Positions 1 through 64,000 of a DNA stretch of 64,000 nt are shown here, in pieces. A program made the position numbers and the translations under genes. Every line of letters starts with the position of its first letter. Within the stretch, counting starts at the first letter, position 1. The stretch covers positions 1-64,000 of the forward strand of contig JAVJQW010000043.1 of NCBI GenBank assembly GCA_040218735.1, given 5' to 3'. The notes below the pieces were generated by a model. It did not search any database. It saw only the letters and a list, made by a program, of their open reading frames with translations, and was not told the origin of the DNA. Source of the stretch: Deltaproteobacteria bacterium. Its GTDB lineage: Bacteria > Myxococcota > Kuafuiibacteriia > Kuafuiibacteriales > Kuafuiibacteriaceae.

Positions 1-152
1 CGGCCGGCTTCTTGGCTACGGATTTCTTTGCGGCCGGCTTCTTGGCTACGGATTTCTTTGCGGCCGGCTTCTTGGCTACGGATTTCTTTGCGGCCGGCTT
101 CTTGGCTACGGATTTCTTTGCGGCCGGCTTCTTGGCCGCGGATTTCTTTGCG
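1..152. repeat. 30-bp tandem repeat (~5 copies) encoding AKKSVAKKPA
   Basis: cggccggcttcttggctacggatttctttg repeated exactly four times, plus one variant copy. Confidence 0.95.
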
Positions 153-517
153 CCCGCGTCGTCGCCCTTCATCGCGCACCAGGCCGCCACCAGCGCCCGG
201 AGCGCCGCTTCGGCCGCGCGCGCCTCCGCCAGGTCCGCGATCCGCATGTATCGCGCGGTGTTCCCGCCGCCCTCCAGCCGCGGGTGGGCGCCCGGGATCT
301 TCGCGCCCGTGTGGAACATCAGGCTGACGTGTTTCTTGGTGTTCGGGTTGAAGCTCGCGAGGTTGCCTTCGAAGACAAACGTCGGCGACTTCCACTTGAT
401 GCACTCGGACATGCGCGGGTCCGCCGCGAGGATCGTCTCCCGGACGTGCTGCATCGCGTCCTTGGCGGGGTGCTCGTAGGCGTCGAACCACTGGTCGACC
501 TCCCGGCTCTTGTTCAT
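1..517 (-). CDS. DUF1801 (YdhG-like) protein with C-terminal Lys/Ala histone-like repeat tail; 3' end runs off window
   Basis: Manual minus-strand translation from ATG 517 (GGAGAG upstream): MNKSREVDQWFDAYEHPAKDAMQHVRETILAADPRMSECIKWKSPTF..., then (AKKSVAKKPA)n. Not in the ORF track because it has no stop in the window. Confidence 0.8.
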   Translation of the reverse strand, partial: MNKSREVDQWFDAYEHPAKDAMQHVRETILAADPRMSECIKWKSPTFVFEGNLASFNPNTKKHVSLMFHTGAKIPGAHPRLEGGGNTARYMRIADLAEARAAEAALRALVAAWCAMKGDDAGAKKSAAKKPAAKKSVAKKPAAKKSVAKKPAAKKSVAKKPAAKKSVAKKPA

Positions 518-589
518 CGGCTCTCCATACACCCGCGCGTGCGCGTCCGCACCCGTACCGCCCGGTTCGTCTTCGCGGTATGAGGCGCC

Positions 590-1012
590 ATGCACCGCGC
601 ACGCCTCGCCCTGGTCCTCCTCGCCGCCACCGCCGCTTGCGACGGCGACGCCGAGCTGACGATCGACACCACCTACTCCCAGATGCCCGCGCTCCCGATC
701 CCCGACACCGGCATGCTCTCCAGCACGATCGAGGTCGCCGCGACCGGCAACGTCATGCAGGCCACCGTCGAAGTGATCGTCGAGCACGCGCGCCCGGCAG
801 ACCTCACCCTGGTCGTCATGTCCCCCGCGGGAACCACCGCCGAGATCGGCGGACGCATCGCCGAGGGGAGCGACCAGTACCGCTACGCGATCCCGCTCCT
901 CGCCTTCCAGGGCGAGGCCGCCAACGGCACCTGGACGCTGACCGTCACCGACGGCGCCGCCCAAGAGTCCGGAACGCTCCTCGCGTGGGCCGTCGAGCTC
1001 CCGGGGGTGTGA
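590..1012 (+). CDS. Lipoprotein consisting of a stand-alone proprotein-convertase P-domain
   Basis: Lipobox ..AATAAC; P-domain motifs VEVIVEH..ADLTLVVMSPAGT and FQGEAANGTWTLTVTD..GTLLAW. Confidence 0.8.
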   Translation: MHRARLALVLLAATAACDGDAELTIDTTYSQMPALPIPDTGMLSSTIEVAATGNVMQATVEVIVEHARPADLTLVVMSPAGTTAEIGGRIAEGSDQYRYAIPLLAFQGEAANGTWTLTVTDGAAQESGTLLAWAVELPGV

Positions 1013-1016
1013 GGCC

Positions 1017-4000
1017 TCACTCCTCGAGCGCGATTCGGTAGAACGTCGGGACGCTCTGCGTATCGCGGACCACGAAGGTCGCCGGAGCCGACGTGCTGAC
1101 GATTCCGCGGTACGGTGACAGTGGGATGTCGTCGCGAGCGATTCGCGGCTCGGCGAGGTCGTAGAGCAACTGACCGCGGATGAGCCATCGCGTGTTGCGC
1201 GACAGCTCGCCGGAGCTGCTCGCAACGACGTTGCCGACCTCCGACCTCGGCCCCGAGTTGATCGGTAGCACCGCGAGCTCGGCGCCGACGTTGGACGTGA
1301 ACCCGAACACTCGGTCCGGCGCACCCGTGTAGTGCACCATCGTGAGGGAGGCCGGGAACACCGTGTTCAGCGAGCCGAAGTACGGGCTCCACGTGTGGGT
1401 GGCGAGATCGACCGTTGCCAGGCTTCCGCCGAAATCGCTGATGATCAGCGCGTTGCCGAGCAACCCGATCCCGTACAGATCCGGCATGACGTCCTCCAGC
1501 AGATGCGTACAGACGCCGGTCGACAGGTCGATCCGCAACAGCGAGTTGCGCGCCGCCGTCCCGGACGGCAGCGCGTAGAGGTTGTCGTTCGTGGCGTCGA
1601 AGACGACGTCATAGCCGCTGACGCCCGTCGCATCCGAGCAGCCGTCGGCCGAGCCGACGACCGCACCCGAGGGGACGTCGATCGTCACGAACCTCCTCGG
1701 GAAGTTGGCCTCGACCACCCCGCGCGCCCCGCCGCGCGAGCCGATGATCTGGCTCGGCGAAGCGACCGACACGGCGCCCGTCGTGATCGACGCGGGCTGG
1801 AGCGTCGTGGCGTCGAGCGTGATGATCGCGTTCGGCGGCGTCGCGCCCGAGCCCGTCCAAAGCATGATCTCGTCCGCCGGTGAGATGGCCATCCCCGGGA
1901 GGAGCGTGGTCGCCAGCATGGGGGTGTTCATCGTCCGCGTCATGAGCACCAGCCGCCGCCCGCTCGGCGGGCTCGTCTGCGTCGCCGAGGCCACCGTGAC
2001 CGGCCCGGGCTGCGCACCCGCCGGCACTACGACGGTCACCTGGCTCGGCGTCCGATCTTCGTACATTGCGGTCGCGCCGCCCGTGAACGTGACCATCTCG
2101 ACGTCCTGGAGCTCGGCGCCCAAGATCGTCAGCGTCTCGCCGCGCTCCACGACGGGCGGGTCGAAGTCGACGATGGCCGGGACGCCGTTTGCAATCTGCA
2201 GAGGCACCGACGACATAACCGTCCCCGACGGGTGATGCAACGTCACGCGCCCGGTCGACGCGCCCGGCGGCAACGTCAGCGGGATGGAAGAGTCACCCGT
2301 CGGCGTCACCATGATTCCCGGCGCGCCCGGAAGGTCCACGGTCACGTTCCCCACCAGCCCATCGAGCGAGAACCCATTGCCGACGATCGTCGTCGTCCCG
2401 CCCTCCGCGACCGGGTTGATCGTGAAGAACGCGATCGACGGCCCGCTCTGGATGATGAGGCTCGCTGCGCTCGTCGCCTCACCGTGGGGCGCAATCAGAC
2501 GTACCGGCCCGCCGATGGATCCCTGCGGCGGGCGGAAACAAACGACCTCCAACCCCAACAGCATCGCGTCCGAGATCTGCGCCGGGTCACAGGCCGCCGG
2601 ATCCGTCGCGTTCCCCGAGACCGTCACCGTCGGCGCGACCCCGCCTGCGAGATCGGTGAAGCGCAGGCCGTACAGCGCGACGCGCTCGCCCGGCCGCACC
2701 GACGCCGGCTCGAAGTACCGGATGATCGGCGGCGGTATCAACGCAAACGTCGCGGTCGCCGTCGCGATGCGCAGCCCGTTCAACACCCGCAGCACTCCGC
2801 TGCGCGCTTCCTCGGGGACACGCACCACCACGACATCAGGCTCGACGCTCACCGCCGGAGCGAGACCGCCCCCGAAGCTCACGAAGGTCTCGGCCGCCGG
2901 CGCGAAGTTCGACCCGAAGACCTCGACCATCTCCCCGACCCCGGCCGGGTTCGGACCGAACCGCGTGACGATCGGCGGGTCACCGGTCGGCGTCGTTCCT
3001 TCCGTACCGTCTTCACACGCATCGCCGATCCCGTTGCCGTTGATGTCCGGCCACGGTTCCGCCGAAGCGAGGAGCGGGCAGTTGTCCTCGCGATCGTCGA
3101 AGGGGTCGTCGTCGGTGCTCGGCTTGAACGGATCCGTCAGCCACCCGTCCACCCCGAGGCTCGTCTCCTCGAAGTCCACCAAGCCGTCGTCGTCGTCGTC
3201 CGGATCCTCGCTGTCCGCGAGGCCGTCCATATCCGCGTCGAAGCACCGCAGCGGGTCGCTCGGAAACGCATCGGTCTCGCACCCGTCACCGTCCGGATCC
3301 GGATCGTCCGCGTCGGCGATCCCGTCGCCGTCCATGTCGTTCGGCGCGGCGAGCCCGAGGTAGACCGGGTCGAGCCCGACGGCGCCGCTCGACGTCACCA
3401 CGACATTTCGAAGCTCTGAAGGCCGTATGTCCGCGCGCGCGAAGCGAACGCGGTACACCCCGACGGGCAGCGTCACCGAGAACGCACCCATCGCGTCGGT
3501 CGGCGTCGCCATATACGCCGAAGGCGGCGCCGACGCGGTCGTGGTCTCCGAGATGAAGGTCGTCCGGACGTCGTCGTCGTCCGCGTCCACCACGTCCACG
3601 CGCCCGCGCACCTCGACCGGGCCCGACGGCGCCTCACGATCGAGCTCGATGTCCGGCGCCGTGAGCGCGATGCCGCCCTGGAGCAGGACCCCGTCGACCG
3701 ACTTCGCGCCGTAGCCCTCGCGGTACGCCACGACGTCGTACGGTCCGGGCGGAATGCTCCGGAACGTGAAGCGCCCGTCGCGCCCGACCACCGCCGTGAA
3801 CGGGGTCGACGCGAGCACCACGATCGTCCCCACGGCCGCGGCCGGGTTCGGATCGTCGAGCAGCACGACCGACCCCTCCAGATCCGACAACGCACCGAGG
3901 CGGAGCTCGCCCAGGTCGATGTCCTGACCCGGCGCCTCGAGGCGGATCGGTGGCGTCCGCAGCGCGCGAGGCGGCGCGCCGCCCGCCGCACGCAGCGCGA

Positions 4001-4253
4001 CGTCCACCTGGTGCACCGCGAGCGGGAGGCGCGACAGCTCGAACTGCCCGCGCGCGTCCGTCGTGCGGCCGACGGAGCCCCCGACCAGCTCCACCCGCGC
4101 CCCCACGACCGGTTCGAAGAGACCGGTCTCGGTGCTCCGCGCGACGACGGTGCCGCGGATGAATCCGCCCTCGTCGGTCGGCACATTGTCGACGCTCCGT
4201 ATGCATCCGGCGGTCGCCACCGCGGCCAGTGTGCACGTGATCCCCCTGTGCAT
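1017..4253 (-). CDS. Large surface lipoprotein: carboxypeptidase-regulatory-like domains, TSP3 Ca-binding repeats, IPT/TIG domains, C-terminal beta-propeller-like region
   Basis: Lipobox ATAGC after M at 4253; DMDGDGIADADDPDPDGDG and DNCP repeats; repeated P.I..F.P....G..V...G..F IPT starts. Confidence 0.8.
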   Translation of the reverse strand: MHRGITCTLAAVATAGCIRSVDNVPTDEGGFIRGTVVARSTETGLFEPVVGARVELVGGSVGRTTDARGQFELSRLPLAVHQVDVALRAAGGAPPRALRTPPIRLEAPGQDIDLGELRLGALSDLEGSVVLLDDPNPAAAVGTIVVLASTPFTAVVGRDGRFTFRSIPPGPYDVVAYREGYGAKSVDGVLLQGGIALTAPDIELDREAPSGPVEVRGRVDVVDADDDDVRTTFISETTTASAPPSAYMATPTDAMGAFSVTLPVGVYRVRFARADIRPSELRNVVVTSSGAVGLDPVYLGLAAPNDMDGDGIADADDPDPDGDGCETDAFPSDPLRCFDADMDGLADSEDPDDDDDGLVDFEETSLGVDGWLTDPFKPSTDDDPFDDREDNCPLLASAEPWPDINGNGIGDACEDGTEGTTPTGDPPIVTRFGPNPAGVGEMVEVFGSNFAPAAETFVSFGGGLAPAVSVEPDVVVVRVPEEARSGVLRVLNGLRIATATATFALIPPPIIRYFEPASVRPGERVALYGLRFTDLAGGVAPTVTVSGNATDPAACDPAQISDAMLLGLEVVCFRPPQGSIGGPVRLIAPHGEATSAASLIIQSGPSIAFFTINPVAEGGTTTIVGNGFSLDGLVGNVTVDLPGAPGIMVTPTGDSSIPLTLPPGASTGRVTLHHPSGTVMSSVPLQIANGVPAIVDFDPPVVERGETLTILGAELQDVEMVTFTGGATAMYEDRTPSQVTVVVPAGAQPGPVTVASATQTSPPSGRRLVLMTRTMNTPMLATTLLPGMAISPADEIMLWTGSGATPPNAIITLDATTLQPASITTGAVSVASPSQIIGSRGGARGVVEANFPRRFVTIDVPSGAVVGSADGCSDATGVSGYDVVFDATNDNLYALPSGTAARNSLLRIDLSTGVCTHLLEDVMPDLYGIGLLGNALIISDFGGSLATVDLATHTWSPYFGSLNTVFPASLTMVHYTGAPDRVFGFTSNVGAELAVLPINSGPRSEVGNVVASSSGELSRNTRWLIRGQLLYDLAEPRIARDDIPLSPYRGIVSTSAPATFVVRDTQSVPTFYRIALEE

Positions 4254-4386
4254 TCCCTCATGGTGGAGCACTCGGACGCGCCGGACAACGCGATCACGTT
4301 TGGATTTCATTCAGACCTACGACCCGCTCGGCGTGGCGCAGGTCCACTCGACGCGCGGCGGGCCCCGGCCTACGATTCCGAAGCGA

Positions 4387-5739
4387 ATGCTGCCGTCGCT
4401 CCTGTCCGGCGCGAGCGCCGAAGACCCGCACGATGCGGCAGCGTTCGACGCGTACGCGCGGGCGCTCACGGCGCAGCTCGGCGCGTTGATGACGCTGTTC
4501 ATGGTGGCGGCGACCGTCCTGTGGTGGCCGCTCGATGGTCTCGTGAGCACCGAGCCGCGGTACGTGAGCATCTTTCGTGACCTGCGGCTCGCGGCCTTGG
4601 CCGTGGAGGTCTTCGCGTTCGTTGGATTCCTCCTGCTTCGGCGCGCACCGAAGGCCGCCATCCCGTTCGGGATCCTCTGCTACGCCGCCTTCCTCGCGGC
4701 TGTCGGTTATCACCTCGGACGGCTGAACGATCTCAGCTTGTTCGCGGACGCCTACCTCGGCGTCGTGCCGATCGCCGTCATCCCCGTCGACTTTCGCCGT
4801 CGCGTCCCCGCCACCGTGCTGATCGCGTCGGCGCTCCCCGCGGCGTACTTCCTCCCGTTCCCCCAGAACATCCAAGCGCCGAACGCCCTCGCGCAGCTCA
4901 GCTTCCTGTCCTTTGCCGTCCTGTTCTCGGTGACGCTCGGCGAGCTCGTCTATCGTGTGCAGCGACGGGAGTTCATCCAGGGGAGGGCGCTCGATCGCGC
5001 CAACGAAGCACTCGCCGAGATGGCGGAGTCGCTGAGCGATCAGGTGGCCGAGCAGACGCAGCAGCTGAGAGGCCTCGCGTTGCACCTCGAGCAGGTACAG
5101 GAGAGCGAGCGACGTCGGATCGCTCAGGACCTGCACGATGATCTCGGGCAGGGGCTGACCGCGATGCGGTATGCGCTCGCACGCCTCGAGAACCACGTCG
5201 ACGCCGCGGCGGGGGAGGTCCACGAGCTGCTCGCCGACTTGAATGCGTTGACCGACGGAACCACGCGCGCCGTCCGGTCCGTCATCACGGAGCTGCGTCC
5301 GAGGATCCTGGACGACGTCGGGCTCGCGGCTGCGGCCGAGTGGCTGTGCACACGCGTGGGCGACGTCGGACGCGTAGAATGTCGGCTCGAGATCGACGCG
5401 TCCTTCCCGGACGACGACGACGTGCACCTCACCCACGCTGCCCTCGTCCTGTTTCGAGTCATCCAGGAGGGCACCACCAACGCGCTGAAACACGCGCAGT
5501 CCGCCCGGATCGTCGTTCGCCTGCGGTGCGACGGCGGTCGGATCGGAGCGGAGGTCGAGGACGACGGTGTGGGGTGCGATCCCGACCAACCCACAGAGGG
5601 CTTCGGGCTCCTCGGACTGACCGAGCGCGTCCGCGCCCTCGACGGTGAGCTCGTGATTCGACCGCGAGCGGGCGGCGGCACGCGCCTCGCCGCGTGGGTC
5701 CCCGCGACCGCCGAACCCCACCGAGTGAAGAGCGCATGA
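4387..5739 (+). CDS. Membrane sensor histidine kinase (HisKA_3, NarX/UhpB type)
   Basis: Multiple TM helices; ERRRIAQDLHDDLGQ H-box; QEGTTNALKH N-box; DDGVG; GFGLLG. Confidence 0.92.
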   Translation: MLPSLLSGASAEDPHDAAAFDAYARALTAQLGALMTLFMVAATVLWWPLDGLVSTEPRYVSIFRDLRLAALAVEVFAFVGFLLLRRAPKAAIPFGILCYAAFLAAVGYHLGRLNDLSLFADAYLGVVPIAVIPVDFRRRVPATVLIASALPAAYFLPFPQNIQAPNALAQLSFLSFAVLFSVTLGELVYRVQRREFIQGRALDRANEALAEMAESLSDQVAEQTQQLRGLALHLEQVQESERRRIAQDLHDDLGQGLTAMRYALARLENHVDAAAGEVHELLADLNALTDGTTRAVRSVITELRPRILDDVGLAAAAEWLCTRVGDVGRVECRLEIDASFPDDDDVHLTHAALVLFRVIQEGTTNALKHAQSARIVVRLRCDGGRIGAEVEDDGVGCDPDQPTEGFGLLGLTERVRALDGELVIRPRAGGGTRLAAWVPATAEPHRVKSA

Positions 5740-6356
5740 AGATCCGCGTATTTCTCGCCGACGACCACGCGGTGGTGCGGCGCGGCGTTCGGCAGCTGCT
5801 CGAGGAGGTCGGCGACTTCGAGGTGATCGGCGAGGCGAGCACGGGGCGCGAGGTGCTCGATGCGAGCCTCCTCGCTTGCCGCGTTCTGGTGCTCGACTTG
5901 TCGCTCCCGGTCGTCTCCGGTCTCGAGGTGCTCCGGCGCGTCCGGGCTGCCTACCCTTCACTCGCGATCGTCGTGTTCTCGATGCATCCGACGGATCAGT
6001 TCGCGGGGCGCGCGCTCGCGGCCGGCGCGATCGCCTACGTCTCGAAGGAGCGTCCACCCGCCGAGCTGATCGCGACGCTCCGCGCTGCGGCGGAGGGCCG
6101 CGCGCTGTCGCCGCCGCCGGCGAACGTCCCTTCCGGGCTCCCGCACGAAGCACTGACGAAGCGAGAGCATCAGGTGTTCATGCTCGTCCTGGAGGGCCGC
6201 GTGGTGGCCGACATCGCGGCGGAGCTCGACGTGCACTCGTGCACGATCAGCAACCACCTCACGCGCATCCGCAACAAACTCGGCGTCACGTCGAACGCGG
6301 AGATCATGCGCTACGCGGTGTCGGCGGGGATCGTTCAGGCGCCCCCGCTCGACTGA
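5736..6356 (+). CDS. NarL/UhpA-family response regulator (REC + LuxR HTH)
   Basis: LADDH..VRRG, LDLSLP, LTKREHQV; ATGA overlap with the kinase stop. Confidence 0.93.
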   Translation: MKIRVFLADDHAVVRRGVRQLLEEVGDFEVIGEASTGREVLDASLLACRVLVLDLSLPVVSGLEVLRRVRAAYPSLAIVVFSMHPTDQFAGRALAAGAIAYVSKERPPAELIATLRAAAEGRALSPPPANVPSGLPHEALTKREHQVFMLVLEGRVVADIAAELDVHSCTISNHLTRIRNKLGVTSNAEIMRYAVSAGIVQAPPLD

Positions 6357-6480
6357 CCAAACAAATGTTCCAAACGTGGCCTCCGCGTTGACCGGATCTC
6401 GCGTCCTCCATCGAATGGAGCGGTCACCGAGCGTGACATCGCCGCGCACGGGCGCGGCGGCGAGAAAGGACGACAACCCG

Positions 6481-7347
6481 ATGCTCTGGAACCGCTTCAC
6501 CCTCCTCATGGCCTCCCTCGTCGTGGTCGCCGCGTCGCTCGCGCCGACGACGGCACGAGCGCAGCTACAGCTGAGGCCCTACGTCATGCCCTCGACGGTC
6601 CCGGCCAACACCCAGGTCGACTTCGCTTTCGTCCTGCACGGAAGCGGCGGAAGCGGCATCCAGTGGCCGTCCGGCTCGTCGATCGCGGTCGGTTTCGACA
6701 CCTTCGGTGGTTTCAACGTGACCAACGCCGGCGGCACGTTCGGGCCGGGCGGGTGTGCGCTCTCCACGAGCCTCAACGCCAATGTCGTCACCTTGGCCTT
6801 CACCCAGGACTGCACCTGGAACCCCGGTGCGCGGCTGTCCGTGAACATCTCGGCGTTCACATCGCAGAACCCGACCAGCTCGGTTCTGATGTCGGCGACG
6901 GTGTCGGGGGCGAACGCGATCGTCGTCGAGTCGCGACCCTTGCTCGGGCTGGTGAGCTTCCCCGCCGGTCCGCCCGGTCCGGAGGGGCCCCAGGGTGCCG
7001 CGGGTGTGTCGGTGACCAGCGCGCCGGTCGCGCCGGGCGCGGACTGCGCGACCGGCGGGGTTCGCCTGGAGGCCGAGAGCGGCACGACGTTCGTCTGCAA
7101 CGGTGCTCCGGGGTTGGACGGTGTGGACGGAGTGGACGGAACAGACGGCGCCGTCGGTCCCGCCGGCGCCGAGGGACCCGCCGGGCCCGCCGGACCCGCA
7201 GGCCCCGTCGGGCCGATGGGAGCGATGGGCGCGGAGGGATCCGGGTGCTCGTCGACGCGCGTCACGACGGGCGAAGGCCCGGCGTGGGGTGCGATGCTGG
7301 TCGTGTTCGGAGCGCTCCTACTGCGCCGCCGTCGCCCCCGCGGGTGA
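6481..7347 (+). CDS. Secreted collagen-like protein with MYXO-CTERM-like sorting signal
   Basis: Signal peptide; Gly-X-Y runs (GPAGAEGPAGPAGPAGPVGPMG); C-terminal GSGCSS..hydrophobic helix..RRRR. Confidence 0.82.
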   Translation: MLWNRFTLLMASLVVVAASLAPTTARAQLQLRPYVMPSTVPANTQVDFAFVLHGSGGSGIQWPSGSSIAVGFDTFGGFNVTNAGGTFGPGGCALSTSLNANVVTLAFTQDCTWNPGARLSVNISAFTSQNPTSSVLMSATVSGANAIVVESRPLLGLVSFPAGPPGPEGPQGAAGVSVTSAPVAPGADCATGGVRLEAESGTTFVCNGAPGLDGVDGVDGTDGAVGPAGAEGPAGPAGPAGPVGPMGAMGAEGSGCSSTRVTTGEGPAWGAMLVVFGALLLRRRRPRG

Positions 7348-7409
7348 CGCCGGCACGCCCTTCGCATCCGTCGCAGACTGAACCGCGACGGGCTTTGGCC
7401 TTGATTGAG

Positions 7410-7415
7410 TATAAT
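7410..7415 (+). promoter_or_regulatory. Possible -10 element upstream of the SulP gene
   Basis: Perfect TATAAT in a short AT-rich intergenic patch; no convincing -35. Confidence 0.3.
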
Positions 7416-7508
7416 CCACTGAGTGGCCGTTCGCGGCGCACTCCACATCTGGGGCGGGTACTGCTAGACACTATCTGAGAGGGGCTACCCGGCCCCCCAG
7501 TCTGTCGA

Positions 7509-9863
7509 ATGCAAGAGAACAAGCCGAACGACGCTGCCCCTGCCACCTCGGGTTGGTTGCCCGACTTCCTGGCCTCGATGGTCGTGTTCCTGGTCGCGCT
7601 GCCGCTCTGCATCGGCATCGCGGTCGCGTGCGGTGTCCCGGCCGAGTACGGGCTGGTCACCGGCATCATCGGTGGCATCATCGTCGGCGTGGCCTCGGGG
7701 GCGCCGCTGCTCGTCAGCGGCCCCGCTGCGAGCCTGATCGTCCTCGTCAATGACGTCATCGCCGACCACGGCCTCATCGCGCTCGGCCCGGTCGTCGCGC
7801 TCTGCGGCGTGTGGCAGATCTTCGCCGGCGTCTTCAAGCTCGGGCAGTGGTTCCGGGCCGTCGCGCCGGCCGTCATCCAGGGGATGCTGATCGGGATCGG
7901 CGTCATCATCTTCACCTCGCAGCTGCATGTCTGCCTGGACGCCGACCCGGCGCGGTCGTTCCTCGAGAACGTCGTCACGTTACCCAAGAGCCTCTCCGGC
8001 GACTTCCTCGCGCCCCTCCTGATCTCCGCTATCTCCATCGGGCTCATCGCGACGTGGCCCAAGTTCCGCCCGAAGAAGCTCGAGCTCGTTCCGGGGCAGC
8101 TGGTCGCGTTGGTCGTCGTCACCATCGGGGCTCAGGTGCTCGCGTCGGACGTCCGGTTCTTGGAGATGTCGCCGAACTTCTTCGACGGCCTCGCCCCGCC
8201 GGCCCTCGCCGACTACCGCATGCTGCTGTCGACCGACCTCGTGGTGATCTCGCTCGTGTTCGCCTTCGTCGCGAGCGCGGCGACCTTGCTCACCGCCAAC
8301 GCGATCGACCAGCGTCAGAACTTCTCGAAGGCCGACTACGACAAGGAGATGCTCGCGCAGGGCATCGGCAACACGTTGACGGGTTTCGTCGGCGCGCTCC
8401 CGATGACCGGCGTCATCGTCCGCAGCTCGGTCAACGTCGACGCGGGGGCGCGCACCCGGCGCTCGACGATCCTGCACGGGATCTGGATCCTCCTGTTCGT
8501 CGTCGCGGCGCCTCAGCTCCTCGAGCTCCTCCCGCGGGCGAGCCTCGGCGCGATCCTCGTCTACACCGGCTACCGACTCATCGACGTGAAGGCGATGAAG
8601 GCGCTGTATCAGCAGGGGCGCTCCGAGCTGGCGATCTGCCTGATCACCCTGTTCGGCGTGGTCCTGCTCGATCTCTTCACCGGGATCATCGCCGGCCTCG
8701 CGGTCGCGATCCTCAAGATCGTCTGGACGTTCGCCCACCTCGAGATCAAGGGCGAGCGTGGCGCATCCGAAGGCATCTACGACCTCCACCTGCTCGGCTC
8801 GGCGACGTTCCTGCAGGTCCCGCGGCTCGCCAGGGCTCTCGACGACGTGCCGGACGACTGCGAGCTGCACGTGCACATCGACTGGCTGGACCACATCGAC
8901 CACGCCTGCCTGCAGCTCTTGTCGACATGGAGCGAGAGCCGCGAGAGCGGCGGCCGGGCCGGCATGGTCGTGGAGTGGGACGAGCTGACGAACCGCTACA
9001 AGAAGGCGGTCGTCGGCGGCGGGCGCGAGGCCCCGACGCCGGGCTCACCCGTCAGTGTCCTCTGGGCGGAGTGGAAGCGCATGTACGCGCCGCGCCGTCC
9101 GCTGAGCGACGTTCGTCGCGACTTCATCGGGCCCGAGCAGATCCAGATCCGCGTCGACGCGAAGGACCTCGAAGGTGTGATTCGCGCGGGCGCGCGGGCG
9201 CTCGCATCGCGGGCTCGCCGAGACCCGGAGGCGTTGGCCAACGCGCTGCTGGAGCACATCGAGGACCACGTGGGGCTCGGCAGCGGGACGAGTGTGCCCC
9301 ACGCCGTGTTCCCGGGTTTGCGCGAGAGCGTCGCCGCGCTGGTGACGACCCAGGAGCCGATGGCGATCGACGGCGACGACGTCGATCTCTTCTTCGTCCT
9401 CCTCGCGCCGCCCGACGCGCCGCAACTTCACTTGCAGACGCTCGCGCACATCGGGCGGCTCTGCCACGATGAACGTCTGCTCGCCACGCTTCGCTCGTCG
9501 ACGACACCGGACGAGGCCGCGGAGGCGCTACGCCGTGCGGAGGAGACGACCCTCGACAGCGGCGTGTTCGTATCTCCGCGGATGCTCGCGGTCGTCGAGC
9601 TCGACGACCCGGATCGCGCCAAGCGCATGCGCGACGTGGTGTCCGAGGCGTTCGGCGACGTCATGCTCGGTGAGGCCGCCGACGACCAGATGCTGCGCAT
9701 GGTCCGTCGCGTCGTGCGCTCACGCGCCGACACGCTGATGCTCGTGCCGATCCTGGAGCAGGACGTCGAGATGCTCCAAGCCCTGCTCGAGGAGGAGCAC
9801 CGCTTGCTCGACGTCGAGACGTGCCGCGTGCACCTGCTGGGCCTGCAGGGGAGCGGCGCGTAG
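7509..9863 (+). CDS. SulP/SLC26 anion permease with STAS-like segment fused to a PTS EIIA (PtsN/fructose-type) domain
   Basis: VFLVALPLCIGIAVA, VSGPAA, KEMLAQGIGN..GALPMTGVIVRSSVN (SulP); GLGSGTSVPH and VDLFFVLLAP..HLQTLAHIGR (EIIA). Confidence 0.88.
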   Translation: MQENKPNDAAPATSGWLPDFLASMVVFLVALPLCIGIAVACGVPAEYGLVTGIIGGIIVGVASGAPLLVSGPAASLIVLVNDVIADHGLIALGPVVALCGVWQIFAGVFKLGQWFRAVAPAVIQGMLIGIGVIIFTSQLHVCLDADPARSFLENVVTLPKSLSGDFLAPLLISAISIGLIATWPKFRPKKLELVPGQLVALVVVTIGAQVLASDVRFLEMSPNFFDGLAPPALADYRMLLSTDLVVISLVFAFVASAATLLTANAIDQRQNFSKADYDKEMLAQGIGNTLTGFVGALPMTGVIVRSSVNVDAGARTRRSTILHGIWILLFVVAAPQLLELLPRASLGAILVYTGYRLIDVKAMKALYQQGRSELAICLITLFGVVLLDLFTGIIAGLAVAILKIVWTFAHLEIKGERGASEGIYDLHLLGSATFLQVPRLARALDDVPDDCELHVHIDWLDHIDHACLQLLSTWSESRESGGRAGMVVEWDELTNRYKKAVVGGGREAPTPGSPVSVLWAEWKRMYAPRRPLSDVRRDFIGPEQIQIRVDAKDLEGVIRAGARALASRARRDPEALANALLEHIEDHVGLGSGTSVPHAVFPGLRESVAALVTTQEPMAIDGDDVDLFFVLLAPPDAPQLHLQTLAHIGRLCHDERLLATLRSSTTPDEAAEALRRAEETTLDSGVFVSPRMLAVVELDDPDRAKRMRDVVSEAFGDVMLGEAADDQMLRMVRRVVRSRADTLMLVPILEQDVEMLQALLEEEHRLLDVETCRVHLLGLQGSGA

Positions 9864-9878
9864 GCCCTGCGCAACCGA

Positions 9879-11447
9879 TCAGGCCGTACCGATCACCCGC
9901 GCGCGGGACTGCAGCACCTCCTCCTCCGTGAGGTCGGAGCACGCCGTGACGTCGAACGTCAGGGGCGCGCCCGTCTTCGGATCCTTCGGGAGGTACTGGA
10001 TCGTGCCGTCCTCGCCGAGCTCGATCGTCAGGTCGACGCAGTCCTCGCCCACGGGACAAGGGCCGATGCCGTGGATGACGAGCTCGGACAGCAGCTCGTT
10101 GTTCCAGAAGGTCTCGGTGTCACCCTGTTGAACCATCACGCGCAGGGAGGTCAGCGCCGGGCTCGGCTTGTCGAAGCGTGAAACGACGGTCGCCGGAACG
10201 GGCGAGCCCTTCCGGAGGAGCACGCGGTACCCCTCGCCGTCGGGCATGTACCGCTGACTGAAGGTGACGACTTCGATCGCGCCGATGTTCTGCGCCGTCA
10301 CGTCGGACACGACCGGGGCCTCACCGGCGGCCGCGAGCACCGCGGCTCCGCGCACGCTCGCTTCGCTGTCCGCGTAGGTCGGCGTTCGATCGAAGAACGC
10401 GCGCGCCATGCGTTTCACCTGCGGGAGCCGGGTCGCGTCGCCGACGAGGAGGACTTCGTCGATCGTCTCGCTTCCGTTGCCGGCCTCCCGCAGCACCTTC
10501 TCGGTGATCTGAAAGAGCCGCTCCGTGAGATCCACGACGAGGCGCTCGAGCTTCTCTTCGGTCAACACGCGCGGCACGCACGAACCACCTCGGCCGGATG
10601 TGAGTCGAACCTCGGTGCGCGGCTCGACACTCAACATACGCTTGGCGCGCTCCGCCTCCACGACGAGATGGCCCAGCGCCGCTCGATCGTGCCGTAGATC
10701 GATTTGTTGTTCTCGCAGGTAGCCGAAGACCATCCACTCGATGATCCGCATTCCGTAGTCGTCACCCCCCAGGTACGTGTCCCCCGCCGTCCCGAGGACC
10801 TCGACGCGCCCCTCGCCCGCCGACACCAACGACGCATCGAAGCTCCCGCCGCCGAGGCGGAACACGACGATGCGTCGGCGGTCGGGTCGACCTCGTGCGT
10901 AGTCGAGCGCCGCCGCGGTCGGTTCGTTCACGAGGCGGACGTCGTCGAACCCCGCGATCCGCGCGGCGTCCTTCGTCGCGCGGCGTTGGCTGTGCCCGAA
11001 GCACGCGGGGACGGTGACGACGCACCGTTCGACCGCGCACCCGAGGCGCCGCTCCGCGGTGACCTTCAGGTGCCGAAGGACGTAGGCGCTGAGCTCCGGG
11101 AGACTGAATGCCCGACCGCCGAGCTCCGCGCGAGCGTCGTGGTGGGGGCCCTCCACGAGCCGATAGTTGCCGGTCTCCAGCGCCGCGGCGACCGGGGGGC
11201 TGTTCCACTTGCGTCCGATCAAACGGCGGATGGAGTACGCAGCCTCGCCGGTCTCGACCATCGACGCTGCGTCGTGCCCGACCAAAACCTCACCGTCCTC
11301 CGCGACGCCGACCATCGCCGGCGTGGACCTCCGGCCGAACGCGTCCGCGATGACTTCGACGGTGCCGTCGTCGAGCACCACCGCCACGCGGGCGTTCGTC
11401 GTGCCGAGGTCGATGCCGATGACCGGAGCGCTCACGCCAACACCCAT
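9879..11447 (-). CDS. Atypical Hsp70/DnaK-family protein (short, degenerate motifs)
   Basis: GIDLGTTN, VTVPACF, NEPTAAAL, LGGGSFD, GDTYLGG; 522 aa, no helical lid. Confidence 0.88.
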   Translation of the reverse strand: MGVGVSAPVIGIDLGTTNARVAVVLDDGTVEVIADAFGRRSTPAMVGVAEDGEVLVGHDAASMVETGEAAYSIRRLIGRKWNSPPVAAALETGNYRLVEGPHHDARAELGGRAFSLPELSAYVLRHLKVTAERRLGCAVERCVVTVPACFGHSQRRATKDAARIAGFDDVRLVNEPTAAALDYARGRPDRRRIVVFRLGGGSFDASLVSAGEGRVEVLGTAGDTYLGGDDYGMRIIEWMVFGYLREQQIDLRHDRAALGHLVVEAERAKRMLSVEPRTEVRLTSGRGGSCVPRVLTEEKLERLVVDLTERLFQITEKVLREAGNGSETIDEVLLVGDATRLPQVKRMARAFFDRTPTYADSEASVRGAAVLAAAGEAPVVSDVTAQNIGAIEVVTFSQRYMPDGEGYRVLLRKGSPVPATVVSRFDKPSPALTSLRVMVQQGDTETFWNNELLSELVIHGIGPCPVGEDCVDLTIELGEDGTIQYLPKDPKTGAPLTFDVTACSDLTEEEVLQSRARVIGTA

Positions 11448-11456
11448 GACCGGATT

Positions 11457-12662
11457 CTACAACGCGCGCTTCGGCGGCACCGTGATGTTCGCCATCAGCA
11501 GGCCCGCGACGATCGACACCGCCGCGAGGAGCGTCGCAAACGCGCTCGTCACGCCGCCGAGCGGGTCCTCGGCGAGGAGCTGCGACAGGCTCCGCATCCC
11601 CACCGAGCCCGGGACGAGCAGGAGCAGGCCCGGCACGATCAGCACGACGGCGGGGCGCGACGCGACGCGCGCGTAGATGTTCCCGCTGAGACACACCAGG
11701 TACGCGCCGACGAAGATCCCGATCTCCCCGCCGAGCGCTTCGCCGCCGATGCGCGCCCCCAACAACCCGACGCTCGCGGCGAACAGGATCACCGGCGCCG
11801 TGCGCACCGGCGCGCGGAACAGCACGACCAGCCCGACGCACGCGACGAACAGGAAGAACACAAACGTCCACTGCGGCAGCGCCTCCGGCGTCACCGGCCC
11901 CGGCACCTCCCACAGCAACGCCTGCACCCGCGTCCCCAGCGCGACGCCGAAGATCAGCTGCAGGAACACCACCGTCGCCGCGGTGAGCCGCGCGGAGCCC
12001 GACACCAGGTTGCGCGTCGCGATCTCCGCGAGCGCCGTCGTCAGCGTGAGGCCGGGGATCAAGACGATGAGGCCCGCGAGCGTCACCACGAACGGCGCGA
12101 TGGAGACGCCGAACCGGTGCATCGCCCCCGCGATCATCGTCGCCGTGAACGCCGCCACCAGATCAAACGCACGTGCCCCCGCCGGCGAACGCCCCATCAC
12201 CGTCGCCATCACGCCGACGAGCAACCCGATCCCACCGGCCACCGCGATCTCCGCGACCCCACCGCCGAAGAACCGCCCCGCAGAGGCAGAGACCAGACCG
12301 TAGGAGAGGATGGTCATCGAGCGCCGGTACGGCACCGGCGCATCGTCGATCGAACGCACGCGCTCACGCGCCTGAGCGGGATCCACGTCCGACGACAGCT
12401 CGCCGACGAGGCGGTCGAGCTCGATCAATTTCGTGAGGTCGACCTCCGAGCCGTGGACGCGCAGCACGTTCGTCTGCGTCGTCTCGCCGATCCGGAACGT
12501 CGCCATGATCGACGTCGGTGCCGAGAAGAACTCCCCGTCGAGATCGAAGTGGCGCGACGCGCGCCCGAGCGCCTCCTCTAGGCGGTGCGCCGGCGCGCCG
12601 TACTTCGCGAGCGCGCGACCGAGCGCGAGGACGAACTCGGTCGCCTGTCGTTCTGGGGTCAG
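11457..12662 (-). CDS. Threonine/serine exporter family (ThrE + ThrE_2) membrane protein; start codon uncertain
   Basis: LGRALAKYGAPAHRLEE, LIVLIPGLTLTTALAEI..NLVSGSARL, LLLVPGSVG; ~10 TM helices. Confidence 0.85.
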   Translation of the reverse strand: MTPERQATEFVLALGRALAKYGAPAHRLEEALGRASRHFDLDGEFFSAPTSIMATFRIGETTQTNVLRVHGSEVDLTKLIELDRLVGELSSDVDPAQARERVRSIDDAPVPYRRSMTILSYGLVSASAGRFFGGGVAEIAVAGGIGLLVGVMATVMGRSPAGARAFDLVAAFTATMIAGAMHRFGVSIAPFVVTLAGLIVLIPGLTLTTALAEIATRNLVSGSARLTAATVVFLQLIFGVALGTRVQALLWEVPGPVTPEALPQWTFVFFLFVACVGLVVLFRAPVRTAPVILFAASVGLLGARIGGEALGGEIGIFVGAYLVCLSGNIYARVASRPAVVLIVPGLLLLVPGSVGMRSLSQLLAEDPLGGVTSAFATLLAAVSIVAGLLMANITVPPKRAL

Positions 12663-15382
12663 CGCACGACCTGCTGCGAGAAGCGCTCGATCAACCCGTT
12701 CGCGCCGATGTCGTCGAGCCCCACGCCGTAGAGCGACGTCGAAGCGCGCCCGCCGAGGTCCAGGTCCTCGAGGAAGATGCTGGAGCTCGCCGCGTGGTCG
12801 TCCATCCCGCCGGGAGGGGTCGGGAGCGTGAACGACGACACCGACGACGGTCCGACGACCACCCACGAACCGGTCGTGCTCGAGAACCGCACGCGCCACG
12901 CATCACCGGCGGCCGTCGCGCCGAGGACGCGGGTACCGTCGTCGTACGAGCCGCCGGGGGTGTCGAGCCAGCCGCGGTCGAGCGACACCTCGGTCGGCAG
13001 CGCGTCGCCCACGAACATCTGCGCGCTCATCGTCGGCGCGAGGCTCCCGCCGCCGATGTTCGCGGCCGTCGCGAGGACGGCGTAGGCGCCGACTTCGAGG
13101 CCGCGGTGCGCAGGCGCCATCGCCGTCGAGAACGAGCCGACGTTGCCGGCCGCCGAGAGCCCGTCCATGCCGAGCGGCACGAAGCCGACGCGCGGCACGA
13201 TCACGCCGGAGACCAAGATGATCGCCGTCGCGCCCGCGGGCGCCATCGCCGCGTCGCCCGAGACCTGGACGCGGAGCCGCTGCAGCGTGTCCGGGGTGAC
13301 CGAGACCTGCGCGAACCCGGAGTAGTCCGGCACCACCTCCGTGGTGTCGCCGTCGCCGTCCACGTCGTCCGTGTCGACGACCTCGGGGAGGGGCGTCAGC
13401 GTGGTGTAGTTGCCGGTCGTGCCGTGCGTGAACGCCTGCAGCACCGGCAGCAGGTTGGTCACGATGTCACCGCCGCCGGTGAGGCCGAGGTCCGCAAGGC
13501 CGACGAGCCCGCCGAAGCTCCACGCCGTGCGACGCCCGGCGCGGGTCTCGGAGTGGTACTCGCCCTTCACGGTGATCGGGATGCCGATGGTCGCGATCGC
13601 CGTCGCCGCCGCCGGGACCTCGATGCCGCCGCCACCGGGGATCGAGAACGCAAACACGTTGCTGCCGAAGAGCATCGAAGGCGTCAGCTCGGACAGCGGC
13701 GCCGCGAACGATGCACCGGAGAACGCGATCTCCACGTTGCCGTCGCCCTGCACCATGCTCAGATCGATCGGCCCGGTCATGCCGGTCGAGCGGTCCGTGC
13801 GCGTGATCGTCGGCAGGCGGATCGTCGCGCTCCCGTCGAGCCCGAGCACCGTCACGTAGTCGTGGTTCGACGCGTACACCGAGCACGTCACGGAGGACGT
13901 CCCCGCGAACGTCACCACGCCGTTCGTGCCCGTGACCTGCGTGTCCGTTCCGCAAACGACCGTCGCCGCCTCGACCGGGGCGCCGGTCGTCTCGGAGACC
14001 ACGAGGATCGCGCGCGCGTCGAGGTTTTCGAGCGCCACCGGCTGCGAGCTCACCGTCATCGCGCCCGTGTCGACGCTCGCCACGATCTCGGTCGTCCCCA
14101 GCGTCTGTCCGCCGGTCGCGAGCCCTGCCGCGTCGATCGTCGCGACGTCCGTCATCGAGCTCATCCACGCGACGGTCACGCCGGGGACCACCTCGTCGTT
14201 GGCGTCGTACGCCACCGCGCGGAAGCGGTACGTCGTCCCCGCGGTCACCGAGCCGGCGGTCGTGATGATCTCGACCGTCGCCACCGCGCTGCCGTCGTTC
14301 GGCGGCACACACTCGCCACGCACGCAGACTTCGCCGGTCGCGCAGTCGCCCTCGCCGCGGCACACCTCGGGCACACACCGCGCGCCGATGCAGTCGAAGC
14401 CGGCCGGGCACATCCCGTTGTTGCAGGCCTCCGCGGGCTGGCAGTGGCGGTCGTCGCAGTACCGACTCGGCTGGCAGTCGCGGTCGCCGCGGCAGGTGTC
14501 GAGCTCGATGCACTCACCCGCGATGCACTCGAAGTTCGGCTGGCAGTCGTCGGGCACGTTGACGTCGCACATCTGCACTTCGATGCACCGGCCGTGGCCC
14601 ATGTCCGCGCCCTCGCAGCGCTCGTTGTTGCCGGTGCAGTCGGAGTCCATCGCGCACTCGGCCGGGACACACAGCTGGCTCATCGCCGGGCCTTCGCAGA
14701 TGAAGCCGCTCGGGCAGACGAGGTCGTCGAAGCAGCGCTGGTTGCACTCGCCGGTCAGGGTGTCGCATTGGAACGCCATCGGGTTGCCGCACTGCTCGTC
14801 CATCGTGCACGGGTCGCGGCACACCTCCTGGACGCAGCGCTGGTCCGTCGGGCAGTCCGACGAGAACGTGCAGTCCTGCGGCGCCTGACAGAACCCACCG
14901 ACGCAGATGTCGCCGGCCGTCATGCAGTCGGTGTCCACCGTGCACGCCTCCGCGACCGGCTCGACGCAAAGCCGCGAGTCGCCGTCGCAGACGAGGCCGT
15001 CGGGACACACTCCCGCGTCGCACATCGGCGACTCGGCACACGCGCCGTCCACACAGACCAGCGAGTCACACTGGCCGGCGCCGTCGCACGCGCGCGGGAT
15101 GCACGCGTTTCGGCAGCCGCGCGTCAGACCGCAGCCGGTGACCATCGTGTCACACGCCATGCCGGGGCCGCATTCGGAGTCCATGGCGCATTCATCGCCG
15201 GTGCCCGCGGTGCAGGTCATCGCGTCGTTGCAGAACTGGTCGGCGGGGCAATCGTCGTCCGTCGTGCAGCGGCCGTCCTTGACGTCGTCCGTGCCGTCGT
15301 CGTCCCCGGAGCAGGCGAGCGGTGTGACTGTGAAGCTGAGCGCGAGCAGGTACCAGATGGAGCGGTTCACGCCGCGCAACAT
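12659..15382 (-). CDS. Cys-rich repeat lipoprotein with Ig-like (BIG2) domain, myxobacterial type
   Basis: Lipobox PLAC; many C-x4/5-C-x5-C repeats (CTTDDDCPADQFC); W.SS..DVATID..GLATG Ig motif; DTDDVDGDGD acidic loop. Confidence 0.8.
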   Translation of the reverse strand: MLRGVNRSIWYLLALSFTVTPLACSGDDDGTDDVKDGRCTTDDDCPADQFCNDAMTCTAGTGDECAMDSECGPGMACDTMVTGCGLTRGCRNACIPRACDGAGQCDSLVCVDGACAESPMCDAGVCPDGLVCDGDSRLCVEPVAEACTVDTDCMTAGDICVGGFCQAPQDCTFSSDCPTDQRCVQEVCRDPCTMDEQCGNPMAFQCDTLTGECNQRCFDDLVCPSGFICEGPAMSQLCVPAECAMDSDCTGNNERCEGADMGHGRCIEVQMCDVNVPDDCQPNFECIAGECIELDTCRGDRDCQPSRYCDDRHCQPAEACNNGMCPAGFDCIGARCVPEVCRGEGDCATGEVCVRGECVPPNDGSAVATVEIITTAGSVTAGTTYRFRAVAYDANDEVVPGVTVAWMSSMTDVATIDAAGLATGGQTLGTTEIVASVDTGAMTVSSQPVALENLDARAILVVSETTGAPVEAATVVCGTDTQVTGTNGVVTFAGTSSVTCSVYASNHDYVTVLGLDGSATIRLPTITRTDRSTGMTGPIDLSMVQGDGNVEIAFSGASFAAPLSELTPSMLFGSNVFAFSIPGGGGIEVPAAATAIATIGIPITVKGEYHSETRAGRRTAWSFGGLVGLADLGLTGGGDIVTNLLPVLQAFTHGTTGNYTTLTPLPEVVDTDDVDGDGDTTEVVPDYSGFAQVSVTPDTLQRLRVQVSGDAAMAPAGATAIILVSGVIVPRVGFVPLGMDGLSAAGNVGSFSTAMAPAHRGLEVGAYAVLATAANIGGGSLAPTMSAQMFVGDALPTEVSLDRGWLDTPGGSYDDGTRVLGATAAGDAWRVRFSSTTGSWVVVGPSSVSSFTLPTPPGGMDDHAASSSIFLEDLDLGGRASTSLYGVGLDDIGANGLIERFSQQVVR

Positions 15383-15428
15383 ATCCGGAAGGCAGCCCGA
15401 GACAAGCGGCCGATGGGCCCAGGGCGCC

Positions 15429-16355
15429 TCAATCGGCGTCGCCGAGGATCCGCAGGGCGTTGCGCCGCAGCGCGGCGGGCCCCGTTCGCTGCACCGCCGT
15501 ACCGCGGAGCACGTCCGCGATCGCACCCTCGTCACCCGTGAACGTCGTCGGATCCGGCCGCGACATCGCCGGACGCACCGCGAGCCGGTCCTCTTCGGTC
15601 GGCCGCGCGAACTTGTTCCAGGGGCACACCTCCTGGCAGACGTCGCACCCCGCCAACCACCCGTGCAGATCCGGCGTGGTCGCGTCGAAGGCCCCCCGGT
15701 GCTCGACGTTCCAGTAGGTGATGCACTTCTTCGCGTCGAGCTGGTACGGGCCGTCGAAGGCGTCCGTCGGGCACGCGTCGAGGCACGCCGTGCAGCTGCC
15801 GCAGCGATCCGGGTGCGGCGTGTCGGGCACCAGCTCCATCGTGGTGATCAGCGTGGCGAGGAAGGTGTAGGTCCCGAGCCGGGTGCCGATCGCCATCGTC
15901 GACTTCCCGATCCACGCGATCCCCGCTCGTTGGGCCCACGCCCGCTCCAGCACCGCGCTCGTGTCGACGGTCGGCATCACGCCGGCCTCGGGATCGATCT
16001 GGAGGAGCCGCTTCCTCAGCCGCCGAATCCGTTTGCGCACCACGACGTGGTAGTCGTCGCCGACCACGTACCGCGAGACCTTCAACGGCGCCGCGGGGAT
16101 GTGTTCCGGGCGGTAGTAGGACATCGCGAGGGCGACGACGCTCTTCGCGCCCTCGACGAGCCGGCGCGGGTCCTCGCGCACGTCTACGTTCGTCTTCATG
16201 TATTCGAGATCCGCGGCGAACCCGCGTCGGACCCACGCGGCGAGGCGTCCCTCGCGATCGATGTGGTCGGCGCGGGCGATGCCGACGGCGTCGAAGCCGA
16301 GGGCGTGGGCCGCCTCCCGCACCGCTTCGGTCCGAGCCCGCGCGACGACGTCCAC
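15429..16355 (-). CDS. queG: tRNA epoxyqueuosine(34) reductase
   Basis: SRY..GDDYH, VDTSAVLERAWA..AG, CGSCTACLDACPT, GCDVCQEVCPWN. Confidence 0.95.
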   Translation of the reverse strand: MDVVARARTEAVREAAHALGFDAVGIARADHIDREGRLAAWVRRGFAADLEYMKTNVDVREDPRRLVEGAKSVVALAMSYYRPEHIPAAPLKVSRYVVGDDYHVVVRKRIRRLRKRLLQIDPEAGVMPTVDTSAVLERAWAQRAGIAWIGKSTMAIGTRLGTYTFLATLITTMELVPDTPHPDRCGSCTACLDACPTDAFDGPYQLDAKKCITYWNVEHRGAFDATTPDLHGWLAGCDVCQEVCPWNKFARPTEEDRLAVRPAMSRPDPTTFTGDEGAIADVLRGTAVQRTGPAALRRNALRILGDAD

Positions 16356-16443
16356 CCCTCATCGTTACCACGCCGCGATCCGCATGGGGGCTTTGCACAC
16401 GATCGTTGACTCTGTCCTCGCGCCTGACTAACGCGCTCCCCCG

Positions 16444-17349
16444 ATGCGTACTCTGTATGGGGCGGCGATCGCCGCCGCGACGATCCTCACTTCTGTTGCG
16501 TGCAGCTCTCCGGGTCGTGTGGCGGCCTGGGAGAAGGACGGGATGGCCGGGGGCGGCACGGCGACCTCCACCAGCGCCGGCGCCCAGATGCACGACGAAG
16601 CCCTCGCCCTGTTCGCGCAGCGCGACGACAAGGCCAAGCTCGAGCAGGCGATCGCCAAGTGGGAGCAGGTCGTCGAGAAGAACCCGCGCCACGCCGAGGC
16701 GCTCACGATGCTGTCGCGCGCGAACTACTTCCTCGCCGACGGTTACCTCGCGCTCGAGTCCGGTCAGACCGAGGTCGAGATGAAGACCTACGAGAAGGGC
16801 GCCGACTACGGCGAGCGCGCGCTGATCGTCCTCGAGCCGGAGTTCGAGAAGGCGATGCGCGCCGAGCAGAAGTTCGAGGACGCGATCGGCGGCATCGGCA
16901 AGGCGGGGATCCCGGCCGCGTACTGGTACGCGGTGAACCTCGGCCGCTTCGCCTCGAAGCAGGGCCTGTCGGCGCGCCTGTATTACAAGGACAAGCTCGC
17001 CGCGACGATGCAGCGCATCCTCGACCTCGACGAGAAGTTCTTCTACGGCGCGGCGCACCGTTACTTCGGCGCGTTCTACTCGATCCTCCCCGGCATCGCC
17101 GGCAAGGACCTCGACAAGTCCGCGATGCACTTCTCGAAGTCGCTGGAGTTTGCGCCCGAGTACATCGGGACGAAGGTCGTGAAGGCGCAGTTCCTCGCGG
17201 TCGAGCTCGACGACGAGGACATGTACCGCGCGCTCCTCCAGGAGGTGCTCGCGGGTGAGGACACGGACAACGGCGACATCGCGCCGGAGAACCGTGCCGC
17301 GAAGCGCACCGCGAAGAAGATGCTCGACAACGCCGACGAGATCTTCTGA
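16444..17349 (+). CDS. TRAP-associated TPR-like lipoprotein (TatT / T component of TPAT)
   Basis: Lipobox SVAC; helical repeats; LDEKFFYGAAHRYFG..Y..LPGIAGKDLDKS..HF; sits directly before dctP. Confidence 0.8.
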   Translation: MRTLYGAAIAAATILTSVACSSPGRVAAWEKDGMAGGGTATSTSAGAQMHDEALALFAQRDDKAKLEQAIAKWEQVVEKNPRHAEALTMLSRANYFLADGYLALESGQTEVEMKTYEKGADYGERALIVLEPEFEKAMRAEQKFEDAIGGIGKAGIPAAYWYAVNLGRFASKQGLSARLYYKDKLAATMQRILDLDEKFFYGAAHRYFGAFYSILPGIAGKDLDKSAMHFSKSLEFAPEYIGTKVVKAQFLAVELDDEDMYRALLQEVLAGEDTDNGDIAPENRAAKRTAKKMLDNADEIF

Positions 17350-17401
17350 ATCCCGCCTCGCGCCGCCCCGTCCAACCTCCTGGCCAACGAAAGGTGACGA
17401 C

Positions 17402-18412
17402 ATGACGCGTTCCATCCTCCTGCTCCCGCTCCTGAGCCTCGCGCTCGCGGCTCCGGCCCTCGCTGCCGACGGCGACCAGATCGTCGTGAAGGCGGGCACC
17501 GTCGCGCCCGACGGCACGCCGTGGTCCGAGCTCCTCAAGCGCATGAAGCGCCGCTTCAAGAAGGACTCCGACAAGCGCATCAAGCTGAAGTCGTACCTGG
17601 GCGGTCGGCTCGGCGGCGAAAAGGAGATGCTCCGCGAGACACGCGAGGGCCGCATCCACCTGTGGGGCGGCTCGACGGCGGCGATGGCGACGATGGTCCC
17701 GGAGCTGTCGGTGCTCGAGGCGCCGTTCCTCTTCGACGACGACAAGGAGGCCGACTTCGTCCTCGAGCGTGTGCGTCCGCACGTGAAGGCGCTGCTCGAG
17801 AAGCAGGGCTTCGTCTTCTACCAGTACAGCGAGAACGGCTGGCACGGCCTCGCGCTGAAGGAGACGTGTGTGAAGACGATGGAGGACCTGAAGGGCCGCA
17901 AGATCCGGAGCCAGGAGTCCAAGATCCACCTCGACACCTTCAAGGCGATGGGCGCGAACCCGGTCGAGATGGCGGTGCCCGAGGTGCTCCCGGCGCTCAA
18001 GCAGGGCGTGGTCGACGGCTTCTCCAACACGCCGCTCTTCTCGTTCGCGACGAGCTGGTACCAGGGCGTCGGTCACTTCACGGACACGAACCACATCTAC
18101 CAGCCTGCGGTGCTGGTCTACTCGAAGAAGTGGTTCGACAAGCAGCCGAAGGACGCCCAGAAGGTCCTGCTCGACGGCGTCGAGGGCGACGAGAAGTTCG
18201 GTCGCAACGGCATCCGGGCGATTCGCCAGGGGCTGATGGACAACTTCACGAAGTCGAAGATCGAGGTCTGCACACCTTCGCCGGCGTTGGTCGCCGAGAT
18301 GAAGAAGGCGACGGCGAACATCTTCGATCAGTACGAGAAGAAGTCGACGAAGGCCGGCAAGGCGCTCTTCAAGGCCATCCGCGACGCGAAGGCCGCCTAC
18401 AAGAAGAAGTAG
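17402..18412 (+). CDS. dctP: TRAP transporter substrate-binding protein
   Basis: GTVAPDGTPW, GGRLGGEKEM, DLKGRKIR, EVLPALKQGVVDG; signal peptide. Confidence 0.92.
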   Translation: MTRSILLLPLLSLALAAPALAADGDQIVVKAGTVAPDGTPWSELLKRMKRRFKKDSDKRIKLKSYLGGRLGGEKEMLRETREGRIHLWGGSTAAMATMVPELSVLEAPFLFDDDKEADFVLERVRPHVKALLEKQGFVFYQYSENGWHGLALKETCVKTMEDLKGRKIRSQESKIHLDTFKAMGANPVEMAVPEVLPALKQGVVDGFSNTPLFSFATSWYQGVGHFTDTNHIYQPAVLVYSKKWFDKQPKDAQKVLLDGVEGDEKFGRNGIRAIRQGLMDNFTKSKIEVCTPSPALVAEMKKATANIFDQYEKKSTKAGKALFKAIRDAKAAYKKK

Positions 18413-18414
18413 GC

Positions 18415-19176
18415 TCAGCGTTCGCCGAAGGACAGCTCGAACCCGAGCCCCAGTCCGACGTTGATCCCCTCCGCCGGCCCGTGACCGCCGGCCAGATACA
18501 GCTCGAACCCCGCGATGCGTCCGCCCGCGTGCAGGAGCACGGTGATGGGTTCGACGCGCCAGCGCGCGACGGCCGGGCCCCCGATCGTGATCGCGCCGCT
18601 GCCCGCGCTCCAGGGGATCGTGACGCCGCCCAGCCCGCGCACGAAGCCGAACCAGTGGCCCGCGAGCCGGACCTCGAGCTCGGCGCCTGCCAACAGCGAT
18701 GACGCGTTGCGACCGTCGACGAAGGGCTCGCGCCCGACGGGCACGTAACCGGCGGAGACCAGCAGCCACAGGCGTGGTGCGGCCTGAAAGCCGTAGCCGA
18801 CGCCGAAGTAGCCGGACAACGAAGACGCCTGGCCGGTCCACGCGTGGCCGACCGCGAGGAAGCTCAGCCGGTGCATGGCGGGCCGGGCGCCGTGGTCGCC
18901 GTCCGGTTCCTCGACGGTGAGGTCGACGGGGCCGCCGCGGGCGAGCACGCGACGCACCTGGTCGAGTCGCTCGACCGGGATGTCGTTCACGCGCACCACA
19001 CGGGCGCCGACGCGCAGCCCCGCCTGCGCCGCGGGGCTCCGGGGGCGGACGTCGGCCACGAACAGCGCGCCGTCGTCGGCCTCGATCACGATGCCGTAGG
19101 CCGGGATCTCGACGGAATCCGCCGGCTCGGCCGCCGCGATGCAGACGAGCGCGACCAGGGCGACGCCGTTCCCCAC
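18415..19176 (-). CDS. Exported PDZ-domain protein with C-terminal beta-strand-rich (possible OM barrel) region
   Basis: YGIVI..VADVRPRSPAAQAGLRVGARVVRVND PDZ motif; alternating hydrophobic strands ending VGLGLGFELSF; GTG start inferred. Confidence 0.68.
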   Translation of the reverse strand: MGNGVALVALVCIAAAEPADSVEIPAYGIVIEADDGALFVADVRPRSPAAQAGLRVGARVVRVNDIPVERLDQVRRVLARGGPVDLTVEEPDGDHGARPAMHRLSFLAVGHAWTGQASSLSGYFGVGYGFQAAPRLWLLVSAGYVPVGREPFVDGRNASSLLAGAELEVRLAGHWFGFVRGLGGVTIPWSAGSGAITIGGPAVARWRVEPITVLLHAGGRIAGFELYLAGGHGPAEGINVGLGLGFELSFGER

Positions 19177-19244
19177 GGGCCGGACGATGCGGGGATCCCA
19201 AAATCCTGTCCATCCGACGGCAAAACGTTCTAAAGCGATCGGCG

Positions 19245-20093
19245 ATGCGTTCGGTCCTCGGCGCCCTGGTGGTCCTGTCGTTGGGGCTGATCCTGTTCCC
19301 GGGTTTCGGCGAGGTGTGGATCCTCCTGCTGCTCGTCGGCGCGGCCGGCTTCGGCATCGCGAGCAAGGGGGGCGCCGTCGAAGGGCTGCGCGCGCTCGAC
19401 GACATCGTCTACGCGGGGGAGCGCCTGCTCGTCGCGATATCGCTCGTGGTGATGGCGTTCTTCGTCTTCCTCGACGTCGTGTGGCGCACCGCGCACTCGG
19501 TCGAGGGGGCGACGGCCTACGGCTTCCCGATCGCGATCTTCTTGCTCTGCCTCCTCGGTGGGTACACCACGCGGTGGAGCGTCTCGCTCGGCATGCGGTT
19601 GGCGGCCGGCGTCGGTATGTTCGGCGCGCTCGCGGCGGGGACCGCGCTCGTCTACCAGGCACCGAACGGCTTCGGCTGGTCGCAGACCCTCGCGCTCGCG
19701 TTGATCATCTGGGTCGGGTTGCTCGGCGGCTCGATGGCGACGCGCGAAGGGCGCCACATCGCGGTCGACGCCGTGAAGCGTGTGATCCCCGTGAAGCTCA
19801 AACGCGCCTTCGAGATCGCCGCGGGCAGCGCGACGGTGTTGCTGGCCACGGTGCTCGCGGTGCTCGGCACGATGTACGCGCGCGGCAACTACGTGGACTG
19901 GGTCGGCTCCGAGTACCGCGCGTTTTTGTGGGACTCGCTGGGGATGCCGTACTGGGCGGCCACCGTGTCGATCCCGATCGGCTTCGGGCTCATGGCGGTG
20001 CGCTTCCTCGGCGTCGCGATCTTCGGGGCGAAGGAAGTCGACCTGCTGACCTCGGTCGGTGCGGGCGGCGGTGACGAGGAGCTGTCGTCATGA
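19245..20093 (+). CDS. dctQ: TRAP small permease (extended)
   Basis: IWVGLLGGSMATREGRHIAVD motif; multiple TM; ATGA-coupled to dctM. Confidence 0.88.
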   Translation: MRSVLGALVVLSLGLILFPGFGEVWILLLLVGAAGFGIASKGGAVEGLRALDDIVYAGERLLVAISLVVMAFFVFLDVVWRTAHSVEGATAYGFPIAIFLLCLLGGYTTRWSVSLGMRLAAGVGMFGALAAGTALVYQAPNGFGWSQTLALALIIWVGLLGGSMATREGRHIAVDAVKRVIPVKLKRAFEIAAGSATVLLATVLAVLGTMYARGNYVDWVGSEYRAFLWDSLGMPYWAATVSIPIGFGLMAVRFLGVAIFGAKEVDLLTSVGAGGGDEELSS

Positions 20094-21886
20094 GCCTGGA
20101 GGTCTTCCGCTACGTCCTGCTCGTGCTCCTCGTCGGCTCGGGGAGCCTGGCGTTCTCGCGTAAGCGCGTCGGCTCCGCGGTGTTCGCGAGCATTGCGGTG
20201 GCGCTGTTCTTCTTCCTGTCCTCGGAGGCGTTCGCGGTCATCGGCACGATCCTGTTCCTGCTGGTGCTCGGCACGCCGCTGTTCGTCACGATCGGCGCGC
20301 TGACGTTCTGTTGTTTCTACTTCCTCGCGTCCGAGTACCAGGCGTTCACGGACTACGAGCTGATCATCGAGAAGATCTTCGGCCTCACCGACAAAAACGT
20401 GCTCCTCGCGATCCCGTTCTTCGTGGTCGCGGGCTCGGTGATGACGGCGGGCGGTATCGCGCGTCGCGTGGTCGACTTCGCGGATGCGTTGATCGGCTGG
20501 CTCCCCGGCGGGCTGGCGGCGGCGGCGGTGCTGTCGTGTATGTTCTTCGCGGCGATCTCCGGGAGCTCCCCCGTCACGGTGATCGCGATCGGCACCATCA
20601 TGATGCCGGCGCTCGTGAAACACGGGTACGGCGAGAAGTTTTCGCTGGGGCTGGTGACGTCGGCGGGGTCGCTCGGCATCCTCATCCCGCCGTCCATCCC
20701 GATGATCATCTACGCGATCATGGTCAGCGGGATCATGAGCGTGAACGTCGCGGACCTGTTCATCGCGGGGCTGCTGCCGGGGCTCCTGATCGGTGGTCTG
20801 TTGATCGGCTACTCGGTCTACCACGGCGTCACGCGGCCGGACTTTTCGTGGTCGTCGCTGAAGGCGCCCTCGCTCGCGCTGATCGGCAAGCGCTTCCTCG
20901 ACGGCTTCTGGGCGCTGCTGCTCCCGGTGATCGTGCTCGGCGGCATCTACCCGATCTTCGGCCCGGTCGGCATCTTCACGCCGACGGAGGCGGCCGCGGT
21001 CGCGGTGGTCTACGCGTTCATCATCGAGCTGTTCGTGCACCGCGAGCTGCCGCTGAAGAAGATCCCGCCGCTCTTGTGGGAGTCGGCGGTGTTGATGGGG
21101 TCGCTGCTCGGCATCCTCATCATGTCGTTCGCGCTGAACCACTTCCTGGTGGACCAGCAGATCCCGGACAAGGCCGTTCAGTGGATGACGAGCCTGGACC
21201 TGGATCGCATCACGTTCCTGATCCTGCTCAACGTGTTCCTCCTGCTGATCGGGTGCCTCATGGACATCGTCAGCGCGATCTTGATCGTCGCGCCGCTGGT
21301 GGCGCCGATCGCCGCGGGCTTCGGCATCGACCCGCTCCACCTCGGGATCATCTTCGTGGTGAACCTGGAGATCGGGTACCTGACGCCGCCGATCGGGCTG
21401 AACCTGTTCGTGTCGTCGTCGCTGTTCCGCAAGCCGATCGGCTTCGTGATGAAGAGTGTCCTGGCGTTCACGTTGTTGATGCTCTGCGGGCTGATGCTCA
21501 TCACGTGGTTCGAGCCGATCTCCGGCGGGCTCCCGCGTTACCTCGCGGGGCGTCCGTTCCTCGGCGAGGAGAAACCGGCCGTGGTCGCGGAGGAGGAAGA
21601 GGAAGAAGAGGAGGAGGACGACACACCCGCGGGTGTGCAGTCCATCCAGGACCTCATGAAGAACGCGGGGACCACCGTCGACGGGGACGCCGACGACGAA
21701 GACGACGACGAGGGCGGCGACGTGAAGTCCATTCAGGATCTCATGAAGGCCGCCGGGACCACCGCGGATGAAGAGGACGAGGACGACGAGGACGCGGGGA
21801 GCGGCGAGGTGAAATCCATTCAGGATCTCATGAAGGCCGCGGGGACCACGGCCGACGACGTCCAGACGGATACGAGCACCGAATGA
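20090..21886 (+). CDS. dctM: TRAP large permease with acidic repeat tail
   Basis: LLAIPFF, FAAISGSS, GSLGILIPPSIPMI, FTPTEAA, EIGYLTPPIGLNLFV. Confidence 0.94.
   Translation: MSLEVFRYVLLVLLVGSGSLAFSRKRVGSAVFASIAVALFFFLSSEAFAVIGTILFLLVLGTPLFVTIGALTFCCFYFLASEYQAFTDYELIIEKIFGLTDKNVLLAIPFFVVAGSVMTAGGIARRVVDFADALIGWLPGGLAAAAVLSCMFFAAISGSSPVTVIAIGTIMMPALVKHGYGEKFSLGLVTSAGSLGILIPPSIPMIIYAIMVSGIMSVNVADLFIAGLLPGLLIGGLLIGYSVYHGVTRPDFSWSSLKAPSLALIGKRFLDGFWALLLPVIVLGGIYPIFGPVGIFTPTEAAAVAVVYAFIIELFVHRELPLKKIPPLLWESAVLMGSLLGILIMSFALNHFLVDQQIPDKAVQWMTSLDLDRITFLILLNVFLLLIGCLMDIVSAILIVAPLVAPIAAGFGIDPLHLGIIFVVNLEIGYLTPPIGLNLFVSSSLFRKPIGFVMKSVLAFTLLMLCGLMLITWFEPISGGLPRYLAGRPFLGEEKPAVVAEEEEEEEEEDDTPAGVQSIQDLMKNAGTTVDGDADDEDDDEGGDVKSIQDLMKAAGTTADEEDEDDEDAGSGEVKSIQDLMKAAGTTADDVQTDTSTE
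21635..21850 (+). repeat. Three copies of V[QK]SIQDLMK[NA]AGTT separated by poly-acidic linkers in the DctM tail
   Basis: tccat[ct]caggaYctcatgaag..gggaccac at ~21641, ~21728 and ~21815. Confidence 0.9.
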
Positions 21887-22716
21887 CTACGATCGAGACG
21901 GCCGACGGCCTCGCTCTGAACCTCTACGACTGGACGATCGAAGACCCCAAGCTGACGGTCGCGATCTTTCACGGCTACGGAGAGCACGCGGGGCGCTACG
22001 AAGAGACGGCGAAGCGCTGGCAGGCGAAGGGCATTTCGTCCGTCGCGGCGGACTGGCGGGGCCACGGCAAATCGCCCGGCACCCGCGGGCACGTCGAGCG
22101 CTTCACCGACTACCACCGCGACGCGGACGCGCTCGTCGAACACGCGAAGTCGTTCGGGGGGCCCGTCGCCGTCGTCGGGCACTCGATGGGGGGCCTCCTC
22201 GCGGCGCACTGGCTGTTGTCCGGCCGCGGGAGCGAGCTCGTGGGGGTGGTGCTCTCGTCGCCGTACCTCGGGCTGGCGGTCGAGGTCGGCGCGGTGAAGA
22301 GCGGCCTCGGTAAGATGATGTCGAACATCGTCCCGGCGTTTGCGCAGCCCTCGGGCCTGAAGGGCGCCGACGTGTGCCGCGACCCCGAGCTGGCCGCGCT
22401 CTACGACAAGGACCCGCTCAACAACAAGAAGGCGACGGCGCGGTGGTTCACGGAGTCGAACGCGGCGATCGAGTCGGTCCACCGGCGCGCCGGGCAGCTC
22501 ACCACGCCGCTGCTCCTCCTGTACGGGGGCGAGGACAAGGTCGCGAAGGCCGACGCCACCGACCGCTTCGCGGCGGCGCTCACCGGCGACAACAAGACTT
22601 GCGAGCGCCTCCCGGGCCTGTACCACGAGATCCTCAACGAGCCGCCCGAGCAGCGCCACGCGATCATGGATCGCATGGCGGACTGGTTGCTCGCGCGCGT
22701 CGAGGCGACGTCCTGA
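21883..22716 (+). CDS. Alpha/beta hydrolase, lysophospholipase / monoacylglycerol lipase family
   Basis: HGYGEHAGRY, DWRGHG.S, GHSMGG nucleophile, YHEILNE; ATGA-coupled to dctM. Confidence 0.92.
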   Translation: MTTIETADGLALNLYDWTIEDPKLTVAIFHGYGEHAGRYEETAKRWQAKGISSVAADWRGHGKSPGTRGHVERFTDYHRDADALVEHAKSFGGPVAVVGHSMGGLLAAHWLLSGRGSELVGVVLSSPYLGLAVEVGAVKSGLGKMMSNIVPAFAQPSGLKGADVCRDPELAALYDKDPLNNKKATARWFTESNAAIESVHRRAGQLTTPLLLLYGGEDKVAKADATDRFAAALTGDNKTCERLPGLYHEILNEPPEQRHAIMDRMADWLLARVEATS

Positions 22717-22724
22717 GGCGACCC

Positions 22725-23126
22725 GTGCGCGGCACGAACTTTCTCTGCAGCCTGCTCGCGATCGCGGTGCTCGCGGCGCCCGCGTCGGTGCGTGCGCAAG
22801 ACGACGCGCACGAAGACGTCACGCCGCGTGTGCTCGCGCTGAGCGGCGCGGCGCTCGGCGGGCTCGCGATGTTCTTCGCGTTCGAGTCGCAGCTCGCGGG
22901 CGCGCACGAGGCGCCGCCGTCCGAGTCGCGCGCCGGCATCGCGACGGTCTTCACGGTGGTGTCGATCTCCTCGCTGGTGCTCGCGGTCGCGGCGATCGGG
23001 GTGTCGGTGGTGATGACGCTGTCCGACCCCGAGCCCGAGGTGGCGGCGATGCCGTCCGTCGCGGGGCCGCTGACGATCGACTGCCCGGCGCTGTCGTGTC
23101 TGCCGGAGCCATCGGGAGCGCCGTGA
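22725..23126 (+). CDS. Hypothetical exported/membrane protein
   Basis: Signal-like N-terminus (..APASVRA) plus two hydrophobic helices; stop overlaps the mutS start (GTGA). Confidence 0.55.
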   Translation: MRGTNFLCSLLAIAVLAAPASVRAQDDAHEDVTPRVLALSGAALGGLAMFFAFESQLAGAHEAPPSESRAGIATVFTVVSISSLVLAVAAIGVSVVMTLSDPEPEVAAMPSVAGPLTIDCPALSCLPEPSGAP

Positions 23127-25855
23127 CCGTCGAGCAGGTGAAGAAGGGCGTCGAGGAGCGGCTGGCCTCGCCCAAGCTCACGCCGATGATGCGCCAGTAC
23201 CTCTCCGTGAAGGCGGAGTACCCGGGCGCGATCGTGCTGTTCCGGATGGGCGACTTCTTCGAGACGTTCTTCGAGGACGCCGAGGAGTGCGCGCGCCTGC
23301 TCGACATCACGCTCACCGCGCGCAGCAAGGAGCGCGACATCCCGATGGCGGGGGTGCCGCACCACGCGATCGAGGGGTACCTGGCGCGGCTGATCGACTT
23401 CGGTCGGACGGTGGTGCTCGTCGACCAGGTCGAGGATCCGAAGCAGGCCAAAGGGCTCGTGCGGCGCGAGGTCACGCGGGTGCTCTCACCGGGGACGTAC
23501 CTCGACCCGAACGCGCCGGCCCGCACGGCGACGTACCTGGTGGCGATCGCGTTCGAGACCAAGCGCAAGAAGTCGAAGGCCGCGTTCGGGATCGCGGCGC
23601 TCGACCTCGCGACGGGGGAGTTCCGCGCGACGAGCGGCGACGACGACGACATGTTGATCGACGAGCTCGCGCGCCTCGGGATGCGCGAGGTGCTCGTGCC
23701 CGCCGACGAGCTGTCGCAAAAGGTCGTGCAGCGGATCGGGCAGGAGCTGCCGCGCGTGACACTCACCGCGGTCGAAGACGTCCGCGATCGGAAGAAGGTG
23801 CTGCAGGGCCACCTCGGCGCCGAGGAGACGAAGGCGATCGCGCGCATCCTCCCCGAGTCATCGCTGGTCGCGGCGGGGATGACGCTCAAGTACGCGACGG
23901 ACGCGCAGCTCCGGCCGGAGGTTCCGAACGTCCGCGGCGAGGCGAGCCTCGCGCACGTGGAGGCGCTCCGCCCCTACGTCCCGGGCGACGCGCTGGTGCT
24001 CGACGCGCAGGCGACGCAGCACCTCGAGCTGGTGCGCGCGCAGGGCGACGGCGGGCGGCGCGGCTCGTTGCTCTTCGCGATCGACGACACCGCGACGGCG
24101 ATGGGCGGGCGGCTCCTCGCGCGGTGGTTGTTGTACCCGCTGACGGACGTCGAGCGAATCGTGGCGCGGCAGGACGCGGTGGCTTCGTTGATCGCGGCGC
24201 CCACCGCGTTGGATCGCCTGCGCGAGGCGCTGGCGGGGGTGTCGGATCTGGAGCGTCTCGTCGGGCGCGTCGTCATGGGCCGCGCGAACCCGCGGGACCT
24301 GTTGCTGTTGGAGCAGTCGCTGACCTCGGCGCCCGAGCTGTTGGCCGGGGCGGGGGAGGCGGCGAGCGCGTCGACCGGCGGCGGGGAGCTGCTCGAGGCG
24401 ATCGCCGGGGTGGATCCGCTCGCCGACGTCGCGGAGTGGGTGCGCGCCGCGTTGGTCGAGGACCCGCCGGTGGTGCTCGAGAAGGCGCAGGTCTTCCGCG
24501 ACGGCTACGACGCCGAGCTCGACGAACACACGGATCTCGCGCGCAACGGCAAGGACAAGATCGCGGCGCTGGAGGCGAAGGAGCGCGAGCGCACGGGCAT
24601 CACTTCGCTGAAGGTCCGCTACAACAAGGTCTTTGGTTATTACATCGAGGTCACCAAGGCGAACCTGTCGCTGGTCCCGGATGGCTACGTCCGCAAGCAG
24701 ACCACGGTGAACTCGGAGCGTTTCTTCACCGAGGAGCTCAAGGAGCTCGAGACGTCGGTGCTGCACGCGGAGGAGCGTCGCGTCGCACGCACGATCGCGT
24801 TGTTCGACGCGCTGGTGATTCGCGTCGGGCGGGAGGTGCGCCGTCTGCGCGCGCTGGCCGCGTCGCTGTCCGAGCTGGACGTGTTGACCACCTTCGCGCG
24901 GCTTGCGGAGCGGCGCGCGTGGGTGCGACCGACGGTGAACGACGGGCTGGGGATCGAGATCGCGGACGGGCGTCACCCGGTGATCGAGCAGCTCGCGAAC
25001 GACCTCGGGGAGCGGTTCGTCCCGAACGACGTCGCGCTCGACGACGAGGAGCGGTTGGTGATCGTCACGGGTCCGAACATGGCGGGGAAGTCGACGATCA
25101 TGCGGCAGACGGCGCTGATCGTGATCCTCGCGCACATGGGATCGTTCGTGCCCGCGAAGGCTGCGACGATCGGGCTGGTGGATCGCATCTTCACGCGCGT
25201 CGGGGCGAGCGACGATCTTTCGCGCGGGCAGTCGACGTTCATGGTCGAGATGACGGAGACGGCGCGGATCCTCCGGTCGGCGACGTCGCGTTCGTTGATC
25301 CTGCTCGACGAGATCGGGCGGGGCACGAGCACGTTCGACGGGCTGTCGATCGCGTGGGCGGTCGCGGAGCACCTGCACGACCAGGTGGGCGCGAAGACCT
25401 TGTTCGCCACGCACTACCACGAGCTCACGGAGATCTGCCGGGACAAACCCAACGCGGTGAACCGGCACGTGGCGGTGAAGGAGTGGAACGACGAGATCGT
25501 GTTCCTCCGGAAGCTCCTCCCCGGCGCGACGAACCGCAGCTACGGCGTGCAGGTCGCGCGGCTCGCGGGGCTCCCGGCGTCGGTGGTGAAGCGCGCGCGG
25601 GTGGTGTTGGACTCGCTGGAAGCGCAGGCGCTGTCGGCGGGGGATCGGTCGTCGGTCGCGATGCGCTCCGCGGGGGGGCCCGCGCAGCTGCACCTGTTCG
25701 CGGCGGCGGCGCCCGAGCCCGCGGTGTCGCCGGCGGAGCAGGAGGTCCTGGACACGATCCGCGCGGTATCCGTCGACGACGTGACGCCGCGCCAGGCGTT
25801 GGAGCTACTCGCTTCGCTCGCGGAGCGACTCGACTCCGGCGAAGAGGGATCGTAG
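23123..25855 (+). CDS. mutS: DNA mismatch repair protein MutS
   Basis: TPMMRQY, FRMGDFFETF, TGPNMAGKST, STFMVEM, DEIGRGTST, FATHYHEL, QLHLF clamp-binding-like motif. Confidence 0.98.
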   Translation: MTVEQVKKGVEERLASPKLTPMMRQYLSVKAEYPGAIVLFRMGDFFETFFEDAEECARLLDITLTARSKERDIPMAGVPHHAIEGYLARLIDFGRTVVLVDQVEDPKQAKGLVRREVTRVLSPGTYLDPNAPARTATYLVAIAFETKRKKSKAAFGIAALDLATGEFRATSGDDDDMLIDELARLGMREVLVPADELSQKVVQRIGQELPRVTLTAVEDVRDRKKVLQGHLGAEETKAIARILPESSLVAAGMTLKYATDAQLRPEVPNVRGEASLAHVEALRPYVPGDALVLDAQATQHLELVRAQGDGGRRGSLLFAIDDTATAMGGRLLARWLLYPLTDVERIVARQDAVASLIAAPTALDRLREALAGVSDLERLVGRVVMGRANPRDLLLLEQSLTSAPELLAGAGEAASASTGGGELLEAIAGVDPLADVAEWVRAALVEDPPVVLEKAQVFRDGYDAELDEHTDLARNGKDKIAALEAKERERTGITSLKVRYNKVFGYYIEVTKANLSLVPDGYVRKQTTVNSERFFTEELKELETSVLHAEERRVARTIALFDALVIRVGREVRRLRALAASLSELDVLTTFARLAERRAWVRPTVNDGLGIEIADGRHPVIEQLANDLGERFVPNDVALDDEERLVIVTGPNMAGKSTIMRQTALIVILAHMGSFVPAKAATIGLVDRIFTRVGASDDLSRGQSTFMVEMTETARILRSATSRSLILLDEIGRGTSTFDGLSIAWAVAEHLHDQVGAKTLFATHYHELTEICRDKPNAVNRHVAVKEWNDEIVFLRKLLPGATNRSYGVQVARLAGLPASVVKRARVVLDSLEAQALSAGDRSSVAMRSAGGPAQLHLFAAAAPEPAVSPAEQEVLDTIRAVSVDDVTPRQALELLASLAERLDSGEEGS

Positions 25856-25865
25856 ATCCCGGCTC

Positions 25866-26429
25866 GTGCCGTACTGCCCGAACTGTCGCGCGGAGTTCCG
25901 CCAAGGATTCGAAGTCTGCAAGTCGTGTGGTGACGTCCCGCTCGTGGACGTGCTGCCCGAGACGCTCGAGCTGCCCGAGGAGGAGCTGGAGGACACCGTC
26001 CCGGTGGGGCTGATGTCCTCGCGGGAGCTCGGGCAGGTGATCGACGTGGGGGGCCGCCAGGTCGACGTGAGCCGCGTGGTCACGATCAAGACGGCGCACG
26101 AGTACCTGCGCATCCTCCTCGCGGCGCGGATCCGTTGCGCGATGGTGCCGGTCGGTGAGCTCGACTTCCCGGACGGCCAGCCGCGCGTCGAGGTGCGGGT
26201 GAAGACGGCCGACGGCGAGCGCGCGGAGGCGACGCTGCGTGACGCGTGGAAGGCGCACGTGGAGCGGGAGGGGACGGTCGCGGATGCTTCGGAGACCGCG
26301 ATCGACGCGTGCCCGGCGTGTGGCGCGGCGGTCCCGCTCGACGCCGAGGAGTGCCCGGACTGCGGGCTGTTCGTCGGCGCCGCCGGCGACGATGACGAAG
26401 ACGAAGAAGACGACGGCGAAGAAGAGTAG
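25866..26429 (+). CDS. Hypothetical protein with N- and C-terminal zinc ribbons and acidic tail
   Basis: CPNC..CKSC; CPAC..CPDC; DDDEDEEDDGEEE tail. Confidence 0.75.
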   Translation: MPYCPNCRAEFRQGFEVCKSCGDVPLVDVLPETLELPEEELEDTVPVGLMSSRELGQVIDVGGRQVDVSRVVTIKTAHEYLRILLAARIRCAMVPVGELDFPDGQPRVEVRVKTADGERAEATLRDAWKAHVEREGTVADASETAIDACPACGAAVPLDAEECPDCGLFVGAAGDDDEDEEDDGEEE

Positions 26430-26432
26430 CGT

Positions 26433-27146
26433 TTGGACTGGTCGGCGATCGCGCAGGCGGGGTTGACGCCGCCCCAGATCGCTTCGGAGGCGACGGGGCA
26501 GGGCGTCCGCGTCGCGGTGGTCGACACCGGGGTCGACTTCGACCACGTGCACCTTGGGCTCGAGCCGCGCGGCGCTGCGGTGCGGTGGGCGGGGGACGAC
26601 CTGGTCGTCGATCCGGGGGCGGCGCCGGACGTGTTCGGCCACGGGACGTGCTGCGCCGCGCTGATTCACTGGCTGGCGCCTGGCGCCGAGCTGTACGCGG
26701 TGCGGGTCACGGACGAGCGCCCGACGACGGACGCGGCGCGGCTGGCGCTCGGGATCCGCCACGCGGTGGACGCGGGGGCGGCGGTGCTGGCGGTGGCGAT
26801 GGGGACGAAGACCTCGGACCGCGCCGGCCTGGACGCGGCGGTGGTGTGGGCCCTGGAGCAGGGGGCGGTCGTGGTCGCGCCGGACCCCGGGGAGCCGGTG
26901 CTGCCGGGGATCTGTCCGGGGGCGATGCGGGTGGGCTACTGGGACGGGGTCGACGTGGTGCGGGACGGGCCGGGGTACCTCGCGGAGGGCCGTGCGCGGC
27001 CGGCGCGGGGGCGGGCGCGGAACTTCAAGGGGCCGAGCATGTCGACGGCCCGCGCGGCCGCGGCGCTCGCACGGTACCTGGAGGGGACGGCGGCGCGGGG
27101 GACGGCGGCGCTGGAAGCCTTTTCAAACCAGCTGGGAGTACGGTAG
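26433..27146 (+). CDS. Short S8 (subtilisin-like) serine peptidase
   Basis: VAVVDTG (Asp), GHGT (His), GPSMS (Ser); no signal or propeptide. Confidence 0.8.
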   Translation: MDWSAIAQAGLTPPQIASEATGQGVRVAVVDTGVDFDHVHLGLEPRGAAVRWAGDDLVVDPGAAPDVFGHGTCCAALIHWLAPGAELYAVRVTDERPTTDAARLALGIRHAVDAGAAVLAVAMGTKTSDRAGLDAAVVWALEQGAVVVAPDPGEPVLPGICPGAMRVGYWDGVDVVRDGPGYLAEGRARPARGRARNFKGPSMSTARAAAALARYLEGTAARGTAALEAFSNQLGVR

Positions 27147-27158
27147 GAGGGCGCCGAG

Positions 27159-28364
27159 ATGGCCGCCAAGAAGTCGAAGTCCAAGAAGAAGACCGCCGCG
27201 AAGAAGGCGACGAAGAAGAAGACCGCGAAGAAGGCCGTGACGAAGAAGAAGGCCGCCGCGAAGAAGACCGCGAGCAAGAAGAAGGCTGCGGCGAAGAAGA
27301 CCGCGAGCAAGAAGAAGAGCGCGGCGAAGAAGACCGCGAGCAAGAAGAAGGCTGCGGCGAAGAAGACCGCGAGCAAGAAGAAGAGCGCGGCGAAGAAGAC
27401 CGCGAGCAAGAAGAAGAGCGCGGCGAAGCGGACGTCGGCGAAGAAGAAGACCGCCAAGAAGGTCGCCGCGAAGAAGACGGCGAAGAAGAAGACCGCCAAG
27501 AAGGTTGCGGCGAAGAAGAAGACCGCTGCGAAGAAGGTCGCGAAGAAGAAGACGACCAAGAAGGCGGTCGCGAAGAAGACCACCAAGAAGGCTGCGGCGA
27601 AGAAGACCACCAAGAAGGCGGCCGCGAAGAAGACCACCAAGAAGGCGGCCGCGAAGAAGACCACCAAGACGGCTGCGGCGAAGAAGACCACCAAGAAGGC
27701 GGCCGCGAAGACGACCACCAAGAAGGCGGTCGCCAAGAAGTCCACCAAGAAGGCGGTCGCGAAGAAGACCGCCAAGAAGGCGCGCGCGAAGAAGGCGGCA
27801 CCCGCCGTCGAGGCCGCGCCCGCCGAGACGCAGGTCGAGGCCGCGCCCGCGGTCGAGGCGGCGCCGAAGAAGAAGCGCGCCGCGAAGAAGAAGGCGCCGA
27901 AGAAGAAGGCTGCGGCCAAGAAGGCGGCAGCGCCCGCGACGGACAACGGCGCGGCGAAGCCTCTGTTCCCCGAGCCGAAGGACGTCCGGATCCTCGTCGT
28001 CGACGACGAGCCCGAAGTGCTCGACCTCCTCGTGCCGTTCCTTCAGTCGAAGGGGTACACGGTCACGGAGGCGCAGGACGGCGACCAGGCCCTCGAGCGC
28101 ATCCTCACCGAGCACCCGAACATCGTCGTCCTCGACGTGATGATGCCCGGCCTCTCCGGCTGGGAGATCTCGCGGTACGTGCGCGAGCGGAAAGAGCTCG
28201 ACCAGGTGCGCATCATCATGGCCACCGGGATCGGGCAGGAGACCAACGCCGCGACGAGCCCGCTGTACGGCGCCGACGCGTACCTCGACAAACCGTTCCG
28301 CCTCGACAAGCTCGAGATGATGGTCGCGGACGTGATCAAGCGCATCGAGGCCGGCGAGTACTGA
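27159..28364 (+). CDS. Histone H1-like Lys/Ala repeat region fused to a C-terminal receiver domain
   Basis: AGGAGG RBS; ~260 aa KKTAAKK repeats; ILVVDDE, LDVMMP, DKPF. Confidence 0.9.
   Translation: MAAKKSKSKKKTAAKKATKKKTAKKAVTKKKAAAKKTASKKKAAAKKTASKKKSAAKKTASKKKAAAKKTASKKKSAAKKTASKKKSAAKRTSAKKKTAKKVAAKKTAKKKTAKKVAAKKKTAAKKVAKKKTTKKAVAKKTTKKAAAKKTTKKAAAKKTTKKAAAKKTTKTAAAKKTTKKAAAKTTTKKAVAKKSTKKAVAKKTAKKARAKKAAPAVEAAPAETQVEAAPAVEAAPKKKRAAKKKAPKKKAAAKKAAAPATDNGAAKPLFPEPKDVRILVVDDEPEVLDLLVPFLQSKGYTVTEAQDGDQALERILTEHPNIVVLDVMMPGLSGWEISRYVRERKELDQVRIIMATGIGQETNAATSPLYGADAYLDKPFRLDKLEMMVADVIKRIEAGEY
27250..27780 (+). repeat. Imperfect 33-bp (KKTASKKK[AS]AA) and 27-bp (KKTTKKAAA) coding tandem repeats
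   Basis: Repeated aagaagaccgcgagcaagaagaag and aagaagaccaccaagaaggc units. Confidence 0.9.
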
Positions 28365-28410
28365 GTCCAAAAATTTGCGGCGCAGATCATGTGGGCCCAA
28401 TAGTGCTCAT

Positions 28411-30237
28411 GTGCGCCGCAGTAGGTTCCTCGCTCGCTTCGCTCTGATCGCCGCCCTGGTCGCGGTCGCGCCCGTCTCCGCCTCCGCCAAATCGGACGGC
28501 CAGGCGCTCGTGACCGCCGCCAAGAAGGCGGATCAGGAGCTTCGCGCCAACGAGAAGAAGCTCCGGTTCCGGCACAACATCCAGCGCGTGATCGCGAAGT
28601 GGGCCGCCGCCAAGAAGGCTGCGACGGGCGACGCGAAGCGGGCGGCCGCCGAGGGTGAGGCCAGCGCCTGGGCGCTCCTCGCGCACTGGTCGGGCCGCGG
28701 CGACGACGCGAAGAAGGCCGCCGAGCTGAAGGCGGCGCTCGTGGAGCGTCCGAAGCCGGAGGCGCTCGCCGAGAAGAAGAAGTTCTGGCTCGCGAAGGTC
28801 GACGTGGAGCAGTCCGACGAGCGCGTCGCGCTGTCGTTCGATCTCGACGAGGCGCCGAAGATTCGCCGGGGCGTCGTGGATAACGTGAAGGACGGGCTGG
28901 TGCGGGTCTACTTCGACCTCACGCCCGCCGTCGCGTCGAAGGCCGCGATGGAGCAGCTCGCGATCGAAGCGCCCGAGATCCGCAGCGCGCGCGTCGCGCA
29001 GTTCGACGCGGACACGGCGCGCCTGGTCGTCGACGTCGAGGCTGCGCACGCCGATCGGGTCGTGGCCGACGGCGCGCAGGTCGTGTTCGAGCGGCCCGTC
29101 GTCGTCGCGAAGAAGGCGGAAGTGCCCGAGGCCAAGGAGCCCGAGCCCGAGCCCGAGGCGGAAGACGACCCGCGCGCCGAGCTGAAGCGCCTGGAGACCG
29201 CGCTGCGTGAGCTGACGGACGACGAGGACGACGTCCTCGAGCAGATCGTCGCCGACATGCGCGAGACCTACCCGGACGTGGAGCCGGAGACCAAGGTCGC
29301 GAAGAAGTCCGACGAGGTGCCGGCCAAGAAGTCCGACGAGGCGCCGGCGAAGGAGGCCGTCGTCGCGAAGGTCGAGGTGCCCGCCAAGAAGGACGTCACG
29401 CCGCCGCCGACCGACCTCAAACGGTCGACGCGCCTCGCCGCGCGCCCGCGTGCGTCGTCGCTGCTCGCGGTGCGCCGCATCGTGATCGATCCCGGGCACG
29501 GCGGTAAGGACCACGGTGCGATCGGCCCGGGGCGTGTCCGCGAGAAGAACGTGAACCTGGCGGTCTCCAAGCGGCTCGCGAAGTCGCTGAAGAAGCGCCT
29601 CGGCGTCGAGGTCGTGCTCACGCGTTCGACGGACAAGTTCATCTCGCTGAAGCGGCGTTCGCAGATCGCGAACCGCAGCGGCGCGGACCTGTTCATCTCG
29701 ATTCACGCGAACGCCAACCGCAACAAGGGCGTGCACGGCATCGAGACGTACCACCTCAACGTGACGTCGAACCGCTACGCGAAGCGACTCGCGCGGCGCG
29801 AGAACATGTTGGAGCGAGGCGCCGGCGACGTGCCGGAGCCCGAGCCGCAGGAAGAGGAGCCGATCGAGGAGCTGATCCCCGACGGCAAGGCCGGCCAGGA
29901 TCTGCGCCTCATCCTCGCGGACCTCGCGATGCGTTCGGCGACGATCGAGTCGCGCCGCCTCGCGGGTTACGTGCAGAGCTCCCTCGTCGGTCGCCTGCGT
30001 CGCAACCACGACGACGTGCGCGACCTCGGCGTGAAACACGCGCTCTTCTACGTGCTGCTCGGTGCGCGCATGCCGGCGGTGCTGATCGAGACGGGCTTCG
30101 TGTCCTCACCGATGGAGTCGAAGCGGTTGTCGTCGTCGAAGTACCAGTCGCAGGTCGCGGACGCGATCGCCTCGGGCGTCGAGCGCTTCATCCTCGAGCG
30201 CCAGCGCCTCGCGCAGGGCGGCGTCGCCTCACTCTAG
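28411..30237 (+). CDS. N-acetylmuramoyl-L-alanine amidase (Amidase_3 with AMIN-like domain)
   Basis: IVIDPGHGGKD.GA, REK, DLFISIHANA, MPAVLIETGF; RVAQFD..TARLVVD AMIN motif; signal peptide. Confidence 0.92.
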   Translation: MRRSRFLARFALIAALVAVAPVSASAKSDGQALVTAAKKADQELRANEKKLRFRHNIQRVIAKWAAAKKAATGDAKRAAAEGEASAWALLAHWSGRGDDAKKAAELKAALVERPKPEALAEKKKFWLAKVDVEQSDERVALSFDLDEAPKIRRGVVDNVKDGLVRVYFDLTPAVASKAAMEQLAIEAPEIRSARVAQFDADTARLVVDVEAAHADRVVADGAQVVFERPVVVAKKAEVPEAKEPEPEPEAEDDPRAELKRLETALRELTDDEDDVLEQIVADMRETYPDVEPETKVAKKSDEVPAKKSDEAPAKEAVVAKVEVPAKKDVTPPPTDLKRSTRLAARPRASSLLAVRRIVIDPGHGGKDHGAIGPGRVREKNVNLAVSKRLAKSLKKRLGVEVVLTRSTDKFISLKRRSQIANRSGADLFISIHANANRNKGVHGIETYHLNVTSNRYAKRLARRENMLERGAGDVPEPEPQEEEPIEELIPDGKAGQDLRLILADLAMRSATIESRRLAGYVQSSLVGRLRRNHDDVRDLGVKHALFYVLLGARMPAVLIETGFVSSPMESKRLSSSKYQSQVADAIASGVERFILERQRLAQGGVASL

Positions 30238-30244
30238 AAAAACG

Positions 30245-31060
30245 TCAGCCGTTCGAGCCGAGCAGCGAGAAGAGCGCTTCGTCGACGGCGCGGTTCACGG
30301 CCTGGAGCGCGAGGCGCTGTTCAAGCTCTTCGCGTTTCTTGCCGCGGCGCCGTGAGCCCTTGGTGCTCGCCGTCGCGATCGAAGCGTGACGCAGGTTGGC
30401 GCCCGGGAGCTCGATCAACACCACGCGCGCCTCGAAGCCGATCTGCGCCGCGCCGGGTTCGGAGGTGACGCGCGCGACGATCACGTCGATGCGTACGTTC
30501 GCCGACTCCCGCGGCATCATCGCGGGGCGGTGCGGTTCGATGCGATCTTCGATCGCGTTGCGGATGGTGTGTACGAGGTTGGTGTTGGTGCTTGGATCTC
30601 GTGCGAGCTCGACGCGCCCGAGCTCGATCTTCACGCGGCGGCCCTGCTGCGCGATCGATCTTCGTAGCTCGAGGTGTTTGCCGATATGGTTCGCGCTCTT
30701 GCGCGCGGCGACACGCACGGCGCGACTCGAGTCATCGGTCGCGACGCGCTCGAGACGGTTCTTGGTCTTGCGATCGACGTTACCCGCGAGGGCGTGCGCG
30801 CAGACGCCACGGACGAATTCGTTGCCGTCCTCGAGCCCGTCGACGAGCGCGCGCACGGCCGCAGCATTCGAATGGGGATCGCGTTCGAGGAGCGCGCCAA
30901 GACGCTTCGCGGCGAGCGCGCGGATCTTGAACGACGAGTCGTCACGGAGGATACGCGCGAGCCTTTCGGCGCGGTCGTCGGGATCGGTCGCTTCGGCGCG
31001 CGGCGTCGCGAACCCGAGGCTCAGCAGCGCGCCGAGCGTGAAGAAGACCGACCGTCGCAC
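30245..31060 (-). CDS. Exported HEAT-repeat protein
   Basis: Signal peptide; DSSFKIRALAAKRLG, LEDGNEFVRGVCAHAL, DSSRAVRVAA. Confidence 0.78.
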   Translation of the reverse strand: MRRSVFFTLGALLSLGFATPRAEATDPDDRAERLARILRDDSSFKIRALAAKRLGALLERDPHSNAAAVRALVDGLEDGNEFVRGVCAHALAGNVDRKTKNRLERVATDDSSRAVRVAARKSANHIGKHLELRRSIAQQGRRVKIELGRVELARDPSTNTNLVHTIRNAIEDRIEPHRPAMMPRESANVRIDVIVARVTSEPGAAQIGFEARVVLIELPGANLRHASIATASTKGSRRRGKKREELEQRLALQAVNRAVDEALFSLLGSNG

Positions 31061-31255
31061 CGCGAGATCAGTCTACAGACTCCGCGTGATCCAACGCACT
31101 TCGGAGAAGGCCGACATTTCAAACTCAAACGATGTGGGCGCAACGACGACGTGTCCGTTTGGCTCCCGCTTTCGCACCCACGAACTCGTTGCGATGCGAG
31201 CGACAAACGCGACGAATCCGCTGTGCTCCTGTATGCTTCCCCCGGATTCGTCAAG

Positions 31256-31969
31256 ATGTCGCTCGTTTCGCAGGAAGTGGAGTCTGTCCTCAAGATCCAC
31301 GGCATACCCACGACCGCCCACGCGGTCCTCCTCGATTGTGATCGCGCTGTCGATCCGGTCGAGGCCTTGCTCGGCAAGGAGAACGTCACGGTACCGACGA
31401 GTACCGCGGACGCGATCAGCGCCGTTCGATCCCATCGCATCGTCACGGTGATCACCACCGCGCGCGGTGCGTCGGCGTTCGTGCGAGCGTTGAACGCCGA
31501 AAATGTAACCGTCGGCGTGATTGCGCTCGATGATGCCGAGGACGAAATCCCGTCCGCGCAGCTTCGCGCCGGAGGTGTCATGGACGTTGCGGCGGAGGCG
31601 ACGAAGGAGGTGCTCGAACCTCTCCTTCGACGCGGCCTCGACTTCTCGGCGCTCCTCGTCCTCGAGCTCGCGCATCGCTGCGAGTCTCGGCGGCTCCTGA
31701 ATCGAGAGCTCGAGCTCCTCGGTCAGCCGCCCGAGAGCATGAGTGACGACCTCAGTCTGTTCCAGCCGCCGCCGCTCCCCGTCGGTCCGCTGTCCGTCTA
31801 CAACTTGGAAGAAGCGAGTGACGCTTTCGAGACGGCGTACATCGATCGCGTGCAGCAACTCTGCGCCAGCGCGCGCGAGGCTGCCGTGCACCTCGGCGTC
31901 TCTTCCGCGACCCTGTCGCGCCGGATGCGAAAGGAGAGCATGACCGATGGCTCAGAAAACTCCGCGTAG
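31256..31969 (+). CDS. Putative regulator: degenerate receiver-like N-terminus + Fis-type HTH
   Basis: C-terminal LEEASDAFETAYI..SAREAAVHLGVSSATLSRRM. Confidence 0.72.
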   Translation: MSLVSQEVESVLKIHGIPTTAHAVLLDCDRAVDPVEALLGKENVTVPTSTADAISAVRSHRIVTVITTARGASAFVRALNAENVTVGVIALDDAEDEIPSAQLRAGGVMDVAAEATKEVLEPLLRRGLDFSALLVLELAHRCESRRLLNRELELLGQPPESMSDDLSLFQPPPLPVGPLSVYNLEEASDAFETAYIDRVQQLCASAREAAVHLGVSSATLSRRMRKESMTDGSENSA

Positions 31970-32627
31970 GAACTTCCGCATCGCGGTGGTCGACCGCGCA
32001 GGACTTGCCGGCCAACTCGAATCGATCGCGCGCGAGAAGGAGTGGCCGGTCGACGTCCTGAGCTGCAGCTCCGCGCTGGAGATCGTCGGCGACGGCGGCC
32101 CCGGTCCGCTCGGCGGTCTCGTGGTGAGCGTCGCCGCGTCCGGTCCGTTCCTCACCGACCTCATGCGTTGGACGGAGAGCAGCGTCGCCCAGCGCATCCC
32201 GACGCTCCTGATCGGTGCGGGCCGTCCCGAGGACGAAGCCGCGGCGCGCATGGTGCTCGGTCGCGATCACGTGCAGTGGATCGGCGCCGAGCCGACGCCC
32301 GTTCAGCTCGCCGAGTGGTTGGTCGTGGCGCTCGAGGTGCACGAGCTTCGTGTCTTCCGGTCGGAGCACGACAGCATCGCGCAGTCGCTCCGCGAAGCGC
32401 GGATGCAGCTCTTCCACGGGTTCATCTCGACGTACGCGCCGCCGGAGGGACCGCCGTGCGGTCCGCCGCTCCCGACGACGATCGAAGAGATCCTTCGCCT
32501 GCGCGACGCACGCTCGCAGTTCGAGCGCGCGCACATCCAAGCGGCCGTCCGCGAGTGGGGCAGTCTCAAGGACGCGTCGACCGCGCTCGGAATTTCGTAC
32601 ACCAGCCTCTGGCGCCGTCTGCGCTGA
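31947..32627 (+). CDS. Putative regulator with Fis-type HTH, paralog of the upstream gene
   Basis: C-terminal LRDARSQFERAHI..SLKDASTALGISYTSLWRRL. Confidence 0.75.
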   Translation: MAQKTPRRNFRIAVVDRAGLAGQLESIAREKEWPVDVLSCSSALEIVGDGGPGPLGGLVVSVAASGPFLTDLMRWTESSVAQRIPTLLIGAGRPEDEAAARMVLGRDHVQWIGAEPTPVQLAEWLVVALEVHELRVFRSEHDSIAQSLREARMQLFHGFISTYAPPEGPPCGPPLPTTIEEILRLRDARSQFERAHIQAAVREWGSLKDASTALGISYTSLWRRLR

Positions 32628-33197
32628 TCACGCCTGCGGGATCGACCCGCTCACCAACAACCTCGGATCGATCCCCAGCACGGACAGCGCTGCGTCCCAG
32701 CGTCCGTCGTACGGCGTGTCGAAGACGACGCGCTCGTCGAGGTCGACCGGGATCCACGCGCCCTGACGAATCTCTTCGTCGAGCTGCCCCGACCCCCAAC
32801 CCGCGTAGCCGAGCACGAGCATGTGCCGGTCGGCGCGGTCGGTCTTCGCGATTGCTTCGAGCAGCTCGCGCGAGGCGCTCACGCGCAGGTGGCTGCTCAC
32901 CTCGATCGTGTCGTCGTGCGGGACTGTACTTTGGGATGGGTCGAAGACGATCCAACCCGTGTGCGGCGCGACTGGCCCACCGACCAGGACCGGCATGTCC
33001 GGCGCAGGCTGGCTTTCATTTCCGAGCCCGAGCTCTTCGGCGACGCTGTCGAAAGTGATGTCTGCGGGCCGATTCACGATGAATCCGAGCGAGCCCTCGG
33101 CACGGTGGTCGACGAGGAGCACGACCGTCTGCGCGAAGTTCGGGTCGAGCAGGGACGGCGCAGCGACGAGGAAGCCCGGCGCGAGGTCGGAAGCCAT
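32628..33197 (-). CDS. yqgE: YqgE/AlgH family protein (DUF179)
   Basis: FLVAAPSLLDPNFAQTVVLL, GFIVNRP, GGPV, GYAGWGSGQLDEEI. Confidence 0.94.
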   Translation of the reverse strand: MASDLAPGFLVAAPSLLDPNFAQTVVLLVDHRAEGSLGFIVNRPADITFDSVAEELGLGNESQPAPDMPVLVGGPVAPHTGWIVFDPSQSTVPHDDTIEVSSHLRVSASRELLEAIAKTDRADRHMLVLGYAGWGSGQLDEEIRQGAWIPVDLDERVVFDTPYDGRWDAALSVLGIDPRLLVSGSIPQA

Positions 33198-33298
33198 AGC
33201 ATCAATCTGACACAGCGGAAGTGATGAGGGCTACTGACTCGCGTCCCGATGCATGCGGCGTTGCACCGATCGGTTCGGCGTTCCATGATGCGGATCGC

Positions 33299-34810
33299 TT
33301 GGCCGACGAGCTCGAAATCACCTCCCCAGGTGACCCGCAGAAGATCACGGCGGACCTCGTCGCGCCGGTCTTTCCTTGTCTCATCGTCCTCGCGGGCGAC
33401 AGCGCCGGACGCGTCTACGCCGTCGACAAGGGGGCGGTCATTGGACGCGGTCCCGAAGCGACGTTGCGCTTCCCCTACGAGGACGTTTCGCGATCCCACG
33501 CGGCGATCCTCATCGGCGAGGATGGTGAGCTGGAGATCGAGGATCTCCAAAGTCGAAACGGCGTCCGTCTCAACGGTGTACCGGTGCGACGTCAGGCGCT
33601 GCGCTTCGGCGATCGCATCACGATCGGCAACAGTGTCCTGCTGTTGTTCACGCAGCGTGACGGTCTCGAAGAGCAGCTTCTGCGATCACAGCGCCTCGAA
33701 TCGCTCGGTCGCCTCGCGGGCGGGATCGCACACGACTTCAACAACCTCCTGGGGACGGTGCTCACCAACATCTCGTTCCTGAGGGCGCTCGAACCCACGG
33801 CTCAGCTCGGGCAGGAAGACGTCATCGAGACCCTCGTCGACTCGGAGGCGGCGCTGCGGCGCGCGGCGGATCTCACCAGCCAGCTGCTCGGGTTTGCGCG
33901 GCGCGGAAAGTACAACGAGCAGCCGACGGACGTCGCGCAGCTGGTCGAGGACGTCGCGCGGTTGCTGCGTCGGACGTTGGACCGGCCGATGCAGATCATC
34001 CTGGACGTCGAGCCGCACCTCACCGTCCTCGGCGACGCGACCCAGCTCCACCAGGCGTTGATGAACATCTTCATCAACGCGCGGGACTCGATGCCCGACG
34101 GCGGGACGATCAACGTCACCGCGTCGCGGCGCGCGCCGGATCGGTCGACGCTCGTGATGAGTCACGAACACGTCGTCGTCGAGGTCGCGGACGAGGGGAC
34201 GGGGATGGACGACGAGACGGTCCGCCGGGCCTTCGAGCCGTTCTTCACGACCAAGGACGTCGGCAAGGGTACGGGGCTGGGTCTCGCGATGGTGTACGGC
34301 ATCGTCAAGAACCACGGCGGCGACGTGCTCGTGCAGAGCACCGTGGGCGTCGGGACGACGATGCGCATCGTGCTCCCGGCGTCGGACCCGCCGGAGGAGA
34401 TCATCGACGGTCGGCCGACCGCGACGTCGGAGGAGGTCTTCGTCGAGGCGCGGGTGCTGCTCGTCGACGACGAGGATCTGTTTCGTTCCAGTACACGTCG
34501 CCTTTTGGAACACCTCGGCTACGGCGTGGAGGTGGTGTCGAACGGTCCCGCCGCCATCGAGCGGATCCGCGAGGGCGCGGAGGTCGACCTCGTGCTCCTC
34601 GACCTGCAGATGCCGCAGATGAGCGGCGAGGAGACGCTCGAACGTCTGCTGGAGGTCGATCCGTACCTCCCCGTGGTGCTCGTCACGGCCTTCGCGGATG
34701 ACGGGCGCGCGCAGCGGGCGCTGAAGCGCGGCGCGCGGGGTTTGGTGCACAAGCCGTTCGACGTCGAGACGCTCATGCGGGCGATCAAGGCCGCGACCCT
34801 CGGAACCTGA
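33299..34810 (+). CDS. Cytoplasmic hybrid histidine kinase, FHA-HisKA-HATPase-REC (ORF open from 33221; TTG start inferred)
   Basis: FHA GR..SRSH..NG; LAGGIAHDFNNLL; FFTTK..GKGTGLGL; LDLQMP. Confidence 0.92.
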   Translation: MADELEITSPGDPQKITADLVAPVFPCLIVLAGDSAGRVYAVDKGAVIGRGPEATLRFPYEDVSRSHAAILIGEDGELEIEDLQSRNGVRLNGVPVRRQALRFGDRITIGNSVLLLFTQRDGLEEQLLRSQRLESLGRLAGGIAHDFNNLLGTVLTNISFLRALEPTAQLGQEDVIETLVDSEAALRRAADLTSQLLGFARRGKYNEQPTDVAQLVEDVARLLRRTLDRPMQIILDVEPHLTVLGDATQLHQALMNIFINARDSMPDGGTINVTASRRAPDRSTLVMSHEHVVVEVADEGTGMDDETVRRAFEPFFTTKDVGKGTGLGLAMVYGIVKNHGGDVLVQSTVGVGTTMRIVLPASDPPEEIIDGRPTATSEEVFVEARVLLVDDEDLFRSSTRRLLEHLGYGVEVVSNGPAAIERIREGAEVDLVLLDLQMPQMSGEETLERLLEVDPYLPVVLVTAFADDGRAQRALKRGARGLVHKPFDVETLMRAIKAATLGT

Positions 34811-34863
34811 GCGTCGCCTCAAGTTCGCTCAGCGGGGGCCGATCCCACCACCACAGGAGACCC

Positions 34864-35878
34864 GTGGACCAGCGAAAGGACAACTTCGACGTCCTCGTCG
34901 TGGACGACGACGCCGTCACGCGGGCTCAGCTCCGCTTCCTCCTCATCCGCAACGGCTACGAAGTCACGGTGGCTTCGTCCGGTGAAGAAGGATGGGAGAA
35001 GCTGCAGCAGCGCCACTACCCGATCGTCATCACGGACTGGTCGATGCCGGGCATGAACGGCCCGGACCTCTGCAAGCTCGTTCGCGAGAACCTCGACGAC
35101 GAATACCTCTACATGATCCTGCTGACCGGCATGACCGAGAAGCAGCAGGTCGCGGTCGGTCTCGAGGCGGGCGCGGACGACTACATCACGAAGCCGTTCG
35201 ATTCGGGTGAGCTCCTTGCGCGCCTGCGCGTCGGGCGTCGCATCCTCACGCTTCAGCGTTCGATGCGCGAGACGCAAGCCAAGTTGCACGAGATGGCGCA
35301 CCAGGACGGCCTCACGAAGGTGATGAACCGACGCGCGATCGACGAGCAGCTCAACGAAGCCGTCGCGCGACTCGCACGTGCGACGCACCCGTCCACGGTC
35401 GCGTTGCTCGACATCGACTACTTCAAGAAGGTCAACGACACCTACGGCCACCAGGCGGGCGACGCGGTGCTGCAAGAGGTCGCCGGACGCATCAAGTCCA
35501 TCCTCCGCGGCTCCGACAAGATCGGACGCTACGGCGGTGAAGGAGTTCATCGCGGTCCTCGAGGGGGCGCCGGTCCACGACGCTCAGGAGGTCGCCGAGC
35601 GCATCCGCATGGCGGTCCAGGAGCTCCCTGTCGAGCACGGCGGCCAGGAGATCACCGTGACGATCAGCATCGGGCTCTGCGAAGCGCCCGCGGGCTACGT
35701 CGGTCCTGCGGCGCCGATCGTGGAGAAGGCCGACGAGGCGCTCTACGAGGCGAAGCGCGGCGGACGCAACCAGGTGGTGATCGCGGGGGCCCCTCGCGAG
35801 CCTGCGGAGACCGCCGACCCGGTGCACCTCATCACCTCCGCGACGAAGAAGACCGCTACCGCGGATCTCGCGAGCTGA
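34864..35878 (+). pseudogene. REC-GGDEF diguanylate cyclase with a +1 frameshift inside GGEEF (pseudogene or sequencing error)
   Basis: DGLT..NRR, DIDYFKKVNDTYGH..GD, RGSD I-site; GGC GGT GAA G|GAG TTC: removing one G at ~35542 restores GGEEF and joins the 35378-35878 frame (VTISIG, ADEALYEAKRGGRN). Confidence 0.88.
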
Positions 35879-37124
35879 GTCGATCCGCGACGGACTTGGC
35901 GACCTGCGCGCTCGGCGTGAGCGGGTGGTTGAGCGCCGCGAGGTAGACGTCCTGCCACGTGCCGCTGAGCGCGGCCCGCACCGTGAGCTCCTCGTACGCC
36001 TTCACGTGTTGGATCAGGCCCCGGATCTCGGCGGGCAGCGGTGCCTGCGGGAGCGGCGTCGCGCCGTTCGCGCGGACGTTGCAGGGGACCTCGACGCAGG
36101 CGCCCGCGGGGAGCTCGCGCACGGTGTCGCCGTTTTGGGTGTCGACGATCAGTCGCGCCGGTTCGTCGAGCGTGATCGCTCGGATAATCTCGAGCGCGGC
36201 GTGTGAGTAGAACGCGCCGCCTCGTTGGGAGAGGAGCTCCGGGCGTTCGTCGTTCTGCGGGTCTGCGTAGTACGCGAGGAGCTCGTCTTCGATCGCCATG
36301 ACCTGCTGCGCGCGGAGCTGCTCCGCGGCGCGCTGCTCGGCGACGGTGTCCGGGTGCAAGTAGTAGTAGCGGAGGTAGTCGGACGGGATCATCCCGAGCG
36401 CGCGGAGCAGCTCGGGGGGGAAGTCGAGGTCGGGGAGGTTCGCCGGTTTGTGTCCGCTGTCGAGGAGCTTGGCGACGTCTTCGAGGAGGTCGCCGAGGCG
36501 CTCTTCGCCGTTCACGCGGACGCCGCGCACGAACGACAGGTGGTTCAGCCCGACGGAGTCGATCTCGACTTCGGCGGGGGAGACGCCGAGGTGCGCGGCG
36601 ATCTCCATGCGCTGCGACAGCGGGATGTTGCAGAGGCCGATGGTCGTGATGTCGGCGTGTTGGAGCAGCGCCTCGGTGACGATCGAGACGGGATTCGTGA
36701 AGTTGATGAGCGTGGCGTTCGGCGCGACGCGCTGGGTGCGGCGGGCGATGTCGAGGAGCACGGGCACGGTGCGGAGCGCTTTGCTGAACCCACCGACGCC
36801 GGTGGTCTCTTGCCCGATCACGCCGTGGTCGAGGCCGAGGCGCTCGTCTTCGAGGCGCGCGGCTTGGCCGCCGACGCGGATCTGCACGACGACGAAGTCG
36901 GCGCCGTCGACGGCCGCTTCGAGGGTGGTGGTGGTGGTGAGCTGCGTACGTTCGGTCTGGCGCGCGACCATGCGCCGGCAGAAGTCACCGACGACGGCGA
37001 GGCGCGGCTCGTCGATGTCGTAGAGGGTGACGGCGTCGAGCGCGAGCGCTTCGGCGCCCTCGGCGAGTCCGTGGAGCAGCTCGGGGGCGTAGGTCGAGCC
37101 TCCTCCGACGACGGCGATCTTCAT
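35856..37124 (-). CDS. Glycoside hydrolase family 4 (6-phospho-beta-glucosidase-like)
   Basis: KIAVVGGGSTY, QIRVGG, GQETTGVGG, NFTNP, GLCN, GLNH. Confidence 0.93.
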   Translation of the reverse strand: MKIAVVGGGSTYAPELLHGLAEGAEALALDAVTLYDIDEPRLAVVGDFCRRMVARQTERTQLTTTTTLEAAVDGADFVVVQIRVGGQAARLEDERLGLDHGVIGQETTGVGGFSKALRTVPVLLDIARRTQRVAPNATLINFTNPVSIVTEALLQHADITTIGLCNIPLSQRMEIAAHLGVSPAEVEIDSVGLNHLSFVRGVRVNGEERLGDLLEDVAKLLDSGHKPANLPDLDFPPELLRALGMIPSDYLRYYYLHPDTVAEQRAAEQLRAQQVMAIEDELLAYYADPQNDERPELLSQRGGAFYSHAALEIIRAITLDEPARLIVDTQNGDTVRELPAGACVEVPCNVRANGATPLPQAPLPAEIRGLIQHVKAYEELTVRAALSGTWQDVYLAALNHPLTPSAQVAKSVADRLSSRDPR

Positions 37125-37198
37125 GGCGTCACCGCATAACAGGGGGGTGGGGCGACAGGCCATGGACTTGCCGGGCGATTGAAGCGAAGAACGGGGCC

Positions 37199-38518
37199 GT
37201 GGGGTCGCTCTCGACGGGCGCCGTGTTGCGGTACGCGGTCGGTGGGGTAGGGCAGAGCGTCCTGCCGCTGCTGGTCGGGACGTGGCTCATCGCGTTCTAC
37301 ACGGAGCAAGAGCATGCGTACCTGCTGTCGGCCGGGGTGCTCGGCACGGTGGTGATGGTCGAGCGCATCTTCGGGGCGATCCTGGAGCCGCTGATCGGGT
37401 ACGCGAGTGATCGTACGGCGTCGCGGTTCGGGCGGCGCCGGCCGTGGATCGCGGTGGGGCTGCCGGTGTTGGTGGTCGCGTATTTCATGTTGTGGTCGCC
37501 GCCCGCGGCGGACGGTCTGAACGCGACGTCGACGATCGTGTGGGTCGCGGCGTGTTTCCTCTTCTACAACGCGGCCTACACGGCGGTGTTCGCGCCGTAC
37601 AACGCGTTGCTGCCGGAGCTGCACCGCGCGACGAAGGAGCGGCTGCGGCTGTCTTCGTGGATGGGGATCTTCGAGGTCCTCGGTCAGATCGCGGTGTCGG
37701 TCGGGGGGGCGGCGCTGATCGGCTTGGGGGCGGTCGCGTGGTGGGGGCTGTCGTTCTCTTCCGGCTTCGCGGTGCTGGCGGCGGTCGCGGTGGCGGTGAC
37801 GTTGGTGACGATGTTGCCGGTGGTGCTGTTCACGCGCGAGGTCTCCGCGGAGCCGGCGGCGGCGGAGCTGGGGCTGGTAGCGGCGCTGACGGCGTCCTTC
37901 GCGAACCGGCACTTCGTTCGCTACGCGGTGGGGCTGTTGGGTTTTCGGATCGCGACGAACCTGGTCCTCGCGGGCATCCCGTTCGTGGGGGTGAAGCTGA
38001 TGGGTTTGACGTCGGCCGAGACGAGCTACGTGCCCGCGGTGATCATCGTGGTGGCCGTGTTGGCGTTCCCGGTGGTGCAGCGGCTGGCGAACCGGCACGG
38101 CAAGGCGCGGGTGTTCCGGTGGGGTGGCGTCGGGTTCGTGGGGTTGCTGCCGCTGATGGGTCTGGTGGACCGGCTGGTGCTACCGCCGCTCGCGGTGGGC
38201 GGGGTGTTGTTCGCGTTGAGTGGGTTCTCGGTGGCGACGCTGCTGGTGCTGCCCCGCGCGTTGCTCGCGGACATCGTCGACCACGACGAGACGCGTACGG
38301 GCCTGCGCCGCGAGGCGATCTACACGGGGATGTCGGGCATCTTCGAGAAGCTGGGCATGGCGCTCTCCGCGGGCATCGCGGGGCTGATGCTGGAGCTGTT
38401 CGGCCAGACGTCGGGGAACCTGCTCGGCGTCCGCCTCCTGGGCGTGGCGGGCAGCGTGGTGCTGGCGTTGTCCCTCGCCGTGTTCCGCCGCTACGATCTG
38501 GCGCCCTCCGAGGCCTGA
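37199..38518 (+). CDS. MFS transporter, glycoside-pentoside-hexuronide (MelB-like) family
   Basis: SDRTASRFGRRRPWI, PYNALLPEL, LLADIVDHDE..TG.RREAIY; 12 TM. Confidence 0.9.
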   Translation: MGSLSTGAVLRYAVGGVGQSVLPLLVGTWLIAFYTEQEHAYLLSAGVLGTVVMVERIFGAILEPLIGYASDRTASRFGRRRPWIAVGLPVLVVAYFMLWSPPAADGLNATSTIVWVAACFLFYNAAYTAVFAPYNALLPELHRATKERLRLSSWMGIFEVLGQIAVSVGGAALIGLGAVAWWGLSFSSGFAVLAAVAVAVTLVTMLPVVLFTREVSAEPAAAELGLVAALTASFANRHFVRYAVGLLGFRIATNLVLAGIPFVGVKLMGLTSAETSYVPAVIIVVAVLAFPVVQRLANRHGKARVFRWGGVGFVGLLPLMGLVDRLVLPPLAVGGVLFALSGFSVATLLVLPRALLADIVDHDETRTGLRREAIYTGMSGIFEKLGMALSAGIAGLMLELFGQTSGNLLGVRLLGVAGSVVLALSLAVFRRYDLAPSEA

Positions 38519-38664
38519 ATCGCGCATTTTGCGGCGATCCGGGGTCTCACGTATTCTCCGGGTGGCGGGGCGCCGATGGGGGGAGAAATCGCACGCGCGG
38601 TGTCAGGAGGCGGGGGAGGGCGACGTAGTCCCATCGGGGACTGGTGCATCTTCTCCCGACCACG

Positions 38665-41355
38665 ATGACCACCGCGAGCGACGCCCGCGGCGGGGTGCTG
38701 GCGCTCGGCGGCGTGGCCTTCATGCTCATGGCGGTCGCCGCCGCGTACCTGTGGCACGATCGCGGCGAGCCCGAGACGGCGGTCGCCGCCGCGGCGCCCG
38801 AGAAGCCGCTGAAGGTCTACTTCGGCGGCTGCCACGAGGTCCACGAGGGCCCGGTGTGCATGCTCAGCGGCACCGCGACGATCACGCTGTGGATGGAGGA
38901 CCCGGGGTACGAGCCCGTGGTGCTGGTGGATGGGCAAAAGGCTGTGACACGGGGTGCCCCGATCGACGGAGGTGTTCGCGTGCGAGTCGCCGTTTCATCC
39001 TCAGCCCGGCGTCTGACCATCGAACCCGATCGGTGGAACCTTCCCATTGAAAGCGCGCGGCATTTCCCAGCTGTCGACCGAATCCAAGCCGAGCGTATCG
39101 CACGGCCGGCCCACGCGCTCGCACAGGCTGTCCGCGCTAAGGATATCGCCCGTGATTCGCATGAACGCGCGGAACTGGCGTCGATGACCGCTCGGCTCCA
39201 CTACGACCTCAGGAATCGTGAGTGGAAAGACGACATCCTTCAATCCATCGAGCTACATCGCGTCAACGGATGTCTCACTGGAATGGCAAGAGACCTCGCG
39301 TTCGCTAGTCATCGCCTTCGCGATAATGGAGATATCGCGGGATCCCGTGATTCCCTCCGTCTGCTCGACGACGTTGCACGGAAGGCGCCGGAGTACAAAC
39401 TGGCGCATGCGTACTTCGACGCAATGCTCAAGAACCAGACTGGTGACACAAGAGCTGCTCTGGATGCACTCGACCACCTCAATCTGTGGTCCTACCGCCT
39501 TGCTGACCAAACATACCACGAGGCGTCAATATACCTAACCCTATTACTAATGTCCTTTCTTTCGCGTAGTTCGGAGACGCAACTGCTCCTCGAAAGACTC
39601 TCCGCGCAGGTGGCGAACACGCGAGAGCCCTGCGCAAAGGCTCGACTGCTAAATAACTTGGCGTGGTTCGGACGCGGTGTGGATGTCGATCGGAGCGTGC
39701 GTGCGGCGATGGAATCCGCACAAATCTACAGTGCTTCGTGCCCAAACGCCGAAGGCGATGTCCTCCTCCGGCTAACACTCGGGCGCCTCTACCTTCAGAA
39801 GGGTGATGCCGAATCGGTGCAGTCTACTCTGGCCTCGTTGGCGCGTTACTCACGGACCGAAATAAGCGCCCGTAATCAGATCGAGATTGATGACCTACGG
39901 GCGCACCTGGCTGCGCTCAATGGCGACGGAAACAGGGCTCTTCGGCTATTCGACTCAGTACGGCGTCGGACTGGGATTCACTATGAGGCCAAGCTCCATT
40001 GGAGCGCACTAGTTGGTATCGCAGCGGCGTACCTGCGTGACGGTCAAACGAGCCTTGCGGTCGAGACTCTACAGGAGGCAGAACGACTTGTGGATCTTCT
40101 TGTCCTTTCGATCCCACTCGGCGAAGGGAGGACTTCTTTCACAGACGAAATGGGTCGCTCATCAGAGATGCTGGTCGAGGTCCACCTCGACGACGGCGAT
40201 CTAGACGCAGCTATGAGAACCGCTGCAGCTAGTATCCGAAGAGCATCAAGCGCTCTTGCTCTGGCCGCGCGAGTGTCAGCGCTGCCAGCTGACATACGGG
40301 GCAGATTCCGAGATCGACTCGAATCCTACCGTGCGGATCGCCAGCAACTAGCGTCGATTGTTCGTGATGCCTGGAGACTGCCGACGACGCAGCGTCGGCG
40401 AATGGAACACCGCCGCCTGCGACTTGAAGCAAAGTTGACTCGGCATCTTGACGCAATGGTGTCCATGGCTGAGCTTGACTGGAGACAGGACGAACGGCCC
40501 CTTGAAACTACAAGTGGAGAACTCGTTCTCTATCCGACGGCCGATGGCTTTGTAGCGCTACTTCGCCTCTTCGGCGGCCTCGAGTGGACGAAGATATCCG
40601 GTGATCTGGAGACGAACCTGAGAGATTGGCTAGCGCTAAGTCTGAATCTCCGGGGCGGTGAGTTGCATCGACTTTTCGTACTTTCTCACCCAAAGCTGTT
40701 ACAGATACCAGTAGACCGGCTAGTCAGTCAGTTGTCGCCGTCTCCTGTCGTTACTGCCTACTCCGCCGGACTGTTGCAAGCACATCGGCCGAAGAGGCCA
40801 AAGCGAGCTCTTGTTGTCGGTGATCCGGACGGCACGCTGCCGCAATCGCGGTCTGAGATTGAAGTCGTGCGTCGACAATTGACTGCGAAGCGTTGGATGG
40901 TAGACGTGGTAGTAGGTGACGACGCCCGAAGGGAGACGATTCTCGCGAGCCTATCAGATGTGCGTTACGGCCTATTTCACTTCGCAGGACATTCAGCTTC
41001 ACGCGGGGTGTCGGGTTGGGAGAGCTATCTTAGGACGGCCGATTCCGACTCCATCACGGTTGCCGACATCTTTGCGCTCGAGTCGGTTCCCCCGGTTGTT
41101 GTGCTTTCCTCATGCGAAGGTGGCGGCGATGGGTTCTCGCCCGTTGGAATTGCTCAGGCGATGATTGCGCGCGGGGCAGTCGTGGTCATAGCAGCAACGC
41201 GTGATGTTGAGGACGGGTACGCAAGGAAGCTCGCCACCGAGCTGTATCGGCCGGAGGGTGAACTCCGGGTTGATGTCCGATTGGCTGAGCTAGGTTGGAA
41301 TGCACAGAATGTAGAAAACGCTCGTGCCGCTGGGTTTCGAACCTTTGTGAGGTAA
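38665..41355 (+). CDS. N-terminally anchored TPR-repeat + CHAT (caspase-like, clan CD) protease
   Basis: TM segment GVLALGGVAFMLMAVAAAYLW; helical repeats (KARLLNNLAW); LVVGDPDGTLP..EI; FHFAGHS (His) and VVLSSCEG (Cys). Confidence 0.9.
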   Translation: MTTASDARGGVLALGGVAFMLMAVAAAYLWHDRGEPETAVAAAAPEKPLKVYFGGCHEVHEGPVCMLSGTATITLWMEDPGYEPVVLVDGQKAVTRGAPIDGGVRVRVAVSSSARRLTIEPDRWNLPIESARHFPAVDRIQAERIARPAHALAQAVRAKDIARDSHERAELASMTARLHYDLRNREWKDDILQSIELHRVNGCLTGMARDLAFASHRLRDNGDIAGSRDSLRLLDDVARKAPEYKLAHAYFDAMLKNQTGDTRAALDALDHLNLWSYRLADQTYHEASIYLTLLLMSFLSRSSETQLLLERLSAQVANTREPCAKARLLNNLAWFGRGVDVDRSVRAAMESAQIYSASCPNAEGDVLLRLTLGRLYLQKGDAESVQSTLASLARYSRTEISARNQIEIDDLRAHLAALNGDGNRALRLFDSVRRRTGIHYEAKLHWSALVGIAAAYLRDGQTSLAVETLQEAERLVDLLVLSIPLGEGRTSFTDEMGRSSEMLVEVHLDDGDLDAAMRTAAASIRRASSALALAARVSALPADIRGRFRDRLESYRADRQQLASIVRDAWRLPTTQRRRMEHRRLRLEAKLTRHLDAMVSMAELDWRQDERPLETTSGELVLYPTADGFVALLRLFGGLEWTKISGDLETNLRDWLALSLNLRGGELHRLFVLSHPKLLQIPVDRLVSQLSPSPVVTAYSAGLLQAHRPKRPKRALVVGDPDGTLPQSRSEIEVVRRQLTAKRWMVDVVVGDDARRETILASLSDVRYGLFHFAGHSASRGVSGWESYLRTADSDSITVADIFALESVPPVVVLSSCEGGGDGFSPVGIAQAMIARGAVVVIAATRDVEDGYARKLATELYRPEGELRVDVRLAELGWNAQNVENARAAGFRTFVR

Positions 41356-41362
41356 ATTTGAG

Positions 41363-41824
41363 ATGAGATACAAACTTCTGTTCTTGACGATTCTGACGGC
41401 TGCAAATGCTACTGCTTGCATTCCTGTCCATCGCTGCGACTGCTGTGAGAAAGTCGTTGTGAAATGCGCTGACGGGCGCGGGCAGTCTGGCGATGGTGGG
41501 CTCGGTCCCGTTGGGCCTGACGCTCCCTGCCCACCATGCACCCTCTACATCTCGGACACCCAGCTCCAGGGCGTCCTGGATCCCAAGTACTCGAAGCACG
41601 AGTACCCGTTCACCACCGCCACCCTCACGGTGTTCAACGCCGCGGCGAATCCGATCGGGCAGGCGGTCCTTCAACCTGATCACCAGTACGGGGGGACGAA
41701 CATCGACCAGAAGGTCGTGTTCGATACGCCGCTCGACACGAACGACATCAAGTCGGCGTCGATTCGGTGGATCGACAAGAACGGGCAGGCCCTCGAGCAG
41801 CCGAACATCATGCTCAAGCCCTGA
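41363..41824 (+). CDS. Small exported protein / putative lipoprotein with Cys-rich N-terminal segment (CHAT partner 1)
   Basis: MRYK + hydrophobic stretch + ATAC; CDCC..C; CPPCT..L.G.LDP.Y domain shared with the next gene; 7 bp after the CHAT stop. Confidence 0.8.
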   Translation: MRYKLLFLTILTAANATACIPVHRCDCCEKVVVKCADGRGQSGDGGLGPVGPDAPCPPCTLYISDTQLQGVLDPKYSKHEYPFTTATLTVFNAAANPIGQAVLQPDHQYGGTNIDQKVVFDTPLDTNDIKSASIRWIDKNGQALEQPNIMLKP

Positions 41825-41854
41825 GTCGCACCTGCCCTCTCGGGCAGTGTTGCG

Positions 41855-41865
41855 CCCCCCCCCCC
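41855..41865. repeat. C11 homopolymer in the intergenic region
   Basis: tgcg ccccccccccc gcgg, preceded by hairpin ctgccc-tctc-gggcag (41832-41847). Confidence 0.85.
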
Positions 41866-41884
41866 GCGGCCTAAGCTCGCCGCC

Positions 41885-42274
41885 ATGAACACGTCCAAGA
41901 TGCTCATCATGGCGAGCGCGCTCGCGGCCGCCTTCGTCTGGGTCGCGCTACCCGCCGCACTGCTGAGCGCGAACCCGAACGTGTCGTGTCCACCCTGCAC
42001 CTACGACATCTCGCGCCAAGAGCTCACCGGCACCCTCGACCCCGGCTACACCGCGCACCCCTTCCCCTTCACCGGCATGACGCTCACGCTCGTGGACGGC
42101 TCCGACAACGTGCTCGACACGATCGCGGACCTCCCGCCGAGCTTTCAGTACGGTAGCACCGTGCTCGATCAGGTCATCGACACCGACGTCACCTCCGGCG
42201 TCGCCAAGGCTCAGCTCGAGTGGATGGACGACGACAACAACCCGGTCTCCCAGACGATCACCGTCGTCCCCTGA
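41885..42274 (+). CDS. Small exported protein, paralog of the upstream gene (CHAT partner 2)
   Basis: Signal peptide; SCPPCTYDISRQELTGTLDPGYTAHPFPFT..QYGSTVLDQ..W. Confidence 0.82.
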   Translation: MNTSKMLIMASALAAAFVWVALPAALLSANPNVSCPPCTYDISRQELTGTLDPGYTAHPFPFTGMTLTLVDGSDNVLDTIADLPPSFQYGSTVLDQVIDTDVTSGVAKAQLEWMDDDNNPVSQTITVVP

Positions 42275-42287
42275 GATCCAGGCCCCC

Positions 42288-44093
42288 TCAGAACGCCGCG
42301 TCGATGCGGGCGTCCAGCACGTCCAGCGGCACGCTAGCGCCCGTGAGGACCACGTTGTGGAAGCGCTTCAGGTCGAAGGCGCTCCCCGCGCGGGCCTCGG
42401 CGCGTGCGCGGGCTGCGAGGATGCGGTTCATGCCCGTCGCGTACGCCGTCGCTTGGCCGGGCCAGCTGATGTAACGCGCCGTCTGGCCGTCGGCGGCGCC
42501 CTGCGGGAAGCCGACGTTCGTCTGCATGAACGTGCTCGCCCGCGCGAAGTCCCAACCCATCACGTGCAGCCCCGTGTCCATCACCAACCGCGCCGCGCGG
42601 AACGCCTCGTACTGGAGCCGGCCCAAGTCACCGTAGGCGTCCCCCGCGTACCAACCCAGATCCGCCGCCAAGCGCTCCGCGTAGAGCGCCCAACCCTCCG
42701 TGTACGCCGTGTGCCGAGTGATTCGTCGGAAGAACGGGAGATCCAGGTCTTGCATGATCCCAATCTGCAAGTGATGCCCCGGCAGCGCCTCGTGATACGC
42801 CAGCGTCTTCATCCCGAAGCGCGCCTCCCCGGACCCACCCACCGTAGCGTAGAACGCACCCGGGCGCGCCCCATCCAACGACGGCCCGATGTAGAACCCA
42901 CCGCTCGGCGCGCCGATCACCACCACGTCCGTCGAAGGCAACACATCGAACGCCTCCGCCAATCGCCCCTCCGCGTCCTCGATGATCCGCGTGTACTCAT
43001 CCAGAATCTCATCACCCGGAACCACCCCGCCGTCCGTCACCAGCTGCCCGTACAGCTCCTGCAACGGCGCATCGCGCCGGTAACCCAACCCCTCGAACGC
43101 ATCCCGCATCTGCACGTGAATCCGCTCCAGGTCCGCCAACCCCTGCGCGTGGATCTGCTCCGCCGTGCTCGAAGTCGTCGTGTGGTGCCGCAACGCCGCC
43201 GCGTAGTACGCCGCCCCGTTCGGCAACGCCCCGACGCCGACCTCCGCCGGCGCCATGCGCGCCACGCGCGCCAGCGCCGCATCGAGCCGCTCGTACGCCG
43301 GAATCACGTCCGTCTCGATCGCAAACTGCGCCGAGACCAGCAGCTCCGCGCGCACCGACGACGCCACGTCGATGCCCCCGATCTTCCGCGACAACGCCGC
43401 ATAATACGGCGTACTCAAATAACCCTGTAACCCCGCGTTCTGCACGCGGCCACGAATCCAACCCACCATCACGGCCGGCGGCGCGTATCCACGTGAAGCA
43501 CGCTCCTCCACCACCGCCGCGACCTGATCGAGCTTGTCATCCACCCGCCACAACCGAGCGATGTAAGCCTCTGCATCCGCCATCGTCTCGAGCGGATGAA
43601 TCTCCGTGAAGAACAGCTCCGTCTGCGCCGGCTCACCCGCGATGATCGGCGACATCAGATACGCGTGATCGCGCCACGCGTACGCCGAGAGCTGATCCTC
43701 CAGATACCAAAGGTAGACGTCGTAAGTGAGCTGCTGCTCCGCCGTCAGCGCGCCGCGGTCCACCGCCATCACCGCGTCGCGAATCACCTCCACCACCGCG
43801 TTGGTCTCGCCCGCGAACGCGTCCGAACGATCGTCCAACCGCACCGCGTCCTGCGGATACTTCGACTCCAACTGCAACTCGAACAAAGACTCCGGGCTCC
43901 GCCGCAACAAGTGCTCGAACGACAGCTCCACCAGCGCGTCGAACGCCAACCCCGACAGCGACGACGAAACCTCCGCCGCCGACGGCAACACGTGCGCCGG
44001 CGGCTCCGCGGGCCGCTCACGCGCAGGCCCGTCCGTCTTGTTGTCCCCGCTACACGCCGCGAGCAGCCCGAGGAACCAAAGAGCGCGCTTCAT
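42288..44093 (-). CDS. DUF885 family lipoprotein
   Basis: Lipobox LAAC; LAYHEALPGHHLQ, EGWALYAE, RAARLVMDTGLH, RYISWPGQATAY, FDLKRFH. Confidence 0.92.
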   Translation of the reverse strand: MKRALWFLGLLAACSGDNKTDGPARERPAEPPAHVLPSAAEVSSSLSGLAFDALVELSFEHLLRRSPESLFELQLESKYPQDAVRLDDRSDAFAGETNAVVEVIRDAVMAVDRGALTAEQQLTYDVYLWYLEDQLSAYAWRDHAYLMSPIIAGEPAQTELFFTEIHPLETMADAEAYIARLWRVDDKLDQVAAVVEERASRGYAPPAVMVGWIRGRVQNAGLQGYLSTPYYAALSRKIGGIDVASSVRAELLVSAQFAIETDVIPAYERLDAALARVARMAPAEVGVGALPNGAAYYAAALRHHTTTSSTAEQIHAQGLADLERIHVQMRDAFEGLGYRRDAPLQELYGQLVTDGGVVPGDEILDEYTRIIEDAEGRLAEAFDVLPSTDVVVIGAPSGGFYIGPSLDGARPGAFYATVGGSGEARFGMKTLAYHEALPGHHLQIGIMQDLDLPFFRRITRHTAYTEGWALYAERLAADLGWYAGDAYGDLGRLQYEAFRAARLVMDTGLHVMGWDFARASTFMQTNVGFPQGAADGQTARYISWPGQATAYATGMNRILAARARAEARAGSAFDLKRFHNVVLTGASVPLDVLDARIDAAF

Positions 44094-45265
44094 CCTGCGG
44101 ATGGTAACAAACGCACGAAGGCCGCGACGAAGAACCCGTCCGTGTCGTGCTCGTCCGGCCGCAGCGTCTCGCGCGGCGACGCACCCGGCCACACCGGCAC
44201 CGCTTCCACATCCGCCGACGCCTCGAACGCCGAAGCAACCTCCGCGTTCTCGGCCGACAGCAACGAACACGTCGCGTACACGATGCGCCCGCCCGGGCGA
44301 ACCAGCGAAAACGCCCGCCGCAGTAAATCCAGCTGCAGCGACGCCAACGACGCCACCTCCGCCGCCGACACCCGCCACTTCCGGTCCGGCCCGCGCCGCC
44401 ACGTCCCGGTCGCGGAACACGGCGCATCCACCAACACCCGATCCGCTCCACTCGACGGAGCCGACCCAGTCAGATCCACCACCCGCACCGACGGCGAATC
44501 GACACGCCCCAACCGAACCTCCAGATCGCGAAGCCGCGCGCCATCGACGTCACACGCCCACAGCGTCCCGGTGTCCTCCATCGCCGCCGCGAGCGCCAAA
44601 GTCTTACCGCCGGCGCCCGCGCACAGATCGATCACCGCCTCACCGGGCCGCGCGTCCACCGCCACCGCGACCATCTGGCTCGCCTCGTCCTGAACCTCGA
44701 ACGCCCCGTCGCGCCACGCCGCAGACCCGCGAATGTCCGGCCGCCCCGACAACCGCAGCGCACACGGCGCGAGCTGCCTCGGCGCGACGTCCATTCCCTC
44801 CGCGCGCAACCGCAAAGCCAACGTGTCCCGATCTCCGCGCGCACGAATCGCGATCGGCCCCGGCGTGTTCATCACCTCCGCGACCGCGAACGCCGAGTCA
44901 CCGAACTGCTGATACCAGTCCGCCGCGACGAAGTCCGGCAGCGAACCCCACACGCGAAGCCGCTCGACGACACCGGCGGGCCAATCTCCCCGTGCGACCG
45001 GGCCCGAACTCGGGCTCGGCGGCGGCAGCAAGTCATCTCGCCGATCGTACAACTCATGCCAACTCAGCTCCGGAAAGCGCGCCGCCAGATATTCCAACCG
45101 CACGCGATGACAACGCACCCCGTGCACCAGCTCCGCCACGCGCCGGCGTCCGTCGTTGTCCAGCTCCGGATGCGCGCGGAGCGTTCGCTTCAATACACGG
45201 TCCGCCGGCGCCCCCGCCTCCACGCGTTCGAGTGCGGAGGCCGCGATTACCTCCGCCAGCGCCAT
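44090..45265 (-). CDS. RsmB/NOP family RNA m5C methyltransferase
   Basis: FEVQDEASQ, DLCAGAGGKT, LVDAPCSATG, VYATCS, TDGFF. Confidence 0.92.
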   Translation of the reverse strand: MALAEVIAASALERVEAGAPADRVLKRTLRAHPELDNDGRRRVAELVHGVRCHRVRLEYLAARFPELSWHELYDRRDDLLPPPSPSSGPVARGDWPAGVVERLRVWGSLPDFVAADWYQQFGDSAFAVAEVMNTPGPIAIRARGDRDTLALRLRAEGMDVAPRQLAPCALRLSGRPDIRGSAAWRDGAFEVQDEASQMVAVAVDARPGEAVIDLCAGAGGKTLALAAAMEDTGTLWACDVDGARLRDLEVRLGRVDSPSVRVVDLTGSAPSSGADRVLVDAPCSATGTWRRGPDRKWRVSAAEVASLASLQLDLLRRAFSLVRPGGRIVYATCSLLSAENAEVASAFEASADVEAVPVWPGASPRETLRPDEHDTDGFFVAAFVRLLPSAG

Positions 45266-46593
45266 GCTCGACCGTGGACGCCGCGCGCCATGCGCAGCCC
45301 GAGGTTCACCATCAGGTCACCACCGTACGGTCCGAAGAACGCCATCACGTGGCTCTCGTAGTGGTGCATGTCGGCGGCGAGCTCGTCCGGCAGATCGTAG
45401 ACGCGCCGCGGGACGATGTACCCGACGTACGTCCCGTTGAAGCTCGTCACCGCCAGCTGAACGCCGTGTCGACGCGCGTCGCGCCGCATCGCCGCCGTGA
45501 GCTCCCCGCTCATCTCCGCCGGCATGAACGCCCAGACGGTGTGGTCGATCATGATCGATCCGAACGTCAGCACCGGCATGTCGACCAGCGCGGAGATCGG
45601 CGCGCCCCACACCATCACGTCGCGCGTCACGCGGTAACGAAACCGCGGCGTCGGCGCGTACGCCCTTGCGCTCGCCACCACCCCCGACGTCCGCGAACGC
45701 GCCGCCGCAATCCGCAGCGCCCGCCGCACCGCCGACACGAGTGGGTTCACGATCCAAGCGTGGGTCTTGCGCTCGTGTTTCGGGTTCGAGCTCCCCACCC
45801 CTCCGGCCGCGAAACCCAACAGATCGACATCGACCTTCGCCGCGACGTCCGCCGGATAGTCCCCCGAGAGCAACAAGTTCGAAGCGGGCCGCGTCACGGC
45901 GTGACAGCCATAAACCCACAGCGCGGCGACGCGCCCGTCCCGCACGCGCTCGAAGCGCAGCAGGAACAGCTCGTCGTCCACCGGCCCGTTCGTCTCGACG
46001 CGGTTTGCGATCAAAGAAGGCACTCGAACCGACGCGCTCCCGATGCGCGCCGGTTCCACCGCGGCCCACGCCTCCTTCGCCGCCCGCACGTGGGCGTCGA
46101 CCACCGTCTCGAACGCCGCATCCACGAACCCGCCGAACGCGATCTCCCAGAGCACACCCGGCACGAACCCACCCGGCCCGGAGTGCGTATGGGTCGCCGT
46201 GAAGAAGATCCGATCCGGCGGAACGTCCGACAGTCGCGAGGTCACCGCCGCGACCACCGCCGGATCCACCAAGAGCAAGTCCGCGGAGAACACGAGCACC
46301 CGGTGTTCACCGGCGCCGAACACAAACGCGCGCACGGCGACTTCGTCCGCGGTCCCCTCGTGCGGGGCGCCTTCGCGGTCGCCGTACCCGGCGAGCGGGG
46401 CTCCGGAGGGCACACGAATCGGCGCGCGCGCCCAGCCCGCGACGAACGTCCCTTCGCCGACCTCGGTGCCCCGCACCGCGCGCCCAATCGCGTCGACCGA
46501 GGCCACGAACGCGGGCTCGTCGAAGGGCTTCTTGCGATCCAACGGGGCGCACGCTGCGACGGCGATCAGACAGACGAGGATGGTGGTCCGCAT
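45247..46593 (-). CDS. Neutral/alkaline ceramidase N-terminal-domain lipoprotein
   Basis: Lipobox VAAC; PLAGYG, ATHTHSGP, YGCHA, SGDYP. Confidence 0.8.
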   Translation of the reverse strand: MRTTILVCLIAVAACAPLDRKKPFDEPAFVASVDAIGRAVRGTEVGEGTFVAGWARAPIRVPSGAPLAGYGDREGAPHEGTADEVAVRAFVFGAGEHRVLVFSADLLLVDPAVVAAVTSRLSDVPPDRIFFTATHTHSGPGGFVPGVLWEIAFGGFVDAAFETVVDAHVRAAKEAWAAVEPARIGSASVRVPSLIANRVETNGPVDDELFLLRFERVRDGRVAALWVYGCHAVTRPASNLLLSGDYPADVAAKVDVDLLGFAAGGVGSSNPKHERKTHAWIVNPLVSAVRRALRIAAARSRTSGVVASARAYAPTPRFRYRVTRDVMVWGAPISALVDMPVLTFGSIMIDHTVWAFMPAEMSGELTAAMRRDARRHGVQLAVTSFNGTYVGYIVPRRVYDLPDELAADMHHYESHVMAFFGPYGGDLMVNLGLRMARGVHGRAWRWRR

Positions 46594-46658
46594 CGGGGCG
46601 CGCCGACGATACCTCGAAAAAGAGGGCACGAACGGCCCCGGATCGGTATTCTTCGGCC

Positions 46659-47168
46659 ATGCGTAGTCTGAAGTGGATCGCCGCCGCGTCCCTCCTGTTC
46701 GCGTGTGCGGCGCCGTCGGAGCAGGTGAAGGTCGACGACTCGAAGGCGAAGAAACAGGACTACGTGAGCGAGGCCGACGGCCCGACGCCCGAACAGCAAG
46801 CCCACCTGAAGTTCGGCGGCGAGCGCGGCGACCAGCTGTCGTTCCCCGTCTTCCCGGCGGGCGAGGTGCGGTTCTTCGAGGCGGTGGAGGAGCGCGAGCG
46901 CGACGTCGAAGTCGGCGGCGCGAAGAAGCGCACGCCCGAGTTCTGCGAGATCGACCGCGACTGCAGCCGCGACGGTGACCGTTGCCTGAAGCCGGCCGGC
47001 TCACCCGGGACCCGCGGCGTCTGCGGAAAGACGAAGTCCAGCGCGGGGGGGACGGACAAGGCCTCGGGCTACGTCCAGAGCTGCAAGGAGACGTGGGAGT
47101 GCCCGGATCGGTACGACTGCGTGCTCGTGAATGGCCCGTTCGGCGTGTGCGTTCGCCTGTCGTCTTGA
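46659..47168 (+). CDS. Hypothetical lipoprotein with two Cys-rich repeats
   Basis: Lipobox LFAC; CEIDRDC..C..GVC and CKETWEC..C..GVC. Confidence 0.78.
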   Translation: MRSLKWIAAASLLFACAAPSEQVKVDDSKAKKQDYVSEADGPTPEQQAHLKFGGERGDQLSFPVFPAGEVRFFEAVEERERDVEVGGAKKRTPEFCEIDRDCSRDGDRCLKPAGSPGTRGVCGKTKSSAGGTDKASGYVQSCKETWECPDRYDCVLVNGPFGVCVRLSS

Positions 47169-47198
47169 CCCCCGTCGGGGCCCTCGCAAGGATGCCCC

Positions 47199-48446
47199 GT
47201 GCTCGCGATTCTCGGCGGCGAAAAGGTTCGTACGGCCCCGTGGCCGACGTGGCCGGAGCGGGGTGAGCCCGAGGAGCGCGCGGTCCTCGAGGTCCTCCGT
47301 CGCGGTCAGTGGGGCGGCTACCCGGCGCCCGGCGTGGCCGCCAAGAAGTTCGGCGCCGCCTTCGCCGAGTACATCGGCGCGAAGCACACCGTGCTCGCAG
47401 CGAACGGGACCGTCACGCTCAAGATCGCGCTGCGCGCGCTCGGGGTGGGCGCGGGCGACGAGGTCATCGTCCCGGCCCTGACGTGGGTCGCGACGGCGGG
47501 CGCGGCCGCGTACGTGAACGCGGTGCCGGTGTTCGTGGATGTCGACGAGGCTTCGCTGTGCATCGACCCTGCGGCGATCGAGGCCGCCATCACCGACAAG
47601 ACCCGGGCGATCATTCCGGTGCACCTCGGCTCCGCGATGGCGGACATGGATGCGATCATGGACATCGCGAAGCGGCACGAGCTCGCGGTCATCGAGGACT
47701 GCGCGCACGCCCACGGCGCGAAGTGGAACGGGCGCGGCGCCGGGAGCATCGGTGACGTCGGGAGCTTCTCGTTTCAGTCGTCGAAGCTGCTCACCGCGGG
47801 AGAGGGGGGTGCGATCACCACCTCGAACGACGAGCTCGCCCAGCGCTGTCAGGCGCTCGTGAACTGCGGGCGCAAGGAGCCGGGCTACGATGGGTTCGAG
47901 GGTGCGGTCTTCGGCTGGAACGATCGCATCACGGAGCTGCAAGCCAGCTTGCTCTCCGCGCAACTCACCCGTTTGGACGGACAACACGAGCGCCGCAAGA
48001 AGAACGTCGCTCGCCTCGTCGCCGCGCTCGAGTCACGACCCGAGCTCGGACTCACCGTCCAGCGGCGGGACGAACGTATCACGCGCAAGACCGCGTATGA
48101 GTTGGTGTTGCTCTACGACAGCGAGGCGTACGGCGGCGTTCCGCGCGATAAGTTCGTGGAGGCGCTCACGGCGGAAGGTGTGCCCGCGGACGGTGACTTC
48201 TACGTCCCCATCCAGGACCGCATCGAAGAGATCTTCCCCCTGCGGGCATCGGAGTACCCGACCATTGCGCCGCGCTACGGCGCCGAGCTGAAGCCGGAGC
48301 ACGCGCCGTGTCCGGTGGCGACCCGCGCCGCGTACGAGCGCACCGTGTGGCTGCATCATTCACTGTTCCTCGGCGACCCGTCGGACGTCGACGACATCAT
48401 CGAGGCCATCGGCAAGATCCACGGAGCGGCGGATGCCCTCTCGTGA
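47199..48446 (+). CDS. DegT/DnrJ/EryC1/StrS PLP aminotransferase (AHBA-synthase/kanosamine-type)
   Basis: NGT, GDEVIVP..TWVAT, IEDCAHAHG, SFQSSKLLTAGEGG. Confidence 0.93.
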   Translation: MLAILGGEKVRTAPWPTWPERGEPEERAVLEVLRRGQWGGYPAPGVAAKKFGAAFAEYIGAKHTVLAANGTVTLKIALRALGVGAGDEVIVPALTWVATAGAAAYVNAVPVFVDVDEASLCIDPAAIEAAITDKTRAIIPVHLGSAMADMDAIMDIAKRHELAVIEDCAHAHGAKWNGRGAGSIGDVGSFSFQSSKLLTAGEGGAITTSNDELAQRCQALVNCGRKEPGYDGFEGAVFGWNDRITELQASLLSAQLTRLDGQHERRKKNVARLVAALESRPELGLTVQRRDERITRKTAYELVLLYDSEAYGGVPRDKFVEALTAEGVPADGDFYVPIQDRIEEIFPLRASEYPTIAPRYGAELKPEHAPCPVATRAAYERTVWLHHSLFLGDPSDVDDIIEAIGKIHGAADALS

Positions 48447-49518
48447 CCCGGTTCGCTTCGGACTGATTGGGTCCGGATGGATCACCGAGCAGCACCTCGC
48501 GGCGTTCGCGCGAATCGACGAGGCCGAGGTCGTGGCGATCGCGGACGTACCGCGCGAGCGCGATCGACCGGGGCGCGGGGAGGCGCTCGCCGAGAAGAAC
48601 GGCGTCGACTACTTCGCCGACTACCGGCGGATGCTCGAGCACGAGGCGGTCGAGGCCGTGACCGTCGCGCTCCCGAACTCACTGCACGCGTCCGTCACGA
48701 TGGAGGCGCTCGCGGCGGACAAACACGTCGTGGTCGAGAAGCCGCTGTGTTTCACGTTGGAGGAGGCGGACGCCATCCTCGCCGCCGCGGCGGCGAAGGA
48801 CCTCGTCGTCGGGTACGCCGAGGAGCTCTGCTATTGCCCGAAGCTCGTCCGCGCGAAGGCGCTCGTACAGAGCGGAGCGATCGGCCGGATGTTCTGGCTC
48901 GACCAGCGCGAGATCCACGGCGGGCCCTACAGCGACTGGTTCTTCACGCCGGAGCTCGCGGGGGGCGGGGCGTTGATGGACATGGGCTGTCACGCGATCG
49001 CCTACGCGCTGTGGATGTTCGACAACGCTGAAGTGAAGAGCGTGACCGCGCACGTGGATCGACTGCGCCATCGCGCGCCGCTCGACGATCACGTGGAGCT
49101 CCGCATCGAGTTCGAAGGTGACCGCTTCGCCCGGCTCCTCGCAGGGTGGACGCTCCCCGGCGGAATGAGCTCCGCGGCGCGGCTCGTGGGTACGGAGGGC
49201 GTCGTGGATGTGGACCTCCTGGAGTCGAATGGGTTGTCGATGTTCTCGGAGCACGGCGCTCAGGATCACCCGGCGGGGTGGTCGCGGCCGGACTTCGAGT
49301 GGCTGTGGCAGAACGGCTACCCGCAGGAGATGGCGGACTTCGCGCGGGCGATACGCGACGGGACGAAGCCGCTGATGAGCGCCGAGGACGGTCGTCGGTC
49401 ACTCGAGATCATGTGGGCTGCGTACGTGTCGGCGGCCGAGCGGCGCACGGTGACGTTCCCGTTCACGCCGCCCGCCAACGCGCCATATCCCGCGGCGCCG
49501 TGGTTGGAGTCGCGATGA
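48433..49518 (+). CDS. Gfo/Idh/MocA family NAD(P) oxidoreductase
   Basis: GLIGSG, HVVVEKP, GGGALMDMGCH. Confidence 0.93.
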   Translation: MPSRDPVRFGLIGSGWITEQHLAAFARIDEAEVVAIADVPRERDRPGRGEALAEKNGVDYFADYRRMLEHEAVEAVTVALPNSLHASVTMEALAADKHVVVEKPLCFTLEEADAILAAAAAKDLVVGYAEELCYCPKLVRAKALVQSGAIGRMFWLDQREIHGGPYSDWFFTPELAGGGALMDMGCHAIAYALWMFDNAEVKSVTAHVDRLRHRAPLDDHVELRIEFEGDRFARLLAGWTLPGGMSSAARLVGTEGVVDVDLLESNGLSMFSEHGAQDHPAGWSRPDFEWLWQNGYPQEMADFARAIRDGTKPLMSAEDGRRSLEIMWAAYVSAAERRTVTFPFTPPANAPYPAAPWLESR

Positions 49519-50522
49519 AGCGTCACTTCCTCGGCGTCGACGGCGGAGGCACCAAGACGGTCGCCGTCATCTGCGACGAACGCGGTCACGTCGTGGGCGC
49601 GGGTCGTGCGGGCGGATGTAACTACCAGTCGATCGGAGAGCGCGCGGCGTCGAGTGAGTTGCGCGCCGCGGTCGAGTCCGCGCTCGGATCGGCGGGGTTG
49701 AAGATCGACGACATCGATTCGGCCGCGCTCGGCGTGGCCGGGGCGGACCGCGAAGAAGAGATGGCGATCGTCGAGAAGATGGTCGGCGGCGTCGTCCCGG
49801 TCGAGCGGGTGTTCGTGGAGAACGACGCGTTGCTCGTGCTGCGCGCGGCGACGCGCGACGCCGTTGGGGTGGGGCTCGTCGCGGGCACGGGAACCAACTG
49901 CGTCGGGCGTGATCGCTACGGGCGGCGTCATCAGATCGGCGGGATGGGTTACGTCTCCGGGGATGTCGGCTTCGCGGAGGACCTCGCGATGCGCGCGGTC
50001 GGTGGAGCGTGGATGGCGACCGACGGGCGAACGGGGCCTTCGACGTTGTCCTCCGCGATCGTCGAGACCCTCGGGCTGTCGCGCATCGAGGACACCCATC
50101 AGAAGCTCGTGCGCGGCGTCTTCCCGGAGTCACTGGTGCGGAAGATCGTGGCTTGTCTGTTCGCGCAGGCGCGCGCGAAGGACGGGCTCGCGCTGCGGAT
50201 CATCGAGGACACCGGGCGGCGCCTCGGCGCCGCTGCGGCAGCGTTGATGCGTACGCTCGTGCTGCGGGGCCCGAACGCCGTGGTCGTGCTCGGCGGCGCG
50301 ATGTTCCAGACGCCCGGGCACGAGGCGCTCGTCGAGGCCGCGGAGCGGCGCATCCGGGACACGGTCAACGAGGCGCACGTCGTGCTGCTCACGGTGAAGC
50401 CGGTGGTGGGTGCAGTGTTGTTCGCGCGGGACCTCGTGAACCACGCGCCGCTCGACTTTGCCACGACGCTCCGGAGTGAGGACGAGCGGATCGAAGCGTT
50501 GTGCCAAGGGGTGAGCGCGTGA
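49515..50522 (+). CDS. BadF/BadG/BcrA/BcrD family sugar kinase (GlcNAc-kinase-like)
   Basis: LGVDGGGTKT, GVAGAD, VENDA, AGTGTN, GGMGY..GD.G; ATGA overlap. Confidence 0.9.
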   Translation: MKRHFLGVDGGGTKTVAVICDERGHVVGAGRAGGCNYQSIGERAASSELRAAVESALGSAGLKIDDIDSAALGVAGADREEEMAIVEKMVGGVVPVERVFVENDALLVLRAATRDAVGVGLVAGTGTNCVGRDRYGRRHQIGGMGYVSGDVGFAEDLAMRAVGGAWMATDGRTGPSTLSSAIVETLGLSRIEDTHQKLVRGVFPESLVRKIVACLFAQARAKDGLALRIIEDTGRRLGAAAAALMRTLVLRGPNAVVVLGGAMFQTPGHEALVEAAERRIRDTVNEAHVVLLTVKPVVGAVLFARDLVNHAPLDFATTLRSEDERIEALCQGVSA

Positions 50523-51781
50523 AACCCAAGGCGCGCGATGGGTTGATCACCGCCGACCACACGCGTCGCGGGCGGCGTATCGTCACCGTGCTGGATCCCG
50601 AAACCCACCGCGTGACCGTTCTCGAACCTTGGGAGCACGCGGTGCTCGTCCTGTGCGACGGAACGCGGACGGCGGAGCAGGTCGCGGTGCTGATGCCCGA
50701 CGACGACGAAGTTACCGTCGACGCCGCCGCGGTGCGTTTGTGTTTCGAGTTGTTCCAGCGCGAGCAGGTCACGACGAGCGCGGCGCCGCGCCCACGTTCG
50801 GCGGGGCCTCGGACCCTCGCGAACCTGCAGCTCGCGTACGCGGAGTGGCACAAGGACCCCGTACGCACGAAGCAGATCCTCCTCGGGGAGGTCGAGCCGT
50901 TCCCGGCGCAGCCCGACGCGCTGTCGCCCGGTTTGTCGCCCACGGTCGCGCTGCCGGACGAGGAGCCCGCGCACCGCGTCGGGAGTGTGTTGGTCGCCGC
51001 GGACATCTCTTCGATGCCGACGGGCGCCGCGACGCCGATCGATCCCAGCGCGACCGACGAGATGGACGGCGCGCCGCCGAGCGCCCTGTACGAGCCGTTG
51101 CCGTCGAAGGACGCGCCGGAAGAGGACCTGGACCGTACCCACGATGCGGACCTCGTGCCGCCGCTGGAGCTCGAGGACGAACCCACCTTCGGTTACGCCA
51201 AACGTCCGGCCGATGAGGCGGCCTCGACGCTCTCCGAGCAGAACCAGCCCTCGCGTCCACGACGCGAGCGGGGCTCTCTCCCGGTCGCGCCGATGGATCC
51301 GGAGGACACCGAGGACATCACGTCGATGCCCAACAGCGCGGCTGCGGTGTTCGCTCGTCTTCGGCGCGCGGGGGTGGTCGCGCGGTCGACGCGTGAGTGG
51401 AAGGACCCGCGCGGCGAGGGGCGGCGTAAGAATCGCGCGTCCACGCAGGTGTTCGAGACCGGGCTCGAGCTGCTCGCGGCCGGGGATCTTCAGTTCGCGT
51501 TGGAGCACTTCCAGACGCTCCTCGAGCACATGCCCGGGTCGAGCCGCGTGTCGGCGTTCGTCCGGGCGATCGAAGCGGTGCGTCGGCAGCCTGCGTTCGA
51601 CACGGCGCCGATGGCGACGCCGGAGGAGGTCGCGCGCGCGCGCGCGATGTTGGATTCGTTCGAAGGTGCGATCGCGGAGGCCGTGCAGCGCGGTCAGTGC
51701 CCGAGTTGTTTTGCGGGCGTTTCGCCGGGTGACGAGGACTGTCCGCGTTGTGGGTTCGTGCTTCGGTCGGAGGAGTTTTGA
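50519..51781 (+). CDS. Hypothetical protein: PqqD-like N-terminus, acidic linker, helical region, C-terminal double zinc ribbon
   Basis: VLDPET..LEPWEHAVLVLCDGTRT; CPSC..CPRCG; GTGA overlap. Confidence 0.68.
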   Translation: MKPKARDGLITADHTRRGRRIVTVLDPETHRVTVLEPWEHAVLVLCDGTRTAEQVAVLMPDDDEVTVDAAAVRLCFELFQREQVTTSAAPRPRSAGPRTLANLQLAYAEWHKDPVRTKQILLGEVEPFPAQPDALSPGLSPTVALPDEEPAHRVGSVLVAADISSMPTGAATPIDPSATDEMDGAPPSALYEPLPSKDAPEEDLDRTHDADLVPPLELEDEPTFGYAKRPADEAASTLSEQNQPSRPRRERGSLPVAPMDPEDTEDITSMPNSAAAVFARLRRAGVVARSTREWKDPRGEGRRKNRASTQVFETGLELLAAGDLQFALEHFQTLLEHMPGSSRVSAFVRAIEAVRRQPAFDTAPMATPEEVARARAMLDSFEGAIAEAVQRGQCPSCFAGVSPGDEDCPRCGFVLRSEEF

Positions 51782-52884
51782 AGGCGGCGCTCGTCGCGCT
51801 GCTGTTGCTCGCGACGCCGGAAGGTAGCGAAGCGGAGCGACGCTCGATGGCGCTCCTCGCCGCGGGAGACAAGGCCTTCGACAACCTCGAGTACGAGGAG
51901 GCCGCGAAGCGGTACTTGGAGGCGTACCGTCTGCTAGAGGCGGCGGGGGAGCGGAACCGCGCTCCGTTCCTCTACAACGCGGGCCTCGCCTACGAGCAGC
52001 TCGGTTCCTGTGAGAAGGCGGTCGTCCTGTTCGACCGCTACCTCGAGACCGAGCAGATGAGTGTGACGCGGGAGATCGCGGGGACGATCGACCGAGCGCG
52101 CCGATGCGCGCCGACGATCCGGATTCAGACGAACCCACCCGGTGCGTCCGTACTCATCGACGGCGTCTCCGTCGGAGCGTCGCCGCTCTCGGTTCCGGTG
52201 CGCGCCGGAGAGCACGTGCTTCGGTTCGAGATGGATGGGTATCGTTCGCTCGAGACCGCGCTGAACGTCGAAGAGGGGAGACCGCGCGCGGTGGTGGAGT
52301 CGTTGGCCGGGCGCGCGAAGTTGGGGCGCATCGACTTGGTCGTGCGGGATATCTCCGAGGTTTCCATCGACGACGAAGTCATCGGGAGAGGGCCGTTCGA
52401 GCGCCAGGTGAAGATCGCGCACGGCAAACACGACGTCCGTTTGAATCGACTGGGCTGTGAGCTCCGGGAGCTGGAGCTGAACGTCCCGCCGGGAGGTTCG
52501 GTCGAGGCCGCGTTCTCACCGGACTGCGTGGCGGTCCCCGCGCAGGAGCCTCCGCACGGCCCCTACGTCCGCGGGCGAGGCGGCTCGAACGCGCCCGCGT
52601 GGATCAGCGGAGGCATCGGTGTCGCCGCGCTCGCGGTGAGCGGCGTCTTCGTAGGTTTGTCGATCGACGGCCGCAACGCGGTGGACGCCGAGCTCGCGAA
52701 GCCCGACGACGTGCGCGTCGGCGCCGAGGTGCGCCGGCTCAACGACGACGTGGGACGTAACAACGTCGTCGCGGTCTCCGCGGGCGTCGCGGGGTTGGCG
52801 GCGTTGAGTTTGGCGGTGGTGCTCTGGGTGACTTCGCCCGAGCCGCTGGAGGCCACGGTCGCAGGCCCGACGGCGCGATTCTAG
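51778..52884 (+). CDS. TPR + PEGA domain protein with C-terminal TM helices
   Basis: FLYNAGLAYEQLG; IQTNPPGASVLIDG..G.SP..V.AGEH; TTGA overlap. Confidence 0.85.
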   Translation: MKAALVALLLLATPEGSEAERRSMALLAAGDKAFDNLEYEEAAKRYLEAYRLLEAAGERNRAPFLYNAGLAYEQLGSCEKAVVLFDRYLETEQMSVTREIAGTIDRARRCAPTIRIQTNPPGASVLIDGVSVGASPLSVPVRAGEHVLRFEMDGYRSLETALNVEEGRPRAVVESLAGRAKLGRIDLVVRDISEVSIDDEVIGRGPFERQVKIAHGKHDVRLNRLGCELRELELNVPPGGSVEAAFSPDCVAVPAQEPPHGPYVRGRGGSNAPAWISGGIGVAALAVSGVFVGLSIDGRNAVDAELAKPDDVRVGAEVRRLNDDVGRNNVVAVSAGVAGLAALSLAVVLWVTSPEPLEATVAGPTARF

Positions 52885-52937
52885 GAGGCGGCGGGGCATC
52901 GCGTGAGGTTCGAGGCCTTCGACGCATAGAGCCTCGT

Positions 52938-54533
52938 ATGAACAACGTTGAACGGTTTACCGCCGCGTGCCTCGCGCTGCTCGTGCCCGCGAGCGCATTC
53001 GCCGCCAAGGAAGACTTCCACGACGTGGCGGAGATGGAGGCGGCCGTCGACGTGCTCGACGGCGGCGCGGGAGGCATGCTCCGCGTCTTCACGATCGGGA
53101 CGACGCCCCTCGGCCACGACATTCGCGCCGTCCTCCTCAGCGAGGACCGCCCCAGCGGGCACGACGCCGCGGGCAACGCGGACCGGCCCGCGCTGTTGAT
53201 CGAGTGCGGAACCCACGCGCGGGAGTGGGCGTCGCCCGAGATGTGCCTCCACCTGCTGCAGAGCATCTCGTTCGCGTACTTCCTCGACGCGCTGCTCGGG
53301 ACGACGGTGGTCGAGGACATCGCAGCGGAGGCGGACATCTGGATCATCCCGATGGTGAATCCGGACGGGCGCCAGTACGACGACGCGACGGGCGGAGACC
53401 CGGAGGTGTACTGGACGTCGACGATCTGGCACCCCGCGTCCAGCTCCGACAGCAACGGGTGGCGCACGAACGCTCAGACGTTGAGTTGTCCGGGTGGGTT
53501 GTTCGGTCTCGGGGTGGGAATCGATCTCAATCGCGCCTACTCCCAAGGGTGGTCCTCGGGCGATGGGAACTGTCTGAGTAACAAGTTTCACGGTGACTTC
53601 CCGTTCGAAGCGGTCGAGGCTCAGCACATGCGGAAGTTCGTGAACAACCGCATGATTTCGATGTCGATGTCGGTGCACAGCTATAGCCCGTGCGTCGGCG
53701 CTCAGAACGGGGACGCCGACGTCCCGCAGAACTTCCGCGACGTGTTCAACGGCATCGTCGTCGAACCGGAGGGGCAGCTCGACTACGCGGCCGGGACTTG
53801 CGAAGGCAAAGGCGTCGGTCAGTTCACCGGGTGGATGGCCAAACCCTCCGACACCGCCGGTGCAGCCGACCACAGCACGACTCGCGCGGCGGTGTCGATG
53901 CTCCTCGAGCTCCCGCCGGACGGCGCCGCCTACGACGACACCGCGAGCCCGTCGCCGTACCGCTTCGACCCGTTCGATGCGTCCAACCCCTTCCACCCGA
54001 GCGATACCGACTATGCGTCGGACGTCGCGCCCGCGTTCTACAACGCGATGCTCTACCTCATGAGACAGGCGCGCTCGCCGTGGTGTGCCATCGATCCGAG
54101 CACGCTCCTCCCGGACGCGAGCTGCGTGCAGGACTTCGGTCTCACGGGTGCGAAGATCGCGAACTGTCGCAACTGCGTCGGGCTCCTCGACAACGACGTT
54201 CGTGCCGGCGAGGTCGTCGAGGTCATGCCGGCGGGCGATCGGCGCGTCGTCTACCGCGTGCAGAACTTCGACGCGGTGACCGCTTCTCCCCAGACCGTCC
54301 GCGTGACTACAGTCATCAGCTCGCGCACCGCCTGGCCGAACCCGTACACGAACGACCTCGTGGAAGCGCGAACCTACGACCTCGATGCGCTCGAAGGTGC
54401 GACCGACGGCATCCCGTTCACGTTCATCGCGGGGCGTGAGTACATGATCGGAATCTACGCGTACCCGATGAGTTACTCGGGTGACACGGAGCCGGACAAC
54501 AACACGCAGCTGTTCCGCTTCGAGGTTCAGTGA
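52938..54533 (+). CDS. Secreted M14 zinc carboxypeptidase
   Basis: GTHAREW, PMVNPDG, WR.N, GIDLNR, SVHSYS; signal peptide. Confidence 0.9.
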   Translation: MNNVERFTAACLALLVPASAFAAKEDFHDVAEMEAAVDVLDGGAGGMLRVFTIGTTPLGHDIRAVLLSEDRPSGHDAAGNADRPALLIECGTHAREWASPEMCLHLLQSISFAYFLDALLGTTVVEDIAAEADIWIIPMVNPDGRQYDDATGGDPEVYWTSTIWHPASSSDSNGWRTNAQTLSCPGGLFGLGVGIDLNRAYSQGWSSGDGNCLSNKFHGDFPFEAVEAQHMRKFVNNRMISMSMSVHSYSPCVGAQNGDADVPQNFRDVFNGIVVEPEGQLDYAAGTCEGKGVGQFTGWMAKPSDTAGAADHSTTRAAVSMLLELPPDGAAYDDTASPSPYRFDPFDASNPFHPSDTDYASDVAPAFYNAMLYLMRQARSPWCAIDPSTLLPDASCVQDFGLTGAKIANCRNCVGLLDNDVRAGEVVEVMPAGDRRVVYRVQNFDAVTASPQTVRVTTVISSRTAWPNPYTNDLVEARTYDLDALEGATDGIPFTFIAGREYMIGIYAYPMSYSGDTEPDNNTQLFRFEVQ

Positions 54534-55564
54534 GAGGGGGTGGCGTAGAGCCGTCCACCGTCGAGCGCGACGTGGACGGTTCCGCCCCCGTGCACCGGCG
54601 TCGACCTCCCGACGTCCGCGCGCAGCGTGCCCGCCAACGTCTCGATTTCCAGCTCAGTGCGTTCGCCGAGGAACGTCGCGCGGGTGACGCGGCCTTCGAT
54701 ACCGCCGTCGGCGAGGCGCACGTCTTCGGGTCGTACGCCGAGCACGACGGACTGGGCGTCCGTCGCCGAGGTCACGGGGAGCTCGAAGCCCTGGACCCGC
54801 GCGCGGCCCTCACCGGTGCGCTCCACACCTTCGAGGATCGAGAGGCGCCCCACGAACTTCGCCACCGCGAGCGACGCCGGCTCCGCGTAGATCTCCCGCG
54901 GCGGCGCGACCTGCGCGATCACGCCGTCGAGGACGACCGCGACCCGGTCACTCACCGCGAACGCCTCCGGCTGGTCGTGCGTGACGTAGAGCGAGGTGAT
55001 CCCGACCTGCTTCGCGAGCACGCGGATCTCGTGGCGCATCTCTTCGCGCAGCTTCGCGTCGAGGTTGGACAGCGGCTCATCGAACAACAGGAGCTTCGGC
55101 TCCGCGACCAGCGCGCGCGCCAGCGCCACGCGCTGTTGCTGCCCTCCGGACAACGTGTCGGGGAAGCGGTCGCCCATGCCGCCCAGCCGCACCAGCTCCA
55201 GCGTTCGGTCCGCGCGCGCCCCGGCGTCGCCGTTCTTCGCCAGCTTCAGCGGGTACGCGACGTTGTCGCGGACGTTTTTGTGCGGCCACACTGCGTACGA
55301 CTGAAAGACCATCCCGATGCGGCGAGCCTCGGGCGGAAGATCGACGGCGTCGCTCTTCACGGTCTGGCCGGCGATCGTGATCGTCCCCGAGTCGGGTGTC
55401 TCGAGCCCCGCGACCATCCGCAGCGCCGTCGTCTTCCCGCAGCCCGAGGGGCCGAGCAGGGCGACGATCTCCCCCGCCTCCAGCGCGATCTCGAGACCGC
55501 GCACCACGTGGTTGTCGCCGAAGCGTTTGTGAATCGCTCGAAGCTCGAGCCCTGACTCGCTCAC
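54527..55564 (-). CDS. ABC transporter ATP-binding subunit (Fe3+/polyamine class, TOBE)
   Basis: GPSGCGKT, LSGGQQQRVALARA, FDEPLSNLD, VTHDQ. Confidence 0.95.
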   Translation of the reverse strand: MSESGLELRAIHKRFGDNHVVRGLEIALEAGEIVALLGPSGCGKTTALRMVAGLETPDSGTITIAGQTVKSDAVDLPPEARRIGMVFQSYAVWPHKNVRDNVAYPLKLAKNGDAGARADRTLELVRLGGMGDRFPDTLSGGQQQRVALARALVAEPKLLLFDEPLSNLDAKLREEMRHEIRVLAKQVGITSLYVTHDQPEAFAVSDRVAVVLDGVIAQVAPPREIYAEPASLAVAKFVGRLSILEGVERTGEGRARVQGFELPVTSATDAQSVVLGVRPEDVRLADGGIEGRVTRATFLGERTELEIETLAGTLRADVGRSTPVHGGGTVHVALDGGRLYATPSH

Positions 55565-57240
55565 GTCGTTCGTCTCCTCGAAAGTCGTCGCGACAGGAAG
55601 TCACCGACGAGCGCGATCCCCACCACCAACGTCGCCACCACACTCGCCGCCGGCGGGTCCGCGTAGCTCTGTAGCTCGAACAGCAGCGTCCCCGCGGTCT
55701 GCGTGTGCGCGCCGAACAGCAGCACACTCATCGTCAGCTCCGACAGGCACGGCAGCGCCACGACCACGAACGCCGCGAGCACCGCGGGGGACACCAGCGG
55801 CAGCAACACGTCGACCGTGCCGCGGAGCGGTCCTGCGCCGGACGTCCGCGCGGCCTCCTCCAACGAAGGGTGGATCTGATCGAGCGCCGCGCGCGCACCG
55901 CGCACACCGAACGCGAGGTACTTCACGCCGTACGCCACGATCAGCAATCCGAGCGTCCCCGGCAGGTAGAGCGCGAACGTCACGCGGTCCGCGACGATGA
56001 CGCGGTACTCCAGCGAGAACGCGAGCAGCAGCCCGATCGCCAATACGGTCCCCGGCACCGCGTAGGGCGCGGACGCGAGGAACGACACGACGGCGCCGGC
56101 GCGTCGTGTGACCTTCGCCATGCGCGCGACGACCAGGCCGAGCACCGCGACGAGCGCGCCGGTGAGGAGCGCCAACACGATCGAGTGCACGAACGCTCCG
56201 AGTGTCTCCTCGCGCGCGAGCACGTTGTTCCAGTGCACGAAGGACAGCGTCCCGGGCTCCGCGAACGACTTCGCCAGTGAGGTCCACGCGATCGTCGACA
56301 GCGGCAGGACGATTGCGGTCAGCGCGAACAACGCGAGCCCCGCGCGCACGAAGAACCTCAGCGGACCGAGGCGCACGAGGGAAGGGCGCGACGACTTACC
56401 CGAGACCTGCACCGTCGATCGCCGCTTCGCGAGCCAGCTCGACGCGGCCTGCGCGAGGCCCGACGTCGCGAGCAACACGATCGCCAACGCCGCGGCGCGC
56501 GCGAGCATGTCCTCGCCGCCGAGCGTCGTGTAGCGGAAGATGCGCGTGGTCAGGAAGTACACCGGCGGCGACGCCACGGACCCCAGCAGGTACGGCACGC
56601 CGAACGCGGCCGTCGCGAACACGAACACCAACCCCGCCGCCGCCGCCATCGAGGGGAGGACGAGGGGGATCGTCACGTCGATCAACACCCGCACCGGCCC
56701 GGCGCCCGCGGTGCGCGCCGCCTCCTCCAGCGCCGGGTCGGCGCGCGACAACGAAGCTCGCACGGCGAGCAACACAAACGGATAGGAGGCGGTGACGAGC
56801 ACCAGCACGATGCCGTCGAGCCCGTACAGATCGACCCATGGCGCGGATGCGATTCGATTCAGTAGACCGTTGCGCCCGTTGCCGAGTAGGGCCCACGCCA
56901 TCGCGAGTAGGTAGGGCGGAACGGCGAGCGGCAGCGTGAGCAACGCACCGGTCGCGCCGCGTGTGCGCTCGGAGACAAACGCGTCCGTGCGTTCGACGAC
57001 CCACGCGAGCGTCGCACCGAGCGGCACTGCGAGTCCCGTCACCCAGCCCGCGAGGACCAGCGTGTTGAACCACGCTTCGTGTGCGCCCGGCTCCGCGAGC
57101 TCGGCGAGCAAGGGCGCACCGCCGTCGGCGAGCGCGGTCCGCAGCACCGCGGCGAGCGGCCACACCGCGAACAGCAACAACGCCGCCGTCGCGCCGACGC
57201 CGATCGACACGTACGAAAGCGAAAGACGGCGGCGACTCAA
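55561..57240 (-). CDS. ABC transporter permease (FbpB-like, duplicated)
   Basis: Two LEEAAR..GA loops; TTG start in TTGA overlap. Confidence 0.92.
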   Translation of the reverse strand: MSRRRLSLSYVSIGVGATAALLLFAVWPLAAVLRTALADGGAPLLAELAEPGAHEAWFNTLVLAGWVTGLAVPLGATLAWVVERTDAFVSERTRGATGALLTLPLAVPPYLLAMAWALLGNGRNGLLNRIASAPWVDLYGLDGIVLVLVTASYPFVLLAVRASLSRADPALEEAARTAGAGPVRVLIDVTIPLVLPSMAAAAGLVFVFATAAFGVPYLLGSVASPPVYFLTTRIFRYTTLGGEDMLARAAALAIVLLATSGLAQAASSWLAKRRSTVQVSGKSSRPSLVRLGPLRFFVRAGLALFALTAIVLPLSTIAWTSLAKSFAEPGTLSFVHWNNVLAREETLGAFVHSIVLALLTGALVAVLGLVVARMAKVTRRAGAVVSFLASAPYAVPGTVLAIGLLLAFSLEYRVIVADRVTFALYLPGTLGLLIVAYGVKYLAFGVRGARAALDQIHPSLEEAARTSGAGPLRGTVDVLLPLVSPAVLAAFVVVALPCLSELTMSVLLFGAHTQTAGTLLFELQSYADPPAASVVATLVVGIALVGDFLSRRLSRRRTT

Positions 57241-58271
57241 TGGCCACCCATGATCGCGCTGAACTTCTCGCGCAGCGTCTGGGACTGGTCGACCGCAGCG
57301 TGCACGAAGTCGTCGGTCCACTGGTACTTCGTGTCGAGGAGTTTCGGCAGCGGCGGCGCACCGGTCGGCGGTTCCAGCGTGTCGAACGGGGCGTGCATCA
57401 GACCGTCCACGATCTTCTCCTGCGCAGCCTTGGACAGCAGCACCTCGTACACCGCCCGCGCCGCGACCGGGTTCGGTCCCTTGGCGAGGAGCGCGATCGG
57501 GCCGGGGATGATCACCGCGCCTTCCTCCGGGAGCTTCCACTTCACCGGCGTGCCGCGCTTCTCGGCGGCGAGGACGTTTTCGAGGAGAACAAAACCGACG
57601 TGGTGCTCACCGCTCTCGAGGCGGGTGAGCGTCGACGAGTTGCCGCCCGATGCGATCGTGTTCACCGCTTTCATCCGCTGCATGACGTCCTCGCCGTGGG
57701 TGTGGACGAGGAATGCGAGCGTCGTGAACGTGGTTCCGGAACCGAGCGGGTCCGGCGTGGTGACACGTCCGACGAACCGCTCGTCGAAGAGATCCAAGAA
57801 GGTCCGCGGGACCTCATCGGGCTTCACGTGTTCCTCGTTGTACGCCAACACCATCGTCGAGATCCGCGACGTGACGAAGTAGCCGCGCGGGTCGACCAGC
57901 GTTCGTGGCATGGCGAGCGCGGGGATCGGCGCGAAGGCTGCGAGGTGCCGCTCCTCGGCGAGGCGCCGGTACCACAGCGGGTCGGACGTCATGACCAAGT
58001 CGGCGCTCGGGGTCCCGGCGGTGAGCTCCGCGTCGAGGCGCGTCGCGAGTTTTTCGCTGCCGCCCTGCAGCCACTCGACCTCGACCTCGGGCAGCGCCTC
58101 CGCGAGGATGGGCTTCATCGCGTCGATCACGTGGCGGTACATCGACGTGTAGACGGTGACGCGCCCGGTCGGTTGGGTGTCGGCGGCCTGCTGACGGACC
58201 CGAGGCGCGCCGACCTCGACGCGACACGCGGAGAGGACGAGGAGCCCGGTCACCACCAACACACGCGACAC
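57237..58271 (-). CDS. ABC transporter substrate-binding lipoprotein (Fe3+/thiamine-like class)
   Basis: Lipobox LSAC; VTVYTS, GGS..L..RL.AE, PDPLGSGT, PEEG. Confidence 0.9.
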   Translation of the reverse strand: MSRVLVVTGLLVLSACRVEVGAPRVRQQAADTQPTGRVTVYTSMYRHVIDAMKPILAEALPEVEVEWLQGGSEKLATRLDAELTAGTPSADLVMTSDPLWYRRLAEERHLAAFAPIPALAMPRTLVDPRGYFVTSRISTMVLAYNEEHVKPDEVPRTFLDLFDERFVGRVTTPDPLGSGTTFTTLAFLVHTHGEDVMQRMKAVNTIASGGNSSTLTRLESGEHHVGFVLLENVLAAEKRGTPVKWKLPEEGAVIIPGPIALLAKGPNPVAARAVYEVLLSKAAQEKIVDGLMHAPFDTLEPPTGAPPLPKLLDTKYQWTDDFVHAAVDQSQTLREKFSAIMGGH

Positions 58272-58360
58272 GCGCCCCTTGTTTCGGGTTTGGGAGCGGC
58301 GATCAAGCTCTCAGGTTCGGTTGACGGGTTCGCGGGGCCGCTGCTACGTGCCGAGGGCTG

Positions 58361-59974
58361 ATGTCGATGCGCTGGGTCATCTGTACGGTCCTGACGGCGC
58401 TGGCGGGCATCGCCTGTAAGAACGGCAAACAGGCCCCCTCGGCGGCGCAGGCGTCCCGAGGCTTCGAGCCCGCGCGCAAGGCCGAGATCTACTTCTCCAC
58501 GGAGGTCGCGGGGTACGTCGAGCCCTGCGGGTGCACGACCAAACCGCTCGGCGGCGTTCAGCGCCTCGCGACGGTCGTGCGGCGCGGGCACGAGCACCGC
58601 GCGGTCGTCGACGCCGGCAACCTGCTGTTCCCGCCCGACGGCGTGAACGACGTGACCCGTGAGCAGCACATCCTCAAGGCGAAGATCCTCGGCCGGGTGT
58701 ACCGGCAGCTCGGAGCGGTGGCGCTGAACGTGGGGCCGTCGGATCTCGCGGACGGCGCCGACTTCCTCCAGAACCTGCAGCAGGAGGGGGCGACGCCGTT
58801 CGTCTCGGCGAACGTGCGCCCCGCCGAGGAGACGGGGCCGACGATCGCGCGTTCGTTCGTGCGGAAGATCGGGGCGATCAAGGTCGGGTTCACCGGCGTC
58901 GCGCCGCCCGAGAAGATCGCGAGCACGAAGGCGGCCGTCACGGTCATCGAGTACGCGCCGGGTGTCGCGTCGGAGGTGAAGGTGCTGCGCGACGAGGGCG
59001 CAGAGGTCGTCGTGGTGCTCGCGCACCTGTCCCTCGTCGACGCGAAGGCGTTGGCGAAGGCGGTGCCGAACATCGACGTCATCCTCCGTGCGCCGGGGAC
59101 GCCGATCGAGCGTGACCCGGCGGGGCCCGTGCGCGAGGGCAAGGTGATCATCGCGGAGGCGGGCTCGCAGGGGCAGCACATCGGGCGCCTGACGCTCGCG
59201 TTCGGTGCGGACGCCCCGGAGCGTCCGCTGGTGCTCGACGACGCGGGTGCGGCGGAGCTCAAACGACGCCAGCTCGCGGAGCGGAAGATCCGCGCCTACC
59301 AGATGGAGGTCGACGCGTGGAGCGTGGACCCGAAGAAGGCCGAAGCGGTGAAGGCGAAGAAGGCGCAAATCGCGCAGATTCAGGCGGACCTCGATCGTCC
59401 GCTGCCACCGTCACCGCCGCCGTCGGGTCCGCACGTGCGCGTCGACATCGTGCGGCTCACGGAAGACATCCCTTCGGACCCGGCGATGACCAAGCTCCTC
59501 GAGGTCTACTACCGCGAGCTGCACGCGATGAACCTGACCAAAGGTGACACGGAAAAGTGCGCGCCGAAGGAAGGCGCTGCCACATTCGTCGGTACGGCCA
59601 AGTGTGTGGAGTGCCACGAGGAGGCCTACGCGTTCTGGAAGAAGACGAAGCATGCGAAGGCGTGGGCGACGCTCGAAGACGACGGCAAGCACTTCGATCT
59701 AACCTGCATCGGCTGCCACACCGTGGGGTACGAGCAGGCGGGCGGGTTCTGTCGGCTCGCGGACGTGAAGGGGTATGAGGACGTCGGGTGCGAGAACTGC
59801 CACGGGCCGGGCTCGATACACATCGAGGACCAGGACCCGTCGTCCATCGAGCTCGAGGCGCCCGAGTCGACGTGCGCCGACGGGTGTCACGTGCCCGAGC
59901 ACAGCGACGCGTTCGTCTACGAGAAGTACCTGCGTGAGATCACCGGACCGGGGCACGAGCTCGACGAGAGTTGA
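58361..59974 (+). CDS. Lipoprotein: 5'-nucleotidase-like (metallophosphoesterase fold) domain fused to a multiheme c-type (c554-like) cytochrome
   Basis: Lipobox GIAC; EPCGC, GGVQR, VDAGN, FVSAN, VVVLAH; CVECH, CIGCH, CENCH, CADGCH. Confidence 0.85.
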   Translation: MSMRWVICTVLTALAGIACKNGKQAPSAAQASRGFEPARKAEIYFSTEVAGYVEPCGCTTKPLGGVQRLATVVRRGHEHRAVVDAGNLLFPPDGVNDVTREQHILKAKILGRVYRQLGAVALNVGPSDLADGADFLQNLQQEGATPFVSANVRPAEETGPTIARSFVRKIGAIKVGFTGVAPPEKIASTKAAVTVIEYAPGVASEVKVLRDEGAEVVVVLAHLSLVDAKALAKAVPNIDVILRAPGTPIERDPAGPVREGKVIIAEAGSQGQHIGRLTLAFGADAPERPLVLDDAGAAELKRRQLAERKIRAYQMEVDAWSVDPKKAEAVKAKKAQIAQIQADLDRPLPPSPPPSGPHVRVDIVRLTEDIPSDPAMTKLLEVYYRELHAMNLTKGDTEKCAPKEGAATFVGTAKCVECHEEAYAFWKKTKHAKAWATLEDDGKHFDLTCIGCHTVGYEQAGGFCRLADVKGYEDVGCENCHGPGSIHIEDQDPSSIELEAPESTCADGCHVPEHSDAFVYEKYLREITGPGHELDES

Positions 59975-61454
59975 GCTGTTCGCGCTGACCGCGCTGTTCA
60001 TGAGCGCGTGTCGGTTGGGGGCGCCGTCGCCGATCGAGTCGACGGTGCCGCCGGTGGTGATCCACGAGCCCTTCTACGCGCCCGAGTCCGTGGAGCGGCT
60101 CGGCGATCTGTATGGCGCGACGGACACGGCTTCGACGGCGGAGATCTTCGTGGCGTTCGCGGAGGACGTCGCGGAGGACGTGCCGCTCGCGGGGGACGTC
60201 GTCGTTGCGCCGATCCTCGCGGTGACGGGTACCGTCGTCACGTACGACATCCCGATGTCCGACGACCCGCGCGTCGACGAGTGGGTCGAGTACCTCACGG
60301 GGCGTGGGCGGATCTGGTTCGAGCGATGGTTGGCGCGGTCGACGCGTTACGTGCCGATCTTCTGGCGGATCCTCGATCAGTACGGGCTCCCGAAGGACCT
60401 GGTGTTCCTCTCGATGATCGAGAGTGGTTTCTCGCCGCGCGCGTACTCTTGGGCGCACGCGGCGGGGGCGTGGCAGTTCATGCCGTTCACGGGGCGGCGC
60501 TTCGGATTGAAGATCGGGTTCTGGGTCGACGAGCGCCGTGACTTCGAGCGCGCGACGCACGCGGCGGCGCGGTTGTTGTCGGCGCTCTACGCGCAGTTCG
60601 ACGACTGGTTCCTCGCGTGGGCCGCGTACAACGCGGGGACGGGGCGAATGAACAAGGCGATCCGTCGCGCGCGGACGGAGGACTTCTGGAGGTTGTCGCG
60701 GACGTGGCACCTGAAGAAGGAGACGCGCCACTACGTGCCGAAGATGTTGGCGGCGGCGCGCATCTCGAAGTCGCCGACGGCGTACGGGTTCGAGGAGGTC
60801 GACTATCTGCCCGAGCTGGAGTGGGAAGTGCTGACGGTGACGGTGGCGACCGACCTGAAGACACTCGCCGCGGCGTGCGGCGAGGTGCAGCTCGAGCGGA
60901 TGCAGATGTTGAACCCGGAGCTGCGTTGTGACGTGACGCCGCCGGGGCGTCGTTATCCGGCGCGCGTCCCGCGCGGGGCGGCGAAGACTTGTGAGGCCGG
61001 GCTCGCGGCGTTGGGGGCGTCGCGGATGACGTACCGGCACCACGAAGTGCAGCGGAAGGATTCGCTCGAAACGATCGCGGCGACGTACCACACGACGACG
61101 GAGGCGATAAGTACATTCAATGGAATGAACGAGTTCGGCGTGCAGGCGTTCGACGAGATCATCGTGCCGGTTCCGATTGCGATGAACGATGTCGTTCCGA
61201 TCCGTGAGCCGCCGGATCGGCGCTACCGTCCTTCGAAGTACGGGCCGGAGGGCGCGCAGGTGATCACACACGTCGTGCGACGCGGCGAGTCGTTGTGGCG
61301 TATCGCGCGTCGGTACCGTGTGAGCCTCAAGAAGCTGCGGCTGTGGAACGGATTGTGGCGATCTTCGCGGCTCCGGATCGGGCAGAAGCTCAAGATCTAC
61401 CGCGGGGGTGGTGGGGCCCCGAGCGGGCCGAAGCGCCGTCGGCGCCGACTCTGA
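59934..61454 (+). CDS. mltD: Lytic murein transglycosylase D-like (SLT + 2 LysM); start uncertain
   Basis: SMIESGF, AAGAWQFM, AAYNAG, ETRHYVPK, LNPEL; LysM HVVRRGESLWRIARRY. Confidence 0.9.
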   Translation: MRSPDRGTSSTRVELFALTALFMSACRLGAPSPIESTVPPVVIHEPFYAPESVERLGDLYGATDTASTAEIFVAFAEDVAEDVPLAGDVVVAPILAVTGTVVTYDIPMSDDPRVDEWVEYLTGRGRIWFERWLARSTRYVPIFWRILDQYGLPKDLVFLSMIESGFSPRAYSWAHAAGAWQFMPFTGRRFGLKIGFWVDERRDFERATHAAARLLSALYAQFDDWFLAWAAYNAGTGRMNKAIRRARTEDFWRLSRTWHLKKETRHYVPKMLAAARISKSPTAYGFEEVDYLPELEWEVLTVTVATDLKTLAAACGEVQLERMQMLNPELRCDVTPPGRRYPARVPRGAAKTCEAGLAALGASRMTYRHHEVQRKDSLETIAATYHTTTEAISTFNGMNEFGVQAFDEIIVPVPIAMNDVVPIREPPDRRYRPSKYGPEGAQVITHVVRRGESLWRIARRYRVSLKKLRLWNGLWRSSRLRIGQKLKIYRGGGGAPSGPKRRRRRL

Positions 61455-61526
61455 TTCTCTAGTAGATCTAGCGTGTTATGTGGCCTGTGGACCGCAGACC
61501 CGCATGGCTTCAACGTTTGCGCGGGC

Positions 61527-61574
61527 CCCCAAGACCTTGGGGGTGGCGCGTTCGGGACCCTCCAGATGTTGTGT
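61527..61574. promoter_or_regulatory. Two NrdR-box-like palindromes 32 bp apart, just upstream of TTGACA (61583-61588)
   Basis: CCCCAAGACCTTGGGG (61527-61542) and CCTCCAGATGTTGTGT (61559-61574; reverse complement ACACAACATCTGGAGG) versus consensus acaCwAtATaTwGtgt. Confidence 0.55.
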
Positions 61575-61659
61575 TGTAGGGCTTGACAGACCCTAGGTCG
61601 GCCTTTAGAGGTCGACTTCAGGCGGGCCCGAGGGCCAGCCCCATAGGAGGTTCGAATCA

Positions 61660-61932
61660 ATGACGAAAGCAGAGCTCCTCGAGGCGATCGCAAAAGGTAA
61701 CCCCGAGCTGACCAAGAAGCAGGTGACCTCGGTCGTCGAGTCCGTGTTCTCGACCATGACCACGGCCATCAAGAAGCAGAAGAAGTTCTCGTACCCCGGC
61801 TTCGGCTCGTTCGAAGTCCGCACGCGCAAGGCGCGCATGGGCCGCAACCCGCAGACCGGTGAGACGATGAAGATCAAGGCGTCGAAGACGGTCGGCTTCA
61901 AGCCCGCGAAGGCCCTGAAGGACATCCTTTAG
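61660..61932 (+). CDS. hup: HU family DNA-binding protein
   Basis: MTKAELL, GFGSF, RKARMGRNPQTGE, FKPAKALK; AGGAGG RBS. Confidence 0.96.
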   Translation: MTKAELLEAIAKGNPELTKKQVTSVVESVFSTMTTAIKKQKKFSYPGFGSFEVRTRKARMGRNPQTGETMKIKASKTVGFKPAKALKDIL

Positions 61933-61984
61933 GCGCACGCACGAACTCGGTCCTCTTGCGGAGGACCAGGATGGCTCGTTAGGC

Positions 61985-62030
61985 GGGCCCCGGACCTTCG
62001 CGGTCCGGGGCCCTTTTTTTCGTTTTTTTT
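61985..62030 (+). terminator. Rho-independent terminator after hup
   Basis: 12-bp stem gggccccggacc / ggtccggggccc followed by T7-cg-T8. Confidence 0.92.
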
Positions 62031-62069
62031 GAAAGGACGTCCGAGCGGCTCGCGTAGGCCCCTTCGGCC

Positions 62070-64000
62070 GTGCTCGCCTGGACTTCACCTTCGCTGGGCT
62101 CCCGCGTGCCGATCGCGGCGTTGGCCGGGCTGGTCGCGGCGGTGGTTGGACTCGACGGTCCACCGCACACCTCGGCGCGTGCGCAGCTGCTGGGGTTCGT
62201 TGCGGTCGAGCGCGACGCGGATGGCTTGGTCTACGTCTTCGACGCCGAGCACACGCCGTTCGTCGTCGCGGACGCGGCGCCCGAACGTGTCGAGCTCGCG
62301 GCGGACGTGCTCCCGCATCCAAGCGATTGTTCTGCGCGCTGTCGCATCGACGTCACGTTCCCGAGTCGCGCCGAGCTGCAGACGTTCGTGGTCGACGACC
62401 ACATCTGGCGCGTTCGCGTCGTGCCCTCGCGGTGGCCATCGCTCGACGCTGCACGCGAGGCGGCGGACGCTGACCGTTGGGGCGACGCGTTCGCCGCGCT
62501 CGACGCCATCCGCCCCAAGGATCGGCTGGAGCGGATCGCCGTCGCGACGGCCGCCGCCTCGTTCGCGCGTCGACGCGGAGACACCGCCGGATACGTCGAA
62601 GCCGTCGAACGGTGGGGCCGCCTCGCCCGGCGCCTCGACGTCCCGAGCGAGGTGAGCCGCTCGCTCCGCACGCAGGCCTTCTTGGCGTTCTACCGCCGCG
62701 ACTTCGACGCGGTGTTTCCGCTCTTGGATCGCGCCGAGGTCATCGACGCCGACATCGCCAATACTTCGGGCCTCGTTCGCGCTGCCGCCTATCGCAGCCT
62801 GACGCTGCGAGAGCTCGGTCGTTTCCGCGACGGGATGCAAGTAGCCGAGGAAGGCCGACGCCTCGCGCTCGACGTCGGGCTCACGGAAGACGCGGGGACG
62901 CTCGGCGCCGCGATCGCGCGCATCGCGCTGCACTCGGGCGACTACACACGTGCGCTGAAGGAGCTCGACCTCGCCGCTGATCGCGTCGCGCCGCACGAGC
63001 GCGCAGGGGTGCTCGTCGAACGCGGCTGGACGCTCGCCTCTGCGATGGTCGCGGGCGCCATCGAGGTCGACTGGTCGAAGCCGCGCGCCGACTTCGAACG
63101 TGCGTTGCGCCTCGCGAGACGCGACGGCTTGCCGGTCCCGGAAGCCAACGCGCTCGTCGATCTCGCGTGGCTCGATCACCTCGAGGGTCGCGATGCCGCC
63201 GCGGCGCGCCTGCAGGGCCTCGATCTCGAAGCGCACCCCGTCGCGCAGGTCTTCGTGCAGATCGTGGTCGCCACGCGTGCGCGGGAGGAGGGGCGGTTAG
63301 CCGATGCCCGGGCGGGGTTCGAGCGGGCGCTCGCGATGGCGCACGCGGGCAGCGACGAGACCTCCAACCTGGCCTGGCGCGCGACGTACGGTCTCGCGAA
63401 GACCGCGGCGGCGGCGGGCGAAGACGCTCGCGCCGCACAGCTGTTCGATCGTGCGCTCGACGCGCTCGATCGCATCGCGCGCCACGTCGAGATCCATCGT
63501 GCGCGGGCGTTGTTCGCGCAGGATCGCGCGGGGCTCGTCGACGATGCCATCCGCGCTCACCTGTCGCGGGGTGACGTCGCTCGGGCGATGGTCGTGGCGG
63601 ATCGCGCGCGGCTCCTCGTGCTCGAACCGCTCGCATACCGCTCGGCGCTGGAGGGGCTGGACGAATCGCAGCGGTCGGCCTGGCGGCGCGCGGTCTTCGA
63701 CTACGAACGGACGCGCGGCATCTACGAACGGCGCGCGGGCGGGGCGGAGCTGATCCCCGCCTCCCGGCTCGACGCCTATCACCGCGAGACCGAGCGCCAG
63801 CGCGAAGAGCTCCAGGTGCGATTCGACGCGGCGACGGCGATCCTCGACGCGAGCGGCGTCGTCGCGGACTCGGTTCGACTCGGAACGGACGACATCACCG
63901 CCCGCGTCGGACCGGGCCAAGGGCTGCTCTACTTTCACGCCGCCGCCGACGGGACGTACGTCGCGTTCTTCGTGACCGAGGAGCGCATCGAATACGTGGT
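62070..64000 (+). CDS. TPR-repeat protein homologous to the TPR-CHAT at 38665; 3' partial, CHAT domain predicted beyond the window
   Basis: Manual translation is open from GTG 62070 to the window end; hydrophobic N-terminus; WRATYGLA..RALFAQDR..HLSRGDVARAM aligns with WSALVGIA..RTSFTDEM..HLDDGDLDAAM. Confidence 0.78.
   Translation, partial: MLAWTSPSLGSRVPIAALAGLVAAVVGLDGPPHTSARAQLLGFVAVERDADGLVYVFDAEHTPFVVADAAPERVELAADVLPHPSDCSARCRIDVTFPSRAELQTFVVDDHIWRVRVVPSRWPSLDAAREAADADRWGDAFAALDAIRPKDRLERIAVATAAASFARRRGDTAGYVEAVERWGRLARRLDVPSEVSRSLRTQAFLAFYRRDFDAVFPLLDRAEVIDADIANTSGLVRAAAYRSLTLRELGRFRDGMQVAEEGRRLALDVGLTEDAGTLGAAIARIALHSGDYTRALKELDLAADRVAPHERAGVLVERGWTLASAMVAGAIEVDWSKPRADFERALRLARRDGLPVPEANALVDLAWLDHLEGRDAAAARLQGLDLEAHPVAQVFVQIVVATRAREEGRLADARAGFERALAMAHAGSDETSNLAWRATYGLAKTAAAAGEDARAAQLFDRALDALDRIARHVEIHRARALFAQDRAGLVDDAIRAHLSRGDVARAMVVADRARLLVLEPLAYRSALEGLDESQRSAWRRAVFDYERTRGIYERRAGGAELIPASRLDAYHRETERQREELQVRFDAATAILDASGVVADSVRLGTDDITARVGPGQGLLYFHAAADGTYVAFFVTEERIEYV

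Follow-up and report, generated by a model that had tools for sequence, protein, structure and literature searches.

The segment from nt 38934 to about nt 41539 of the window, the 64,000-nt stretch of DNA that was analyzed as a whole, is one allele of a strain-polymorphic cassette. At least four alleles were found, which share the same junctions and near-identical flanks. The cassette carries most of the gene of a TPR-CHAT protease and the start of the gene of a small neighboring protein, partner 1 (Table 1). The first-pass annotation of this DNA had claimed an allelic cassette in which the TPR-CHAT body and the Cys-rich first ~55 residues of the partner are exchanged together between conserved in-gene anchors, and conserved flanks around a hypervariable middle were indeed found in relatives at the DNA level (X2 and X7) as well as at the protein level. 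Our best overall explanation, to which we assign a probability of roughly 0.6, is an old, swappable specificity cassette with in situ relaxation of GC3, which encodes a cognate pair.

Table 1. Features of the cassette locus (coordinates are those of the window).
Feature	Position	Strand	Evidence
Glyco_hydro_4 gene (family 4 glycosyl hydrolase, GH4; left flank)	35856..37163	-	Pfam Glyco_hydro_4 and Glyco_hydro_4C, E ~1e-50
MFS_2 transporter gene (left flank)	37199..38518	+	Pfam MFS_2, E 6e-58; GC3 0.945
TPR-CHAT protease gene, TM-anchored, 903 codons	38644..41355	+	Pfam CHAT; AF2; Foldseek
Left anchor within the CHAT gene (cytoplasmic tail, TM helix, first beta-sandwich strands, C63/C72)	38644..38933	+	X2/X7 likeness; GC3 0.96
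Variable cassette proper (CHAT residues 98-903, 7-nt spacer, partner-1 residues 1 to ~46)	38934..41500	+	X2/X7 replacement
Right transition zone (conserved GL.PV.P..PCPPC motif, A/T-ending codons in the window allele)	41501..41539	+	X2/X7 contigs
Partner 1, 153-aa predicted lipoprotein	41363..41824	+	Translation; alleles; AF2 model
Partner 2, 129 aa, in the conserved flank	41885..42274	+	39% identity to partner 1 from CPPCT on
DUF885 gene (right flank)	42288..44420	-	Pfam DUF885, E 3e-119

The DNA-level evidence comes from contigs of two other studies, X2 and X7, which match the flanks of the window by 96.7-98.9% on the left, where they cover the region of the GH4 gene at this level, and by 95-98% on the right. 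The X2 contig (33,998 bp) is alike over 36000-38934 with 33 differences; 2569 unlike letters then replace 2566 of the window, likeness resumes at 41501, and the right flank is 97.7% identical over 42109-44500. The X7 contig (33,485 bp) is alike over 36000-38933 with 98 differences, after which 2580 unlike letters replace 2573 of the window and likeness resumes at 41507, with about 95% identity over 41507-44500. X2 and X7 thus place the left junction within 1 nt of each other and the right junction within 6 nt. In the right transition zone, differences were seen at 41533 and 41536. A 33-nt length polymorphism within partner 2 (42076-42108) was seen in X2 and X4, the latter yielding short flank pieces only that reached no junction. 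The flank-carrying contigs originate from runs with the labels sponge metagenome, aquaculture metagenome and 'organism A', and the cassette belongs to a high-GC, deltaproteobacterium-like species that is probably myxobacterial.

An assembly chimera, in which the junctions join reads of two organisms, is so improbable that it can be neglected. The genome is split into 70 contigs with an estimated contamination of 4.65%, and run X1 is labelled as a mixed-culture metagenome. However, a separately built Logan contig of this run, which may be the window's own sample, spans 36000-41865 with 0 differences, and a contig of 11,524,684 bp also encodes the exact protein of partner 1, which extends across the right junction. 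In addition, X2 and X7 switch at these same junctions to in-frame alleles of their own. In this mapping across the junctions both were spanned, with contigs used in place of reads.

At the protein level, four protease alleles (P0001, P0007, P0008 and P0022) are 93-97% identical in residues 27-97 of the anchor and 35-47% identical in their bodies. All of them align end to end as TPR-CHAT proteins and retain the catalytic His and Cys. The four alleles of partner 1 share 37-53% identity in residues 1-54 and 94-99% in residues 55-153, and their Cys residues are invariant. P0007 and P0015 are encoded on one contig of 33,998 bp, which is also the length of the X2 contig. The junctions sit at the best-conserved motifs (GGCHEVHxGPVC...TITLW..DPG...VDG on the left and PCPPCT on the right), not at domain borders.

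An exhaustive search of 1.84 billion representatives returned only five proteins with more than 32% identity to the protease, all of the same architecture, with lineage-type anchors and from the same or sister lineages. Among 20 genomes sampled from the family and order, a CHAT orthologue was present in G001 only, whose MFS_2 product shares 82% amino acid identity with that of the syntenic gene in the window. The partner family was detected in none of these 20 genomes, G001 being 75% complete with a contig that stops just past the CHAT stop codon, and a search of genome and metagenome contigs with the partner alignment gave pattern matches but no relative.

In agreement with the first-pass annotation, Pfam found no mobile-element genes among the locus neighbors (GH4, MFS_2 and DUF885), and these likewise included neither defence genes nor genes for an invertase or a reverse transcriptase. 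In a blastn search of the 11.6-Mb genome anchor, cassette and right flank were each single-copy, so that there are no silent copies, and no junction repeats were found. Silent-cassette or programmed switching, including shufflons and DGRs, was rejected because the locus is single-copy throughout and free of such repeats. We propose instead that whole cassettes move among strains through ordinary homologous recombination in the flanks, whereas recombination inside the cassette would be prevented because the alleles are too unlike there.

The borders of the cassette coincide with a step in codon composition. In the CHAT gene, 92 of codons 1-96 but only 464 of the 807 codons 97-903 end in G or C (Fisher p = 2.6e-16), and in partner 1 the counts are 31/58 for codons 1-58 versus 87/95 for codons 59-153 (p = 8.8e-8). 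In line with the first-pass annotation, the change is sharp and neither gradual nor gene-wide. In the CHAT gene, third positions are almost only G or C through codon 95 and alternate thereafter. Maximum-likelihood change-points were located at nt 38928-38931 and at about nt 41539, a few bases from the positions at which the first-pass annotation had placed the codon-usage switch about 90 codons into the CHAT gene (38930) and the reversion to G/C-ending codons at the CPPCT of partner 1 (41535). Its three hand counts of GC (47/60, 28/60 and 24/60) proved exact on recount, and translation showed that the CHAT and partner-1 frames run uninterrupted through both junctions, as it had stated. Within a single reading frame GC3 switches from 0.96 to 0.575 within a few codons of the point where between-strain homology ends.

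Over 38934-41500 the overall GC content is 0.575, compared to 0.698 and 0.673 in the flanks, and the cassette is the sole stretch below 0.60 within the window. Islands of this kind are infrequent in the 11.6-Mb genome, with 66 found in 1-kb windows (1.2% of the genome). Bases at third positions of the cassette are nearly even (A.19, C.28, G.29, T.24), whereas A and T reach only.012 and.047 in the flanks. GC3 of the conserved parts amounts to 0.945 in the MFS_2 gene, 0.96 in the left anchor and 0.93 in partner 2. GC1/GC2/GC3 of the cassette are 0.69/0.48/0.575 as against genome medians of 0.70/0.50/0.886 (n = 5588 ORFs, filtered by our own choice for a 'typical' order of GC3 > GC1 > GC2, which truncates the distribution). 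The description of the region as a foreign-composition segment therefore holds for GC3, which deviates sharply, but a foreign origin is not favored, since GC1 and GC2 match the medians of the host and the deviation is limited to synonymous sites.

A recent import from a lower-GC donor taxon, patched in frame into resident genes and still displaying the donor's composition, is accordingly an unlikely explanation. It would account for a GC3 of 0.575 versus 0.89 genome-wide with abrupt changes at both ends. Compared to six uniform CHAT paralogues (GC1/GC2 ~0.77/0.53), the cassette is also somewhat lower at both positions, and a lower-GC donor would give an equal shift. Furthermore, P0022 groups with alleles of another species, which means that cassettes may cross species lines. 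In the usual relation between codon positions across genomes, however, a genome with a GC3 of ~0.57 would have much lower GC1 and GC2 than the host-like values seen here. All five proteins recovered above the 32% threshold have lineage-type anchors, and an equal GC3 step is seen again in the sister species and at a second CHAT locus. Finally, several strains can have the segment replaced in frame at one and the same nucleotide only if the flanks are homologous, so that the donors must carry the same locus.

We therefore favor the reading that low GC3 arose in situ as a consequence of the missing exchange, with no foreign donor involved. The cassette would escape a recombination-linked GC enrichment, namely biased gene conversion, which may hold the genome near a GC3 of 0.89 and the exchanging flanks at 0.92-0.96, while the synonymous sites of the cassette would drift to a nearly unbiased state. 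A higher GC content of recombining bacterial genes has been described (PMC4450053). If the in situ reading is true, the locus is a natural experiment of unusual clarity on the causes of the high GC content of such bacteria.

The in situ reading was based on the window allele, a paralogue on C64 and the G001 orthologue. The CHAT locus on C64, the second one in the same genome, shows the same mosaic with a less exact coincidence of GC3 and homology: the GC3 step lies at codon 171 and the break in identity at residues ~150-180. In G001 the 3' part of the gene has low GC3 with a step at codon ~335, whereas identity to P0023 already falls near residue 135; GC3 and divergence are thus not coincident everywhere, though P0023 possibly stems from another species. 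A scan of 9,756 stop-to-stop ORFs of at least 400 codons for steps from high to low GC3, under a filter of our own with bounds on GC1 and GC2 for the low side that truncates the distribution, was passed by 5, and the two strongest were the CHAT genes of the window and of C64.

Separate trees of anchor and cassette, proposed as a check in the first-pass annotation, differed in topology. In the tree of the bodies P0022 groups with the sister-species alleles P0009 and P0023 (support 94/94), and an AU test rejected the four same-anchor alleles as a single clade, though only at p = 0.031 and in the presence of long branches. From the grouping of P0022 an old age of the alleles, probably maintained by balancing or frequency-dependent selection, was deduced. 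Between G000 and G001, saturation of synonymous sites extends even to the MFS gene (same-codon rate 0.70 at a GC3 of ~0.95), and therefore no timing can be derived from this pair. In these closely related marine bacteria, the CHAT cassette appears to be a specificity module that can be swapped and has been maintained since ancient times.

The protease gene is annotated from GTG 38644, but ATG 38665 is the likelier start, as relatives begin with MTTASD. In the AF2 model (pLDDT 91.5) a helix at residues 16-39 is followed by a beta-sandwich (58-137), helical repeats (142-608) and the CHAT region (624-903). The CHAT domain itself (residues 660-869) scores 66.3 bits compared to a cut-off of 24 for Pfam PF12770. 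About 15 residues precede the TM helix at 16-39, or 8 if counted from the likely ATG, and the protease domain is predicted to be oriented towards the periplasm. H783 (HFAGHS) and C824 (LSSCEGG) are invariant in 85/85 aligned family members and in all 7 near relatives; judged by motif position rather than by superposition, they probably form a caspase-like His-Cys dyad. C63 and C72 of the anchor are invariant in 85/85 family members as well. Top Foldseek matches were Csx29 (8eey_B, E 1.1e-12), DdvA (1.1e-12 and 1.8e-11) and separase (~2e-9), with TM-scores of 0.23-0.39 which are low, as expected of flexible superhelices. By its CHAT score, its His-Cys dyad, and a helical superhelix with structural likeness to solved members, the protein is a TPR-CHAT protease. 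Sequence searches of the PDB with P0001 and with a four-row profile gave nothing meaningful, and no NCBIfam match was obtained for the protease or the partners.

Partner 1 comprises a signal peptide, Cys19 in a lipobox read by eye, a Cys-rich hairpin (C25, C27, C28 and C35), the CPPC motif, and a beta-sandwich. Its AF2 model (pLDDT 69.5) places the sandwich at residues 60-152 and gave only weak Ig-like Foldseek matches (best E 7e-3); hence the C-terminal domain is modeled as a generic beta-sandwich and nothing more specific. The Protein Atlas contained no usable match to partner 1. Partner 2 is a paralogue of this C-terminal domain (39% identity, E 3e-21) with a signal/TM segment, CPPC, and beta-sandwich. 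In the variable head of partner 1 surface positions change, while 4/4 alleles preserve the Cys framework together with the HRCxCC motif.

The variable body of the protease may act as a cognate pair with partner 1's variable Cys-rich head. The head would serve as a substrate or as a securin-like pseudo-substrate inhibitor, while anchor and beta-sandwich, both invariant, would bind to parts of the cell that do not vary either. A lock-and-key co-evolution of protease and partner is proposed. The variable parts are contiguous and there is no homology inside the cassette, so that joint swapping alone does not prove functional co-adaptation. A complex prediction with CHAT residues 98-903 and partner-1 residues 20-153 scored 0.00 in both runs and was returned as 'no answer', which speaks neither for nor against the pair. 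By analogy with DdvA the protease could be a periplasmic sensor and protease, and its allele diversity may serve self/non-self discrimination or escape from phage interference.

Alternatively, only the protease might be under pressure, with the TPR-CHAT part diversifying as a sensor or target of phages or competitors and the partner head hitch-hiking within the non-recombining block. This arms-race scenario seems somewhat less improbable than the import from a lower-GC donor, yet still unlikely. It fits the DdvA-like architecture, DdvA having been proposed to sense a phage-associated periplasmic protein (PMC11506125). On either side the block also ends where the first conserved motif is reached, which is what recombination mechanics alone would predict, and across the 3 matched protease/partner pairs the pairwise identities of protease and partner do not covary. 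On the other hand, the retention of the Cys framework and HRCxCC in all heads resembles selected diversification of a folded module rather than decay. PADLOC reported only weak matches to BovA (best E 4.7e-5, 20.2 bits), which covered part of the CHAT domain, and defence genes are lacking among the neighbors.

A polymorphic toxin with its immunity protein is less plausible still. Here the N-terminus would deliver or anchor the protein, the TPR-CHAT part would be a proteolytic toxin passed to neighbors, for instance with outer-membrane material, and partner 1 would confer immunity. The conservation of the N-terminus and the variability of both the C-terminal body and the first part of the small gene that follows conform to this layout, and polymorphic lipoprotein toxins are exchanged among kin in myxobacteria (PMC5562445). 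Lipoprotein signals are present in the CHAT paralogues and in the family consensus, but the window protease has a TM anchor and no lipobox. Moreover, its alleles are all homologous full-length TPR-CHAT proteins instead of unrelated toxin tips, the partner varies in only a third of its length, and next to it lies a second paralogue that is invariant. ECF sigma genes, found within 3.5 kb upstream of 4 of the 16 CHAT paralogues, point to signaling.

A more far-reaching version of the cognate-pair reading is conceivable, albeit rather doubtful. In marine myxobacteria-like bacteria, it would comprise ancient, MHC-like allele lineages that cross species, several extracytoplasmic TPR-CHAT loci, and protease/ligand pairs co-adapted for self/non-self recognition of kin or phage. 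The GC3 step, base-sharp at the borders of the cassette, would then be a direct footprint of GC-biased gene conversion, with recombining flanks driven to ~0.95 and a never-recombining cassette relaxing to ~0.57. If the cognate-pair reading is true, the locus offers a natural allelic series for periplasmic DdvA-like TPR-CHAT proteases with a candidate cognate ligand encoded adjacently, and this series provides a handle for finding the signals recognized by such proteases. A Gram-negative extracytoplasmic protease would also join the few loci in which a specificity block cuts genes, such as agr and comQXP.

Among characterized proteins, DdvA of Myxococcus is a TM protein whose TPR-CHAT domain of ~900 residues is periplasmic, and a proposed sensor of a periplasmic protein signal (PMC11506125). 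Like DdvA, the window protease has one TM helix ahead of a ~860-residue domain that belongs to the same fold class and retains the His-Cys dyad. DdvA occupied Foldseek ranks 2 and 3, and no other top match equalled it in identity (15%) or in alignment length. No strain polymorphism was found described for DdvA. In contrast, the ~70-residue cytoplasmic zinc-binding anti-sigma domain described for DdvA (PMC11506125) is absent from the window protease, and two small CPPC proteins are encoded downstream. No ECF sigma gene is adjacent, the sole PF04542 match on contig C17 being located at 153,007, ~110 kb away, and a DdvA-like signaling output is thus not evident here. Csx29 and separase share the TPR-CHAT fold and are proteases restrained or aimed by a bound partner, which makes them a model for the partner-1 head, although both are cytoplasmic and either RNA-guided or cell-cycle regulated.

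The polymorphic toxin/immunity modules Rhs, CDI and myxobacterial SitA/SitI share with the window locus an N-terminal part that is conserved and fused in frame to a C-terminal part that varies, as well as a variable small gene downstream. For Rhs, a break in composition at this in-frame junction is a classic feature. The window alleles differ from these systems in being homologous over their whole length with one enzymatic fold, in that only the head of the partner varies, and in the lack of a linked delivery system. Another parallel is comQXP of Bacillus subtilis, where a modifying enzyme and its partners form discrete, strongly divergent allele clusters within one species. Its junction lies inside comP, and the GC content of comQXP is lower. 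The clusters of comQ are merely 65-70% identical in nucleotides (PMC4408185). The enzymes, however, are unrelated to the CHAT protease.

The agr locus of S. aureus contains a contiguous hypervariable segment (the C-terminal part of agrB, agrD, and the N-terminal part of agrC) with both junctions within genes, discrete allele groups and conserved flanks, and this segment couples a processing protease to the part of the partner that it must recognize (PMC12312760). The window locus shares the layout of a hypervariable block with in-gene junctions and discrete alleles in conserved surroundings. Its proteins, a membrane peptidase, a peptide precursor and a histidine kinase, are unrelated to those studied here, its output is quorum sensing, and neither a kinase nor a peptide precursor is encoded among the neighbors of the window locus. 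Specificity has been shown experimentally for agr, whereas for the window locus it is proposed. No paper on polymorphic CHAT cassettes was found in the literature. In its logic the window locus comes closest to the agr hypervariable region, and the closest structural matches are Csx29 and DdvA.

Comparison of sequencing runs revealed that a block comprising most of the TPR-CHAT protease gene and the head of its partner 1, referred to here as the cassette, is polymorphic with sharp borders. The window holding the locus represents the initial 64 kb of contig C17 in a genome of 11.6 Mb (68.8% GC), and no mobile genes were found among its neighbors. A word-index search detected the stretch in at least 24 runs from 10 studies, four of which were compared as contigs. 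In run X1, possibly the source of the window itself, all sampled words were present; one contig showed 0 differences over 36000-41865 and a second one corresponded to 41855-44500. The 33,998-bp contig of X2 matched 36000-38934 with 33 differences (98.9%), contained 2569 letters matching nothing in place of 2566 in the window, rejoined it over 41501-42075 with 48 differences and 4 gaps, omitted 33 nt of partner 2, and then matched 42109-44500 with 54 differences. The 33,485-bp contig of X7 matched 36000-38933 with 98 differences, carried 2580 letters for 2573, and matched 41507-44500 with 145 differences. X4 provided short flank pieces only, none of which reached the junctions. Thus, the same block was replaced, not deleted, in two studies, with replacements of nearly equal size; the left junctions differ by no more than 1 nt and the right ones by no more than 6 nt. 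The conserved flanks around an unlike middle proposed in the first-pass annotation were hence found in contigs crossing both junctions. Divergence of X2 at the right edge of the cassette (48 differences in 575 nt, 8.3%) compared to 2.3% farther out hints at balancing selection. A 33-nt size polymorphism in partner 2 (42076-42108) was seen in X2 and X4, and small indels around 41855-41964 compensate each other.

Features of the CHAT locus and its surroundings
Feature	Position	Strand	Remarks
GH4 gene	left of CHAT locus	minus	
MFS_2 transporter gene	left of CHAT locus, between GH4 gene and CHAT gene		
CHAT gene	38644-41355	+	903 codons; start in relatives ATG 38665
Anchor	38644-38933		start of CHAT gene
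Cassette	38934 to ~41539		CHAT residues 98-903 (body), spacer and partner-1 head
Partner 1	41363-41824	+	153 codons; 7 nt beyond CHAT gene
Partner 2	41885-42274	+	129 codons; paralogue of the C-terminal two-thirds of partner 1
DUF885 gene	right of CHAT locus		

The borders coincide with steps in base composition. The three GC counts made by hand in the first-pass annotation were all exact on recount, and both the codon-usage switch in the CHAT gene and its reversal in partner 1 turned out to be abrupt. Counted in frame, GC3 was 92/96 in codons 1-96 of the CHAT gene and 464/807 thereafter (p = 2.6e-16), and 31/58 in codons 1-58 of partner 1 and 87/95 thereafter (p = 8.8e-8). Likelihood change-points were placed at nt 38928-38931 and 41539. 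Third positions inside the segment are near even (A.19, C.28, G.29, T.24) and AGA, AGG, CTA, and TTA are all in use; in the flanks, A and T account for.012 and.047. Only 1.2% of the genome consists of 1-kb windows below 0.60 GC (66 islands). When all stop-to-stop ORFs of 400 codons or more (9,756 in total) were scanned with filters that we set, only 5 displayed a high-to-low GC3 step, the strongest two being the CHAT gene of the window and a CHAT paralogue. Other ORFs passing the filter (C41:404748-407405 (-), C60:39084-42986 (+), C28:62451-65849 (-), and C59:101442-104657 (+)) might represent additional mosaic genes, or else artefacts of ORF calling.

At the protein level, querying 5.8 billion proteins with the body returned, apart from the protein of the window, only three relatives. 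Three others came from exhaustive searching of 1.84 billion representatives, in which all other matches were at most 32% identical. Residues 27-97 of the protease are 93-97% identical to the alleles P0007, P0008, and P0022. This likeness ends right after ...EPVVLVDG (residue 97), and the bodies are 35-47% identical to that of the window and to one another. Similarly, the partner-1 alleles P0002, P0015, P0016, and P0017 share 37-53% identity in residues 1-54 and 94-99% in residues 55-153, with the break at PCPPCT; Cys19, 25, 27, 28, and 35 as well as an HRCxCC motif are present in all four. P0007 and P0015 are encoded on one 33,998-bp contig. Since the X2 contig has the same length, its unlike letters presumably represent this allele. 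All alleles, as well as 85 of 85 family members in the alignment, have the catalytic-type residues His783 and Cys824. Judged by these retained residues, the cassette alleles are functional versions and not products of decay.

Anchor, cassette, and right flank are each single-copy in the genome, and no repeats were found at the cassette junctions. Together with the lack of mobile genes nearby, this leaves programmed switching or site-specific insertion unsupported. The simplest mechanism would be cassette exchange by ordinary homologous recombination in the flanks. According to an AF2 model (pLDDT 91.5), the left junction (residue 97/98) does not lie at a domain border but cuts midway through the N-terminal beta-sandwich (58-137). 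The anchor ends just past the most conserved N-terminal motif of the family, with C63 and C72 conserved in every one of 85 sequences. Thus, the block seems to end where purifying selection preserves identity sufficient for recombination. In a sister-species genome (G001) the CHAT orthologue is syntenic, following the MFS gene, with 42% identity overall and 51% in the anchor, the MFS gene itself sharing 82%. With four distant family members serving as the root, maximum likelihood analysis of the bodies united P0008, P0001 (the protease of the window), and P0007 in one clade (99/98). P0022 has the species-type anchor but its body groups with the sister-species alleles P0009 and P0023 (94/94), so that anchor and cassette trees differ, in line with the exchange suggested in the first-pass annotation. 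Constraining the four same-anchor alleles, a group set by anchor identity ahead of tree building, to one clade cost 7.4 lnL units (AU p = 0.031). This is modest evidence that allele lineages are older than, or cross, the species boundary.

The segment had initially been regarded as foreign by composition, an origin which is not favored by our data. Its GC1/GC2 (0.69/0.48) equals the genome medians of 0.70/0.50, derived from ORFs of 300 codons or more that satisfied GC3 > GC1 > GC2 (n = 5,588), although it is somewhat below that of six uniform CHAT paralogues (about 0.77/0.53). The sole deviating value is GC3 (0.575 versus a median of 0.886 and a first percentile of 0.72), and the flanks are near the top of the genome (anchor 0.96, MFS gene 0.945, partner 2 0.93, partner-1 tail 0.92; 95th percentile 0.94). 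Furthermore, the step recurs elsewhere. An unlinked paralogue (C64:172299-174827 (-), 842 aa, a predicted lipoprotein) has a GC3 of 0.96 for 171 codons and 0.60 afterwards, and is 92-95% identical to P0019 and P0020 over residues 1-150 and 54-55% over 181-842. The G001 orthologue (L021:3900-6620) drops from ~0.95 to ~0.6 at codon ~335, its 3' part being low; here the GC3 step and the drop of identity to the sister-species allele P0023 are at different places. The identity break of the C64 paralogue shifts between two strains (~150 versus ~180), and the paralogue is flanked by genes for a Cys-rich 190-aa lipoprotein and, downstream, a sub-threshold ECF-sigma-like protein. The G001 contig stops 9 nt past the CHAT stop codon and the next one begins within partner 2, the partner region between them being unassembled. 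Higher GC of recombining genes across bacteria has been attributed to biased gene conversion (PMC4450053). We propose that alleles unable to recombine inside the block, combined with flanks recombining at each cassette exchange, would produce a low-GC3 block between high-GC3 flanks, which could account for the observed picture.

The AF2 model predicts a TPR-CHAT fold for the protease, in which a TM helix (16-39; best hydropathy window 18-36) and the beta-sandwich precede some 23 helices forming TPR-like repeats, and the CHAT domain comes last. PDB sequence searches gave no match. The top structural matches were craspase Csx29 and M. xanthus DdvA (each E 1.1e-12), followed by separase. According to PMC11506125, DdvA is a membrane-spanning anti-sigma factor whose periplasmic TPR-CHAT part comprises ~900 residues; it has been proposed to detect a protein signal in the periplasm and to undergo self-cleavage. 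In contrast to DdvA, the protease of the window has neither a cytoplasmic anti-sigma domain nor a sigma gene nearby. Four of 16 CHAT hits in the genome (contigs C67, C50, C54, and C23) have a Sigma70_r2 gene on the same strand within 3.5 kb upstream, and one further hit has one at ~4.7 kb. This suggests that these four paralogues are split sigma/anti-sigma/lipoprotein-CHAT modules, kin of the fused DdvA type. As the family consensus also starts with a lipoprotein-type signal, the CHAT family looks extracytoplasmic and tied to signaling. Seven proteins of ~1120-1200 aa (P0048, P0049, P0078, P0136, P0142, P0151, and P0155) have an N-terminal extension of ~250-310 residues ahead of the shared ~850-residue part and may be fused, DdvA-like anti-sigma forms. 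A further CHAT-domain gene, an 889-aa open frame with uniform GC3 of ~0.85, starts close to the end of the window (63348-64000) and continues past it to C17:64628. Elsewhere, an ORF has as its N-terminal part (27160-27950) a long repeat rich in Lys and Ala (AKKKTAAKK-like, AT skew 0.73) and, read by eye, apparently continues into a response-regulator-type segment.

The model of partner 1, which is of moderate confidence (pLDDT 69.5), shows a signal helix followed by a small hairpin rich in Cys; a disordered linker leads from there to a beta-sandwich, for which only generic Ig-like structural matches were obtained. From the CPPCT motif onward partner 2 is 39% identical to partner 1. Searching 19 other genomes of the order gave no member of the partner family. 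Presumably, the cassette represents a protease/ligand pair inherited together, in which the variable TPR-CHAT body would have its cognate substrate or pseudo-substrate in the Cys-rich, variable head of partner 1, and the invariant anchor, invariant sandwich, and partner 2 would link the pair to invariant cell components. Allele diversity may be kept by frequency-dependent selection arising from kin discrimination or phage pressure. What the data show is the polymorphism with its borders, the retention of the catalytic residues, and the fold; how the two variable parts pair, what kind of selection acts, and what the system does in the cell are inferences. A literature search for polymorphic CHAT cassettes found no description among the papers listed. 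The closest published logic is that of the agr hypervariable region, which, according to PMC12312760, starts within agrB, extends through agrD into agrC, and ties together protease, substrate, and receptor specificities.

Follow-up and report, generated by a model that had tools for sequence, protein, structure and literature searches.

DdvA of M. xanthus is a single-pass membrane protein with a periplasmic TPR-CHAT portion and a His/Cys dyad; it is itself an anti-sigma factor, by virtue of a cytoplasmic zinc domain, and adjoins its own sigma factor, DdvS (PMC11506125). In the sections of that report drawn on here, DdvA is the only periplasmic TPR-CHAT protein to have been studied, and its activating signal is still not known. 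The same sections describe Craspase (Csx29/Csx30/CASP-sigma), in which a cytoplasmic, TPR-gated CHAT protease with a neighbour-encoded partner is triggered by RNA via Cas7-11 (PMC11506125). A context of CHAT and subtilase genes has also been noted for the ECF54 group, which was described as being without an anti-sigma factor (PMC8999054). A locus that varies as a block is known from comQXP' of B. subtilis where, in the part of the account cited here, the polymorphic block includes parts for both signal and receptor, has an end within a gene and is bordered by conserved flanks, and several groups occur in one species, with a histidine kinase as the receptor, a modified peptide as the signal and proven allele specificity (PMC6334282).

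Here we describe a locus of a deltaproteobacterium, contained in a 64,000-nucleotide stretch of DNA that was analysed as a whole (the window), in which most of a predicted CHAT protease gene and the beginning of its small downstream neighbour form a replaceable allele cassette. An exported TPR-CHAT protein is not new, DdvA being the precedent.

Results

The locus comprises three real and intact genes on the forward strand. The CHAT protease gene (P0001; 38665..41355) is an open reading frame of 896 aa with a Pfam CHAT domain and an AlphaFold model, and its ATG at 38665 is the aligned start of the orthologue in a same-genus genome (G001). The gene for a putative lipoprotein of 153 aa (P0002; 41363..41824) follows after 7 nt (41356-41362) and, after another 60 nt, that for a secreted paralogue of 129 aa (P0003; 41885..42274), in which a signal peptide leads almost at once into a CPPC domain. 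Judged by spacing alone, the three genes are probably co-transcribed. This arrangement agrees with the initial annotation, as does the neighbourhood: the flanking genes encode an MFS transporter and a DUF885 protein (Pfam), and no ECF sigma factor, gasdermin or CRISPR gene adjoins. No S8 subtilase catalytic domain is encoded in cis by the neighbours (MFS, the two small proteins, DUF885), and no sigma or anti-sigma gene of the family lies within about 23 kb, the nearest being in a cluster at C17:62070-68294. Neither Cas7-11 nor a CRISPR array occurs among the flanking genes, to which that scan was confined, and no defence genes adjoin the locus, PADLOC giving weak partial CHAT-type matches only.

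No sigma-70 promoter or terminator at the locus exceeds chance. The promoter-like motif AGGA-N15-CGTAG at 38605..38628 on the forward strand is one that we take to be of ECF type by its resemblance to the ECF consensus. It occurs twice in the window against 0.19 expected, both times 5' of CHAT genes, and 33 of the 34 bases of its region are kept in G001, while the DNA further upstream diverges; because the motif is not enriched genome-wide over other spacings, we treat it as a weak lead.

In P0001, the Pfam CHAT domain (PF12770) spans aa 653-862 (E 4e-18; 66.3 bits against a cut-off of 24), and the FHFAGHS and LSSCEG motifs are intact. The dyad residues His776 (40990..40992, + strand) and Cys817 (41113..41115, + strand) are invariant in 31/31 aligned family members; His776 is presumably catalytic, a role assigned from the caspase motif. 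By domain and conserved dyad, P0001 falls within the CHAT (caspase-fold) family as a predicted protease. Hydropathy reveals a single strong segment at aa 11-29 (38695..38751, + strand; KD 2.27), either transmembrane or an uncleaved signal, which is preceded by 10 residues without Cys or His. Two weaker peaks (1.66-1.76) lie within strands of the CHAT core and are for the most part missing from the other alleles, and the N-terminal peak recurs at 2.27-2.52 in 5/6 alleles, the sixth having been called from a later start. The AlphaFold model (mean pLDDT 67, with residues 775-896 badly modelled) has a beta domain (about aa 70-127) followed by helical repeats (aa 135-601). The protein of about 900 aa with an N-terminal membrane segment, TPR-like helices and an intact dyad, as originally annotated, is thus borne out.

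A fold search with this mediocre model ranked DdvA first and second (PDB 8rw5 and 8rot), at low TM-scores of 0.17-0.18, and also matched the Craspase structures 7y8t, 8d9f and 8eey. The initial annotation had named gasdermin- and Craspase-associated CHAT proteases, which are cytoplasmic, as the known cases; not all CHAT proteases are cytoplasmic, the TPR-CHAT part of DdvA, the top match, being periplasmic in the cited sections of its description (PMC11506125). Among the 31 family members, the Cys pairs 56/65 and 323/359 recur in 27-29, and lipobox-like starts were seen in 8/17 listed ORFs of the family, about half of the paralogues by a crude pattern. Together, the conserved Cys pairs, the lipobox-like starts and DdvA as the best fold match support a probable extracytoplasmic location of the predicted protease, as originally suggested. 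When P0001 (aa 48-896) and P0002 (aa 20-153) were modelled as a complex, without folded controls, the score was 0.01 (mark 0.32), a result that we count neither for nor against an interaction.

This genome (G000) contains 16 TPR-CHAT paralogues, 14 of them with an anti-sigma gene adjoining or fused, and the usual setting of the 16-copy family is an ECF sigma factor, an anti-sigma factor and an S8 protease. P0001 matches its paralogues over the full length at about 25% identity (E 4e-49 to 1e-25; alignment A5). Pairing within the family is incomplete, as there is one orphan sigma/anti-sigma pair (C14) and there are two CHAT genes without such a pair. Judged by these alignments, the locus is a reduced member of a myxobacterial TPR-CHAT/S8/anti-sigma/ECF cluster family, and the earlier proposal of an undescribed, free-standing system does not hold.

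All nine full-length S8 lipoproteins that adjoin CHAT paralogues end in a PQP-x4-CPxC domain. A profile of 25 such S8 tails matched a profile of 30 small proteins with an HH probability of 93.7% (E 1.9e-7; 89 columns), compared with 0.1-1.9% for controls and 1.2% once the CxxC head was removed. The first comparison, with the nine G000 tails, reached a non-significant 11%, and significance came only with the 25; the motif filter behind that larger profile dropped 11 of the 27 S8 pieces taken from other genomes, and of these 11, 5 had variant heads, 3 were truncated at the edge of a contig, 2 were broken and 1 lacked CxxC. The best two genome matches of an S8-only profile outside its training set were P0003 (E 0.04) and P0002 (E 0.46). 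By these profiles, the CPPC domain is apparently a stand-alone copy of the beta-sandwich found at the C-terminus of the S8 subtilases in CHAT clusters, and the presence of such an S8-tail-like CxxC domain, free-standing and duplicated, beside an S8-less CHAT gene appears to be new.

When S8 tails and small proteins were combined in a joint profile, small lipoproteins beside three S8-less CHAT paralogues ranked 1st, 2nd and 4th among 68,956 genome ORFs. The small neighbours of three further S8-less CHAT genes ranked just 34, 240 and 2778, and one relative of the small proteins (C17:408761) sits 184 kb from any CHAT gene, findings that count against a partner role. That the small proteins are specifically tied to the CHAT gene, as originally suggested, is nevertheless supported by the domain's occurrence on S8 proteases, by small lipoproteins near other CHAT genes and by linkage in related strains, the linkage data coming throughout from close kin, in a small-protein family that has about 25 more distant members. 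The parts of substrate, ligand or inhibitor first proposed for the small proteins are candidate roles.

P0002 and P0003 have in common a 103-aa CPPC domain (39% identity, E 3e-21), called unrecognised in the initial annotation, that is without a match in Pfam, NCBIfam or PADLOC. P0002 combines an allele-variable N-terminus of 55 aa with the conserved CPPC beta-sandwich; its lipobox-like site at Cys19 is a non-canonical ATAC (ISSC in the orthologue P0007), and the two orthologues agree at 23/54 positions before CPPC and at 93/98 from CPPC onward. The P0003 domain from CPPC onward is identical at 91/95, 82/84 and 74/78 positions in close orthologues and at 77/95 in the farthest. Directly before it lies a second, small variable spot, a tripeptide (41978..41986, + strand) recognised by orthologue comparison that differs in 5/5 orthologues (NVS, DFA, NIP, IYG and GYP); small indels of this gene region in contigs of other runs map to 41960-41964. 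As the CPPC domain is about 95% identical across alleles, any allele specificity would sit in very few residues.

The P0003 model (pLDDT 84, seven strands) resembled only generic Ig/FnIII-like sandwiches in a structure comparison (VIA; best Z 8.0). Foldseek returned no match to its fold at E <= 0.001, an Atlas search with P0003 nothing at >= 0.9, and a sequence search of solved structures no match. Scans for relatives of the small proteins (A1) found none in metagenome or genome contigs, and when 401 genomes of the phylum were searched, the matches were confined to G000 and G001, apart from a single borderline place. None of the 16 loci picked out by a degenerate DNA pattern was a convincing member, and the P0040 search yielded a single partial match, on a contig of 1.3 kb that showed no match to CHAT, S8 or sigma. 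P0002 was not found in G001, a genome that is 75% complete and has a contig break that separates the P0003 orthologue from the CHAT gene.

Contigs of other studies showed that the window carries at 38935..41500 (+ strand) a replaceable allele cassette of about 2.6 kb, which is a new observation: both flanks are 95-99% alike, with same-length unrelated DNA between them. Four of 24 listed runs, one per study, were compared with the window. The contig of run X2 skips 2566 nt of the window and has 2569 other letters instead, its flanks differing at 26/1935 and 46/1892 bases, and that of run X7 skips 2573 nt in exchange for 2580 letters, with flank differences of 62/1934 and 111/2494. The joints in these two studies lie at 38933/38934 and 41501/41507, and a contig from a third study (run X4) leaves the window at 38934, the same left edge. 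Depth over 39106-40977 is zero in all four runs, save one stray short piece in X7, and none of the four carries the window's own allele.

The cassette (protein identity 36-48%, GC3 0.57) spans CHAT codons 90-896, the 7-nt gap and the 5' part of the P0002 gene, which encodes the signal peptide, the Cys motif and the greater part of the linker. Its left recombination flank is the conserved head of P0001, aa 1-89 (38665..38934, + strand; 93-98% aa identity, GC3 0.97-1.0), where codon use resembles that of the host. Four same-species alleles, all different, share 93-98% identity ahead of residue 90 and 36-48% beyond it, and all six alleles examined have a full-length open frame with dyad and Cys pairs intact. 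Divergence is even over the TPR and catalytic domains, without a concentrated sensor patch. The catalytic domain is only 42-53% identical between alleles, compared with about 51-77% per 100 aa toward the C-terminus in three other CHAT orthologue pairs of G000 and G001, and this lack of homogenisation points to co-adapted determinants across the block. Within the species, tree branches measure 0.01-0.04 for the head, compared with 0.6-1.1 for the core. Since the six alleles group together to the exclusion of three paralogues and the trees of three segments are compatible, the alleles move as a block and were not taken from paralogues. The layout is that of a pherotype locus, with a hypervariable block, edges inside genes, conserved flanks and several alleles per species.

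At the junction, GC3 drops from about 0.97 to 0.57. GC3 alone is low in the cassette, where GC1 (0.69) and GC2 (0.48) are host-like; this is more readily explained by drift in place than by import from a low-GC donor, which is disfavoured. A still occupies 156/806 third positions of the 2.57-kb block. Between G000 and G001, the cassette has a dS of 1.8-3.4 and a dN of 0.61-0.68 (0.49 and 0.13 for the flanking MFS gene), with dN/dS about 0.2-0.4, which suggests a cassette that is old or fast-evolving, yet under purifying selection. A core tree examined for trans-species polymorphism showed no conflict with the species split and so gave no evidence of it, and a branch test on the G001 allele found no clear difference between the high-GC3 and low-GC3 parts (0.50, 0.47, 0.63).

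Site-specific inversion or excision is ruled out, as the junctions lack repeats, and a diversity-generating retroelement by RT, repeat and base-composition tests; the five RVT_1 matches all lie outside C17, and 38400-42500 holds no long repeats. The sharply bounded cassette, the most unusual feature of the locus, had been missed in the initial annotation.

Discussion

We tentatively favour an allele-matched module of protease and partner recognition, kept by balancing selection and signalling in trans, an account that we consider quite possible rather than probable. The protease would face the periplasm and be inactive at rest. It would recognise the CxxC beta-sandwich together with the short variable peptide before CxxC, a partner shown in two ways, tethered as the lipoprotein P0002 and free as the secreted P0003. 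A matching partner would turn the protease on or be cut in its Gly/Pro linker, and the output would pass to an anti-sigma/ECF pair encoded elsewhere. Because both must match, protease and partner would be inherited as a single non-recombining block; several such blocks would be kept in the species by balancing selection, their silent sites having drifted toward AT, and the locus would work in the manner of a pherotype or self-recognition system, with a caspase-like protein serving as receptor. The P0002 N-terminus, however, may be in the cassette merely as a reflection of CPPC being the first conserved downstream block that allows recombination.

Two paralogues count against this account. The C64 paralogue shows the same drop in GC3 and the same contrast in divergence between head and body, in G000 as well as in G001, with sigma, anti-sigma and S8 genes as neighbours and no sign of a partner gene within its low-GC3 block. 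The C56 paralogue has an equally divergent G001 orthologue (43%) without low GC3. A wider version of the proposal, which we consider rather unlikely, is a self/non-self or strain-dialect system in which the periplasmic caspase-like protease would be the receptor, the residues before the disulfide-capped beta-sandwich the password, and the S8-borne domain the activating partner of the whole TPR-CHAT/ECF family.

Somewhat unlikely, in our view, is a diversifying sensor, in which the TPR-CHAT body would be an immune-like receptor for outside molecules (proteins of phage, predator, prey or competitor) caught in an arms race, the small proteins would be constant accessory parts (adaptor, inhibitor or substrate for all alleles) and the P0002 N-terminus would hitch-hike. 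The roughly 95% constancy of the partner domain agrees with this, as do the genes with a high-GC3 head and a low-GC3 body, which number 4 among 4,573 of at least 300 aa and include three TPR-CHAT paralogues, two of them in complete clusters. DdvA, moreover, controls a CBASS/CRISPR defence island, with phage sensing proposed in the sections cited (PMC11506125). However, divergence is spread evenly with no sensor patch, the second variable spot lies directly before CPPC in P0003, and the neighbourhood offers PADLOC's weak partial matches in place of adjoining defence genes.

An orphaned, weakly constrained relic, which lost its sigma, anti-sigma and S8 catalytic domain first and then swapped DNA at random with diverged relatives via the conserved flanks, with no functional differences between alleles, would explain why the family's usual output genes are missing, and it is in keeping with the long allele branches, an amino-acid make-up shifted from GC-rich codons and the fast divergence of CHAT orthologues in general (43-70% between G000 and G001). 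We regard it as improbable, given that 6/6 alleles are full-length with dyad and Cys pairs intact, that dN/dS is low, that allele lengths agree to 3-7 nt, and that the absence of the window allele from all four runs compared and four mutually different same-species alleles are hard to explain without selection for diversity. Most improbable is a polymorphic toxin/immunity pair, with the protease as a weapon on neighbouring cells and the small exported proteins as allele-specific protective inhibitors: polymorphic toxin loci do combine a head that stays constant with a catalytic body that varies and is low in GC, followed closely by a small gene, much as here, where one starts 7 nt on, but the putative immunity proteins have a folded domain that is nearly constant across alleles, the protease is membrane-anchored without a recognisable delivery domain, and its paralogues sit in sigma-factor signalling clusters.

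The piece apparently retained with the protease when the rest of the cluster was lost is the C-terminal CxxC domain of S8, which makes this domain a concrete candidate ligand or substrate for the TPR-CHAT family. The natural alleles of this one species, at least four in number and set between near-identical flanks, provide a ready panel for matched and mismatched combinations. If the allele-matched reading is true, the locus would represent bacterial recognition based on a caspase-like protein; if specificity is not allele-matched, the locus remains a clear example of hypervariability maintained in a protease gene within one species.

With comQXP', the likeness lies in the block layout and not in homology, and the receptor here would be a caspase-like protease, its specificity being one that we infer. 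With Craspase, the locus shares a TPR-CHAT protein and a candidate neighbour-encoded partner, but it differs in the N-terminal membrane segment and in having no Cas7-11 or CRISPR adjoining. P0001 resembles DdvA in its TPR-CHAT architecture, His/Cys dyad and predicted single membrane segment. In contrast to DdvA, it lacks a cytoplasmic zinc-binding anti-sigma domain, having only about 10 residues before the membrane segment, and it has a small beta domain after that segment, two small exported candidate partners, no sigma factor in cis and an allele cassette, a feature that the cited sections on DdvA do not report (PMC11506125). With the ECF/anti-sigma/CHAT/S8 clusters it has in common the protease family, at about 25% identity over the full length, and the CxxC beta-sandwich, which is S8-fused there; here, the sigma, anti-sigma and S8 catalytic domain are missing, whereas the domain is free-standing and duplicated, and the body of the protease gene is an allele cassette.

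Results

The genome under study (11.6 Mb, roughly 69% GC) carries the window on its contig C17. Its nearest relatives are labelled 'Deltaproteobacteria bacterium' and more distant ones are Sorangium proteins, so the organism is probably myxobacterium-like. The three open reading frames described in the initial annotation are all present: P0001, the TPR-CHAT protease gene (38665-41355, 896 aa), P0002, a putative lipoprotein gene (41363-41824, 153 aa), and P0003, its secreted paralogue (41885-42274, 129 aa), flanked by an MFS transporter gene and a DUF885 gene. P0001 carries a Pfam CHAT domain (E 4e-18), its H776 and C817 are invariant in 31/31 family rows, and aa 11-29 form its sole strong hydrophobic segment. 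Its model has a small beta domain and helical repeats at aa 135-601 (mean pLDDT 67, with the C-terminal 120 residues unreliable). P0002 and P0003 have a common domain (39% identity) with the predicted fold of a seven-stranded sandwich (pLDDT 84). At 42076-42108, 33 bases of the P0003 gene are missing in frame in contigs of two studies; the gap may reflect a naturally occurring short form, or it may have arisen during assembly at a small repeat. Farther upstream, a diguanylate cyclase-like response regulator gene (34864-35878) seems broken across two reading frames near 35540.

A promoter-like motif lies 60 bases upstream of P0001, with 33 of 34 bases conserved in a same-genus genome, and recurs at 62034, ahead of the CHAT cluster at 62070; genome-wide it is not enriched. 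The motif would fit control by an ECF sigma of the cluster type. Directly after the motif stands a short hairpin (38627-38642, AGTCCC/GGGACT); by eye, the same-genus genome keeps most of the stem and has a changed loop.

The most striking feature of the locus is a replaceable allele block, or cassette (38935-41500), which runs from codon 90 of P0001 into the linker of P0002. GC3 is 0.97-1.0 in the first 80 P0001 codons, 0.44-0.68 onward to about P0002 codon 60, and 0.8-1.0 thereafter. Against the same-species orthologues P0044, P0045 and P0047, aa 1-89 are 98, 93 and 94% identical and aa 90-896 only 48, 44 and 36%; the cores of these orthologues are 37-42% alike among themselves. P0002 and its orthologue P0007 share 23/54 residues ahead of the CPPC motif and 93/98 after it. 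Contigs from four of 24 listed runs, each run from a different study, confirm the block at the DNA level. One contig, of 33,998 bp, differs at 26 bases over 37000-38934; it then has 2569 unrelated letters where the window has 2566, and its match picks up again at 41501. A 33,485-bp contig, whose allele may coincide with one counted at the protein level, departs at 38933 and resumes at 41507 (2580 letters for 2573), and a short contig of a third study also departs at 38934. Neither repeats at the cassette junctions nor a reverse transcriptase on C17 were found.

The six protein-level alleles are all full-length, with the dyad and the Cys pairs intact, and form one clade against three paralogues. 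Branch lengths are 0.5-1.1 for the allele cores and 0.01-0.04 for the head of the four close alleles, and three segments yield compatible trees. Compared with the same-genus genome, the cassette has dS 1.8-3.4 and dN 0.61-0.68, versus 0.49 and 0.13 for the MFS gene. GC is lost at third positions only (0.69, 0.48 and 0.57 in the cassette versus 0.67, 0.48 and 0.95). The core tree does not conflict with the species split and would fit very old alleles and fast evolution alike. Variation is also seen at a second, small site: the P0003 tripeptide before CPPC differs in all five orthologues seen.

A high-GC3 head followed by a low-GC3 body occurs in four of 4,573 long genes of this genome, three of them TPR-CHAT paralogues; the reverse pattern (50 rows) was disregarded, since most of these rows reflect over-extended ORF starts. 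The head/body split is therefore uncommon and associated with the TPR-CHAT family. The two other paralogues, at C64:172299-174827 (GC3 falling from 0.96 to 0.60 at codon 169) and C50:30291-32990 (from 0.88 to 0.69 near codon 200), have heads of host-like composition, each belong to a complete sigma/anti-sigma/S8 cluster and may be further allele cassettes. The same-genus orthologue of the C64 paralogue, in two pieces, has the same head/body split.

The CPPC domain had been called unrecognised. Its structure matches are indeed generic (Ig/FnIII-like only), but profile comparison points, with moderate strength, to homology with the C-terminal domain of S8 subtilases in CHAT clusters, so that it would not be an orphan. 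Each of the nine full-length S8 lipoproteins encoded next to CHAT paralogues has at its C-terminus a domain of 100-125 aa opening with PQP-x4-CPxC; a tenth, shorter S8, adjoining the fused CHAT paralogue on C23, has no CxxC tail domain. A profile of the nine tails gave no significant match to the small-protein family (11%). With 16 tails from related genomes added (16/27 pieces passed the motif filter), the 25-tail profile matched at 93.7% (E 1.9e-7, 89 columns; three controls 0.1-1.9%); without the CxxC head the match falls to 1.2% with its register unchanged. Among non-training ORFs of the genome, the S8-tail-only profile placed P0003 first and P0002 second (E 0.04 and 0.46).

In a combined profile, small lipoproteins adjoining three other S8-less CHAT genes, whose Pro-rich CxxC head is akin to the S8 tail domain, ranked 1st (C52:216888-217400), 2nd (C66:174105-174770) and 4th (C17:221293-221937, beside the CHAT gene at C17:221939) of 68,956 ORFs; therefore the S8 tail often seems to stay beside the protease when the S8 catalytic domain is missing. 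Candidates beside the remaining three S8-less CHAT genes, on C23, C56 and C42, are unsupported (ranks 34, 240 and 2778), and another such small lipoprotein (C17:408761-409336) stands alone, the closest CHAT gene being 184 kb away. Clustered at 50% identity, the wider small-protein family comprises about 30 representatives (29 of 31 hits used, two long repeat proteins set aside). Small protein and CHAT orthologue lie on contigs of equal size in four cases (33,998; 134,804; 100,631; 4,367), which are close kin and not independent; in the same-genus genome, synteny is kept and a contig ends between the CHAT and small-protein genes.

The genome has 16 strong P0001-type paralogues, P0001 included, and proteins of this protease family occur in 16 of 20 genomes of the taxonomic family. 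An anti-sigma-like gene lies within 3 kb of 13 of the 16, and one more is fused to such a domain; the P0001 gene and the C52 paralogue have none nearby. Just one sigma/anti-sigma pair of this family in the genome (C14:24192-25768) has no CHAT gene nearby, which makes it a candidate target in trans of these two orphan proteases. The protease likely faces outward: of 31 family rows, 27-29 retain Cys pairs 56/65 and 323/359, and a crude pattern finds a lipobox-like start in 8 of the 17 ORFs listed.

Several relatives deserve mention. A complete TPR-CHAT/anti-sigma/S8/ECF cluster occupies 62070-64000 and continues to C17:68294, on the same contig as P0001. C23:82478-86134 encodes a DdvA-like fusion (anti-sigma-type N-terminus, membrane segment, TPR-CHAT), followed by the short S8 lacking the CxxC tail. 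Just upstream of a CHAT paralogue, a 122-aa ORF (C56:4313-4681) resembles an internally deleted duplicate of that paralogue, in which an N-terminal start runs into a CHAT C-terminal end. C54:138373-146745 encodes a lipoprotein of 2,790 aa that combines propeller-like repeats and long TPR arrays with a CHAT domain at its C-terminus; proteins of comparable size and make-up are present in other genomes of the family.

Discussion

On general population-genetic grounds, alleles that have diverged too far to recombine and are maintained by balancing selection retain sharp boundaries where the flanking sequence is next conserved, and their silent sites drift toward AT; the cassette alleles would be of this kind. 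The cassette also holds the catalytic domain, a part that is normally conserved, which suggests that determinants have co-adapted inside the protease or between it and the N-terminal part of P0002.

Building on the established architecture, family membership and cassette, and on a domain homology of moderate strength, we tentatively favor, at somewhat below even odds, an allele-matched protease/partner module: the partner would match its protease allele-specifically, and the output would be relayed to an anti-sigma/ECF pair encoded elsewhere. The main rival, a sensor diversifying against foreign ligands on which the start of P0002 hitch-hikes, is rather unlikely, and gains from the C64 paralogue, which is variable though no partner gene lies inside its block. 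A functionless relic, an improbable reading, and a toxin-immunity pair, a still more doubtful one, fit less well.

The exported TPR-CHAT protease is already a known kind, and the variant described here is new. The top fold match of P0001 is DdvA of M. xanthus, which carries a periplasmic TPR-CHAT; what signal activates it is not known (PMC11506125). Its location contradicts the initial annotation's description of CHAT proteases as cytoplasmic. CHAT and subtilase genes surround ECF54 sigmas, according to a review (PMC8999054). Our literature search, with subscription journals largely outside its reach, found no paper on the cassette, the CxxC domain or the S8-tail link. The cassette is solid and surprising and offers a direct way to test what activates periplasmic TPR-CHAT proteases, while the functional steps are all ones that we infer. 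Its layout resembles, without homology, the comQXP' locus of B. subtilis, where comQ, comX and the 5' end of comP covary and define pherotypes (PMC6334282).
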